Positions 1 to 64,000 of a stretch of DNA of 64,000 nt are shown piece by piece. The notes beneath the pieces were generated by a model, which saw only the letters and a list, made by a program, of their open reading frames with translations, did no database searches and was not told where the DNA came from. The stretch covers positions 62,001-126,000 of the forward strand of contig OZ025665.1 in NCBI GenBank assembly GCA_964019335.1, given 5' to 3'. The DNA is from Diplonema japonicum. Its lineage: Eukaryota > Protista > Euglenozoa: Diplonemea. Made by a program: the position numbers and the translations under genes. Position 1 is the stretch's first letter, and every line of letters begins with the position of its first letter.

Positions 1-403
1 GTTCACACGTCAATTGTGTGCATTTCAGGGTCATCTCAGCAAGCTGATTCTGCAAGCGCATAACGTGTGTCGGTGTCATGTCAACGCAGATATCAGGTCC
101 TGTGGGACCGTAGTCCGTGAGGTGGATGGGATGTTGTTCGCTGGGGGGGTAGTATGTGTACAGAGAAGCCAACGTGACAGGCACCTTTCCAAACACCACA
201 GGGACGTCGATGTCTGTCTGAGTCTCCGCAGTGACCACCTCGCGATGTTTGTAGTGCTCGATCATCCCCTGTTCTCCTTGCAGGTGTCGGTCCAACCTCC
301 TCATGAACTCTCCTCCATTAGACCGCCTCACGGGGGACAGCGTTCTCGAGGCAGGGATGTTGTACCCTCCGCTGTGACAATTGTGTCCCTTCGGAGGCGA
401 CAT
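1..403 (-). CDS. Hypothetical protein, 5' part (runs off the left edge of the window)
   Basis: Minus frame is open from ATG at 403 (MSPPKGHNCH...RLQNQLAEMTLKCTQLTCE) to the window edge; preceded by the acceptor-like CACAG|GCG-ATG; not in the ORF track because it has no stop in the window. Confidence 0.6.
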   Translation of the reverse strand, partial: MSPPKGHNCHSGGYNIPASRTLSPVRRSNGGEFMRRLDRHLQGEQGMIEHYKHREVVTAETQTDIDVPVVFGKVPVTLASLYTYYPPSEQHPIHLTDYGPTGPDICVDMTPTHVMRLQNQLAEMTLKCTQLTCE

Positions 404-707
404 CGCCTGTGAAACCATAAACGGCCATGTCATAGATGGGTGGGAGGAACACCACCTGTGTGTGATGACTTGGTGTTATGTGACAGCATATAAAAAGATA
501 TGATGAAAGGAGGGATCCTCCCGTCTTTTTTAGGATTTCAATTATTTTATTCTTTCACCTCCTCCTTTTAAAATGCAAGACAGAGCTGACCCGAAAGTCA
601 ACTTTTAAAAAAATAAAATAAGAAAAGAAGGAAGAAACGAAACAAAGGTGTCGAGGCATCAGTACCCACGTTACGAAGGGGAGCACACTTTTCCTATTGT
701 TTGCCTT

Positions 708-3520
708 TTATAAAAGCTTCTGCGTTCCTCCGAACTGTGAACTTCTGATTTCGAGGTTACGCGTCCTTCCATTGGAGGATACTAGGTTCTTGATATACTT
801 CATGGGGTCTTCCTTGGGCTTCCTGAACGAAAAAGAAATGAAATCAAACATGAGCGGCATACTTGGCTTCATCAGTGACGGACCAGTCGTCGTTGCAAGA
901 ATAGTCGGGAAGATCGAAGTGGGAGCACCCGGTGATTAAGCCGAAAGAACTGCCCCCATCATCCACAGCAGAGCTGTATAAACCGCCTGCCTCGATGTAA
1001 TCGTTGTAAGCTTGGCTTTCCTGTTGTGTGTTGCTACGGGTCTGCAAAGCATACCATTTCACCTGCCTTCTCAGCATCATCATCAAGGAGCAGACTCTCG
1101 TGTCTCATGACCCTGCGCAGCGGGGGCTGCTTGCTCTGCAAGAGTTTATTATTCACGTGATTCATCAGCGGGCTCACTGACAAGCAGTGCGACGTCTCCA
1201 TCTTCAGATGATCTGTAGCCCAAGCGGACTCCTCCTGGCCCAGCAGCAAGGTATCATCGTAAACACCTGAGAGGCCAGAGCCTCTGACGTTCTCCCTGGA
1301 AGGAATCGAAGAGTCAACCACTTTCTTCGCCATCCATTCCTTGCTGACGCACGATGAGAAAATATGTGCTTCAGGGGTATTGTCACTTACCAGCCTATAA
1401 ATTGTCACAGGATGCTTCAGCCCGTACCTGTAGCACCTAAAGATGGCTTGTTGGTCAAGCGCTGGGTTGAAGCTGACATCAAAAAGCACTGCCTTGTGCG
1501 CCGAGCACAAGTTAATCCCCACCCCACCTGCCCGTGTCGAGATTAAGAACACCCCCCACGATGTGTGCTCTTGGAAGTTCTTGATACTCTCCGCCCGTGA
1601 GCTACCCGAAGACGACCCGTCCAGTCTCCACATGTTGCGGCCCTTCGTTAGCTTGCTTATCTGCGTTTCCAAATACTCCAGCGTCTGCACGAATTGCGAA
1701 AACACAAGTAGCTTCTGCTTGTTCTTCACACAGTACTCCACAATGATGAGTAGGCATAGAAGCTTTGGGCTGTCCATTATCTTCCCAACAGAGCGACTCT
1801 GCCGCATCAGTGACGACCCCTCCCAAACCTGCCCATACGTGACCTCAACACCCAAGTCCTGGTCCTTGTTCTTCTCCTTAATAAAATTTCTGAGAAGATC
1901 AGGGTGGCCACCAAGCTTATTCACGATCGAGATGAAATACAGCATGTTCTTCTTCAATCCCGTGTGGAAGTCCCCAGGGCATTCCTGGTACGCCGTCCGG
2001 AACCACGTGAAGGCCTCTCTCTGTATATTTGAAAGGGGACAGAAAACCACAAACTCTTCTTTTTTAGGAAGATCCTTTTGTAAGATTGTCTGGTCCTTTC
2101 GATGAACGAAAGGAGTGAGCTCCTGCTGCAGGATGAATGCACGCTTCCTCATAAGCTCGATGTGGTGCGACTCAGCGTCATTCTTCTGCCCCATCACCAT
2201 GGGGTGCTCGAAGAAGCGGATGAACTCCTTCTTCGGGAAGTGGCCTGGTCGGATGAAGTCAATCATGGTCCAGTACTCGCTGAGGTGGTTCTGCAGTGGT
2301 GTGCCAGTGAGGATGAGCCGTTTGTTGGTTTTGATGGACACCAGAGCTTTGGAAATGGAGGCGTTCGAGTTTCTCATGATGTGCCCTTCGTCGCATATCA
2401 CGATGTCAGGTCCTGGGTCTCGCAGGCACTCCAACAACTTGGCGGTCATATGCTTCGGCAATTGGGTGTTTCTAGAACTGTAAGCCCCAGTAAGCCCACC
2501 GTACTGCTCGTAGCCCATAACCAGGACACCGCCCTTCGTGTGCCAATCCGAGATGATGTCAACGCGTTGCCTTATGCCACAATTGTCGGGGAGGGAGAAC
2601 TGCTTCAGAGGGTGGCCAGCTTCCTGGCTCCATCGTTCTATTTCCGATGCCCAGTTCGACATGGTGGACTTGGGTGCCAGCACGAGGATCGTCTTAACCA
2701 TCTTGAGGCCTACAAGCAGCGATGCGAAGATAACTGTCTGCGCCGTCTTGCCCAAACCCATGGAATGGGCGAGGACGCACCCCAGTACAGGGTCAGGCCC
2801 TTCCCACCTCCTTTCCATGACTACAATGTTGGACCAAAGGAAACGGAGCCCTGCGATCTGGTGGGGCTTCAGAATTTTTGATAATTTGAGTGGGAGCGAA
2901 GCGGGACCAGGACACGCCTTGGAGGGGTCGGCAGAGGTGTCGGCCTTGTGCCATAAGTCGATGACCCTGTTGAGGGAGTCGAGGTGGTCGTTGGAGGTGG
3001 GCTGCGTGGCTTCGTAGTCCCTTTGCTCCGATCGTATGCTCTTTGTAAGGTTCAACAAGGTGGCCCTGGTCTTGGAGGATTCCAACCCGGACAGAGCCAG
3101 GCTGTCCATTGTTTGGTTCCTGCGCTGCGAAGTGACCGATTCCCTTGTCCCGTGATCCCGTGGGGGGTCGCACACAGGGCAGCTTGCATTGTACACCCCT
3201 TCCACGCACAGGCAGGTGTACTCCACAGGGACATCTCGCACGCTTGTCCTCGGCACTTGCCTCGGCCGCTTACGTGAGGTGTTTAGGCTTTCAAACAGCT
3301 CATCTCGTTTCTCGAGGGACGCCTTTTTCACAGCAGCCTTCTCACACTCGTCCTGATTGCTCCCCGACCTGCGCTTTACCCTAATGGGGCCATTGCTGTC
3401 TAAGATGTTCGCGCTGCCCCCTCCAAGAGTGTACTTGAAGTCACCATCGTCGTCAGCATCGATCAATAGCCACTCGGCGCCGTTTGTTGCTTTCGGCACA
3501 TTGGCATCTTCCCCACTCAT
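708..3520 (-). CDS. SNF2-family (ATRX/RAD54L2-like) helicase, ~912 aa; introns 1021-1054 and 823-862
   Basis: Motifs LKPHQ, GCVLAHSMGLGKT (Walker A), VICDEGH (Walker B), LTGTPLQN, LVFSQ, LISTRAGGVGINL, QAIFRCYRYG. Two GTATGC..AG introns join ORF 844-1086 and a last exon ending TAA at 708; the last intron is less certain. Confidence 0.9.
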
Positions 3521-4582
3521 GTCTTTTTATTTTTGACTCTCTCTCTTTATTTTTTTCTTATTTTCTTTTTCTTTTTTTACGAAACTCCGCGGTCCCACCT
3601 TCTCAGAATCACACAGCATCTCACCAGTTTTTCGAGCGGTAAAGAAAAAAAATAGGACAAAAAAATAAAGGAGAAAAAAAAAGGCGGTGGGTCGAAGGGG
3701 GAAAATGTGCTCACTATAAATCTCTTAATTCTCTCCCAGAATAAAAGACATGTCCTTTTTTTTTTTTTTTTACATTATTCTTCGGGTACACCTTTCTTCT
3801 GGAGACGATCTTATTGTGATTGTAGTCCCGTGGGAAAGATATTTGTCATTTCCCACTGACCATATTCCTAGGTGCGTATTAGTCCTCCCAGCTACTCTGC
3901 CACGTACATGAGCCTCGTCTAGCCGCAAGATAGTACCTAGCATCGTCTAAATGCCATAACAGGTAAAAGCAGCTAAAAAGACAAACGCTGGGAAAGGGGG
4001 ACCTTCACCCAAGAAAAGGGCCTTCTGGACTTTTTTTTTTCCCCGGACAAAATTAAGAGTTACAGTATCTTTTGTTCTTAGAATTACCATCTGTGCTCCC
4101 TTTTCCTTTTCTTTCCCTCGTCTGGGGGTGAAACTCAACTACCTATTCCCCCGTTCTTCCCTGCACCTCGTGTGTAAAGAGGGGAAAGGGTGAAAAGGGT
4201 GAAAGATGGGTATGGGAACAAAAAGTGGGGGGGGGGGGGGACAAAGGTAATAAGAAAATAAGTTATTTAAGACCGGGTGTGTATATATTCTTTAGAGGGG
4301 ATGGGAAGGGGAAAGGGGGGGGACAGGAAAGGAAATGTAAAACAAAAAATTTAAAATAAAAAGCTTTTAGATATGTTCCCCCTTATCTTTTTTTTTTGAC
4401 AACACTTTTTTTTTGTTCCTTCTCGCATTTCTCCTTTTCTTCTTTCATTCTCATTTTCCACCCTTTTTTCCTTTTAAGACCCTATTATTAATACCAGCAC
4501 TATTTTAGTTACCCTTTTCCCTCTATTGCACACGAACAGAAAAGAAAAAAAAAAGAAGGCTCAGCAGAAGAAGGGGCTATAG

Positions 4583-5718
4583 TCATATTTTTACAGGCAC
4601 GACATAAAGCTGTTGGAATAGTAAAAAGAGAAAGAAAAGAAAACCCCAGAGCATACCTTGTCCCAATCGTAGGCCGTGACGTATGCTGTACTATCATCGA
4701 GTCGTACCTTTTTTTTTTTTTTTTTGATTTTTTTTCTCTTTTGTTTTGTCCGACATACTCCTGTAAGCAAGCAGTCTTTTAACAGCTCATGGCTGTGTAG
4801 TTGCACCTTGCCACCGTTCGATTTTGAAGGCATCTGCCAAAGACACAGAAGCATGTCCTCTGAAACGCTGGCAAGCTGTAGGGGGTGAAAAAAAACTTTT
4901 TTTCTTCTTCTTGCACACACCAAGTTTGTGCTAGGGTTGTAGTGCATGGCGTTAATCCATCGCGAATGCGCGGCGATCTCGACAGCTACGCTGCAGTTGT
5001 GACTGTCGTAAAGCCTGATGAGACCCGAGCCGAAAGAGGCTGCAATGAAGGAAGAGAAGATGTGAATGGATGTGATGGTATCGCTGTGGATAGGTTGAAG
5101 AAATAAAAATAAGAAAGCTCCATACCCAGGGAAAGACGCTGTGGACGCCACCTCCAAGGACTCAGACCAGACTATCATCTCGCCAGAGATGTCCGCAGAA
5201 GCGATGATGAAACCCCCACCGTCCGTCTGGCCTACTGCAATGTCACTGATGCTGTCATTGTGCTTCGAGAGGGACTTCACAACAGAAGCCTGACCTGCCT
5301 CGAAATTAATCACGCTTATACTACCATTCGAGTGTCCCAAGAAGACGAGAGTAGACGCGCCCTGCTGAAGCGTAGCCACTCCCCGCGAGAGAAAAATTTC
5401 TTTCGTGTCCTCCACCACGCATGACGCCACCATTTTCTCTTTTGCCATATCCCACATTATCAAACCATTTTGGGTCACAATCAGCAGGGTCGGGACGCCC
5501 TCAATGTCCACCGCTTTCACCTGGTACACCGTGGCCTTTGTCTTCCCGTCGCCCTGCAGAGGGTGCACCACTACAGGACTATCATGTTTGCTGATATTCA
5601 CAACCACCGCATCGTTCTTGTGCACGTACGCCACCCAGCTATCCAGTGCAGTCAAGTTATTGTACAGCAAGCTGGGGGTTGTGTCACCACCCTTCAGGCT
5701 GATCGACGTGTATGACAT
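4583..5718 (-). CDS. WD40-repeat protein (WDR54-like), ~316 aa; introns 5084-5125, 4876-4920, 4708-4758, 4610-4656
   Basis: WD repeats (H..SISDI..IASADISGEMIVW; AHSRWINAM..LASVSEDMLLCLW) and an N-terminal LYNNL. Removing four GT-AG introns deletes the poly-K and F-rich inserts and closes the frame (ends KLYVVPVKI*). Confidence 0.85.
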
Positions 5719-5772
5719 ATTTTTTCAACAAGTCACCTCCCCCCTCTGGGATAAATAAATAAATGGGAAAAA

Positions 5773-5845
5773 CTCCCCCTGTTGGGTTCGAACCAACGAC
5801 CTGCAGGTTAACAGCCTGACGCGCTACCGACTGCGCCAAGGGGGA
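5773..5845 (-). tRNA. tRNA-Asn (GTT)
   Basis: Cloverleaf: TCCCCCT/AGGGGGA acceptor stem, D arm GCGC-AGTCGGTA-GCGC, anticodon loop CT-GTT-AA (one mismatch at the top of the stem), GTTGG-TTCGAAC-CCAAC T arm; followed by TTTTT. Confidence 0.95.
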
Positions 5846-6290
5846 CTGTGCCAGCGGCGGGTGCAGGGATGATGATAATAATAAATGGTGAAAGAAGTAG
5901 CACGACGTAGAGAGGAGTTGGCAGATGCCCTGTATGGGTGCAGCAGACATTGATGCCAAACTAGAAAGGAAGAGTGATTGAGAAACTAAAAAGGAAAGGA
6001 AAGTGGGGGAACCAGAAGCAAGCCGTTCTGACGTCTTCCCCTCACTTTGCCTCGTTCCTGAGATAGAGGTCGGAATACATTGAAAAAAGATAAGAAAAAT
6101 GGCAGCCTTGCTCCTGTGCTTTTTATCGTGGCCAATGACAGGAATCCATTACCGTATGCTAAAAGTTGCAATGCTGAACACCTATCGCAGTGAAATGAAT
6201 CTCACAACACAATTATGGGTTCAGCAAAGATATAAAGAAAAAAAAAACAATAATGTGCCAGGAACAGAGGGCAGGTTTTAAAAGTCAAGA

Positions 6291-7643
6291 TTAAAATTCA
6301 AAGTTTTCAGAGTGGAGATCGAACGAGATAGATGGAGAAGAGTGGTCCTTGCACGCCTTGCGCAGTGGGCCGAGCATTTCTATCGGGCCACAAAAGAGGA
6401 CTGCAACCCGCACATCTGCCGCAGCACCAACCTTCTCTTTGTAAGATCTAACAACCTTGTCGATGTTCATTCGGCCGTTCTTCACACCCCAAGGGAGCGG
6501 CACGTTGCCCAACTCGATGTCCCCCGTGCGGTACATTGTGAGACCGTGATCCGAGGTCATGGGGATGGCTGTTGCTATGCTGTCGCGCACCGACCAGTGC
6601 GTCTCGAGCATCGACACTTTTCTTCCTCTCGTGCGTTGCTCTGCGATCGACGCCGCCACAGACCTCAACGGGGTGATCCCTACCCCTCCGGCAACGAACA
6701 AGAAATGTTCGTACTTCCCGGATTCGATATCCAGCGCACAGCTCCCATAAGGCCCATCGACGTACACCGTGAACACCTCCTCCGGTTTTGTGTTTCTCGC
6801 AACAGCCAGCAATCTCTGTCCCCAGCCACCGTTGCAACGTATGTGGAACTTCGCATTTGGCCCCTCGCACGGTGCGGAGGAGAATGAAATGGGATGCCAC
6901 TCGAAGATCCCAACTGCAGGCACTGCGATGAAGGCGTACTGTCCCGGAGCGTACTTCACGTCGGCCATTGTGATCTCCACGATGTCGGGGTCCATGATGC
7001 GAAGCGTGGCTTGGCAGGGCTGGCACAGTGCCATGTAGAGGTTGCGGATAAACACGTCAGCAAGCCAGAACCCGACACCAACGAGGACAATAAAAGCAGT
7101 GTGGACCACCAGCACCCCGGCGTAGACAAGGAAGAACACCCAATGGAAGAATAAGAAGAGCTCGAAACAAGCACGGCGGACGAGATAGAACGCAGTCAGG
7201 GCAAGCATCAGTGCGCACCCGATAGCAACACAACCCGTCCAGAGGAACCTGGAGTATTTGGCGTCGGTGGCCTCCTTCTGAACGAAGGCGATGATGCCGT
7301 GCAGCATCCCAGTGATGATTGACACATAAGCACACATCTTGTGGAACGACATTCTTCGCTCAAAGGGTATCCCCAGAAAGAACGTGAAAGGGGAGTACTT
7401 GGCCGCTGTCATGAAGGCGAGTATCAGCGGTCCTTGTGCCAGAAGCCCACTTCTTGAAGTTTCCCACCCCACCGCTTCCACCACCAACAACGCCATGAGT
7501 AAGACACCCAGACCTATCTCTCCTATCGTTGCCCCAAACAACGCTGTGGGCCGCTGAAGGGGATATGCTATGAACCACCTGGCTCGCACAGCACATCGCA
7601 GCTTCTTCGTCGTGTCTTCATAGGGCACCCAAGAGTCAGCCAT
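6291..7643 (-). CDS. Ferric reductase / NADPH-oxidase-like transmembrane oxidoreductase
   Basis: TM heme-ligating His pairs (FHK..HG; FH..H), FAD motif EWHPIS, VDGPYG, NADPH motif VAGGVGITP, FCGP and C-terminal HSENFEF. Confidence 0.92.
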   Translation of the reverse strand: MADSWVPYEDTTKKLRCAVRARWFIAYPLQRPTALFGATIGEIGLGVLLMALLVVEAVGWETSRSGLLAQGPLILAFMTAAKYSPFTFFLGIPFERRMSFHKMCAYVSIITGMLHGIIAFVQKEATDAKYSRFLWTGCVAIGCALMLALTAFYLVRRACFELFLFFHWVFFLVYAGVLVVHTAFIVLVGVGFWLADVFIRNLYMALCQPCQATLRIMDPDIVEITMADVKYAPGQYAFIAVPAVGIFEWHPISFSSAPCEGPNAKFHIRCNGGWGQRLLAVARNTKPEEVFTVYVDGPYGSCALDIESGKYEHFLFVAGGVGITPLRSVAASIAEQRTRGRKVSMLETHWSVRDSIATAIPMTSDHGLTMYRTGDIELGNVPLPWGVKNGRMNIDKVVRSYKEKVGAAADVRVAVLFCGPIEMLGPLRKACKDHSSPSISFDLHSENFEF

Positions 7644-8272
7644 CGGTAGGAAGGGGGTGTGAGAAGGGATGGTGTAAACCTTTGTAGTGTGTGACTTTTT
7701 TTTTCTTTTTTTCTTTTTTATTTTGAGGGAAAGTAATTTTAGAGGCCAAATTCATTTTTCATTGCTTGCAGCCGTCGGCTCTTCAATTGAAACAAGACGG
7801 GTGCACCTGGCTCCTTCCCGTCTTATTATTCCTTTTTTTTCCAGCAAATCTAGCTTCTTTTATTCTTCTTTTGACCTCTCAATAAAATACTCCCTTTTTT
7901 GTTCTCAGCTCGGCAAAAAAACGGGAAAAGAGTAAGAAACCAGGATCAAAAAAGAAAAGAAAATTAAGAGGGTAAGAAGGAGAAAAGAAAAAAAAAAAGC
8001 AACGAAACAGAACTGTATTAGCCCTAAAGGGCGGGAGCCCCATCGACCTCCTGAATTTCCTTCTTCTTTATCCGACCCAGTCAGCGAGACTTGCGTTCCC
8101 ACTGCAACTTTGACTTCTGCCGACTTTAATTAAAACACATCACCTTTCAATGCATAGTATGGATCCATCGAGAGAAAAAATATAAAAATCGCACAGCATA
8201 GCCATTATTGAAGTCCAAGTCGAAGGGGAAAAAAAAGGGAGGGATGGGATGGTATTTAGCGAAATCTATTTA

Positions 8273-8699
8273 TCAAACACGCTGTAAATGCGGAAGATTC
8301 TGAGGATCGTAGCCTTTCGCGCGGCGGGCGTGCATAACGAACACGAGCACACCGTAGGCACCCGGGAGGAAGGCCAGAGCTGTGTGTGTGTGGTTCTTTT
8401 GTGTTTCCTTTCTCTCGTACTGACATACTTCCTGGTATCACGAAGATGAACCCGTGACTGAACGGATCGCAGGTCAGCAAGCAGTGCAAGCCTATTCCAA
8501 GTAGCACCATCCCTACAACGAACAGCCCAAAGCTCTGCAAGAATGAGGTTCTGTGTTGAGAATATGACCCTTTTAACCTATCCCAAAAATCCGCCTTTTC
8601 ATGAACCCTTCCACCAGTTTGTATATCGGTCACAATCTCTGGCCGTACGCTCTCGTCGCTATCATGTTCCTCCATCTCCTCCCCAGGTGGGGTCGGCAT
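8273..8699 (-). CDS. TMEM230/TMEM134-like small membrane protein, ~125 aa; intron 8380-8428
   Basis: Two hydrophobic helices; splicing GTATGT..CACAG gives IPGTLAFLPGAYGVLVFV..RAKGYDP, matching the FxPGxY...GY pattern of the family. Confidence 0.75.
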
Positions 8700-9246
8700 A
8701 TTTCTTTTAGCACCTTTTCTTTTTATTTCCTTTCCCCGAACAGGAATAAGGAATATAAAGGTGAAGAGAACAAGGGGAAAGGGTGGGGGGGGGAGGAAAA
8801 AAAAGAAGACGAAAATAAAAAACCCCCCTCCCCCACTATCACCCTTGACATTAAAAATTAGTTTAGTTTTCTTTTTCTTTTTTTATTTTCGACAACTCTA
8901 CAAAAAGAAGAAGGGGTAAAAAAAAAAGAAAGAGGGGAAAAAAAAAAAAAAAGAACACACACTTCCTTTTCTAGTGTTTCTTCTATTGTTAATTAAGCCG
9001 TCTTTTGACCAAGGCTTTCTTTGTGTAAGGGGAAGGGAGAGGCGAATAAGGTCAAAAGAAACTTTTTAAAAAAAACTTAGATGATGGAAGGGGGTGTATT
9101 TTAAAAAAGGCTAGTATTTTCTGACCTGGAAAAAAAAAAGGAAGAAATGGGTCCACCTCCTACACTTTTTTTTTTTACCCCCTCCCCTTTTCTTGAAATC
9201 TATTTATCTCCCCTCCCCCCCCCCCCCCTCACCATTCTTTTTTTTT

Positions 9247-11682
9247 TTACATCAAACCGAATCCCTGGCAATTTGCCAGTGCGTTCATCAGCTTCTGCTT
9301 GAGCTTCTCCCTCGTAGGGTACTCGGGGAGAAGAAGGTGGTTGAAACAGGTATGGGCAGTGGGTAGCTGGTCACTGTCGCCGCCATTCTTACCAATGACA
9401 AAATTTAAACTCTTCAGACCACGGATAGGAAGGCGGTCCGTGCCTGTTGTAAACTTGAGGAAGCTCCTCTGCTCGTCCAGGCTCATCTCTTTAATAATAG
9501 ACCAGAAGTACACAATGAGCGGGGAAGTCGGCACATAGCCGTCGTATCGTGTCAGCTCTTCAAGCTCAGAGAGATCGAGTACAGGGCACCCAACCACCAT
9601 GCGCTCCAGCTCGTCAGGGTGGAAGGTTGCCAGAAGCTCCTTTTGCATCCCACAGACCTCATAGAACCCGGACTTGAACTCCTCGAAATTCTTCCCAACA
9701 CTCTTGTTCATTATATAATCAGCGTAAAGCTCCACGTACTCAGATCGGTTCTCTATCGTCAATGGGATGTCAGCTCCGTTCGGTTTCAACTCCACCTCGA
9801 CCTTCGTGCCAAACACGTCATGTGTGACTGTGAAGGTTCTGCAGAATGTATCTTCGACAGTGACACCGTCGGCTTCTTCGAAATCCAGCAACGCCTTTAA
9901 CCCTGCGTACAGTTCTTTGTCAAGATCCTTCAAATCGGTGAATACTGGTTCGATGTTTAGTAGTTTCTTAAAAGTTGCTTTTGGGAAGTTGATGTCGAGG
10001 ATGACGTAGTTGTAAATCGCAAGGCCGACGATCTTGCCGATCAGCATGAACTCGATATCGTTCGTGTTGCACACGATGGTCGGCTGGAACCAGTGCACGT
10101 TGGTTTCGGTGTTCTCGATGAACATTCCGTAGGAAGGGTCCACAAGCTGCCGCACCACCATCTGGAAGAACTCCTTCTTGACCCCTCCTTCGTCGATGCC
10201 TTCCTCGTTCGCAAACTGCACCCGAAGCGGCCTCCGCATTTTATCCTTATTCCGGTTGAGCTCACGAAGTGTCGTCCGTAGAAGGTCGTGCCTGTCGATG
10301 TTCAGAATTAGATACAAAGCCTCGCCAAGCTGTACCGGACCAGAGTGGGGGGTCTGCAGCACACAGCTGAAAAGCGACCGCCTCATCTCGCTATGCTGTT
10401 GGTGTCTTGCATGGTGGTTCAGCAGCTGGTGCTTAAACGATGCGTCCAGCAGGAACGGAAACACCGAAAACGTAAACTCCGATGAGATGCCTTTGTTTGC
10501 CTCACGATACATCAAGGAAGCCTAAGGTAGGGGAGGGGGTATCTTATTGAGGGAGGGATATACCTTCTTATACAAACCCCTCATTGTCGTTACTTCCATC
10601 GTGTGCTCTTCGACACCCTCGCCGTTCCCCCTCCACCGGTCGAAGTCCACCTTCGCATCAATGACCTCGTTCACTCTTTCGTTGTAGAACTTTGTGTTGG
10701 AGATGATCCCTTGGTCCGTATGCGTGAAATTTGCTTCGACTGTTTGTATTTTTCTTTTTTTTTCTTTCTTCTTATTTTTCTCATCCATACACAGTATGCT
10801 GAGCACGGTGCACGCGGCGGGGATCTGTTTAGTCAACGTATCCTCCTCAAGGTCCTCGTACATCATCAAGGACAGGGTGATGAAGGTTTGCAACGAGTCG
10901 ACAATAGGGGTCAGGGACTCAGGGGAATAGTTCCCCCAAACGGAGCAAAGAGGGGCCGAGATGTGGTGATGAATAGAAGCTAGCGCTACGCACACAGGTG
11001 GGAGGAGGATGTGCGACTCGCGGATGGTTTGGCACTCGAAGAGCAGCGTGAACAACCGTGCGAGCCGCCACTTCAAACAACCATTTAAGAGATTCTTAGA
11101 TGCGGTGGACGGGTCGTCTATTTCACCATCCATGACAGAGAGCCAAGACTTGTGGAGATCGGGAGAAGAGAGGTCATTCGCCAACGCGTTCCAACAATGT
11201 TCAGGGATCTTTTTCAAAATCTTCCGCGTGGCCGGTAAATCCATCCCCAAAGCCGCGCTATGCCCCCACAATGACTTTTCGATACCATCCTCATACCGGT
11301 CGACACATCTTCTTTGCAGACCCACATCCAGCATCATCCACGCAATGGCGTCGGGGGCCATCGTCCGCCGGTAGTACTCCTCATCACCCTTCTCCGCTTC
11401 TTCCTTTTTCATGATCTCCATTCCGGCCGCCTTGGTAGGATAGCAGAAACCTTGGCAAAACCTGAAAATTGGGGGATCCCTGAACGCGTCTTTCACCATC
11501 TCCTTCGCATGGCCGAACAGCTTGTCGTCCGCCTCCTCTTTGTACACGAACCCCTCGCAGCACCGGCAGTAGATGTTATTGCACGCCGCGTCCCCACACC
11601 CGGTCTTCAACTGCTGGTAGTACGCCTTCCATATCCCTTGCAGCCGTGCCTTTTTGTCAGCCGTGCATATGAAGGGTTCCAT
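9247..11682 (-). CDS. HECT E3 ubiquitin ligase with N-terminal AZUL Zn domain (UBE3A-like), ~780 aa; introns 10740-10790, 10522-10563
   Basis: YYQQLKTGCGDAACNNIYC (AZUL-like); HECT motifs EEGIDEGGVKKEFF, FLKFTTGTDRLP, LPTAHTCFNHLLLPEY, GFGLM; the two ORFs join through GT-AG introns. Confidence 0.93.
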
Positions 11683-11845
11683 TTACCTATTAACTTGAAC
11701 AAAAGAAGGAAGGGGCGAATAGAGCTTCTATATGTCTAAAAGTACTTGTAATATCTTTCTGTCTAAATAAGAAGGGGGGGGGGGGGGGGGAGATACGGAA
11801 AAGGCAAAAATGCTCGGAGGTATAGGAGTGTAACGTGGGACCTTC

Positions 11846-14281
11846 TCACCTGATGAAGGCTCCTTTGAGGTCGGTTCTGGAATTCGATGAAGCAGTCCTT
11901 CCGAACGAGCTCTCCAGGGGAGCTGGGGAGGGTGCTGTGCTTACAGAAGAAGGTTGTGAAGCAAATGTATGTGGGACACCCAGGCTACCAGAGAGCTGGT
12001 TCCGCTCTGTACGTAGCTGATAGTTATCCTGCTGCAGTTTGGCCAGCTCAGACCGGAGGGCAAGGTCACCACTTGAAACGTCCAGCACACACTCGTCGTC
12101 TGCAGGAGGGGGGGGAGGTGGCGGTGCTTGTGCTTGACCCTCCCCTCGATACTTCTGAACCTCCTTCCGAAGGGACCTGTTGTCCTCTTCCGCAGTCTTC
12201 AAGTCGTCGGACAGGCTGCCCATTTTGATCCGCAGCTTTTGCATGTCCTTCTGTATCTCGTTCTGGTACTTCTTGTTCCCCTCGTAGTTCGCCGACAGTA
12301 GCTTGCTGCGGACTTCTTCCTCCCTCTCAGAACGGTAGGCCTCCTCCCGCACCTCTGCCTCCATCATTGCAAGGCTTTGCTGCAGATCTGCATTGCATTT
12401 CCTCTCTGTCGAGATCAAGGCTTGGCATTCACGAAGCGCCTGTTCGTCTCCTTGATGCTGTGCCTGCAAAGTTGCGATGACCTGGTTCAGCTCCTGGATC
12501 TTCTGCCCGTCCTCAGGTTCTGGTGGCGGCATCCTTAGGGCCTGGGCGAGCTGGGACTCGGCATCCTTTATGCGAGTCTCTAGGATCTTCGTGGTGCTGG
12601 CCTTCACGCGGAGCTCCAAGACTTCCCTTTGCAGTTTCTCCAGCTCCGCTTCGCCGTGATGGTCGTCCATCTTCTTCTCCTGCAAGACCTCTTCTAGCTG
12701 CTGCTGCGCAAGGAGACGGTACTCCTTCTCTGTCTCCAGCGAGCGCTGCAGTGCGCTGTTAACAGATTTTAGGTTCTCGACCTGCTGTGTGATGTCGGCG
12801 ACTGTCTCCTCGGCTATCTGCAGCTTCCTCTTGACCTCTCCGTACTGTTGGCTCAACGCGATGTTGTCAAGCTCCACCCTTTTGCTCTCTGCAGAGATCT
12901 CCTTTGCTGCTGTCAGTTTGTACCGAAGCTTGTCAGCTTCTTCTTTGAGTTTGTGCGCCTCAACCGCTGCCACGTACTGCTGTTCCTTCAGATCCGAGTC
13001 CTTCTCAGCCTCTGCGAGCCGCAATCGCAAGTCTTGCATCTCCTTCTCAAGCTTTGACCTGTGCATGACGGCTTCCTTGAGTTGTGCCGTGAGGTCTATC
13101 AAGTCAGTCTGTGCCTGTGCTGTTACGCGCTCCAGTTGAGCCGATGAATCGCTGCACTCCTTCTCCAGGCGCGCGATGGTAGACTTCGCGGTGGTCAGCG
13201 TGGCTTTCAGCTGCTCAATTTGGAAACCCTTCCGTTCGTTTGACAGAATAGCCTCCGTATCCACCGTCTGGTCCCTCGCCTGCCGTCGCTGCTTCTCCTT
13301 GGCCTCCTCCAGCACAGCATGGAGGCTCTCGTCCAACAGTCTCTTGACGCTCACGTCCTCCCTGCGCCCCCCTCTGCCTGCTTCCCTTTCCATCCTGACC
13401 TGGTGCTGCACGTTGTGGAATTCGCTCTTCACCATTGTTAAATCGGACTCGAACTTTCTGTTTTCTGACATGAGACCCCTGAGACGCTCCTTCAGCAGGG
13501 TTATCTTTTGGTCCTTATCGAGGTGCTGCTGAGAAGTGGTATCGGTTTTCGATTTAAGGAGTAAGTACTTCTGTGCAAGCTTCTGGTGCGCTTCTTTGAG
13601 GCTGTCGTGGTCATCAGCCAAAACCTTATATTGCTCCCTGAGGTCCTCCACTTCAAGGATCTTCCTGTCGAGCGCTGTCTTGATTTGAGAGGCGACCTGT
13701 TCGTAGTGCTGCCCTGTTCTGTTCCGATCTGCTTTGAGCCAAGTGTTCTGGCTGCGGAGCTCCGACAGCTCGCCAGCCACGGAGCACTGATTCGTCTCTG
13801 CAATCTGTGACTGCTGCTGGTGGAGCTGGCTGAGCTCTTTTATCTGGTTCTCCAAGCGTGAGATCTCTGTTTTCAGGAGTTGGTTCTCCAGCCCTGTCGC
13901 CACTTGTTGTTGCTGGTCCTGTTGTTGTTGTTGATGCTGCTGTTGTTGTTGCTGGTGGACTACCGGTTGTCTGTAAAGGCTTTCTTTCAGGATCTCGACC
14001 TCCTTCACTAACTCTTCGTTCCGTGACTCGATGCTGACTGCCCGTTGTAAGGCTGCTCTTGCCGTTCGTTCTTGTTCGTTGCGCAGGCACTTGTCCACAA
14101 TCTCCGTCAGTCTTGTGTTGATGTGCACAGCACTGCCAGAGTCCCTCGCCAACTGTAGTAGAATCGGGTCCCTTGCGACGCCCTGCAAGCATCCCTCGAG
14201 CACCCCCGCCACACCCCTTACCCTCTCTGTGTACTCCTTGTCCAGCGCATGGAGATACCTTGCTTGGTCCGAATGTATCAT
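11846..14281 (-). CDS. Long coiled-coil protein with poly-Q and poly-P tracts
   Basis: 811-aa ORF, heptad-rich E/Q/K/L composition; the 3' end may be extended by an intron (ATCAG|GTGAGA). Confidence 0.8.
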   Translation of the reverse strand: MIHSDQARYLHALDKEYTERVRGVAGVLEGCLQGVARDPILLQLARDSGSAVHINTRLTEIVDKCLRNEQERTARAALQRAVSIESRNEELVKEVEILKESLYRQPVVHQQQQQQHQQQQQDQQQQVATGLENQLLKTEISRLENQIKELSQLHQQQSQIAETNQCSVAGELSELRSQNTWLKADRNRTGQHYEQVASQIKTALDRKILEVEDLREQYKVLADDHDSLKEAHQKLAQKYLLLKSKTDTTSQQHLDKDQKITLLKERLRGLMSENRKFESDLTMVKSEFHNVQHQVRMEREAGRGGRREDVSVKRLLDESLHAVLEEAKEKQRRQARDQTVDTEAILSNERKGFQIEQLKATLTTAKSTIARLEKECSDSSAQLERVTAQAQTDLIDLTAQLKEAVMHRSKLEKEMQDLRLRLAEAEKDSDLKEQQYVAAVEAHKLKEEADKLRYKLTAAKEISAESKRVELDNIALSQQYGEVKRKLQIAEETVADITQQVENLKSVNSALQRSLETEKEYRLLAQQQLEEVLQEKKMDDHHGEAELEKLQREVLELRVKASTTKILETRIKDAESQLAQALRMPPPEPEDGQKIQELNQVIATLQAQHQGDEQALRECQALISTERKCNADLQQSLAMMEAEVREEAYRSEREEEVRSKLLSANYEGNKKYQNEIQKDMQKLRIKMGSLSDDLKTAEEDNRSLRKEVQKYRGEGQAQAPPPPPPPADDECVLDVSSGDLALRSELAKLQQDNYQLRTERNQLSGSLGVPHTFASQPSSVSTAPSPAPLESSFGRTASSNSRTDLKGAFIR

Positions 14282-15258
14282 TGTCTCTCCCTGTGAGTAC
14301 TGTGTGTGGGACGAGGCGTGTAAGTAAGTATAAGAATGGAAGGAAGAGGGGTCTTCTTCTTCTTTCTCTCCCCCTTTCTTTGGAACAGATTTGTGGGGAG
14401 TGGGAAGGGTAGCGGGACCGAGTGCAGGTAGGCGTGCTGTTTATTTTCATTTTCTTTTTTTTTTTATTGTTATTTCTTTCTTCTTTCGCTTCCTTTTTTG
14501 TTTTTACCCCACGAAAATAAAAAAAAAAAAAAAAAAGCTTTGAGAAACAAAGTTCCGGTGTCAATTCCCGCAGAAATGTAGACCCAGGATCCCCCCAGGT
14601 CAAACACCTCAAGTAGGACCGAACTCTCTCAGGAAGATCTCTTCAAAACTCTACCTCGTGATAGCTCTGTATTAGATGAAAACCAGGCCGGCTCGTGACT
14701 CAAGTGCATACACACCACCCCCCTCCGCGTGAAAATCAGACTGCCATCTAATCTTCAGGTTAACAAATTCCCTTGTTTTTTCACCTTTTCTTTTCTTCTT
14801 TTTAAATCTTAAAAGATGAAACGACCGGAGTGGAAGGAACATAAAAGTGGGGTGAGATTAAAGCGGTTCATTTCTGAAAAAAACCGGGAACAAGGAAATT
14901 TAAAAAAAGAAAAAAAAAATACACAGAAAGAAACGGGTCGTTTTCTTTTCTGTATCTTGCAAGGGCGGGGTAGGCGGGACCGAAGGCTGGGTAACCTGAT
15001 ACCTTCTCTGACAGAAGCCTCTGATTCCTGTGGAAAGGGTGTGGGGAAACAAAACAAAACGGAATACTAAAAGCTGGAAGGCCCCCACGTCCCACCCATC
15101 TTTATTCTCTCTCTCTCTCTCTCTCTCTCCCCCCCCCCCCCCCCCCCGCCTTTCTTCTCCCTTCTTTTCTTATTTCTCGTTTAATTCATTCTTTTTCTTT
15201 TCCTTTTCTTAAAAAAAATCTATACAGAAAAAAAAAAACCCCCCCCACTCATCTTCCT

Positions 15259-16443
15259 TTACGCAGCCATCGGCACCAAAGGATTGTAGTGCATGGCGCC
15301 GGGTTCCTCGATGTATGAAAGGCGTATGGTCTGCGAGGGGTGCGTGATAGATCCTTCCCCGTCTCTGTAAGTTTTGTTTTCCCCTTTCTTTTCCCCCATC
15401 ACTTACCTCGGCATAATTGATCGGATCTGAGCATCTCCAGAATTTATGACCTCTATCTTGAGGTTGTACAAATTGGCAGCGGCGACCAAAGTGACGTGGT
15501 CGCCCCATTGCTTGGTCTCCTGCATTTTGTGACAGTAATCAGGGAAGTCAGTCTCCACAAAGTTCGAGTAGATCTCGTGATGCCTTTTCAGGTAGGTGAC
15601 GACCTCCTTCCTGACCTCCTTGTACCTGTCTTGGTCCTTTTTAACGAAGAAGGCCACGGACCGGAACTGGCAGTGCCCGTCGTCCCCCACGCGCACCTCA
15701 CGGAGGTCCAGCTTGTTGATTTTCGTTTCGAGCTTCGCAAGCTCGGCAAAGGTCTCCTCCTTCGTCCGCACGCCGTTAGCAAGCGACAGTGTCTTCGCCA
15801 TCTCCAGCTGTTTCTCGAAAATCTCGTCCGTCGGTTCTGAATCAGGCTCCTTCCACACATTCATCTTTGTCACGGTGTCATGCCAGTATATCAACCCCTT
15901 CTCGTCTTTATACCGATGCCACGGCTCGATCATGTCAGGAGGCTCCTTTCCTAAATTATGCTTCACACCGTTCATGTCGAAGAGCCGTCGGAAGAGAGGG
16001 TAGATAGCGTGCTGGGGTGTCGGCATCGAGAAGCTGAAGACAACCTTCCCCTCGGTGTTCTTGAACTCCATGTACGCCCTGTGCGTCTCTGGGATGACCC
16101 TGACCGCTTCTGTTGCGATATGCTCCGCTTTCGAGGATCTTATCTGAAGCCCTAGCCCTGACTTTGTTTCTTCCATTATAATCTTATGGCTTGTGGATGC
16201 CTGCAGCACAAGCCGTGACCCCGTCCATTCTGCGTCAGGTACCAGTGGAGGTGTTCTCGGCCTAGCCAGCCTGATGTTGTCCCGGTACACCACTGGCCAC
16301 ACTTTATCAGTGCCATCATGCACCACCACCTTGTAGGTTCCATCTCCATTCTCGCTCACCAAGGTCACACACCACCAGTTGTCCTTTTTATCTCTGCTCT
16401 CATACCAGTGCTTTCTACCTATTTCCAGCGGCTGGTCCCGCAT
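15259..16443 (-). CDS. OTU-family deubiquitinase with WW domain, ~380 aa; intron 15365-15406
   Basis: WW (PWHRYKDEKGLIYWHDTVTKMNVWKEP); OTU Cys box VGDDGHCQFRSVA and WGDHVTL; splicing supplies the catalytic His box (LSY..MHYNPL). Confidence 0.9.
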
Positions 16444-16849
16444 GTTCTATTTTTTATTTCTTTTTATTTTCCCCTCTCTCCCACCACTAGCATGGCATTA
16501 ATGGGCACAAAAGAGAGGGGGGGGGGAAAGCAACGGGGGGGGGGGGGGGGGGGGGGGGGGGGCTGGCTATCATTTCTTTTCTTTCTTTCATTTTCTTGTG
16601 AATCTTCTGCATCGTTGTGTTGTGTAAGGCACAGCTATTCCTTTTTTTTCCTTTCTTTATTATTTTCTTTTATTTCTCGTTTCGGTCTCTTATTCTTCCA
16701 AAGGAGCAACAGAAAAAAAAGGGGGGGAACCAAAGTGGGGAGGGGAGGGGGGAGAACCTTGATATAACGATTGAGAACCATGTCAACACAGTTTTCTTCA
16801 GTTTCTTCTTCTTTTCTTTCTTCCTTTTCAAGCCTTTTAGTGGAGACTG

Positions 16850-16886
<37 letters not shown>

Positions 16887-16961
16887 TGGGTGCAAAAGAC
16901 GAAAGGAAAGAAAACCAAATAAATAAATGGAGAAAAAAAAAAGTGAAATTCAACGCATTCT

Positions 16962-18611
16962 TCACGGGGCGTGGGAGACCATCTTCTTGACAGCCCACAA
17001 AAGCAAGGCGAGCAGCAAGCCCCTCAAGAGGTGTTTAGTCATACCCCTGTACTTGCGGGGGATGAAGCCAGTCGTCGTGACCTTGATGAGAATATCATAC
17101 ATCTTCTCAGGAACGGGTGCAGGAGGGAGCGACGCATCCTTCTTGATGAGCGTGTCCTGCTTCAGGCAAGAACGGTGGTGCGTGAAGTCATCAAACCCGT
17201 GCTTACCATGGCAGGCACCTGGAGGTGAGGTGGGTTTGCGTGATGACTCTAAATCAAACAAAGCATACCATATCCGCTGGGGCCAATCCCTCCGAAAGGC
17301 AAGTGAATGTTCATGAAGTGCTCCACACAGGTGTTGATGGCAACACCTCCCGACTGCGTCTGGTCGAGGATCTGTGCAAATGGTTTTCTTCTTCTTTTCT
17401 TCGCATACCGACTTCACAAACTTCTGGTCTTCGCTGAAAACGTAAAGCGCAAGAGGCTTGTCGCAAACCTTGTTCACAATGCCGACTGCATCAGACATGC
17501 TGTCCAGTGCGATCACAGGGAGGACGGGCCCGAAGATCTCCTCCTTCATGAGCGGCTCATCGAGGGAAGGCCCTGAGATGATGGTGGGTGGCATGTACTT
17601 GGCTTCTGTGTCGACAGTCTCGAGGCCACCTGTTCGGACCTTGCCCTTAGTGTCCTTGACCAGCGACGAGATGCGTTCCACGTGACGGGATGAGATAACG
17701 TTCCCCCAATCGACGGAGCTCTTGGGGTCGGCGCCGTACCCCTTCAACGCCTCCTCCATGCCCTTCAGGAACTCCTCCTGGATGTCCTTGTGCACAAGGA
17801 TGTAGTCAGGGGCGATGCAGGTCTGCCCGACGTTGAACCACTTCCCGCTGGAAACCCTGGAGATGACGCTGGCCATCTTCGCGGTCTTGTCAATGATGAC
17901 AGGCGACTTCCCACCGAGCTCAAGCGTCACAGGGGTCAGGTGTTCTGCAGCAGCCCTGCTGACGATACGCCCAACGTGCCCGTTCCCGGTGTAGAAAATG
18001 TGGTCCCACTGGAGTTTGAGCAGAGCGGTGGTTTCGGGGACGGCACCCTGGATGACCTTGATGCATGACGTGTCAAGGTACTTGTTGATCAGCTCCTCGA
18101 GCACTTCTGAAGAGTTGGTCGAGACCTCCGAAGGCTTAATAACAGCGCAGTTCCCAGCGGCGATGATGGAGACAAGTGGTGTGAGGACAAGCTCGATGGG
18201 GTAGTTCCAAGGGGCAATGAGAAGGACCACACCCTTGGGCTCCTTCCTAATGTGCGACCTGCCGATAAAGGTCGGGGAAACCTGGAAGGGAGTAGTCACC
18301 TTCTCGTCTGCCATCCAGCTTGACAGGTTGCCCAGCGCGAACTCTGCAGCGGCATGGCTACCCATCTCACCTAAACCTCTAATCTTCGGACCTCCGTGGT
18401 CCTTCCTGACTGCCGCTGTGATCTTCTCGTGGTTCTCCTCAACCATCTTCACAAGCTGGGTCAGTTGCTGCCTTCTCCATGCTTCTTTCTTCGTCTTCCC
18501 CTGACGGAACTCCTTCCTCAGCCCGTCCAAAATCCCTTCGTACTTCGAGGTGTCCATTACACCGGCACCAGAGCCGTCCCTCATCTTCTGGAACCCATTG
18601 TTCGTGGTCAT
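16962..18611 (-). CDS. Aldehyde dehydrogenase family 3 (fatty ALDH) with C-terminal membrane anchor, ~520 aa; introns 17372-17408, 17219-17268
   Basis: APWNYP, FYTGNGHVG, TLELGGKSP, GQTCIAPDY, EEIFGPVLP; splicing restores LPFGGIGPSGYG. Confidence 0.93.
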   Translation of the reverse strand: MTTNNGFQKMRDGSGAGVMDTSKYEGILDGLRKEFRQGKTKKEAWRRQQLTQLVKMVEENHEKITAAVRKDHGGPKIRGLGEMGSHAAAEFALGNLSSWMADEKVTTPFQVSPTFIGRSHIRKEPKGVVLLIAPWNYPIELVLTPLVSIIAAGNCAVIKPSEVSTNSSEVLEELINKYLDTSCIKVIQGAVPETTALLKLQWDHIFYTGNGHVGRIVSRAAAEHLTPVTLELGGKSPVIIDKTAKMASVISRVSSGKWFNVGQTCIAPDYILVHKDIQEEFLKGMEEALKGYGADPKSSVDWGNVISSRHVERISSLVKDTKGKVRTGGLETVDTEAKYMPPTIISGPSLDEPLMKEEIFGPVLPVIALDSMSDAVGIVNKVCDKPLALYVFSEDQKFVKSVCEEKKKKTICTDPRPDAVGRCCHQHLCGALHEHSLAFRRDWPQRIWYALFDLESSRKPTSPPGACHGKHGFDDFTHHRSCLKQDTLIKKDASLPPAPVPEKMYDILIKVTTTGFIPRKYRGMTKHLLRGLLLALLLWAVKKMVSHAP

Positions 18612-19075
18612 CTTGTGTTCTTTTCCCGCTCCTCCCTGAAATAACAATCATGGTACACTGTCCACACCGCCCAGCATTATATCCATTCCATGAGGAAAGT
18701 GTTCGGGTAGGGATGAAAGAGAAGAAACAAAGGAGCGGAAAGGGTAGCTCAAAGCAGGACCGTTCTATTCTTTTTTTTTTCTTCTTCTTCGTTTTCTTTT
18801 TTTTTTTTTCTTTTCTTTTTTTAAAATGTCGCGGTGAGCCTTTATTATGTATAAGAGGAAAAAGAAAAGAAAAAGAAAGAAAAGAGAGAAACAATAAGAA
18901 AGAGAGGGGAAATGAATGTTGCAGGGCGAAAAAAGAAGAAAGAAAAAAAGACTAGTTTGGCGCTTCATCTGCTTGTTGCGCAAGAGCGGAATTTTACCTA
19001 ATACAATAGCTCATTACGCTGCCATCAACTAGTTTTTAGTCTTGACAATGATATTGTTAAGACAAAAAAAAAGAA

Positions 19076-19177
19076 GAAAAAGAAAAAGAAAAAGAAAAAG
19101 AAAAAGAAAAAGAAAAAGAAAAAGAAAAAGAAAAAGAAAAAGAAAAAGAAAAAGAAAAAGAAAAAGAAAAAGAAAAA
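19076..19177. repeat. (GAAAAA)n microsatellite, ~17 units
   Basis: Perfect hexamer tandem array visible in the sequence. Confidence 0.9.
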
Positions 19178-19312
19178 AATATATGAGTTAAAGGAGGCCG
19201 GTGTGAAAAAAAAGAAACATTTAAGGGTACCTGCGGTATGTAGCAGGACCTTTAAAAAAAAGAAGAAGAAAAAAACAGGGAGGAAAAGGCTTCTCTTCTT
19301 CTTTTAGAAAAA

Positions 19313-20009
19313 TCATTTCTTTTTGCCCCATTTTGCATTTCTTTCTTGAGTCACCGTCTCGAATTCTTGCATCAGAGCGAGGTGCTCATCGCCTGTCTCT
19401 GGCTTTGCCTGCCAAACGCTGGACCAATCATCCTCTGGCCCAGCTGTTTTACCCTCAATGGGCTGTTCTCCTTTGGGAGACGTAACTGACTCGGCAACGC
19501 AGGTGGAAGCGGTTGTAGGTCTTGGGGGAATGGATCGCTCCTCGGACTGCGGTGGTTGTGGCTGCTGTTGTTGTTGCTGTGGAGGCGCACCCCCTGCAGG
19601 CGGGACCCCCCCTGGGTACATTGTGTAAACCTGCACATTCGGCCCTGTAACCATTTGAGCTCCAGGTTGGAGAACATCTAGGAAGAAAAAAACGTGAATA
19701 GAAGAAAAAAAGAATCACACATACGAGTCTGTATATTAAACATTGCATTGCACAGTGGGCAGTTCGCTAGTCTGGTATTGGGTGGGAAGGCGAGCACAGT
19801 CCTGCAATTCGTGCAAGGAATAGTGAGGCTCGGGGCAGCAGGGGCAACATTCGAGACCTGCTTGCACTGCGCGCACGACACCAGTTGTGATCCAGGAGGG
19901 AAGCTCTTTTTTTTTTTTTTTCTTTTTTCTTCTTCCTTTTTTTTCTCCATACATTCATCAACCCACAACCCGAACACACATAAGTCTGCCGATTTTGCTG
20001 CGCTGCCAT
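19313..20009 (-). CDS. LSD1-type zinc-finger protein (two fingers) with Pro/Gln-rich tail, ~200 aa; introns 19906-19952, 19678-19724
   Basis: Spliced product CSGCGLMNSFPPGSQLVSCAQC and CTNCRTVLAFPPNTRLANCPLC fits the CxxC...(Y/F)P.G...CxxC pattern. Confidence 0.8.
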
Positions 20010-20428
20010 TTTTGCTTTTCCTTTTTGACTCCCGTCTTATTATTCTTTTGGTATTGTACAGGGACGGGTGTAGTCTCTTACTCTTCTTTTTCTCCAAACC
20101 CCTTCCCACCTGTTGTGAGCATAGATGTGACACTACTAAGAGGAAAGAGGGATAAAGTATGAAAATCAAAGCAACGTAGTCGGGCCACTATCATTAAAGG
20201 GTAAAGGGGACCACCTCGATGAGCGTGTGTAACGTGTAAAAGAGGATGGGAAGGGGGAAAAAAAAGGGGGGGATGGGGACATGAATAAAATAAAAATAAA
20301 AACAAACAAAAAAAAGAAAATACGCCGGTACACCAAGGGGACTAGGGACGGCCTTACGATACGATGAGTTGGGCTTAGGGAGGAGGTCGGCTCTTTTCTC
20401 CGAGGCTGGATTTAAAATTACCAACAAA

Positions 20429-22729
20429 CTACTTAACACCAATGGCGAGCCCTGTCCTGGGGTCCCGCCTCTTACTGGCCATTGCATTTGCAGCTGACAC
20501 GGCAGCAATTGCGAGCTTCCCGCCAGACTGCGCAAGGGCGGAGTGGCTGCCTGACCCGAAGGCTTCGTGCCCACCACGGGCCTGGTGCAGCCCTGCTGCA
20601 GCGTGGTGGTGTCCGCCGTGATGCCCGTGTACCATGGACACACTGTGCCCGTGGCTGTGTGTTCTCGCAGGGACCAGGCGCTGCGGGGGGGGTGTCTTGT
20701 GTGCGCTTGCAGCTGCGGCAGGTATCCCATGTCTGGCTTCTGATTTTGCCTCCACAAGGGCAGCTTTCGCATGTGACTCTGCCTTGCGTGCCATCATAAC
20801 TGCATTCTTCGCCTCCATCACTTGTGGGTTGTACTTAATAGCCGCCTTCGCTGCCTCGTTCCGCATGGCAGCCACGTCCTGCCGTGCTCCAGTCGCCGTG
20901 TGTGATGCATGCGACGCGACATGCTCAGCGCGCACGGATGCATGCAACGCGTGCTTGGCGGCGTGCACTGCCGTCAATGCCGCATGATCAGCGTGGTATG
21001 CCTGTCAAATGTCCACTGTGCTTGTTCTGCATACCTTACTCCCAGCGTGCTTTGCACTGTCTTCTGCCTGCCGCGCGTTTTGTAACGCGTTTTCTGCTAA
21101 TTTCTCCGCCTTCTGAGCGTACTGTGTTGTGTGAGTTGGCGTGTGGTGTGGTGCGGTGCGTACCTTCAAAACTTGCTTTGCATCGTTCGACGCTTCCAGT
21201 GCCATCTTCTCGGCCCCCGCCGCCTTGCTGGCCGTCTTCTCCGCTAAGTGCGTCACATTGGCTACCTGATCCTTCGATGCGAAAGCCGAGGCGTGGTGCT
21301 GTTGTTGTTGATGGTGGTGGTGCCCCCCGTGGCCATGTTGTGTTGCATGTGTCTTGGAGTGGCCGTGCTTGGATCCTTCGCTCGTGTGGTTATGCTTCTC
21401 CGTTGCTGAACCGTGCTTGCTTTCACTGTGGTGGTTGTACCTTGTGCTGTGCTTGTTACTGTTCTCAGTCTTGCTGCCTTGCCCCGTGTTGTTGTCCTTG
21501 TTATGTTTACTATCGGCTGGCTTGTCGTGTGTTGTGTGTGTCTTCCCCTTCCCGTCACCGTTGTGCGTGTGCCCATCAGTTCCGCGCTTGGTTGCTTCAC
21601 CTTTGTGCGCCTTATGTTCGCTTCCCTGCGCCTTAGCCGTGTCACCTTTGTGGGTCTTATGCGTGTCACCTTTGTCCGGTTTATCCTTGTGCTCATTCTC
21701 ATGTGTCTTCACTGCCTCACTCTTGTGAGCTTTGTGACCACCTTCCTGTACCTTTGCTGTGTCACCTTTGTCCCCCTTAGGGTTGGTTTTGTCCTTGTGC
21801 TCATCAGTTCCATGTGTTTTCGCTTTTTCATCCTTATGGGCTTTATCCTTATGTTCACTTGCGTGGGCCTTTGTCGTGTCATTTTTGCCTCCCTTGGTGC
21901 TGGCTTTGTCTTTGTGTTCACTCTCGTGTGTCTTGGCACCCTTGTGGGCCTTCTCGCTATGTTCGCTTTTGTGAGCCGTGTCGCCTTTGTCACTCTTAGA
22001 ACTGGGCTTGTCTTTGTGCTCGTCATTTCGATGTTTCTCTGGTTCACTTTTGTGAGCCTTATCTTTATGTTCACTTGCATGTGCCTTTGTCGCGTCATCT
22101 TTGGGGTCCGTCTTGTCCTTATGGTCATCACTTTCATGTGCCTTCGCTTTTTCACCCTTGTGGGTCTTGCTATGTTCGCTTTCGTGTGCCTTTGCTGTGT
22201 CACCTTTGTCGCCCTTTGGACTGGCTTTGTCTTTGTGCTCATCATGCCCATGTGTCTTCGCTGCTTCACTCTTGTGGGCTTTTTCCTTTTGTTCACTTCC
22301 CTGTACTTTTGCTGCGTCGCTCTTGTCGTTTTTAGAGCTGGTCTTGTCCTTCTGGTCAGTCTTGTCGCCCTTGTCACCTTTGTCATGCTCGACAGCTTTG
22401 TGTGCGTGCGCATCACCTGCTTGTGGTTTGGCCTTCTTGCCGGCCTGTTTATCATCGCTGTGCGAGCTAGCTGTCTTAGCTTTATTACTCTCATCTGTCT
22501 TGTCACCCTTGCCTTCTGCACCTTTGTGTGCCTGAGTGTTGCTCCCTGTGCTTTTGGTATCAGTCTTCTCGCCCTTTACATTCTCCTTGCTTGCTGCTTT
22601 CAGTTCCCCCGTACTCGCTGTGGCCCCCTCTTTCTTTCCAGATTCAGTGCTCTCTGTCTTTGCCCCTGGGGGGTTATCAGTGGGAGTCCCCAGATGCAAA
22701 GCACCGAACATGTTGTTTAGAAAACTCAT
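20429..22729 (-). CDS. His/Lys/Asp-rich tandem-repeat protein with Ala/His-rich C-terminus, ~741 aa; introns 21122-21163, 21002-21034
   Basis: ORFs 21005-22729 and 20429-20977 join in frame through GTATGC..GACAG; imperfect repeats HESEHKDK..PKGDKGDTAKAH. Confidence 0.75.
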
Positions 22730-22817
22730 GGCAACGTGTAAATTCTGTAGTGGCTGATGGGCTGAAATGACATATTGAATGAGAAGTCATGGCACACAGA
22801 TTGGGTGTAAGGAGTTA

Positions 22818-24227
22818 TTAAGAAGGGACCTTCGTCTCTTTCCTTCTTCTTGCGGGGGACACAGACTGAGAGTGGATCTTTTGCAAGCGGCGAGAAAGCT
22901 CGGACGCGAAAACCTTCTTGTTAGTGCCCCTGGGAGATGCTGCACGACGGGAAGCAGACTCAGAGCGTTGGCGGCGCTCGTTAGTCTGATGCCATGCTTC
23001 GGTCTCGTCGATGGCAAGTGTGATCTTATGTGCTTCGACGATGGCACCCAGCTCTTGCACAGTGGCGCGCAACAAGCGCCTGTCCTTGGCAAGCTCCTCG
23101 GTCAGTGCCCTGATCGAGCCTGTCCTCTCTGCTGCGGAAGGGGCCTCGCGCTCCTCGTGAACAGGCTTGCTTGAAGCTGGCGACGAGGGCGACTGTGATA
23201 AGCTGTGGACCCTTGTGTGCATGCGTGACCAGTACGCCTTGCGGCACCCTTGAAGATGCTTCCGCGCCCGCTCCTGGCCTTTGTTAATAATCTGCTGCCT
23301 CTCCGGCCATCTAGTAGAGTCATCGTCGTCGCCGTCGTCTATCTTCATGACGGGGACCTGCACGTCGGCACCAGCCGTTTCATAAATGTCCTCGCGTATC
23401 CTAGGAGAGGTGTGGAGGCGGGGCGACGTGTCGCGCGGCGCAGTGGGCGGTGCGGGCGGTGTTCTCGTTCGCCGCCTGCTCCCGTCGTCGCTGTGCCCCT
23501 GTGTGATCGGAGAGATGGTGGTGTCGAAGTGTGCCGGGCTGAACCCCAGCACGTCACCGCGTTCGTTGTTTGGAGTTGCAGCATACTGCTGCTGCTGTGG
23601 GGGGTATTGCTGGAACTGTTGCTGCTGCTGCTGGTGTTGAATTGCAAGCTCGATTTTCCGCTGAATGGCTTCTTGCTGCTCTTGGATTTCTCGTTGCTGC
23701 GTGACCAGACCAGAGATAACATCCCCTACAGAGAGCGGAGATTGCGTGTCCACAGTCTCTTCCGTCTGCCATTTGATCTCCCTCATGGGGTCCTCTCGTG
23801 TGGGTGTTGCACTCCCTGTGGGCGATCTTGACCCGGAATGCTGGACAGCTGGGACGGAACCTACTCGCGGTGGTGTGATGCCCTGCCCACCAGGACCCTG
23901 CCCAGGGCGGCCAAGAGAAGATGGAACGGAACTAGGCAAAGGTGGGCTTGCAGTGTGCACAACCGGCTGGTATGCAGCCCACTGCTCTTCTAGGGCTGAA
24001 TCCGCACCAGACTGCACCATAGCCAGGCCTGGGCGAAGCTTTCTAGGTGGTGTCGATGGCCGGGCTTCTTGAGGTTTCCCTATTCCGGGGACAATCAAGG
24101 GCTCATCAGGTGGTGGCGGGTCTGGAGCCTTCCGCGTGGGTGTCCTCACCGACCCTTCGCTCTGCCCCCTCACCTTCTTGTCAAACTCCTCCTTCCTCTC
24201 ATTTAGAGCATTGATAAACGCTTCCAT
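22818..24227 (-). CDS. Hypothetical Pro/Ser/Gln-rich protein with coiled coils
   Basis: 469-aa ATG ORF co-directional with its neighbours; no recognisable domain. Confidence 0.75.
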   Translation of the reverse strand: MEAFINALNERKEEFDKKVRGQSEGSVRTPTRKAPDPPPPDEPLIVPGIGKPQEARPSTPPRKLRPGLAMVQSGADSALEEQWAAYQPVVHTASPPLPSSVPSSLGRPGQGPGGQGITPPRVGSVPAVQHSGSRSPTGSATPTREDPMREIKWQTEETVDTQSPLSVGDVISGLVTQQREIQEQQEAIQRKIELAIQHQQQQQQFQQYPPQQQQYAATPNNERGDVLGFSPAHFDTTISPITQGHSDDGSRRRTRTPPAPPTAPRDTSPRLHTSPRIREDIYETAGADVQVPVMKIDDGDDDDSTRWPERQQIINKGQERARKHLQGCRKAYWSRMHTRVHSLSQSPSSPASSKPVHEEREAPSAAERTGSIRALTEELAKDRRLLRATVQELGAIVEAHKITLAIDETEAWHQTNERRQRSESASRRAASPRGTNKKVFASELSRRLQKIHSQSVSPARRRKETKVPS

Positions 24228-24396
24228 AGTTTCTTAAAAGGGCGGGGTAAAAAAAAAGGGGGGTTAACAGGTACAAATACACTGAAAAAATCTATTCCTG
24301 GAAAAGACCGTTCGTAGAAAGGAGCAAGAAAATATTTGGAAGAAAAAAAAAATTATGAAACAACGTTTGAAGATAAAAGAACCTCCTCCACTATTC

Positions 24397-24768
24397 TTAT
24401 AACCACCCAAGACTGCGAAGGAAGCTCTTTGGCAACGGGGGGGGCTCAACACCCTCCCGATGTTTCACTGGAATATGTGATGTCTTGCGTGCCTAGAGAT
24501 GAGTGTTATTTGGATATTCTTTACAGTTCGGACACACCTCTTCTCCGTAATGCCTCGACGACAGCAGGGACATGATGGAAAAAAAGCCCAAAACGCCTGC
24601 CACGATGTAGATCCCGTTATTCCCCATCGCTTCTCTGCTCCCTGCGGGAGATGCTTTATTCTTTTTCTGAACAGGCGCCTTTCGTTGCACCTTCAAAGCA
24701 GCCATCCCTGTAACCGGAGGTGGCTTCGCCTTAAACACACTACCAAGGAACTTTCTCACTGCAGCCAT
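24397..24768 (-). CDS. Small single-pass membrane protein, ~108 aa; intron 24493-24537
   Basis: Basic N-terminus, one TM helix (IYIVAGVLGFFSIMSLL); GTGTGT..CTAG intron gives the ending ...FLRSLGWL*. Confidence 0.6.
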
Positions 24769-25210
24769 ATCTAAATAATTTTGTTTTGTTTCTCTTTTCC
24801 TATTTCTTCGTGCTTTTTTTACTTATTGATGCTTAAGGATTCTGGTACATTGGAATAAACGTGGAAAAGATACAAACAATTTTACTTTTTTTTTATTTTC
24901 TCTCTTTTGTTTTCCCTTGCTTTATTTCTCTTTTTCGTTCTTCTGACCACTGGAGTTCCTCTCTCTAACAAATAAAAGACTGGAACTGAAGATTTAAAAA
25001 AAAAAAGAGCGAAAAGGCGCCTGAATAAACGTATTTTACGCAACCACGTGATGCACAACCCCCCCCCCCCCCCCCCCCCCCGGATATGTCCCTTGAGTGC
25101 ACTGCTCTAACACCAAGGTCTGAGCGCGTGTACAGGCTAATATACAGGTACCTAACTGCCCTGAGACTGATAAATACTGATCTCTTTGGGCTTTCTTGAA
25201 TTTCTTTGTC

Positions 25211-25828
25211 TCACCTTGCAGGCGATATCTTTATGGTGGTTGTCGTCGGGCTGCCTGCTTTCCACCTGACAGGAGACACGTTAGGACTTGCATAGCTGGT
25301 GGACATAGGGGAGATATCGTAGAGAACTGTGTTGAAGGACTTCAGGGGGGAGTGTAGAGCGGTGGGGAGACCGCCACCGCAGACTGCTGACCCACCGCCT
25401 GAGGATGACGCTGCCCTTGGTGGCGGAGTTATGACAAGGCAAACAGTGAATGTTTGCGTGTCGAGCAAGGCTTTGATATTATCGAGAGTGCTGATTGCCT
25501 TTCCATTGCATCGCACCACCTTCCAGTCCAAGTAGCCCCCCAGCCCTCCCTTCTCTGCAGACCCACCTTCCAAAACCCCTTGTATCTGCAAGTTCGCATC
25601 GACTGTTAGCCCAAGCCCACCTTCCTTGTTATGCAACAGCTCAAACACCTCCCCTCCAGGAACGTCCTCCGCCACGTCCTCCTTCATCACGTCTAACAAC
25701 GGCCTCGGGACCTCCTTCAGCTTCTTCACAACTTCTTCCGTCTCAACCTCCTTCTCGCTCTCCTGTTTTGTCGCTTTTTTATTCCATGGCCACTCCCACA
25801 GAGGTATATCGTCCACCTGACGCACCAT
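25211..25828 (-). CDS. PDZ-like domain protein
   Basis: GLGLTVDANLQIQGVLEGGSAEKGGL..W.VVRCNGK PDZ-like pattern; first ATG at 25828. Confidence 0.7.
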   Translation of the reverse strand: MVRQVDDIPLWEWPWNKKATKQESEKEVETEEVVKKLKEVPRPLLDVMKEDVAEDVPGGEVFELLHNKEGGLGLTVDANLQIQGVLEGGSAEKGGLGGYLDWKVVRCNGKAISTLDNIKALLDTQTFTVCLVITPPPRAASSSGGGSAVCGGGLPTALHSPLKSFNTVLYDISPMSTSYASPNVSPVRWKAGSPTTTTIKISPAR

Positions 25829-25977
25829 GTTCACATTCAAAGAGAAGAAGAAAAGAACTGGGTTGCAAAGCTCAGCAAATCAGAACAATTTCACTATGAT
25901 ATATGGAAGCGAAGTGGTTAGCAACGGCCCAACTAATAATGAAGAAGGAGAAAAATGAAAGGGGGGTGTAAACCGCC

Positions 25978-27684
25978 CTACGCGAGAGTGACGATGTAAG
26001 TAGGGTAGGCTTGGTGGCCCTCGTAAACGACGAACATTGTGGCCTGCAACGGGTCGAAGGTGTTGCAGGTTGTGTCGTGATGCTTTGAAGGCGCTGCAGA
26101 GTCTTGCGGAGGCGTCACGACAGCAGGGTTGTCGCTGTAGCAAGATGAGCCCACACAGACGAGGGACATCACGATGAAGGGAGGCGGAGAGGAGGCAGAG
26201 GCTACCGCCTGTGAGATTGACGCGTAGAAGTGTCGTCCATTACCCCAGGGACCTGTTCCGTAGGACTTGCAAGGGACTCTCCTCCCGGTGCCAAATCCCT
26301 TGTGGATGATGAGGGCTGCTTCAGTACGGTCGACTGCGGTGAATAAAACCTGCTCATTCAAAACACCTCCATTCCGAGTCGCAACTCCCTGCCTGCAATG
26401 CAGATATTGTGCCCACAGGTCTTTATTGCAAATCCTTTCTAGCCCGTACATGTCATACCCGTCCAGCAGCTCCATCACGTGTAACCCTTCCTCCTCGTCC
26501 ACTCCGATGGGCACCACTTCTACCGTGTTCTGTGTTGCATCCCATCGTCCCCGGAATGCAATAGCCTCTGGTGACCCGATTCCTGTCGCCACCAAGGGTG
26601 CAACCGGCGTCACAGTGTGAGACATACGCGTGCAGTGTGCCACAGCGCGTGAAAAAATATCCTTCGAAAGACAAGACTCCCCTGATTCGAGAAGCGCCTG
26701 CTGGTGGCACTTCGGTCCATTTGGACATTGGTGGATGTAGATGGACATGTGGTGCAGGGACGTATCTTTGCAGCTTTGCCCCAGGGTGCAAGGCTCCGTT
26801 GGTGTCTCTATCCATTCCGCGCAGTTTATGCGGCAAGGTAGTTCGTACCCGTACGTCCGATGCTTTATGACCGTGTTGGTTTCATCGATCATGAGGAGGG
26901 GTGACCCCTCTAGGTCTGATAACAGCAACGGGCGATTTAATAAAGGGTTGGAAGTCAGGTTCGAAGGTGGGCATGGGACCCTTAAGGTTATTGGTTGTCT
27001 TATTAACGGAGAGACCTTGTGGGTGAGGGGGTTGCGAAGCTCCATTGAGACGAATTCCACAAGAAGGGTTTCGCTTTGCCACATCACAGTGCATCGTGTG
27101 TCCATGGAGGTGGTGTACCGCAGCTCAATCAGCTCGTTTAGATCCCAAGGAAATGCGCAGTGCTTGCCTTCCTCTTGCAGCACCGCCCAACAAGCCTGAG
27201 GTACTACCAACAACTTCTGCACCGCTCTCGACCTAACGCACATCGTGCCTTCATCCAAGTCAGCGTCACGCCAGCCCTTGCCTAGCCGCCAGTTTGATGG
27301 ACCGTGGTAGCCGACGGGGCGCTCCAACCAAAACCACTTCAATTGAGGTTCTAACCCAGGGTGGCCTTGTGAGAGTTCACTGCCCTTCGTGGTAAAGTCA
27401 ACATGGAGCTTTGAACAGAATGTCCCCAAGCGGCACCTCCCCTTATTGTGGTGGAGACAGATGTCCTGGACTTTCTTCATTCGCTCTTGAGCGACGGCAG
27501 TCCTAGGCTTTGCAATTTCACCGTCTTCTGAGCTCGTGCTACTACCACTGTCCATATATTCTTGCGGCGGAGGAATAAACCCATGAACAGCACCACCCGA
27601 AAGAAAATCTGCCACCTCCATGTCCCGTACTGCCAGTAAGTGCCTACATTGCTGCTTACGGTAGCTCACACGGTGCTTCGGCAT
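25978..27684 (-). CDS. CCCH - WWE-like - PBZ-like - PARP-like (probably inactive) protein, PARP12/ZAP-like architecture
   Basis: CLHHNKGRCRLGTFCSKLH (CCCH); W..FPWDLNELIELRY..VEFVSMELRN (WWE-like); CTLGQSCKDTSLHHMSIYIH (PBZ-like); ERICNKDLWAQY, NEQVLF, WGNG.HF and FVVYEGHQAYPTYIV (mono-ART fold). Confidence 0.8.
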   Translation of the reverse strand: MPKHRVSYRKQQCRHLLAVRDMEVADFLSGGAVHGFIPPPQEYMDSGSSTSSEDGEIAKPRTAVAQERMKKVQDICLHHNKGRCRLGTFCSKLHVDFTTKGSELSQGHPGLEPQLKWFWLERPVGYHGPSNWRLGKGWRDADLDEGTMCVRSRAVQKLLVVPQACWAVLQEEGKHCAFPWDLNELIELRYTTSMDTRCTVMWQSETLLVEFVSMELRNPLTHKVSPLIRQPITLRVPCPPSNLTSNPLLNRPLLLSDLEGSPLLMIDETNTVIKHRTYGYELPCRINCAEWIETPTEPCTLGQSCKDTSLHHMSIYIHQCPNGPKCHQQALLESGESCLSKDIFSRAVAHCTRMSHTVTPVAPLVATGIGSPEAIAFRGRWDATQNTVEVVPIGVDEEEGLHVMELLDGYDMYGLERICNKDLWAQYLHCRQGVATRNGGVLNEQVLFTAVDRTEAALIIHKGFGTGRRVPCKSYGTGPWGNGRHFYASISQAVASASSPPPFIVMSLVCVGSSCYSDNPAVVTPPQDSAAPSKHHDTTCNTFDPLQATMFVVYEGHQAYPTYIVTLA

Positions 27685-28109
27685 TTTATTCTTTCTCGGT
27701 TTCCTCTTTACATTTTCTGCTTGAGATAAGGGTCTTTTTGTGTCTAATAAGGGGAGGGCAACAAAATAAGAAGAAAGGTGTTCCTCTATGGCTTTTTATT
27801 TTTCTCTTTCTTTGTACGGCAACGTTCCATTTTCACTTTAGTTTCGCTTTCAAAATCTCGGCAAACACCCTTTTCTGGAAGCTCCAGAAAACCGGTCAGA
27901 AAAAAAAGAAGAAAAAAGATAACTCCTGAACTACCGAGAAGGAGGCGAGGAGGGGAGAAAAAACTGTGAGAGAGGGGGTTTATTTTTTCATGGTTATTTC
28001 CTTTGTTACGCTCGAATAAAGGAAGAAGAAGAAAGAGAAAAAAGGTGAGAGAAAAATAAACGAGCAAAAAATAAAATAACGGAAGGGAAAGAAAGGCAAG
28101 GAGTCATGT

Positions 28110-29700
28110 TCAAAGAGAGCTCATCAGCTTGCTGTCAAGGACGAGGGGCTCCCCTTCGCCCAGGCCTTTGGTTAATAGTTCCCATTTCTCGGCAACATCA
28201 CCCAAACCCTCTCCAGCGTAACTTACCAAAGGAGAGATCTCCACGGGACGGTCGCCAACCTGAACGCCAGCTGCGAGGAGCCAGCTCTTGTGAAGGGACA
28301 GAATATCTTTTGAAGCAGTCTTGGGCGTGTCCTGTATTTGTTTTATTCGTTATCCCTTTGTCCATACTCTCGGTTTGTCATCACCGTTCTTAATTGCGCT
28401 GAACTCGGTAGTTCTGTCAACCTGAAGTGAAGAGTAAAACCAAAACAAAAAGACAAGCACACCTGCAGCAACCCAAACGAGTCAGCAGCAGCGAACGCAT
28501 CAAAAATAAAAGTCTCCAGCTTTATCCCTTTCACAGGCCCCTCAATGGTGGGGATGTCTTTGACGGCAAGGTGCCAAATCGAACCCCTGTTATTTATTTT
28601 GTATTCTCCTTTTAAAAAGGCAAACAATACCTTTTGCAGTACTCCAGGGCGGGGCCTGCGAGAAACTTCAATGAGTAGCAGTGGATGGCAGGGTTGGCTG
28701 CTCCGTACAAGAGGCCACCCTCCGGGGTGGTCTCTTGGGCCCGCTCGGCTCCGATTTCAGAATACTCGATAACACCGTAGCGTTGGTTACGAAGAGCGAA
28801 GACACCCACAGCCTCAGAAGCGTCCTTCTTGGGAATAGTCTTGGCTGCAGCGTCTACCTTGCGGGCTGCGCAAAAGCCGTAAAAGACAGGGTCTGCGACC
28901 TTGATGAGGATGTTGTCCACTGAGTAGACCTGCACCCACTCCACACCCCGTGCCGCCATCCAGTCGAGAGTGCCCGATCGCTGTAGTGCCGTGTAGATTC
29001 CGCCATTCCCATCAGGCGACATGGAGATATCACCTTTCTTCGCCAACAGTATCTTTCCATCTTGGTCCAAAGACGGCATCCTCCCTTGCATGAAAAACCT
29101 GATCTGGCTGCTTTCCAGCCCGAAATAATTCTGCTCTTCAAAATACGCTTTTGTTGCATCGTGTGTAGCATGAGACGTCATCACAAGCCACGCGATGCTT
29201 GGGTTCGACTCCGGGAATGCGGACTTTGCCAACGTCTCCAATCTCTTAATCTTCTCGGCTTGGAAGGCGAACAGTGACTTCCCTCTTGGAAGGTCCATCT
29301 TCGCACCCTCCACACTAGAATCACCGAGAATTCCTTTAGGGAATGTCGAGCCCAGTCGTGTGCCTTGACCGCCTGCCATGACAATCACTGCTGCTTTCGA
29401 CTCTGCGATTTGTTGAAGCCCGAGAGTATTCCATCTTTCAGTCTCCTCGGAGTCGGCACCGACGACACCAAGGTCCTTCTGGTTAGCTGGTTCAATCTCC
29501 TTATTATCCTGTTTTTCTGCCGTCCAGCTGCTCTCACCTACCAACTCGGAGAGCGCAACACACCCGACCCTTTCTTCTATTTCATTCACTTGCTCGCACA
29601 GTGTTTTCCTCTCGTTCTCACTCAGTTCGTCCCAATACCTAGTCACCTGCTCCTGGTGACACTTCTTCAGCAATGCTTCTGTCTCTAAATTCGCAGGCAT
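28110..29700 (-). CDS. UAP1: UDP-N-acetylglucosamine pyrophosphorylase, ~489 aa; introns 28587-28630, 28422-28462, 28332-28367
   Basis: MAGGQGTRLG..PKG, SPDGNGG, YSVDNIL, VIEYSE; the spliced 3' exons give KLETFIFDAF, EFSAIKN and VEISPLVSYAGEGL. Confidence 0.93.
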
Positions 29701-29803
29701 TGTGTTTCACCCTTTTCTGCGTGAGAGGCAATTAAAGAGCGAAGGGGATACAAGAAAATGAAGAAAGACCAATATGAAAAACAAAGAACCAAACTGCAGG
29801 GCG

Positions 29804-29836
<33 letters not shown>

Positions 29837-30122
29837 AATGAAAAAAGACAAAACTTCAAGAAACAGAACAGCGGGAGGGGAAAAGGGGACCGTCAGAGTC
29901 TTTTCTAAAAAAAAAACAGTTCTTTCTTTTATAATAATGGTACGAGTTGCGTTCCGAAACAAGAGAAAAGAAAAAAAAGAATGAAAAAGACAAAGAGCTT
30001 GGAAGGAGAGAGGATAGAAGTGTCTGTTGAAGGGAGGAAGGAACATTACGGAAGTGATCTTCTTCTGATCTCCCAAGCTTTTCTTTATTAATTTGCTTTT
30101 TCATCTTCTCTTTTACTTTTCC

Positions 30123-33100
30123 TTACGGAAGTGATCGTCTTCTGATTTCCATTTTGAGGTCTGCCACTCTCTGCGCATACAATCGTGTCTGCTCGCGGTT
30201 CAAACTCAGTAGCCTTTCCTTGTTTTGGAGCTGCTTTTTGAGCGCTTGGACGGCATCAGTGAGGTGTTCGTGCCTTGAGTGGAGTTCATGGTTTCGTTTG
30301 CTGAGGGATTTGGGGAGATGGGAATAGCTAGCAGCGGTGGGCTTCTCTCTGCTTAAAAGCTGGTGTGCAGCAATCGGCTGTGAATGCTCGTACGCAGGGC
30401 CTAACGGAATCAAACCTCGTTGCTCGAATAGTCCAGTCCGTGCGAGCCCTTCATGGACTGCTACAATGCACTCTCCCATCTTTGCAAGACGGGCTTCTTC
30501 AAGGTCTTTTGTAGTCTTGACAGGTACCCCATTGGCTTTTGTGATCACCATGCCTAGTTTTATCATTGCAGGGCATGTCGGGTCCATCCAGGTCACTTTC
30601 AAGTCTCTGTCATACTCGAGAAGGCCCAGCGCCGTTGTGATCGCCGCCGTGTCGAGCGCTGCCCCGTCCTCCTTCCACATTTTAACAGCAGCTTCTTCTC
30701 GGAGTGTCTGCCGTGCTGACTTAAGAAACCTCATTACCGCAACGATGTGACACATGTTAGTCCCTGCAATGACGTGCAGCAGCGTGCCCTTGTGTATCTC
30801 TTCCTCCATCAAGAGGATTGAGCTGATGAACGTCGCGATATCGCCCTCTGGGGTGAGGTACACCAAATTGTCAAGAGCATCTTCCAATGCAGAAATAAGA
30901 ACCCCAATCTCGTTCACAACCATCGCCGACGTCATCATGGCTTCATACTCTGCGTAGCGTGTCTGCATGATCTTCAAGCTCTCCGTCTGAATAGGCACCT
31001 TGTAGGCACAGGGGATCGTATTCATTGGCCTTGAAGGACCATTCGCCTTCGCCTCGACTTCATTCAAGCACGTTCTTAAGAAATCCATCATATTGCAAAC
31101 CAGAAGCCCGTCCACAAGCTTCTCATTCAAATAAACTTCGGATGTCTTTGATGTCACTTTTCTCTCTACAAGTGCCGAGTACAAGCAATCCTCTCTGTGC
31201 AAAGCCTTTTCATTAAACAACGCAGTTAAGTCACCCAAAGTGACAAGCAGCTGTAATTTACTTTAAATTGAAACCAGATGGGTAATTTATACCTCTTCAC
31301 TGCTCTGCTCTCGTAGTGCCTGCTCTACATTGTCTATAAGCTGTTCTGGTATTGGCTCAGAGTACTTGTTCAATTTACCAGAAACCTGTTTATTGAATGA
31401 GTCCAAATGGATAAATTACGTACCAAAGCTTTTGCAGCTTGCAAAACCCTTTCCTTCAAAACGGGCTCAGGTGGACTCAAGTACGTAAAAACCTGTGATT
31501 TGTGTTTGATTTTACTGATGTTGGACAGTTTACTCTGGCGGTTTAAATTGCAAATGTAGTGGGTCAGTGGTTGGTTGGACCACAAAAAAGTACACATGGC
31601 CGGGATTGAACCGACGATCTCTCGCGTGTAAGGCGAGCGTCCTAACCACTAGACGACACGTGCTTTCGATATTTTCGGGGGTAATTTTGCACTCCGCTAC
31701 CGCGAAAATGATCAGGGCTCAAAAAAAAAAGTGTGGTCAGGGAGGAGAAGCACATCGTGGCTGGCTCATCGGCAAAGCCAGCGGACATCCTCCTCCCGAG
31801 CGGGATACAAGGAAACGGCCACGGGCTGGCGGTGGATGTGACGGTGGTGCACCCGAGGACGGTGGGCAACCTGGAACAGGCCTCAAAAACTGCTGGCTAT
31901 GCTGCGAACAAGGCCCAGGAGGCGAAGAACAAGAAGCACATGGAAGCGTGCAAGGAGGCTCACAAGCAGTTCCGCCCTTTTGCGGTGGAAACGTTTGGGG
32001 GGTTGGCAGGGCAGGCCAGGGAGTTCTTGAAGGAGGTGGCATCTGAAGCAGCGAAGAGGACGCGACGACACAGGGTGGAGGTCTTCAACGACATGAAGGC
32101 TGCAGTGTCGGCGGCCGTGGTCAAGGGCGTGGCGAGGGCGGCCATTAGGAAGGGGAAGGTCCTGGTGGAGAAGATGGAACTGGACTTGGAAGCGGAGCAG
32201 CACTCCCAGGAGGAGAGGAGGGAGCGGGAGGATCAGGAGGCGATGGAACGGGAAGCTGCGGCTACAGGAACGGAGGAGGAGGTAGCTGAGGCGGCGTTCT
32301 ACCTGACAGGGATGGCTGCTCTGGCCGCGGCGAAGGCGGCGGAGAACAAGTTCCAAGAGGAGGCAGAGAGGAGGACCGCGAACCTGGCGGCCGCGGCGGT
32401 GGTAGCAGCAGCGTCAGCGGCAGCAAAAGCAGCGGCGGAGCGGGTGGACGCGGAGATGGGAGAGGAGGAGACAGGGAGCGGCACAATCCAAAACACAAAA
32501 GCTGGCCCTGTGAGGAGCGGAGAGGAAGGAGGGGCCCGGAACCAGGGGGCGGTGGATGGCACAGAAAACAATCAAACAGCTAACCAACGCACCGAGGGGA
32601 AGGACCAGCAGGCAGAGACCACGACAGGCACAATCCAAACACACACAGCCGACGGGGTCGAAGCCGAGGACGCACAGGGAAGCCAAGCCATTCTCCCGGA
32701 GATGGAGTTGCGTGACCCGAAGGAGCCGTACATCATCGTCGCCACGCACCACGGGGATGTGGTCGCGGAAGGGGAGACCCAGTTCGACGCACAGGAGTGG
32801 CTCCAGAGGGTGAAACAAGTGATGGAGGAGTGCAGCGGGGAGGAGAGTGAAGAGTACTCCCAGCTGCTGCGCGACGAGTGCACCACGTCGGACGGGGGAG
32901 AGGGGAGGCTGTACGATCTTGTGGCGAGGATAGAGCAAGCACAGGAGGTCCGGCCCGGAGGCAGGAGGGTGACTATCTTCCCAACGGGGGCGGAAGAGGG
33001 GGTGAGCTACACTCTCAGTACCCGGCCCGGCGTGGATCCCGAGGTGTTCAGGTGGAGGATAGTCGCGAGCAACATGGCGAACGGCACCGAAGGGAACCTG

Positions 33101-33511
33101 CACCTGGTGAAGGTGCAAGAGGAGGGTGGGGAAGTGGTCCCCGTGGCGGAGTACCAGAGGGTCTTGGAGGCGCGGAAAAGACACAGGGATTTCGCGGCGG
33201 GGATGAGGCGGGTGAAACAGGAGGAAGGGGCAAACAAGAGGCAGAGGGAGGGGAGCGAGGGGACGATGGTGGGAACCCCGGACGGGCAAGGGAAGTCGGT
33301 GGAGGTCCAAAAGTCCAGGAAACAGCTCGCCCCTGCGCGTGGGGTGGAGGCGCAGGAGGAGATGGACACCTATGTCGGGAGGTTGTCACCATCATCTTCG
33401 GAGGGGGGCTCCCAAAGCGCGACCCCCCGAAGCCCCACCCTTCAGATGGAGGGGGTTGATGACAGCGAGTATAATTGAGAGGGATAGTTAAATAGGGAAA
33501 ACTACAAAGAG

Positions 33512-33542
<31 letters not shown>

Positions 33543-34763
33543 AAAAGAAAGAGAGAAAGAAGAGAGGGAGAGAAACAGGGTGAGTATGCTTTCGTTAAAG
33601 CGCTCCCCCATACATGCATTTTATTTTTATTTTTGTTTTTATTTTTATTTTATTTATTCCTTGTTTCCCCTAAACAATGTTTTGGTCAAAACGTTCTTAA
33701 GGGAAGGGAAAAAAAAAAAAAAAAAGGAATAAAAAGAAAGAGAAGAAAGCAATTGATTGTCTGCTTCTCTTCTCCCTCTCTATTTTTACTTTTATTTTTA
33801 TTTATTTTGATTTTATTTAATTCAAAGGGTGCCCCAACCGGCTTCCTTTAAATCATCGAGCTTATTTTTATTTTTATTTTTATTTTTAATTTAGTTTTAA
33901 ATTGTGTTTTATTTTTAGTTTTATTTTTGATTTTCTTTTTTTTTTTTTGGCTGTTTCTTTTTCTTATTTTTCTTTCTATCTTAAAATTTTTAATCTTCCT
34001 AGTTTAAAAGTTTAAAAGAAAGAAAATGAAAAAGATTGTTTGATATGGGTTGTAGGTCTTTAAAAAAAAAAAAAGAGAAGAACCTATTCCAAGGGTGGTT
34101 TAGGAAAAATAAAACTTTTTTATTTCTTTCTTTTTAATTTTCTTTTTTCTTTTTCCCCCCTCCATCTCTTCCTCTCAAGTTTCGACCTCCCTCCCCCCCA
34201 ACTTTCTTGAACTTCTTTTCACCTTTTTCCTTGGTTCCCAGTGAACGAGAAAGAACGAAAGTAAATAAAAAAAGCCTTTCCCGTCCCTTGTTCACTCCGC
34301 CGTGCACCCCGATATCCTCCTCCCTTTAGTTTCTTCCCCCTAGTTTCGCACGGGTGGGTCCATTGTTATTTGCAAAAAAAAAAAAAAAAAAACTCGATGA
34401 TTTAAAGGAAGCCGGTGGGGGCACCCAGCACCATTTACTTGATTACAGGGGGCGCACCTCGGCCTAGCTGTAGCTTCTTCTGCGTTCCGCGTCGTGTCCT
34501 TAATGCGTGCGGTGTGCAGCTCAACCCCAGCCGGGGCGCTCCGGTGACGCTGGATGTCGACAAATCTGTTTCTGCCCATAGCTTTAAACGCCGGGATCGC
34601 TAAATTAGGATTCGTTGTCCAGTAGTTGGTGGAAAAAAAGTTGCAGGTTACTGCACTTGGTGGAAAACGAGTTGTAGGTTACCGTACTTAATGAAAAAAA
34701 ATTTTTAGGTTTAAGGGAGCGGTGGAAAAAAGTTATTTGCTTACCGTGAACAGTGTTTTTCCC

Positions 34764-34794
<31 letters not shown>

Positions 34795-37700
34795 GGGACA
34801 TACTGGTATGTGAGGTACTTCAAAGTTTGGTATCATGTGGCCATAGGTGTGCTGTATTTCAGATTCACAAGCTTGCCAGTTGACTTCCTCACTAGTGTCA
34901 CCTACATGTGTGCGGGCAAGTTCCCCAGGGGACACCAGAGGCGTGAGGAGGAGGGGTTTTGATGGGATTAAGGCTGCGGGTTCAATGGGATGTGGCGGGG
35001 CAGGTGACGGCTCTAGTACGCTGCAGCACTTGTTGTACTTATCAACTAAAGAAAGAAGGGCCGCGTGAATATAGTTCTTGTGGTTGGAGTCAACAGGACG
35101 TTTAGAAGAGTAGATGACCCAGAAGTCAAGTGTGTCTGTGAGGGAAGGAGGATCAGTCTCGTGCTCATCCATCATAATGTTGATACCACCCTCCTCGCAC
35201 TCGTAGTCGATCGGCCCCACATTCTGCCTAAACTGGTTCCACCTTGTCTTAATCCTCTTCAGTACCGCCATTGCCTCTGTGTACTTCTGCCCGGGCACAT
35301 TCTCCTTCAAAAGCCCCTGCACGCTTCTCAGAGGAGTCCAAAACTCTTCCCTATTCCTTGTATACTTCAAAGGCAGCCTACCAGACAGCAACGAGTGCAC
35401 CTTTATCGCAAACTCCGTCAGATCCAAAATAAGATGCGGTAGGATTGATAATTTTACGTCTTCAGTAAGCATCATATCCAACAAGGCTGGCTTTTGTTCC
35501 GTAGGGAGGCTTTCTAAAGACCACAAGAGCTCGGTGCTCCTTGGCAGGATGGTTTGTGAAGAAGACTGCGACCATGCAGCAAGGGCCTTGATGGTATGGC
35601 ACATCTCAGTTTCCGGACGGGAGAGGGAGGTGCGGTCTTCGGTGATGCAGGTTTTCCAGAAGGATTCCACAGATCTTTCGACAGAAAGCCCCTCATCACG
35701 AGTGATACAGACACCTTTTCGTAATGGACACTCCTCTTCTTCACTCTCAATCACGTGATAAAGAAAGAAAGCGTACATCCGTTGTGCCTCGTCGACAGAC
35801 AGGCCAGTATGCGACCCCATGTGCAGATGGTAAGCCATGGATCTCTCAGTCAGTTGGTTCACCATGTGTGCGTAATCAGACAGGCCTTGCTGGTACCCGT
35901 ACATTCTTGTATGCAGCGCAGCAGAGAAAAGCCATTCCCACATGATGCTGAAAGACTCTGGGAAAAAGATGAGCTGCAGAGCCAGAGCCCCGAACTCCAC
36001 CCCCCATAAAAGGTAGCAAGCACCTGTTGACAAGACGGGTTGCCCCTTAGCACAAGAGTCGATATTGCCTGACTCGTCTAATTGCGTCACACAGTCGAAT
36101 TTGAAGCAGCCGCCGTGCGCTACGCTGCTGCCCGTCTTGTCCCCAGGGATGAACTTTTCGCACAGCCCTTCCGCATCAAGCAGCATAGTCCCGAGGAACG
36201 ACTCAGGAATAGCACACCCCACAGCAGCCACCGTGCACACCATCTCCACCCAGTCGTTTGTAAAGCCCTCTTTCAACGACGATACCAACCCCACCTCCCT
36301 CTCGCAATACCCTCCTGCATTGGTGTAGTCAAACGCGATGTACAACACTCTCTGCTGCTTCCAGTTTAGGTCCAACAGTTTCTGCACAGCGTTACTTTCC
36401 GAGATGGCCTTCGCCAGCGGATGCGTCTGTTTTTCCCCGAAGTAACACCGCAGCCCAACGTAGAAGGTCAAAAGCCTCGCCTTATCCAACGTGGTCGAGT
36501 TGACCAGGTTCTCAACACCAGAAACAATATTCTCAAGCGATGCAGGGTCTGCCTGCTCTTGAGATGTTTGAAGTTGCCGGCGGAAAGTGTGGAAAAGGTC
36601 GTGAAGGGGGTGGTGTATCTTATAAATGAAAGGCAGATCGCCAGGCTGGGTTGCAAGGGGCTCAGCGTTTTGACATTTATGTCTGGCAGACTCGCCGCAG
36701 ATCTGCACGATAGGACCGAGCGAGGAAGGTTCGTTCGAGACCTGGTCGCGGAGGTATTCCAGCATAGCTTTGGTCCCCATACCACGGATGGGGCCGAGGC
36801 CGTTTTCAAGTGTGGATATGAAGGAAAAGACAGCACTATCTTTTTGGGGGTCGGGGGGATTCTTGAAGAGCGCCTGGTCTTGCTCGCTGCCACGCAAGGG
36901 GCACTTGAAACCAGTGGGCTCCATCAGCTTCTTCGCCACTTTTGTCAACAGTGCCTTGTCAGACTCATTGCTCAGCACCGCGGGTGCCCAGTTCGGTCGA
37001 TCCTCCGTCCTTATAAACATAAGACCCAGTAACCTCATAAATATTTGCTCCATTGCTGCTAACTGCACCACAGTGCACAACAGGACAGCCCCAACCCCTG
37101 TTTTACAGGACTCCCTAAGTGTTAAGATAGTCTTCCCCACTTCCACGACTGTTTTCGACCCCACCAGGTCACAGTCTAGCCCAAAGGCCTTATCAACTGT
37201 CATATCGTACAGCGCTAAGAATACATCTGCGGTGAGTACTTTATCTCCTGGCTGCTGGACCGTCTCTGGCGGAGGGTATCGCAGCCCGCTGGTACCTTTC
37301 TCTTTGAAACTTGCCCCGCGTTGTTTCTCTGCCGCTGTTAGTAGCAGCCCCGCAGACTCCTGTGACATAGGAATAGACTGGAAGGCAGACAAATGCGACA
37401 TGGCATGACACGCCACTGCGCGGGACACATTCTTCGATGAAATGAGGTCAAGGACAAATGGGAGGAGAGAAGTGGCGTCAGTTGCGAGAGGAGCTTTCGT
37501 ATGCTTCACAAGAGCCTTTAACACAAGAGAGGTAGTAAGTGGGATCTTACTAAGAATTGAGCGTAGAGTCGGAGTGTGAATATGCGGGTAAGGAAGAACC
37601 TTGGATGTGTGCAAGAACGCCACCACCTCCTGCACAGGGAAATCTGATGATGATATCATGCAGCAAACCACCGAAAGAGAGGGAAGAAGCCTACCAACAC

Positions 37701-40700
37701 CTGCTTTCGAGTTTTTCCCCAGTCTTCCTATCACAGTCAAACAGGCTGCTTTATACTTCAAAAGCTTGTCTCGGTTCTCAGCCATATAAGGCAAGGCAGT
37801 ACCAAGGAGCTCCGATGCCAGGTCGAGCTCCACCCAGGAAAGCTCTCGTTTACCCTTATTAGCAATGCCTGTCCCTGGTGTTATCTCTGTGAGGACACCC
37901 GTCTCCACCAACGGTATGAATGCAATGATGTACTCCTCAAGAGCGCGTGCTTCCACGATGCACAACGCACGTATACTCCACACGGTTTCATCTTTTTTGA
38001 AGATGGACTGATGGAGGCCCCTGGCGAGGAACAGCACCCATTCCGCAACTTGAACGCAGACGGAGGCACTGCTATGACGGACAAGGATCCGGATACAGTC
38101 CATGAAGAAGTCCCTGAGGAGGGTGGGATCATTCTGCACGATCTCTACCATGTCTCCCACAGGGGTGGACTCGTGCTCGGCTACCAACCGGCGCATCTCC
38201 GCCACGACATCAGTGGCATGGGGAGAGATAGGAAGGACGCGACGGAGTGCCGATGAGCCTGGAAGAGTTGGGGGCGCAGCACGGACGGTCAGCGGGGGGT
38301 ACCCTTTTCGTGTCTGATTCCGCAGCTTGTCAAACGTCGTGGGTGTGGATGTAGCACGGAGCGTCATCGAGATCAGCTTATCGCTGTGCTTCAAAGTCTC
38401 AGAATCGCACGCTAGTAGCGTCGAAGCGTTACGGTCATCTAGCAACAAGTGCAGTGCGTTGGTCAACAGCACGCATGGAGCCTTTTGCTCACCTTCAAGC
38501 AACCGTTGGGCCAGGCTTGACTCCTGCTGTCCTTCCATGCCCGCTATCTCCATCCCCATTGACACCAATTCTTCTGGCTCCGGAACGCATTCTCCACATA
38601 GTTCCATTACGACGCTTCTCACCTGCGGGCACGCGGCTAGCAATCTCTTCGCAGCCCGCACCTGGTCTTCGAAAGGGCCTTTCGGGTCATACAGGACCGC
38701 AGCAGGGTCCGACTTGGCAACCTCTGCCCACTTAACCTGGTGCTCGGCTTGGGCTTGCATTAGGAGAACGATGGCTTGTTCTGTCAACTTTTCAATCTGC
38801 AGCCATTCCATCTTGCCGCAAAGCGCAACGTGCCCCACCACGTCCCCGTCGACGTATCTCTTTAGCTCCGTCCCGAGGTTCTCTGCAGCAGCGTCTATGT
38901 ATAACTGGTCCCACCCAGAACCAAACAGCGGTGTGCAGCCACTGCTCAGGTCATTCGACAATGCCTGTATCATAACCACTGCCTTGCTCGTCCTCGTCGT
39001 CTCCTTTGTGTCAGGCGGCATGTCCAGCAGAAGACGGATCTCACGGCTCTCAGGCATGCCAATAGATGTCGCGGGCAGTACCGCTACAAACACAAAGGCT
39101 TCTGGGTCGGAGCAAAACTTGTAAATGGCCTCGCGTAGATCCTCCTGACCCCGCTCGGCTTCCATCAAAGTATCGACGCTATAACACGTGCAGCCCCTTA
39201 CCGTTTTCAACAGGGTGGTGAGGTCAACATTCGCTGGGGTGTACACTGCAGCACGGTACCATGCTGATATAGACTGGAGGTCTTTCATAGACCTTCTAAG
39301 GAAGGCAAGGTAGCCTGTGAGAGACCAAGGATTGAGAGTGTTGAAGTAAGCGCGAAGGTAAGCAGGTGCGCCCACAGAAAGAACCTTTTGAGCAAGGAGC
39401 ATCCCTTCAGGTTTCATGAGTTGCAAGATCTTGCACGAGATGGACCTCCAGAGCCCCGCAGAGGGATCACCATAGAGAAACTTCTGAATGGTTTCATCAT
39501 GCTGCAGTCGCTTTGAAATGGGAAGCGGCTTCAGCGCCCCTCCTTGGACGGACTCCAGCAGCAAGGAATCGAACGTATCGCTCACGTTATCGCTGAACAC
39601 AACGCTGCGTCCAACTGAAAGTGTACGCTCAAAGGCTTGAAGCTTTGTGCGAAGGCTGCCCACCGTCGCTTTAGCAGAGTCCGAAAGGCCTTCCATAGTG
39701 TGTTCTAGGATCTCCGGAACAGAGATTGTGTACTTCTCGAGCCTGTTTAAAAAAGGCGCCGGGAGGGTCTTCCCCATCTCTTTGACTTCCTTTTTGGTAA
39801 CGTGCACAATGCACTGAAAGTCCTTGTGGACACGTTTGTACTCAAGAGTGCCGCCCACGGCCACTGCAACAAAGTGGAGGACCTCCCCTTTCCCGTTGCT
39901 CGCGACGATGTAGTTTTGGTTGAAGACATCGAACAGACAGGCATCGACCTTACGTGTGTTTGTCAGCCACACCGTGCGTCCTGTTTCCATTGCAGCGGAA
40001 ATCTGCGACACCACGGTCACGGGCATCAGATCGTCTTGGTCACATAGAGCAGACAGAGACAGCACGCTTGCCTCTTCAGAAAACCTCACCCCGCTCTGCC
40101 TCAACAGCTGCAGAACATTGCCGTCCTCCGTGTGGTCCACTAGAAGCTTATACCGCACCCACATGTCGTTGAGGTTCTTCCCTGCTGACGTCTCCGCTGC
40201 TCGGTTGTTGTCCGAGATTGAGTTGATCACGATGTCCAGCTTCTTCCGTAAATGTGAGCGCAGCTCGGCTTCAGTGAAACGTGGGTTTTCCTTCCCAATT
40301 ATGCCGCCGAAGGTACCTAGCACCTCATTGAACATCTCGGGTGCAGCATTGAAATTCCTCTCCAACGCCTCTGTGATGAGCCTTGGAGTGATGCTGATGA
40401 GATATGGAGTAGAAGTAGAGAGCTGTGCTGGCTGATTGCGACGGATGTACCGCATCATGTGGAACAGGTCGCGGAGTCCGAACCACCACCGCCTTGCTTT
40501 CTTCGAAGGGTCTGTCGTTCCCTCGGAACCAAGGAGGTTGTGAAACGCTTGGCAACACAAAGGAACGATGCGCTGCGCTGTTGGTGTAAGACCTTGCATT
40601 CCTTCCCCATGCAAGATCCCGGCACACATGTTCGATAGCTCGTTGGTGTGTGGCTTTGCCATGTAGACCTCGATGCACCTGTTGCTGATGGCAGGGTCTA

Positions 40701-43700
40701 AGGCTTGGTTTGTCATCAACACAGAGGCAATGTTAGCTCCTTCAAGATAGTAGTGGAGAACCTTGAGCGCCCATTTGCGTTGCATGCCTTCACCTTTCAC
40801 GAGCCCTGCTTCATCGACGAACAGCAAGCATCGTTTGTTGGAGTGACCATGGGCGTCGTGGTTCCTCTGGCCAAGGTACGCTTCTTCGCATTTCCGTTGT
40901 ATCTCATCAGCAGAGCTTTGCGCGGATCCTTGGTACCGGCAGACCTCGGAGATGTTGGCAAAGTTGCACCAGAACTCGCCCATCCCGGTCATGTTATCTT
41001 TGATGATGTTGTTCGACAGTGTCTTTGACGTACCCGGCGGGCCGTGCAGGATCACACCTAGCCGGCAGTCAAAGCAGACGATCTGCACGAACAAATTCTC
41101 CATCAGCCCAGCGTGAGCGTACACCGCCTCAGGTAAGATCAGGTGAGGACCGCAGAAGTACTTCACACCTCTCCAAACAATCTCCGAAAACTCCACCCCT
41201 TCTGGCAGTGGTGGGATGAAGTCTGGATCTGCAGGGTCTGACCCGAGGATCCCATCCCCACGGAACAAGAATGCTGTCATCTCATCAGACATCTGACACC
41301 GCTCACCGGGAGACAGCCTGAAATAGTACGACACAGCAACAGCAAGTATCATACTCGTCAGGGCACGGTCCCACACATTGGTTGTGAGCTCACCGTCGAG
41401 ATGAATGAAGTCAAGTCCACGCTTGAAGAAAAAGTCAAACAGCTTCATCGCACGGTGGATGTCACGCTGGCTGACGGTAGAACGTTTCGTTGAGCAGATC
41501 TTCTGGACGAACTGGTGCGCTTTGAGCAAAAGCCTGCTTAAGATGTCGACCTTCGTGACGGGAACCTGGTGCCTGAACAAATTCTTGTTTGCTCCGATAA
41601 CACGCGAAATAAAAAGCTGGCGCTGGTCGTCCGCAAGCTGTCGCCATGGGACGACGTGCTCGGACAGGGAGGGCGACATGGGTGTCACGTCAAAACCGAA
41701 GTCGCTGGAGTCGATCTCGTCAGTACCTTCTAGCTGCGAGTCTTTCTTAGATGGGTTCACAGCACCAACGAAAGATATGTTATGGGGAATCACACCCTGG
41801 GAGGAAGGGCGAGCGTCGTCCCACAGCTCCCACCGTCTGTCGATGATGATCCTCTTCAGCAAGCCCAGCATGTTGGTGGCGTTCATTTCGTCGATCATGA
41901 TAACGAAGGAGATCTCAGGACACTTCACAGCACGCTCGAAGGTGGGACGCACCTCGTTGAAAAGCATCCCTGGTGTCATGTTGTATCTGATGAGCACGTT
42001 AGTAGAAGTGCTCTCGCGCTCCATGTCCAAGTAATCACAGATCAGTCCTGCCAGTTCGTCTCCGTCAGCTTCGTGAGATGGTCCTTCTGCTAAGGTCCTG
42101 ATGAATTCTGGCTTCGGCTTCAGAATAGGTGAAGCTCGGATCTCCGACCGCATGTGCTCGCGGACGTGCGACACCAGCGCTGCACCGTTGGGTCCAGCCC
42201 GTCTCACAGCGTCCTTGGCCCACTCGATCATCGCGTCACGGAGGTGGTCTTTATCGAGGATAGACTGCACGGTCTTAAAGTCAGACCCCATGAGCTCCTC
42301 CATGTCGACTGAGCGCAGCGCACCCTCCACGCAGTGGATGATCTGCGTGGTCAACATCCCACCGTTTAGGGTGGATATCTCCTTGATGATGCAGACCAAG
42401 TTTTGGAACACCTCTGATACTGTATTGTGCAGCGCCGTCGTTTTGATGATCAGATCGATCGCGTGCCGAAACTGGTCGTTGCTCTGAAGGAGCTCCGTCA
42501 CCTCGGGTGTCGCCCTGGGGTCGTTGATGAGCGGCCCTAATGTGTCACGTATCGCAGCTGCTACCAAGGTTAAGGCTGCTATGTTCTTCGCGTCGCGTAG
42601 CACAGCAATGCAGTCCACGCACTTGGCATATCCAAAACGACATTCAGCAATCCACAGTACCTTCTCGCGGTCCCCCACCTGATCTGAAACGTTGTTCGGA
42701 AACAACTTTCGCAGCGTGCTGTCCCTGCGCAGGAACATAAAAAGAGAGTATGTCAAGTCCTGAAAACCGTTCCTTGCTGACCGCGACTCGGGAATCTGCA
42801 TCAGAACGGATAAAATGGCAACGGCGTAGCTTTTCCCGGTTCCGGAAGGGCCCTGCAGGATCACTGGGTCGCACAATCCCACATGCGCCGATAGCTGAAT
42901 CAACTTTTGCAGGAAGTCTGGGGTCAACACATATCCGTTGCTGAACAGTGTCTGGGCGCAGGACTTGATCTTTACACCAAGTTCTTCCGCAAGAATCTTA
43001 ATCAGAACATGCATCGGCTTCCCCAACGGGTCAGTCAGCCTCTCCGTAATGGGCTTAGTTACCACCTTCGAGACATGGACGGACAGATACAGGTCAATGG
43101 CGTCACGGATCTCAACAGGTGTCTCGCCGGCAAGCTGTATTCTATTGGTACGGATACTGTCAGTTGTCTTTAAGTGGAAGTGGTCAGGGATATGAGGGTT
43201 GATGTGGTGAAACGCTTCATGCTTCAGACTCACTGCGACGAGCTTTCGAAGCTCTGTTTCATCGGAGCACTTCGAATTGACGAACGCCTTGTACCTCGCA
43301 GAGATGAATCGCACAGCACGGCTCATCTTTCTCGGCGTGACGCAGCCACCTGAGTCAGATCCTCCAAGCGCGATCTGCCGCACAGCATCGTTGTCCGACT
43401 CAGGGAGGTTCCCCAACGTCGTGCGTAAGAACAGCAAAGCGTCTTTTCCATGGGGAATGTCGTCTATGTCAAAGTCCCGCAGCGTGCCCTGCTCTGCCAG
43501 CCCTCTGCATGTCAGCAATGTGATGTCGCTCCCACCGTCCGACGTCCGCCAGGGCGACATGTCCTTCGGTGTCTCTTGGAACTCCACCACAAGATGCCAT
43601 CCCTTCAACGGGGTCGACACTGCCAGCCCCGAAGCCGACGAGATCCTGCCTAACAACGTCAGTCCATCCAAAACCTTATTTACCACGCTGTGCGGTGTGT

Positions 43701-46700
43701 CATGTCCGACGTTGATGATTAACAGTCCCTTCTTCGCACGGAGAGGATTCATTAGCCTATTGCAGACCCCTTCCATGGTGGGTTCTGTGGTAGAATCAAG
43801 GTCCAGCCGTGTTGGACTTGTATTCCCCCAGCGAGATTCCTTCAAGTTCGCCTCAATGGTGTAAGACTTGCCTGTGCCCGATGGTTGGTCGTAATAAGTG
43901 ACAGTGGCAAAGCGGCGTAGAGCTGCGACCTTTTGATGCGCATCACGACGCCAACGGAGGTCGCATTCCTGCATGGTGACAGAGTCGATGGACTCGTCAG
44001 AGGTGGTGGGTTTCGTGATGAGGATAATGAGCTGCCTTTGTTCTTGATCCTCTTCTTCGCTGACCTTTCGAATCTGATTCTGGACATCAGACCCGAGCTC
44101 TTGAAAATTGAAGATGACGAATCTTCCCCGCATAAGGGTGAATCTCACCACGAAGGAAAGAGCCTCCTCCGGCGATGTGTTTGCCGTGCAGTCCAGGACA
44201 TGGAACGGCTCAATCACTGTGAACAACGACAGTCCGAATACTCTGCGATCCGACACAGGCAGCCTGGATACATCCACGAGGTTGCCGTCGATCGTCTTCG
44301 ACTGCATCCTTCCGTACTTTCCGGTTGTCATGTCGAAGTTAACTGTGGTCGCATTGGGCCCAGTGAAGCCGAGCCTTCCCTCCTCCCCTGCTGCCCCACC
44401 CATTCTTCTTAACAGCATCCCAATCTTTTCAAGCTGCTTCTCTGCATTCTGACCCACTTCGGCAATGGCCGCTTCTTTGCCCTTCGACGACAGCACAAGC
44501 TCCAACCCTGCAGACAGCCCATCTGCTGCTTCCTGGAGCAGTAACCGAAGTTCCGGAGCTCTGCAATCCGATCGGATAACATTGTGCATGATGTGCCACC
44601 CAGCAAGCTCCTGGTTTGTCATCGACTCCAGCGAGCCTTGGACTAGATGGTGCTTGCAAGGCGTTAAACAGTTCCTGCACGTTAGCTTCACTCCCCGTTT
44701 TATCTTGATATCGACACCCAGGAAGCACGCTGCCTTTCCAGGGACTTCCATGTTCCTCGCTTCCGGGGTGAAGCCCCCCCAGCCTTTCCCGTACTCGGTC
44801 TTGGACCAATACATCCCGTCACTGTCGCACTTCAACGGCTCATCACAAGGCAGCAAGCTTACCCTTCCGTCAGGGTGCCACGATGTTCCGTCAGACCATG
44901 CCCATGAGGTGCAGTAGTGAGGCAGTGTTGTTGGCTCGAGACCAGCGTAAACCGCTATCTTCCGGCTTTCAGGGAGCTTTTTGTAACCCACCACCCATCT
45001 GTTTATGGTTGACTTCCATGAGAGCCGTAGACCTTCGTTCCCGCGTGGGCTTTCGTACGTGACCTCCCTTGTATCGACCAGCTTTAACAGAGTTCTGCAC
45101 ACTCCACCCACGACCAGTCGCAGCCACTTCGGGGTCTTTTCAAAGTTCTTGATGACGGTCCACCGCAGTGCCTTTGACCCCAAAGGGTGCTCGCCGTTGC
45201 ACTCGTTCGACCACGCGATAGGCTTGTCGGTTTTATCTGCGACGCACCACCGCTTATCCCAATGGAATATGTGGAACCCTCCATCCTTTCTGACATAAGT
45301 TGGCAGTGCCCTGTGGTAGACACCGTTTGGAGTGGGCCGCGGATCGGACGAAGGAGGCTGCAGTGATGCACCTTTGACTACGACAGAAGGAGGGTCAGTA
45401 GGTCTTTTTCGAGAGAACGCAGAGGAGACGGAAAGGAGCGTGCATTTGACATCTTGGTTGCCGAAGACACAATATGGGACTAGCGGCCCCTTTACCTTAG
45501 GAAGGTCCTCGATCATCGAAGAGTGCATCACCCTCTCTCCGTTGCAGAGGATCTCAATGGACCCAACCCCAAGGTCGGCTATGAATGTGATTCTGTCACC
45601 TTGTGTGAAAGACTTCTTTGGAAGTGACAGCAAAATCTTGTTTTCCTTCAGCCCGAATATGTTCCCATCTGGGCGCAATGTCAAACCGAAGAAATTTGCT
45701 TGCTTGTCGAATTGTTTGTGTAAGAACACCCCCGGAGGGGCAAGGCCGAAGAAGCAATCGTTGATGTCCCTCCCGGTCACCTTCAGCTCATAAACATGCG
45801 GCCCAGGGCCTCTGAATACGGTGTCACCGATCACTGCTCCGTACGTTCCTGCTTGAGACACTTTACGGTGCGCAGTGACTCCATCGTCAAGAATGTCAAT
45901 AAGTTCTGATTTCCTGAATGCATTCCATTTCATCACTCCTGTTACCGGTGCACCTGGGCTAAGCTCTACAGAGGCGGTTTTCCGCTGTAAGTACGTGATA
46001 GGGTGCAAGGGCTCGTCAGGCGTTTCCGTGAACATGGAATGAAGAGGTTCACCATTGAGCTCGAACTGTATCACCCCTTTTTCCCTCTCGTGAATGACTG
46101 TGATAATGTCGCCTGAGCGGTACGACCTTGTTGTAGACAGGGTGACGCCCTTGTGCTTTAGTGTCCCGTTGCGGGAGTACCACCAGATTTTGTCGCTTGA
46201 TTCTGCAGAAACGTCAAAGGCGGTGCCAGGCTGCACAGTACTGCAACACAGACCAACCCGCATGCCGAAGGCGTCACCTGAAACCTTCACGCGCCATGTG
46301 TACCCTGCTGCTGGACAAATTCCGATCCCCGCGACATCCATAGTACCGACCTTCCGGATGCCTCGCCCATTAGGTGATACTTCCACGTCTTTCGAGACCT
46401 GTGTCCACACCCAGGCAGGTACTACTGTGATAGCTAGGAACCCCAACGACTGTATAGTGCGATGCATGAGATCCAGGAGTGTCTTCCCGTCGCCGCGCTC
46501 GCCGTTGATCCCTATTATTCGCATCCCAGGTTCGAACCCCATGCTTTCCCACACGGAGAAAGGCACCACACTACTGAAATACAGCGCTGCTTTGCTAACA
46601 ACTTTGAGTCCCAAGGTGCCCAGATCACGCACGCCAGAGACAACGACGGTTTCATCCCGTGTTTTGCATTCCTGAGACCAGCCTGGTATGGTCGTGTAGC

Positions 46701-49700
46701 CATCGTCCATATTTACTGAAACTGAGAGGTTGGCTGGGAGCTGGAGGTCACCAGAAGCGGCTGCTTCCCGCCAGTCGCCCATTTCCCATGGTGCCAGCCT
46801 GTTGTCATGAGTTGCCACGCTGCACAACATCAGCTTTGCTTTGAACTCTGATTTCTCATAAATTGACCACCCATTATTTACAGGGCACAGCACAGCAGTG
46901 TCATCATGTTTTTGGTACATCCATAAGCCCTGTACGTACTCTCCGTCGGCTTCGCCTACACCAGATACAGTCCGTACGCTACAGCCAGCTTCGATTGGAG
47001 TGTGCTTTCCGTGTATCCCACTGGTCAGAACCTTTGTTTCGTACAGCGCAGATTTGGGATCGACCTTTTGCACCATGTTCTCCACACGGCCGCATGAGTA
47101 CGTTTCCCCGCGCAGCATGGGGATGCTCCGGCCTGTTCGCCACCGTGTAGCGTATTTTAAAGCCTCGTTAAGGCTCATCTCACCTATCGCAGTCACGCTG
47201 CGGATGAGCTCAGCCATCCTAACTAGCTCGGCAGGTGATAGACATGACAACTCCGGGTATACATGGCATACCTTATACAGCACTGAGTGGTCACGTTCCC
47301 TGCTAGCCCACTGCCCCTGCAGGCCTTGCAGGATTGGCGTGACAGTTGCCGTGTGGTCGTGTCTGAAAGACAAACGCCGGGAACGGAACTCAAGATGCCC
47401 TTCACTGTGGACTTTACAGGCTGCGTTAAAAGCACGCAAGACTTCTCGTGCTTGGTTGGCAAACACAGTTAGTGACCTGCACAACTCCTTCTGCAGAGTG
47501 GCACGGTAGGCCAGGTCCTGGTATTCAGCCCCATTGCGCGACACACCGTCGTAGATGCACTCTAAGCTAGGCTGCCCTGTAGAGGGGAGGTGTATTACAA
47601 TCAGTGCAGCTTGCGAATATGTTGCCGTATCGTCGCACAACGTGCCTGAGATCCCCCTGCAGACTTCGACGAGCTTGTCTGTGGTCCCATTTTGCTGCTT
47701 CACCATGTTCTCCAGCTCTGCGATAGTGCCCTCTTCGGAGGTCGCGAGAAGCAGCTTTTCAATTGCGGCAATGTTCTCGTGTCCTGTGTCACACAGAGCA
47801 TTGTTCAGCGCTTCCCATAACCCTGCCACCTTGGTGCCCCCCACCTCACACCCAGAGCACCGTATGGGGTACCTCAGCGCTACACCCGCCTCCTTGCCCT
47901 CCTTCACTCGCTCCTGCTGCTTCAAGTACATCTTTACGTGCAGATCGGACGCAGCGACGAAAGGGTTGATATAGTTGCAGCAGTCGAGGAAAGTTTGGAA
48001 GGTTGCGTGCTGCATGTCCTTTGAATTCGAGAGTACTCTAGAAAGACCAGCGTCTTGTGCTTCAGGGTTGCACCGTGTGAATCTCACAAGGTTTTCACAT
48101 TGGAGGATGGTTCTAATGATACGGAGCACCTTGTAGTTGCACCCATGTGTGTATTTGACAATCTGCCCAGCTTGCTGGATGGCGGAGTGTAGTGGTATCG
48201 AATCAGGGTCGAGATTCACGAGGACATCCTTTTCGTCAACAAAGAAGTTCCTGTGAAGCTTGAGTGCAGGAGGTGGGTCCAATACAAGCTTGCGAAACCA
48301 CCGCAGATCAGTAACCATTGCACGGAGTGGGACTGCTCCATGGACAATGGCTTTTATCATCATAGGCTCGCAGCCTATTTTAGTGAAAAGGCGTTCTTCT
48401 TGTTCTTGAGTACCACCTTTATACCGGCAGTTCTCAGGGCTGAGTCCTGACAGAGCAACGCTGCATGGAGTGTCAAGTGTGAAGGAGGCGACTTGTTTGC
48501 AAACTTGGGAGAACTTCTCCGAATACTCTTGAAACTGCACCGGGCCTTTAGATACAAACTGTGCCCGCAATAACGGGCTATTGCTGGCACCGAGTTCCAA
48601 AACTGGTCGCAGTATGTCTGCAGCTTGTTGGTATTGTGCTTCTAACGTTGCTAACTCGACAACGTCTTTCCTGCGCAAAAGATCCTCGAGTGTGCTTAGC
48701 TCATCTGCCGCACCCACAACTCCCCACTTGCCGATGAGCTCTCGAAGGACACTAGTTACCTTGTCGATCTTCTGCACGATACCCTCAAAATTCAAATCTG
48801 TCTTTGAAAACGACAACCCGTTTGCTATATACACAGACACGTGTTTCTCGATGTGCTTCACGTGGTTGTGGGTCACAGTGTGCGCATCGAGGCGTGCCTG
48901 CAGCTCTTCATGAGCAGCTCTTAGCTTTTCAATGAACACTGTGCACTCTGGGAAAGCCTCTTCCAGAATCTCTAGGTGTGCCACCTCTACCGGCGGTGCC
49001 GACCATTCTATTTTCCGGATGGAGAAGTAATTGGTTAAAAGGATGCCTGCGGCTGTTCGCCGATCGCCTTCCAACGACGCAAGAGATCCCGGGATGGCAC
49101 CCTTTGCGCCTTTTGCTGTAAGCACCCACGTATCCAAGTCATGGTGCTTAGTTGTAAAAATAGGCGATCGAAGGATTTGGGTGCAGGCAAGGCTCCATAG
49201 CTTCATAATAAGGCAAGTGAGAGAAGTGCAGCTGGGAAGGGGGTCGGGAATGGTATGGCAGAGAACTTCATGAGACCCTGTGCCGAGCTCGAGGATTGCA
49301 GCGTCCCATCCGGAGAAAAGGTTTTCGAATGGGGTGCTGCAGGTTTGCAGAACAGCCTCAGGCCATTCATTGCATTCGGACATAAGTCCCTCTTCCCTTT
49401 TAACGAATACGCAGACGTGGTCTTCGAAGCCTGTCGACCACTTCCCAGAGTAAACGCCCCCTTCGGTGCTCCCATTGATCGTGACGGTGATGATGGCATT
49501 GGGCGAATCGTCAAAGTCATCGCTCACAGTTGAGGAGGGCTTTGTCTTGTCGGAGGTGACAAGCGTGAATGAAAAGAAGTCTGCATGGCACTCCGTGTGC
49601 GTGACACGCATATCAGAAAGTGTAGGGTGGTGCAGCTCCACATAGTGCCCCGTCACGCTGAAAGAATACGGTAAAATCTCGCATTCATACGCGGCCGAGC

Positions 49701-51282
49701 CTACCCAGTCCCACACCCCATCAAAACCGTGCCGAACCGACGCTGCCAGCGCAGGCACAATTCCCAACAGACCAGATGTTTTAGGTAAATTGCTTGCGAC
49801 CTGACGCAGCGTTGACACCGCATCGGCTGGGAGTAAACTCAGTCCAGCGAATGACTTACCCAAAACAGATACTAACGAGACGTTGGGGCGGCGGGAGGCT
49901 TGGTGGCTGAACCATTTCGCAGGCGTGAAACGTGAGGTGTCTTTAAGAACCTGCAGCATGGCTGTGATGCTGCTAGGGTGGTATCGTGAGACGTCGATCT
50001 CCTCGAACTGCTTGATGAAGTATGGCACCATGCCTGGGATGGACTTGAACACGGCGTTGATGTTCCCCTTGATGCCTTCGCCTGGAGGGTGTTTCAAGAC
50101 GGAAAACAGCATTCTTGTTGCAAAAATCACGACGGTCGTCTCACCCTTCAGCGCCGTCTGCTTTGTTGAATGGATGACGGCCTCAATCGCATTAGGGACA
50201 TCATTGTTCAGCCCAATGATCTCCTGCGCAGAGTGGTAAGAAAAGAGTGAGATGCTTGGTGTCGAGCCTTGCCCTGAACGGCCTCTGGGTGTGAACCATA
50301 CCACGCTGCCGTTTCCAAGAACACAGCCAAGGCATTCTGAAAAACTGTGTTGTTGGAATCTGTTAGGCAAGGGCAACGTGGGGACCTCTTCATGTCCAGC
50401 CTGCTTCAGAATAGCGGTTAGAGTGGTCCCACCTCGGGTCTCAGAATACAAAAGGTTTGATTGGTGAGATTTGATCTCAAATGTCCGAGTTTCGGTGTAC
50501 CACTTTCCGACGAGCTCTCTGAAGCGTGTCATTCTGTCGCCGACACCGCTGGTCATGGACAAGGGCGACCCAACTTCTTCTTCACGTTGGTCGTCAAGGC
50601 GCGCGTTCAGTACCCTTTCAGGGTGTTGAAGTATCCCCCAGGCAGCCTCCGGGGGGACAGAATCGGGGTGGCGAAACAACAGCGAACCATCTTCGATGGC
50701 GTTCCTTGGGGACGTGGCGGAGAGAGGCGAAGTCACTGTTTTTTCACTGTCCTTCCAAACTGCGATCTCAGCTATTCTCCTGCTGTCCGTGTTGTCTTGG
50801 AGGCTGCTGACAGGTTGGCCTTCCAAAGAACACTGACACAAAAAGAGATAATGATACGTCACCGAACCGTCCCTTCCATAGGGAAGGATGTTAAGCCAGT
50901 CTGTGAAGATGCCGTGGATGGTGAGGAAGAGTGAGATGGAAAGGATCTTTGTGCAGGATTCGTTCGGCTTTGTGGACACCGCTATGGCATACAGCTTTTC
51001 CATCAAGAAGGTTTGAATCTCGTACAGAACATTTATGCTGCTCAGTTCCCAGGAAACAGTGTTCTTCTGAACTACCTTCAACCCTTTGAGCGCCACCATC
51101 ATCACAACTACTTGTTGCAAACTCTCCACCTCACCTTTCTTCAGCACCGCAAGCAGTTCCTTCGCTTTATCCTCACCTCCTTGAAGGAGGCACCTTAAAT
51201 CTTCCGCATCCCCAACTTCTAAACCATCCTTTTCGAGAAGCCTTCGCACTGTCTCGTCATATGTCTCGATCTCGCCGCTCAT
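30123..51282 (-). CDS. RNF213(mysterin)-like giant AAA+ protein with SPRY and PDZ-like domains, ~5,922 aa; exons 34804-51282, 31424-31492, 31293-31385, 30123-31250
   Basis: AAA+ motifs GPSGTGKS, IDEMN, GAVNP, VSQRDIHR, GPPGTSKT, FVDEAGL, LKVLHYYLE, LDPAISNR, FGLRD, FNQNY and PAPFLNRLEKY parallel the RNF213 AAA core as I recall it. Two SPRY-like repeats. The ORF ends at donor CCA|GTATGT (34803), and three phase-0 GT-AG introns join it in frame to ORF 30123-31238. Confidence 0.85.
31591..31663 (-). tRNA. tRNA-Val (TAC), intronic
   Basis: GCACGTG/CATGTGT acceptor stem, CTCGC-CT-TAC-AC-GCGAG anticodon arm, GTCGG-TTCAATC-CCGGC T arm; followed by CTTTTTT. Confidence 0.95.
31731..33540 (+). mobile_element. 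5'-truncated non-LTR retrotransposon with restriction-like endonuclease (CRE-like) domain and poly(A) tail
   Basis: ORF 31733-33478 begins without an ATG directly after an A10 run; KPADILLP..LAVDVTVVHP..AKNKKH..C..FRPFAVETFGG is the PD-(D/E)xK RLE signature; short 3' UTR then A29 at 33512-33540. It is the only plus-strand coding unit in the window and is GC/purine-rich. Confidence 0.85.
33827..34426. mobile_element. MITE-like/foldback element with 34-bp inverted repeats (1 mismatch)
   Basis: GGGTGCCCCAACCGGCTTCCTTTAAATCATCGAG (33827-33860) versus CTCGATGATTTAAAGGAAGCCGGTGGGGGCACCC (34393-34426); AT-rich interior; no clear TSD. Confidence 0.65.
34626..34749. repeat. Degenerate 31-bp tandem repeat, ~4 copies
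   Basis: TTGGTGGAAAAAAAGTTGCAGGTTACTGCAC / TTGGTGGAAAACGAGTTGTAGGTTACCGTAC plus two more diverged copies. Confidence 0.7.
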
Positions 51283-51474
51283 TGCATTACTTTTCCCCAC
51301 CTTTTTTCTGAGATATATTATAATCGTTTGCTTCGTAAAAGCAGATAAAAAGAGGGTGGAAATTAAAAGAAAAACAAGCAGACTCTTAGGGGATGGTTAG
51401 TAGTTTTAGGCACGATCTTCACGACGCAAAAAGTCTCCAAAAAGGGCAGACGTAAAGGTGTATGAGACAGTTTC

Positions 51475-52359
51475 TCACAGAGGGATATTAGTGAACTCGT
51501 CAGTTTCGTCGGCGAAGGAAGGTGCGGAGAAGGACTGGGAGGACCTGATAGGAGCTGCAGAGGTGGTAGGGTACGGGGCGGCCAAGGGGCCTGTGGAGTT
51601 CGACTCCTTGAGCTTCTTGCGGATACGTCCGATAACGGTCTTGGTCCGGATGGACTGCGACCTCACGGCGGCGGTGAGCTTGTGATAGACAGGGCCTAGG
51701 GTTGGGTGGGGGTGCGTGGGGGTTGGTTCGTCACAGATGCCAAGACACATATCCTCAGTGTAGCTGAGCATGGAGGACACTTCCGATAGCAAACACATCA
51801 CAAAGATGCACTCTCTCTGCGTCTGTTCAACTCCAGTTACTGTTGCCTTTTCCAACTCAATCGTGATTTGTCTAATCGACTCCATCGCGTTCTGCACCAC
51901 AGCAAACACATCCTGCACACCACATGTCGTGTGGTCGGGCAGTACATACTGCACGCTAGTAGGAGATTCCACAGGAGAAGCTGGGGACGACACCCTTAGC
52001 TCATCGAACATGACTTGTATCCTGTCCTCTGTCCTTTTACATAGTAGATCAGCCTGAAGCTGTTTCGTCTCACCAGCTCGAACTTGTGCCTCCAAGGTTT
52101 TTATCTTAGTTTTCAATTCTATCATATCCTTCCTTTGCTGTTTCACTGTTCCTCGATACGCCTCTCGGTCTGCTTCTGCTTCTTGCAGCTCGCATCTTGT
52201 TTCCAGCTTCCCTAGTCTCTCCACTTCTGCTACATCTCTCAACCCCTGCACCTCCTCAAAGAGCTTCCTCGCAACAAGTTCATACCCATCTCCTTCACCA
52301 TTGTACCTTTCTACAAAATCTTCAAATGTTTTACAGGTTGTTAGCATGAGTGGGTTCAT
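51475..52359 (-). CDS. Hypothetical coiled-coil protein
   Basis: 294-aa ATG ORF with an N-terminal coiled coil and Ser/Pro-rich tail. Confidence 0.75.
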   Translation of the reverse strand: MNPLMLTTCKTFEDFVERYNGEGDGYELVARKLFEEVQGLRDVAEVERLGKLETRCELQEAEADREAYRGTVKQQRKDMIELKTKIKTLEAQVRAGETKQLQADLLCKRTEDRIQVMFDELRVSSPASPVESPTSVQYVLPDHTTCGVQDVFAVVQNAMESIRQITIELEKATVTGVEQTQRECIFVMCLLSEVSSMLSYTEDMCLGICDEPTPTHPHPTLGPVYHKLTAAVRSQSIRTKTVIGRIRKKLKESNSTGPLAAPYPTTSAAPIRSSQSFSAPSFADETDEFTNIPL

Positions 52360-52719
52360 TTTATTTTCCTTTCTTTTTTCTTTTTTATAGGAATACTTCC
52401 CGCTCTGTCTGTTTGGTTTTCTTTTTTTCTTTTTTTTGCAAGAAAAGCAAAGTTTTCAAAAAAGCTTATAAAAAAAAAAAAGAATCAAGAATGATTTCTT
52501 TTCTTTCCCCGTTGTTTTCCGAGCAAAAAAGAAAAAGAATAAGAAGAATAAACATAATTTTGAAGGATATGAGGAGAGAGGGAACAGAGAGATATTTCGG
52601 GGTTTACATCTTTTTTTTCTTTTTTTTACCTCATAAAAATTTATAGACCGCATGAGTAGGGGTAGGGGAATGCTTTTCAATTTTCTTTTTTTCTACTGGG
52701 AAGTAATATAATCTTCCGA

Positions 52720-55700
52720 TCAGTCGCCAAGGGAACACTCGGTTGCATCCACTGAGAAATCTGTGGGCTCGTGGCATGGAGTGTTGTGACCGCAGTTAGG
52801 AACAGCGGCAAGACCTTCTTCATCATCCTCCTTTGAAGCGGTATCAGAGTCATCGTCAAGAGCCTCCCAGAAGCAACGGAGGGAACGGCAGTAGTAGCCT
52901 ATGATAAGCAAGATAACACAGCAGAGCACAGAGAAGATCACGGTAACATAAATAACGGCTGCTGGGTAATCGTCATCCTCTGGTTTAATGCACTCCCCAA
53001 CACGGGTGCCCGGTATACTTGCACCATCCGATCGCTCAGCGCATCGCACAGGACCGCACGTTGACTTAATCCATTCTTCTAACGATCCCAAACAGTCATC
53101 TGTCTCACATTTTGTCCCTGAAAACCCTGATTCCGCACAGTTACATGTACACCCCAGCTCCTTTAGACCATCGGCTCTTCCTCTCCCATTACAGTCGTTC
53201 AGGTTGCTGCACGCTGTGTCATTGACACACCGTTCGATCTCCGGTCTCCACACGTAGTTTGTTTTGCATGCATTGCAGTGACAATTGTTCCATGGTGCCG
53301 CTGCGCCTTTGCAGTTCGAGATGGTCGACTTCGCACCGCATGTGTTAGCATCGAGTGTGACAGTTGCTTCCGAGTTGGTATTCGCATTCATCGCCTCCAG
53401 TGCTTCTTCTGACAGTAACCCCGTTAGCTTCCTCGAAATAAGAACAGCCAGCCTGTTCTGCACCAGGTTGTGGTTCAACCTGCGTTCCCACGACGACGTG
53501 AAGACCCACACCTCGACCCTCACCACGACCGAGCCTTTATCAACGTATACAATAGTGATGTTCTCCGCTACGAACGGCCTCCCCTCCCCTGCCACGAACC
53601 CGACGCCCGCCTGTTCCAACACCACGTCACGCACTGCAGTTTCAAACTTGGTTTTGTCGCCATTCGACAGTCCTTCATACCCAGCGTACTCCCACTGCGA
53701 AAACGTAATTCTGATGAACCGTGGGTGTCCCTCTTCCAATGTGCTGCAATTCCTTCCTGTAAAACCCTCAGGGCAGAAGCACTTGTGTCCCAGTTGCTGC
53801 CAGTTTGTAGGATCTGAGGTGTACAAGCACTCACCAACCTGACATTTTGGGCACGTACAAGCCCAGAAAGAGGTGTTGCACATCAGGTTGTCAGGGCACT
53901 GACAGTACACGTCCTCAGGGTTGATGGTGTTGTAAGCACTTGGGTCAGCAGGGACATAGTTGTCTGCAGCAAGGAGTTGCGGTTGCCCTACGGCGCCTGG
54001 CCAGCAGAATTGTGAAGAAGGTGAGAAAGGCTTCTGACCACACTTCGCCTTCACTTCGCAGGTGTGCGTGTTCGGATTGCAAAAGTGTGTCCCATCACAG
54101 ACACACAACGAATTTGCAGGGTCGAGCCTTGACAAGTTGGTGCATGCTGCCGGATTTGTCACGAGACGTTTTGTGCTGCAATCCACGCGTTCCACACAGG
54201 TCGGGTCGCCAGCCGTCGTGTGGCAGTACGTGTTCCCACCACACTCACAGGTCAGCAATGTGGGATTGTGTACAAGACCCGCAGCCTTGCATTGTTCGCT
54301 GCTTCCTGGATCCCCGCATTGCTTAGATGCCTCGCAAAGACCAGTGGTGCACACCAAACCTGTTGAGCACACACACAGCCCGTCGTGCAATATGGAGCCA
54401 CCAGTGCATTGGGCAGCCAGGGCCGCTGCATACGTGACAGTTCCTGAATCAGAGCAGGTGTAGGTCTTGTACGGGACGCAGTACTTCCCTTGTGCTACAG
54501 GGTCAACATAATAACCAGCAGGTGCACCGGGTGACGATGCAGAGGTGCATCGGTCACAGGCACAGTCTTCAAACGTTTTATCAGTGCTCATCACGTGCAC
54601 ACACCCCACGATGTCCCCTGCCATGCACCTCCCGTACTTCAGTGTTGACACTGCTGCGAACTCAGTTGGCTTCCCTGCTGCGAAAGTAATGCACTTCTCT
54701 GACAGCATCCCGCTAGTAGTTGCCGTTGCCGTAGATGTGACAGTCGTCACGTCACAGGGATCCATCAACCAGCTGGTGCTGCCACGCTTGGCTATACCAA
54801 CAGGAGTACTTGCCGTGTTCGTTGGCTCGAGGTTCACGGACACTTGAATGTCAGTGTTGGTGACATTGATAATGGTTCTCTCTTGCAAGACAGCGGAGTG
54901 GTGCTTGAGGCAGACGTATCCCACGCGACCCTTGAGCAGCACGCTGTCGGGGTCATAGACCCTGGGACTTGAGGGGAGCGTGAACCCGACGAGGGCCACA
55001 GGCCACCCGAGGTTGACACGGCCGTCCTTGTCATGGGCATAAGATGAGAGGGAGAAGGAGGTGTCACTATCGGGAGTGACAGTCGTGCCCACTATATTGA
55101 ACGCAGTGTCAAGACAAGAGTGGATGTTGATCCCCACCTCTGCGCACTCGGTGCAGTTCTGGCAAAGGCCGTGGGGTGCACCTTCGAGCAGAGCCTGGCC
55201 AACATCGCAGAGAGTTGTGAGGAGGGAGTCCACTCTCGAGCTGAGCTGCTCGACAGCGGTGAGTGTTGTTGCAGAACGTTTGGACGCAACAGGGATCACA
55301 GAGTCCTTTGTGAGGCCCTTCAGGAGAATGGATGCAGCTTCAGTAACTGAGGTGCTAGCCTCCCTGGTCATCCTGAGCCCTTGAAGGGGGTCAGATATGT
55401 CACGGAGGAGCTTCACAAGTGCATCATTCGCAATGTCGCGTTTCACAGGGTCGATAGTAGGGTCAGTGTTAGACACAGCCACGTTTATAATATCAGCAAG
55501 GACAGTGACAGCGTCAGCCACACGGTGGGCATAGACGCTCACTTTTCCCAAGGCTGCAAGTGATTCTACCTTTTGAGACAGTACGCCTGCCACGTCTTGG
55601 GCAAACTGTGTAACAGGTGAACCTTCCTTACATCCATACCTGTATTCTCACATTTCCATCAGCAACACTAATGGCTCTCACAAGCTTTGCATAATACACC

Positions 55701-58700
55701 ACTTCATCCACGCTTACACCTTGTATCCCCTCATTCGCCTTCGCAGTCAGGTTTGTTCCATGGCTCTCCACTGTCGCATCGGCAACACTGCGATGGGTTA
55801 TAACAATGCCCCCAGTACCATACCTCTTCACGCTTGGCCTCAACAGCGGCGACAACTTCAGAAGCTGTGTGTTCTTCGCCACTGCCTTGGCTCCGAACTC
55901 GTCTTCTAGATAACATTTCACCTATTATTATTTTGATATTTCATCATGAACCCCATACAGAGTAATATTCATCGGACTTCTCCTGGGTGTTAAAGATCCA
56001 TAAGGGCACAGGATACTCACGGGTGCGGAGGGGCTCAAATTCAATGTATTTGTACAAGGAAGCTGAAATATATGTATGTTCTTCTTCTATCCTCCATACC
56101 AAATCGCAGACAGACATCTGGTGGGTTCAGTGTGGAGGGGAGGGGGACAGGGGTGGGAGCAGCCGAGATGCAAGAAAGGAGGTCACAGGAGGAAGCGGTT
56201 GTGTTCCAGTTCACATGGGTGCAGCCAGCCATCTTTTCGCATTGCCATTGACAATCGTGCCTTCGCGTGACGACGCCTGTGGGAACGACAATAACTTTGC
56301 ACCCTGTGCAGAGTGCGCCTATGGGTGCCCATCTATCGATGGGGAACCAAGGGAGTTGGAAGCCTCTCTCCATGGGGACGTTGTAGTTGTCCATTTGGTT
56401 GTGGAGACTTACCCAGTTCACATTGTCGGTCGAGCCTCTGAGTACCCACTGTGTGATATCATTCGCTGGGCTGTCCAACCCCGTGACCATTGTAAAATGG
56501 TCAAAGGACGCAGGCTCCTTCAGCGTGATCGTGAATTTCTTCTTGTTGTAGTCCACCCACTGTGTTGTCACATCGTTGTCAAACACGTAGGCCGCCTCAC
56601 CCGTGTACTGTGCAAAGTTATCCTTCAAATACATTCATACCAACGGGTTGTCGGCTCCAACCTGCGTGACTACCGCCCTTGCAGATGGCACCACTCTATC
56701 CTCTTTCCCAGAGGTATCATAAAAGATGATCTCTGCTAACTGTGCGGCCTTCGCTTTCGTTTGCGCGTCAAACCCGTCGACAACACTGGCGATCTCCTCT
56801 TCTCCAAGAGGAGTTCCTGCTTGGTCAGCTGGTGTAACTGTTACAATCGCCCTGCGCAGGTTACATAAGTTACATAACCAAAACAAAAGGGGCATACTTG
56901 ACACTTTCCGTGTCGTTGAAGTCCTGGCAGTAGACAAGCACTTCGCCACCACCTGACTCAACATCCAGCTCCGGGATCTGCGTGGTGCCGATAGTGTCAA
57001 TATGGTTGGTGTTGATGATAACCTGCGTTATAGTCGACAGAACCCTTTGTCATACCGTGGCATTCGCCGTCTTTGAATCTTGCAGAGATGTGTAGTTGAT
57101 GGTGTAAGTGTATGTGATCATCAAATCAAAGTGGTAGCTGCCTGGCGTCTTTATTGCTGCCGACGTAAGGTTCAGCCCCCCGGTAGAGGTATCAATGAGT
57201 GCTACGAAGTCTTTGTGCGACGACAGACAGGAGCCAGAGTATGTGAAGTTCGGTGACGTCCAGCAAATAGTCTTCCCAGCCGCCTGGAAGTATACAGCAG
57301 ACGTTCCCGAGCCTGTCACAACAGGGGTGACTACAAGAGTGCTGTAGCCACCTGTTGTGTTGGCCGATAGCACACTTGGCACCGTATCCGAGCACGGCAC
57401 CCCGCTACAGAGAAGCCCTAACGACGGTTTCGGGATGTATGCAAACACGACGTCGATCGACTTGTTCAAACCGATCAGCGAATAAGAGTCTTCAGGAACT
57501 CCTGAACAACCCCTCGTGTAAGCAACGTCCGACCGGTTCCAATGCGCCCAGAGGGATATCTTGCTGCCGTCGTAGCTTGTAGGCTGTGCTACGGGTAAGA
57601 CATTGAATTTAAATTCGAACCCTGGTGCAGAAGCGACGTTCCAGTCTTTGAAAGAGCTGGTGACAGCAGACTTGACAAGGGAACTTACGGTGAGGAAATT
57701 AGAAAGGTTGGCACTTGGAGTAGAGCCGAGTACGTTGCTCACGACGAAGTCGTCAGTGAAGGCAGTCGTGGACGAGGAGATAGCTGCTGTCTCCTGGTTC
57801 TTGGGGGAGATTCTGCAAGACAGTCCTGCGGTGTCCTGTGGGTCCAGTACAGAGGGAGTGCACACCACTGTCACATCCGTCATTGGTCCCGCGATGTTCA
57901 TGATTCTCACCTCCGTCTTCGTTGTAGACTTCAATTCTACAGTGACAGTGAGCTGCGTGTAGTCAAAAGGCTCGTAAGCGATTTGCGTCACAACACCCAT
58001 TGTACCGCCGAAGATGTTGTACACGAATGGGATGTCCTCAGCACCCGTTAAGGCAGCTCTGCCCTTTCCAATGGGCTTCGGACACTGGGCTCCACTCCGT
58101 GTGCACAGCCTTTCTGTGTTGCTTATAGTGTATGACCCCGTTGTGATCGCCCCACCGAAGCTTGGATCTGGAAGCACTGCGGCACCGTGTTGATCAAGAC
58201 TGGTGATGTAACAAAAAATCATTGCGCCTTTGTTGGAGTCAGCTCCGACCGGTGAGTGGAATGATGGGTACGCATTTGCTGCGTTCGCCAACGTAGCCGA
58301 CCATGCGTGGGTACGGTCTGCATCGTTCGGACAAGCGAGCGTGAAGTCTTCTGGGTATCCGTAGAAATAATGCGTTTGGATAGGACCAACCACTTCTTGG
58401 TGAGTAACAGGGGAACTCCCCGAGGTGTACGTCACAGTGACTGAAAAACTCACCTCGACTGCTGATCGAACCGGAGCACCGAAAACCGAACAAGGGAATT
58501 GTAGGTAAAACTCCGATCCAGTTAGTTGTGTGAGTGTTGTGGTGGACAGTGGCACCTCAGTGACTCCGTCATGAATGATGGTGACAGGGGTGGTGTCGGT
58601 CAGGGCTGTGAGGGAGGTCCCTGTAAGGTTTTGGTAAGATACAGCTGCCTGGGTCATAGAGTACGTGGCAGTGCCTGAGGTTAAGGTGTTTGTTATTGTG

Positions 58701-58957
58701 CATCGCAGTTGTTCATCGATGTAAGCCCAAATGGGGCTGGTTCCTCCTACTGCTGAGGTGCTCCCCTTCAGTGTAACCCCCGTTGCTTCGCTCGCTGTGT
58801 CCTGCCCCAATGACGTCAACATGGCCATCGACGTTCGCAGATTACCACCGTTGTCTATTCTTGCACACGTGATCCCCACACTCTGCCCGTCAGCCCCATT
58901 TCTCGCAAACCCAAAAGCTGCGAAAAGGACGAAGTACAGTGTCTGGACACCGTGCAT
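52720..58957 (-). CDS. Large type-I membrane receptor/adhesin, ~2,005 aa (signal peptide, discoidin-like, PAN-like, REJ-like, EGF/Cys-rich repeats, TM); introns 57023-57055, 56852-56897, 56608-56640, 56063-56099, 55922-55958, 55606-55639
   Basis: Five ORFs plus two short exons join in frame through six GTATG..AG introns. Signal peptide MHGVQTLYFVLFAAFG; WVLRGSTDNVNW; CQWQC..CTHVNW; VKCYLEDEFGA; CFCPEGFTGRNC; TM AAVIYVTVIFSVLCCVILLIIGYY. Confidence 0.8.
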
Positions 58958-59161
58958 TTCTTTAAACTTCTTTTTCGCGTCTCACCCACCCCCTCCGTGA
59001 CAGCGGGGGTCCTGTTCTAAATGATACTTCTGTGCGATAGTCAGAAGATAAGGGAAGGGAAAGAAAAGGATCGGGGGAGAGCAGCAAAAAAAGAAAGGTG
59101 TGTGTGTGTGTGTGGGTAATGTTAGGTCATTAGGTCAATAACAGCAATAGGGGGGGGGGGG

Positions 59162-59741
59162 GGGGGGGTCACATGGGGGTGGTAAAGTGGGTTTTTTCAA
59201 ATTCGGAAATGCAGAACACTGGAGCCACTTAAACCATGTAAAACGCCCCTTTCTCGACCAAAAAATCGATCTTTTTACTTTTGGGCACCTACAAGGCATT
59301 ATTTTGCATTTTTAAAACTGGTGACCGCGGTTTGGTACCTGGCCTGTTGTCTCCCCTGTAGTTTCTGAATTTTCTGAAAATCTTAGAATTTGACCATGGT
59401 TTGACGCCGCTACTGTTTGAACGGCAGAGTATTGTCTTACATTGTCCGATTGTGAACTTTTCTGTGTTTTGCGCAGCATTTCTGATGAATATCTATCATT
59501 TTCCCGAGGTTAGGATGGTAAGTTTGTTTTTGCAAATATCAGGTACCAAACAGTGGTCACTGTTTTTCAAAAATACAGATAAAGCATTAACAAGTGCCCA
59601 GAAATGCTCTAATCCGGCGAATTTTGATTTTTTGGTTAATTTGGAGGGTATTGGGCGGTTTTTTTCATCTTAGGGGAAAAGATTTAAAAATACTTTTTTT
59701 TTCACGTTTAACCACGTTTTTTAGGACCATGTGACCCCCCC
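59162..59741. mobile_element. MITE with GGGGGGGTCACATGG terminal inverted repeats (~580 bp)
   Basis: G-run-TCACATGG at 59150-59176 versus CCATGTGA-C7 at 59727-59741; non-coding interior. The left boundary inside the G19 run is ambiguous. Confidence 0.75.
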
Positions 59742-59920
59742 TAGGGCTATGCTGGCATGGAAACGCGTTTCCATGCATTCTTTGAAAAAAAGGGAAACGG
59801 ATACGGAAACGGAAACGGAAACGTTTCCTTGTGTTTCCTTAAGAAGGAAGCCGTTTCCATAAGAATTTTGAAAAGTATGGAAACGGAAACGTTTCCACGT
59901 TTCCTGCCAGCATAGCCCTG
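59742..59920. mobile_element. hAT-like MITE (179 bp) with TAGGGCTATGCTGGCA / TGCCAGCATAGCCCTG TIRs and GGAAAC(GG) subterminal repeats
   Basis: 15-bp perfect inverted match; YAGGG termini typical of hAT; about ten GGAAAC/GTTTCC motifs. Confidence 0.8.
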
Positions 59921-60556
59921 GGGGGGGGGGGGGGGGGCGTATTTGCGAGAGAATATACATTTCTTTTCCTTCTTTCCTTTATTAAGACCTTTGTTGCTGT
60001 ATGTTTCTTCCCTTTTTCTCCTCTGAAGTAATTAACAGGACCACGCAACCACAGGAAAGAAAAAGAGGAAGCAGTCGAAATCCTAAGAGTGTTGTCAAGA
60101 AATATTTAAAAGAACTTGGCTTCGAGAATCCATTCAAAGAATAGCAATAGTATATAAAGAATGAATGGAATGGGAAATGAAGAAGAAGGAGACCTTTCTA
60201 TTCTCTATTTGTATTTGGTTTCACGGTTTCATAGGTAAATAAAAGTTCACTAGTTCCTTAAGAACCTCAAATTCTTCTCCTCTTCTTTCTTCCATCCACT
60301 CATTCAAAAGAGAAGAAGAAGATAACAAAAAAAAAAAAGCTGCCCCTTCTCAACGAGAGGGGTCTACCGGATATTGCTGCATTATTTGTGCCCCCTTTTT
60401 TTATAAGGGGCTTATTAGATATGGAAAGAAGGGATAAGGAAGAGACCTGGAACAAATGGCCCTTACAATACGGGGGAGAAAAAAAAATCCAACCATCCCC
60501 GCTCTATCCGTTCAGACTCCAGTGGTCATGTAAGGAGTCAATGGGGAGAAAGGCAC

Positions 60557-62468
60557 TCACCCACCTTCTGAGAGAGCCACCTGCGAGCCAGTCGGGCTCA
60601 CGGGGCCCAGTTTTGCTTTGCAGATTGGACAGGACCGCCCATAACTCTCGAAGTACTCCAACGCACAAGCCTCATGAAAGACGTGTGAACAAACAGGGAG
60701 CACAGCCATAACTTCGCCCGTTTCGTATTTATCCAGACATATAACACACGACGCAGTACAATCTGCTTCCTCTGCAACCCGGCTCTGAAAATGTATGCAC
60801 GTGAGTTGTCTTTCATACCTTCAGAGCAGCCATCTCTTTGCTGCTTGCACCAGGTTTGACAACAACATCTTCCATGGAGAGACGCAACAGGGCTGAGTAG
60901 TGTTCCGGCCTGTTGGTGTGTGATTATAAAAAAGTACCCCGTGAGGGATTCGAACCCTCAACCTTTGGATTAGAAGTCCAACGCGCTATCCGTTGCGCCA
61001 ACGGGGCTGATGACCTCTTGGCCGGGGGTTGGTGAATATATATTTATGTGACAGAGAGCGAAATACACACTAATAAAGACAAAGGAGAGAAAGACAACAA
61101 GGTGTTCGCAACAGAACCAACGATGGTCCAGTGTGGGAGACGAGATTGCGGTATGCCATCATCGAATGGGTGAAAATTTGTGTCCCAAAGAAAAAAATAA
61201 AAATCGTCATACCCAAACTGTCCATTGAGGGAGGCAACATAGAGCTTCAAAGTAGGAATGTCCATTGCAGATATGGCACGTTCCCACTGTTCTAAGCGGG
61301 CAGCACGCCTCTTTTCTCGGATGCGGCGGCGGTCGGAAGGGTCTCGCCGCCTGGCGGTTTGTGTAGGAGCTGAGGCGGATGACGCTGTGGTGCGTGCAGA
61401 AGAGTAGCGTGGGATAACCCTTGCAGCACTGCCCCGCCGCTGAGTTGCGGACGGCCGTCGTTTCTCTTTCGGTTGTTGGGCTTCCTTCACAACCCGGGAG
61501 ACAACGACAAGCGGTGCTGGGGTGGGGGGAGGGGATTCAACCATTTCAACTACCTGCTCAACACCTACACGCATCCGCTCTCGTTCCAGTTCTCTCTCTT
61601 CGGCTTTTCGTCTGTCACCGACGACCCGTGCAGACGCAATAGCTCCACACATCACGATGATAGCGTGTGTTTCTTCCTCACTGGGGAGCCTCGACAGGCC
61701 GGCGTTTGTGGATGCAAGCACAAGAAGAGCAGCGGCTGCTGCAGCTGTCTCTGTATGCAGTCTTGCACGGAGGCCTCGGATGAGAATCACGAGGGATTCC
61801 TCTTGTACCTTGGTGACGCGTGCAGCAACGATCGTTTCTGTTGCCGTGTACGCCAGTGCTGCCCCGCAAAGAGTAAGCATCGTTACCTGAATCGATCCAG
61901 GTTCGATTCTTGACGGGCCCGCGTTCTTCTTCCTCTGCGGTGTCACGGTGGCGATGGTGTTGTTGCTGCTTTTCTCCATTTTCTTTTGGACGACCCCACT
62001 TGCCTCTCGCCAGTCTTTCAGTAGCTCTGACACCCCGTATGGGTTTCGTCTCACTTCTTGTATATTCTTCAGTGCTTCGGAAAGGCATAGAAGGTCAGAC
62101 TCGAGTATGGGTTTCCTGTTCGGCGTGCACACGGGGCGCCCACTGTCGCCAGAAGGCGAGTGGACTGTTCGTTGCTGAATTTCCAAGAGAGGGATCATTC
62201 TACCCAGTCTTTTATTTGCCTTTGCTGTTAGGGAACACAATGAGTTGCTTTTTTGCCATATGCAAGGAAGGGGCGGTGCCACTGGGCTGGCCTTACTTGG
62301 GTGTGGCTCAATGCCTCTACGCACAGTGGCGCTTGCCACCACTCTGCCTCCATATGGTATAGGTGCGGCTCCCCGTCTTACTGGCTGAGCGCTCACTACG
62401 CCTCGCCTCCCGTGGTACCTGCCGTTCCCTTCGTTGCTGTGCACCAGCGGGAGCAAGGAAGTCCTCAT
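60557..62468 (-). CDS. RING-H2 E3 ubiquitin ligase, ~524 aa; exons 61213-62468, 60819-60909, 60557-60784
   Basis: Splicing GG|GTATGA..AACAG|G and AAG|GTATGA..TTCAG gives NGQFGPEHYSALLRLSMED..GASSKEMAAL..CVICLDKYETGEVMAVLPVCSHVFHEACALEYFESYGRSCPICK, a C3H2C3 RING with the typical upstream YxxLLxL motif. The RING is not visible in the ORF track. Confidence 0.85.
60935..61007 (-). tRNA. tRNA-Arg (TCT), intronic
   Basis: GCCCCGT/ACGGGGT acceptor stem, TTGGA-CT-TCT-AA-TCCAA anticodon arm, GAGGG-TTCGAAT-CCCTC T arm; followed by CTTTTTT. Confidence 0.95.
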
Positions 62469-62706
62469 CCCCCCCACGTTATTTTTGACTGCCCCACTTT
62501 TTTTCTTTTTTGCTTTTTGCGCCACCAACCTGTATTTTAAAAAGCTTCACTTTGTTGACGCTGGGGGTTGTAACTGAAAAGAAGAAGAAGAAGAAGAAAA
62601 GGAAAACAAAAAAAAAAAAAAAAAGAAAAAAAAAAAACAAAAAAAAAACTTTGGACCTGATTTCTTTTTTCCTTATTCTTTTTCTGTCCCCCTTTTTTTT
62701 TTGAGG

Positions 62707-62915
62707 GGTAAAAGTACAAAATTGAGGACCCTAACTTTTTAAGAATGTGCAACCCTTGCAACTCCCAACTTTCAAAAAAGTGCAGATAAAAAAACTGGGG
62801 ACCCCAACCTTCTTTAGGAGGTCAATTTTGAAAGTTTGGGGTGCAAGGTTGGTACCTTTTTAAAAAACTGGGGAGCAAATTGTGCTTTCTGCAAAAGGTG
62901 GTTTTGTACTTTACC
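62707..62915. mobile_element. Degenerate foldback (MITE-like) palindrome, ~210 bp
   Basis: GGTAAAAGTACAAAA versus TTTTGTACTTTACC at the ends; inner arms CCTTGCAACTCCCAACTTTCAAAA versus TTTTGAAAGTTTGGGGTGCAAGG. Confidence 0.6.
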
Positions 62916-63102
62916 ATCTTCTTTTTCTTTCTCTCCCCTCTTTCGTTTTTTATTTCTTGACACGGTGAGTAGGTGGGAAAAAAAAAAAAAAAAAAAAAAA
63001 AAAGAGATTTTTCTTTTTTTGTCTAAGACAATTGTTTGTTTTCTAGAGTGGTGCATATGAAGATGTGGGCTGAAAACCTCTAAAAATCTTTTTCTTTATA
63101 TG

Positions 63103-63379
63103 AGCTCGTCCGGAAAAAAAAATGTCCGTTTTTTTTTAGCAAAAAAAAAAAAAAAAAAAGGGCAGCATGCAATTATTTATTGTGTATCTGTTGCCGTTCT
63201 TTCAATTGCGATGCTTATTAGCAAAAAACAGAGAATTTCCGAATGCCAAAAAGAACCGCCATGGTGCACACACTTGGACGGCATTCTGCATACAAAGTGG
63301 TGTCGGACTACATTTCTACTTAGAAATTTAACGGAGTTTTGCCGCTGCAGTAAAGGTGACATTCTTTTCCGGACGAGCT
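63103..63379. mobile_element. MITE with AGCTCGTCCGGAAAA(A/G)AATGTC inverted repeats (~277 bp)
   Basis: 15-bp perfect TIR extending to about 22 bp (63103-63126 versus 63358-63379); non-coding interior. Confidence 0.7.
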
Positions 63380-63444
63380 TATTTTCCTTCCTTGCAGGGG
63401 GATGCAAGTTTTGGAAATAGCACAGCGAGAAGAGGGGGGAAAAG

Positions 63445-63492
<48 letters not shown>

Positions 63493-64000
63493 GATAAGCT
63501 TATTCAACAGAAAAGTATCCCCACTGTACGTTATCCCTACGGAACGGTATTCTAATTGTTCTTTTTTCTTTCCCTCCCTCCCTTCTTTTTTTTATTTTTT
63601 TTTCCTTCGTTCATACTTTCCCAACAGGGAGAAAGCCTCGCAGAATCCAAAACACGGGGGGGGGGGGAGAAATTAACAAGTGAAAATACCGGCATATTTT
63701 TCGGTGTGCTTGTTAGCGCCCACCAGCCAAAAAAAAAAAAAAGAAAAAAAAAAAAAAAAAAAAAAAAACACCACAGGGACAAAACAATATAAAAAAAATA
63801 GAGTCTAGTTCCAGGAATGGATCCTTGGTACTAGTGATGATTTTCTTCTTCGTTTTTTTTTTTTTTTTTTTTTTTTTTTTCCTTCTCTTCTTCGGCAACC
63901 GAAAACTAAGCGGGGAGAAATGGAGTAAGGTTCTTTTCTTTCCCCCCTCCTCCTTCTCTTCTTTTTTTTTCTTATTTTTACCCATTTGAATGACACGTAA

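Follow-up and report, generated by a model that had tools for sequence, protein, structure and literature searches.

A tRNA-Arg gene nested in a spliced intron of a predicted RING-H2 E3 ubiquitin ligase gene of Diplonema japonicum, and the recurrent placement of tRNA genes ahead of splice acceptors

In Diplonema japonicum, a complete tRNA-Arg gene lies within a spliced intron of a gene for a RING-H2 E3 ubiquitin ligase (activity predicted), close to the 3' end of that intron. The arrangement is not confined to this locus: a sample of 105 tRNA genes supports a genome-wide habit of placing tRNAs in spliced-out RNA shortly before a splice acceptor, which we refer to as docking. The effect is specific to tRNAs and is seen on the sense strand only. 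The locus is a nested gene pair. On the reading that we favor, an autonomous Pol III tRNA gene would sit inside RNA that the host discards, and docking would result from constraint; taken as a whole, we judge this reading reasonably probable. Intron-nested tRNA genes are in themselves familiar and are common in nematodes (PMC4999229). Docking is unlike the intronic placement of tRNAs at chance level in that it has a fixed gap, is restricted to the sense strand, and involves both cis introns and gene starts. It seems to be absent from published accounts: in the diplonemid genome and intron papers PMC10161547 (with supplements), PMC12621601 and PMC13598402, no reference to intronic or acceptor-linked tRNA genes was found. 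Positions given here are those of the window, the 64,000-nt stretch of contig OZ025665.1 that was analyzed, and every feature of the locus (host gene, introns, and tRNA) is located on its minus strand (Table 1).

The host gene, its intron and the tRNA within

Four public runs were aligned over 60300-62700; two of these, X9 and X1, are RNA-type runs with cDNA-type contigs, and X7 is DNA-like. The X9 contig (2270 nt, 0 mismatches) omits exactly the 303-nt intron 1 and the 34-nt intron 2, and a 1081-nt X1 contig, from a relative that is approximately 2-3% diverged, lacks both introns, again precisely as predicted. The corresponding joint, 60908>61212, was found in the X9 and X1 contigs and not in those of X7, a genomic-DNA-like run in which all contigs are unspliced. 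The ends of intron 1 fit a U2-type GT-AG intron and the D. japonicum consensus G/GTATG..CAG (PMC12621601). Intron 1 was thereby shown to be real and to be removed by ordinary GT-AG splicing. An earlier note, made from the sequence alone, had proposed a GTATGA..CAG intron of this length that splits a glycine codon, and had named RNA across the 61213/60909 junction as a check. Both were borne out, with spliced contigs in two datasets that skip exactly 60910-61212 and a codon of which GG closes exon 1 and G opens exon 2.

At its other end, the alignment of the X9 contig breaks off at 62530, where 20 unaligned letters follow. Their reverse complement is TACAGTTTCTGTACTTTATT, which in kinetoplastid spliced leaders (SL) forms the conserved 3' part. 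We therefore conclude that the AG at 62531-62530 serves as the trans-splice acceptor of the host mRNA. The host product is a RING-H2 E3 ubiquitin ligase by the match of its C3H2C3 motif to PF13639 (E 5.3e-13; a score of 49.5 bits, above the cut-off of 27.3, that covers positions 2-44 of the 44-position profile), from which ligase activity is predicted. The earlier note had assigned a complete RING-H2 to the two exons downstream of intron 1. The domain is indeed complete, but it is held entirely by exon 3, and exon 2 encodes a linker; exon 1 contains no Pfam domain. One homologue was found in the protein database, P0001, a 552-aa protein from an 825-kb ENA contig. When each exon was searched separately, exon 1 matched P0001 residues 15-442 (..SLNGQF; 27% identity over 96% of the exon 1 length), exon 2 matched residues 444-471, and exon 3 matched residues 475-533 (39% identity). 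These matches are colinear with P0001, so that conservation of the spliced product extends over both junctions. The host has thus been shown to be a three-exon gene with an SL-bearing mRNA that encodes a RING-H2 E3 ligase.

Table 1. Features of the tRNA-bearing RING-H2 E3 ligase locus, in window coordinates (a slash marks a splice border).
Feature	Position	Strand	Evidence or remark
SL trans-splice acceptor AG of host mRNA	62530..62531	-	context ..aaaatacag/g; X9 contig end
Exon 1	61213..62529	-	ORF list, sequence, RNA contig
5' UTR inside exon 1	62469-62529	-	
Start codon ATG, CDS begin in exon 1	62466-62468	-	
Intron 1, 303 nt, GTATGA..CAG, tRNA host	60910..61212	-	skipped in X9/X1 contigs, present in X7
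Upstream promoter-like region (putative)	61022..61047	-	A/T-rich ATAAATATATATT 61035-61047; CCGG 61022-61025 at -18..-15
tRNA-Arg(UCU)	60935-61007 (ARAGORN/Rfam start 60934/60935)	-	ARAGORN and Rfam RF00005
T6 run, presumed Pol III terminator	60928..60933	-	sequence; one C between tRNA end and T6
G-free spacer ATAATCACACACCAA and acceptor CAG	60910..60927	-	sequence; fits species consensus CACAG/G
Exon 2, 91 nt, linker (PEHYSALLRLSMEDVVVKPGASSKEMAALK)	60819..60909	-	RNA contigs; 61% identity to P0001 444-471
Intron 2, 34 nt, GTATGA..TTTTCAG	60785..60818	-	skipped in X9 and X1 contigs
Exon 3, coding part	60557..60784	-	stop TGA 60557-60559 included
RING-H2 domain in exon 3	~60617-60751	-	PF13639 zf-RING_2
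3' UTR, extends at least this far	59944..60556	-	X9 contig runs 356 nt past 60300

The intact same-strand tRNA-Arg(TCT) that had been read in the intron was confirmed by ARAGORN, which calls Arg(tct) with the anticodon at tRNA positions 34-36, and by Rfam (RF00005, a full-length match to model positions 1-71 with 72.9 bits, above the gathering score of 29). Read from the sequence, its A box is TGGCGCAACGGA at approximately 60989-61000 and its B box, which is canonical, is GGTTCGAATCC at 60946-60956. The genome holds three identical copies of this tRNA-Arg, the intron 1 copy included. When metagenomes were scanned with the 3' half of the tRNA, all matches were to unrelated tRNAs, none of which exceeded 54/73 identical positions. 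In the RNA-type runs, one contig carries another copy of the tRNA-Arg, unprocessed, within 1.6 kb of flank; long transcripts may therefore retain a sense tRNA on occasion.

The distance from the end of the tRNA to the last base of intron 1 is 24 nt; the closeness to the 3' splice site had been recognized earlier, with a gap of 25 nt. It had also been suggested that T6 is the main pyrimidine run before the acceptor. T6 is the sole T-run within the last 100 nt of the intron, but a longer pyrimidine tract followed by TAG lies at 61102-61070 and is unused as an acceptor. In D. japonicum, the 3' region of introns is normally A-rich and has no pyrimidine tracts (PMC12621601), and the 46 short introns that we predicted agree, with an A-rich, pyrimidine-poor 3' region and the acceptor consensus CACAG/G. 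A role of T6 as a pyrimidine tract is doubtful, because the introns of this species do without such tracts and because T-runs are generally not followed by acceptors. The spacer at 60910-60927 probably holds the branch site.

Upstream of the tRNA, the 205-nt 5' part of intron 1 is single copy in the genome. The median intron of the species is 41 nt long (PMC12621601), and 205 nt of unique sequence is more than would be expected had a tRNA unit simply dropped into an intron of that size. The lengths of 33-51 nt that the earlier note gave for 29 of the other 30 introns are in keeping with this median. A special RNA fold of intron 1 was considered and rejected (z = 0.72).

tRNA genes ahead of splice acceptors across the genome

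The assembly (62.5 Mb in 132 contigs) was searched with Rfam, by which 63 tRNA genes were scored; ARAGORN was then applied to the surroundings of these genes and of 20 further loci, yielding 105 distinct tRNA genes. This sample is smaller than the full set and leans towards high-scoring isotypes. All but one of the sampled genes (104/105) have a T-run of at least four T that starts within 4 nt of the 3' end. In 23/105 (22%), the first downstream AG is part of an ACAG at a distance of 15-45 nt, with a median of 24 nt, which is the gap found in the RING E3 intron 1. The same measure gave 78/1621 (4.8%) after other runs of five to nine T (Fisher p = 7e-9, a 5-fold enrichment for tRNAs), 3.2% at random positions, and 0/105 (0%) when the antisense side of each tRNA was taken. 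A histogram of ACAG distances places 19 in the 15-29 nt bin as compared with approximately 6.5 per bin elsewhere, and the other strand has no peak. Between the T-run and the acceptor, (C)ACAG/G, lies a spacer of approximately 18 nt, on the sense strand only; docked spacers contain 6% G, as opposed to 15% in the AG-free tails of ordinary introns.

Long downstream ORFs run in the direction of the tRNA in 43 cases and against it in 13 (p = 7e-5), and a long ORF starts just downstream on the sense side of 15/80 tRNAs and on the antisense side of 1/80, the antisense side serving as the control because random positions fall inside ORFs. An all-against-all comparison of 80 loci found unique sequences downstream of the tRNAs, and the docked tRNAs are therefore independent loci.

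An introner or mobile cassette was rejected: in the same comparison, upstream matches between the flanks were retrotransposon tails and downstream flanks were unique, and the 5' part of intron 1 is single copy. Target-site duplications around tRNAs are lacking, with a mean score of 12.25 as against 12.5 for shuffled pairings, and a CACCAAC repeat at the RING E3 tRNA-Arg locus, considered as a duplication, was attributed to chance. Nor does the acceptor appear to have been copied along with the tRNA, given that membership of an anticodon family makes spacers barely more alike (p = 0.036) but makes the 30 nt upstream of the tRNA clearly so (p = 0.0005). The T-run as a general acceptor signal was likewise rejected, with an excess of at most approximately 1.5-fold and no dependence on run length.

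Docked acceptors are of two kinds. Those at the RING E3, an Arf-family and a protein kinase locus are cis-intron acceptors, the latter two as judged by Pfam continuity. At the Arf-family gene (locus L018), an intron separates profile positions 96-127 from 126-169 and contains three tRNAs, an antisense tRNA-Ile and sense tRNA-Phe and tRNA-Val, the last of which ends 21 nt before CACAG. At the kinase locus (L044), a Pkinase exon begins at profile position 108 of 263, 24 nt after a tRNA-Ile. A larger number of docked acceptors lie 28-55 nt before the start codons of complete genes, including those for a LisH-CTLH protein, an HSP70 (profile position 1 at residue 6) and a PCMT (positions 3-206 of the 210-position profile). 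Gene starts in Euglenozoa result from SL trans-splicing. For the related D. papillatum, a common upstream context of cis and trans acceptors has been described (supplement of PMC10161547). On these two grounds, and from their motif and position, the gene-start acceptors at the HSP70, PCMT and LisH-CTLH loci are probably SL acceptors.

The earlier note had pictured tRNAs as lodged in introns and had proposed a comparison of tRNAs with acceptors across the genome. In the 105-gene sample, the predicted enrichment 15-45 nt before ACAG was found. What changes is the setting, as most docked tRNAs appear to lie before probable SL acceptors at gene starts rather than in cis introns.

Explanations for docking and for the origin of the tRNA

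Constraint is the most likely cause of docking. We propose that Pol III transcribes the tRNA-Arg from its own boxes and stops in T6, that Pol II passes through the tRNA gene, and that the spliceosome discards intron 1. RNase P and RNase Z may also release some tRNA from the excised intron, a step that the model does not need. The setting would be co-directional, polycistronic transcription, in which a sense tRNA would be both a substrate for RNase P/Z and the carrier of a T-run, and could be tolerated solely within RNA that is later discarded. The tRNA might then lie as near to the acceptor as the branch-site/acceptor module permits, and so be transcribed last.

Some observations sit less easily with this proposal. 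The sharp peak at 24 nt, the restriction to the sense strand and the G-poor spacers are not obviously explained by constraint alone. The unique 5' part of intron 1 and the unprocessed tRNA-Arg copy in an RNA-type contig also count against the favored reading.

A broader alternative, which we put forward only tentatively, is a functional coupling between the Pol III tRNA genes of diplonemids and 3' splice sites. It could consist in acceptor definition by the tRNA or its T-run, for both cis and SL acceptors; in a harvest of tRNA from the discarded outron or intron that would link polycistronic Pol II transcription to tRNA supply; or in a placement before the branch site that acts as a kinetic shield against cutting of the pre-mRNA by RNase P/Z. 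If true, it would constitute a new form of cross-talk among Pol II, Pol III and RNA processing.

The first of these forms deserves separate consideration. The tRNA with its T-run might be a working part of acceptor definition that aids cis- or trans-splicing of the downstream exon, either with the T-run in place of a pyrimidine tract or with the folded tRNA or its bound factors as a splicing enhancer. In the kinetoplastid sister group, SL acceptors depend on pyrimidine tracts. Docking at probable SL acceptors, its sense specificity, its sharp spacing and the G-poor spacers that follow would all suit such a role. In humans, intronic tRNA look-alikes (nimtRNAs) enhance splicing in a position-dependent manner (PMC7722341), and the idea that an intronic tRNA cloverleaf can affect host splicing is shared with the present case. 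The human elements are derived from numts, however, and are most active at 50-200 nt from the 5' splice site, in either orientation (PMC7722341), whereas the D. japonicum elements are genuine nuclear tRNA genes at the 3' end and in sense only. Further points weigh against this explanation: the A-rich region before the acceptor in D. japonicum introns, without pyrimidine tracts, both in PMC12621601 and in our 46 predicted introns; the frequency of ACAG after other T-runs, at only 4-5% as against 3.2% at random positions and with no effect of T-run length; and the SL acceptor of the host RING E3 gene itself, which has no tRNA. We therefore consider acceptor definition by the tRNA unlikely.

A second possibility concerns the source of the tRNA. 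Most of it might be derived from the Pol II transcript, through release from the excised intron or outron by RNase P and RNase Z in the manner of intronic snoRNAs and mirtrons. The tRNA lies on the same strand as its host, the sense bias is genome-wide (43 vs 13), and tRNAs are placed only in discarded RNA; the same possibility has been raised for C. elegans (PMC4999229). The evidence from the tRNA genes themselves points the other way. Host-dependent intronic small RNAs have no promoter or terminator of their own and always lie on the host sense strand. The tRNA-Arg, as far as its sequence tells, appears to be an autonomous Pol III unit: it contains A and B boxes, is preceded by a signature of A/T and CCGG, and is followed by the T6 terminator. 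In addition, there is an antisense tRNA-Ile inside the Arf intron, and there are at least 12 opposite-strand tRNA pairs. T-runs follow virtually every tRNA, antisense and convergent ones included; these could not be served by a single direction of Pol II transcription, which argues against a Pol II origin of the tRNA.

The upstream signature is a second argument. Across 52 tRNA loci that have no transposon tails and unrelated flanks, positions -18 to -15 are C/G-biased (0.33-0.75 bit) and positions -25 to -22 are A/T-biased, and the RING E3 tRNA-Arg has its CCGG and its ATAAATATATATT stretch at matching upstream positions, for which a promoter function seems plausible. Approximately 30 nt upstream of tRNAs are conserved within anticodon families (p = 0.0005). 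Moreover, retrotransposon 3' ends with a poly(A) tail lie 5-15 nt upstream of at least 25/80 tRNAs, and such a pattern of upstream insertion is known from slime molds and yeast, where it marks elements directed to Pol III complexes. Release from the Pol II transcript also offers no reason for the 24-nt spacing, and as the main source of the tRNA we regard it as improbable. Of the two routes that had been proposed, release from the excised intron and Pol III transcription inside a Pol II unit, the evidence thus favors the latter. The host mRNA has exons from both sides of the tRNA, and Pol II therefore evidently reads through it.

The earlier note had further suggested that cleavage of the pre-mRNA by RNase P/Z competes with splicing and so controls whether the E3 retains its RING. 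The geometry would permit this, in that read-through into the intron adds 56 codons up to a stop at 61044 and yields a protein without the RING. The RNA contigs speak against it: the fully spliced form alone was found in two datasets, and no RNA-type contig covers 61029-61190 in the 5' part of intron 1, although contigs can miss rare forms. A cleaved pre-mRNA would also be left without a poly(A) tail, and docking is also seen at genes with no relation to this one and at gene starts, which offer no choice of domain. Such a switch is very improbable. Equally improbable is mere coincidence, a tRNA in an intron by chance as expected in C. elegans, where 44% of tRNA genes are intronic, a chance level, and 56% are sense (PMC4999229), in view of the 5-fold excess of consensus acceptors at a fixed distance and of their absence (0) on the antisense side.

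Comparison with other systems

Intronic box C/D snoRNAs lie at a characteristic distance upstream of the acceptor and, without a promoter or terminator of their own, depend on host splicing. The docked tRNAs resemble them as small RNA genes at a set distance from an acceptor; the difference is that the tRNA-Arg gene of intron 1 has, to judge from its T6, its boxes and its upstream signature, a terminator and a promoter of its own. Closer in kind are the tRNA genes of Caenorhabditis and other animals. These are, as here, complete Pol III tRNA genes that lie in spliceosomal introns of Pol II genes whose mRNAs undergo normal splicing (PMC4999229, PMC3342880). For C. elegans, the proportion of intronic tRNA genes is at the level expected by chance and the sense share is 56% (PMC4999229), whereas D. 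japonicum has a strong sense bias and a modal gap of 24 nt, and docks tRNAs before probable SL acceptors as well. A fixed distance between tRNA and acceptor is not among the features that the available parts of PMC4999229 and PMC3342880 report for animals.

A further comparison is with the trypanosomatids, the sister group. They are likewise euglenozoan, with polycistronic Pol II units and a T-run terminator on every tRNA gene (PMC2695483). Their tRNA genes occur in clusters, in many cases at convergent strand-switch regions, and are tied to Pol II termination (PMC2695483), whereas in D. japonicum a spliced mRNA spans the tRNA and Pol II reads through. In one lineage tRNA genes thus mark Pol II termination, and in the other Pol II evidently reads through one. 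Docking provides a handle on how polycistronic Pol II transcription, trans-splicing and Pol III genes exist side by side. There is a consequence for genome annotation as well, in that tRNAs mark acceptors and long introns expand upstream of tRNAs through targeted retrotransposons.

Sense tRNAs at probable gene starts and in introns

The term docking denotes here a sense tRNA that ends about 24 nt before the acceptor of a cis-intron or a probable spliced-leader acceptor. The tRNA-Asn(GUU) gene in the window (see table) has its end 27 nt upstream of a CCCAG and 54 nt upstream of the ATG of a 375-aa WD40-type ORF. Its docking geometry is that of the other docked tRNAs, here at a probable gene start. 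Elsewhere in the genome, a single intron of an Arf-like GTPase gene accommodates three tRNA genes, one antisense near the donor and two sense. Within intron 1 of the RING-H2 host gene, a pyrimidine tract followed by TAG looks, by its sequence, like an acceptor; no splicing at this site was found in the RNA contigs over the host gene.

Features discussed in this section (L, sampled tRNA loci)
Feature	Location	Strand or orientation	Remarks
tRNA-Asn(GUU)	window 5773-5845	-	
375-aa WD40-type ORF	window 4594-5718	-	
Foldback element region including larger inverted pair	window 59143-59927		
32-nt pyrimidine tract, then TAG	window 61070-61102	-	within intron 1, 63 nt 5' of tRNA-Arg(UCU)
Further tRNA-Arg(UCU) copy	L002, G000:C83:372997-373069		
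Arf-like GTPase gene intron with three tRNA genes	L018:1996-2651	+	
tRNA-Ile(UAU)	L018 intron	antisense	22 nt from donor
tRNA-Phe	L018 intron	sense	
tRNA-Val	L018 intron	sense	ends 21 nt before acceptor
tRNA-SeC(TCA) gene	L072, G000:C83:415726-415800		ARAGORN call

A tRNA possibly retained in a long transcript, and a tRNA-SeC gene

The further tRNA-Arg(UCU) copy (L002) is contained, unprocessed, in contigs from both public RNA-type runs, X9 (1587 nt) and X1 (343 nt; from a relative about 2-3% diverged). The X9 contig includes approximately 1.4 kb of flank upstream of the tRNA, at a depth similar to that of the host mRNA, and at L002 the tRNA may persist within a long Pol II transcript. A T-run is also present 3' of the tRNA-SeC(TCA) gene that ARAGORN calls at L072.

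Repetitive elements

At L004, L020, L024, L025, L027, L031, L032, L043, L045, L056, L057 and other loci, a tRNA gene is preceded, at a distance of 5-15 nt, by the poly(A) tail of a retrotransposon in the same orientation. Several retrotransposon families are involved, and their copies are 97-100% identical to one another. A foldback element lies just past the point where the host mRNA contig stops. Its terminal inverted repeats are 28 nt long (59735-59762 and 59900-59927; 89% complementary), and it is flanked by C7 and G19 runs and nested within a larger inverted pair (59143-59176 and 59727-59748).
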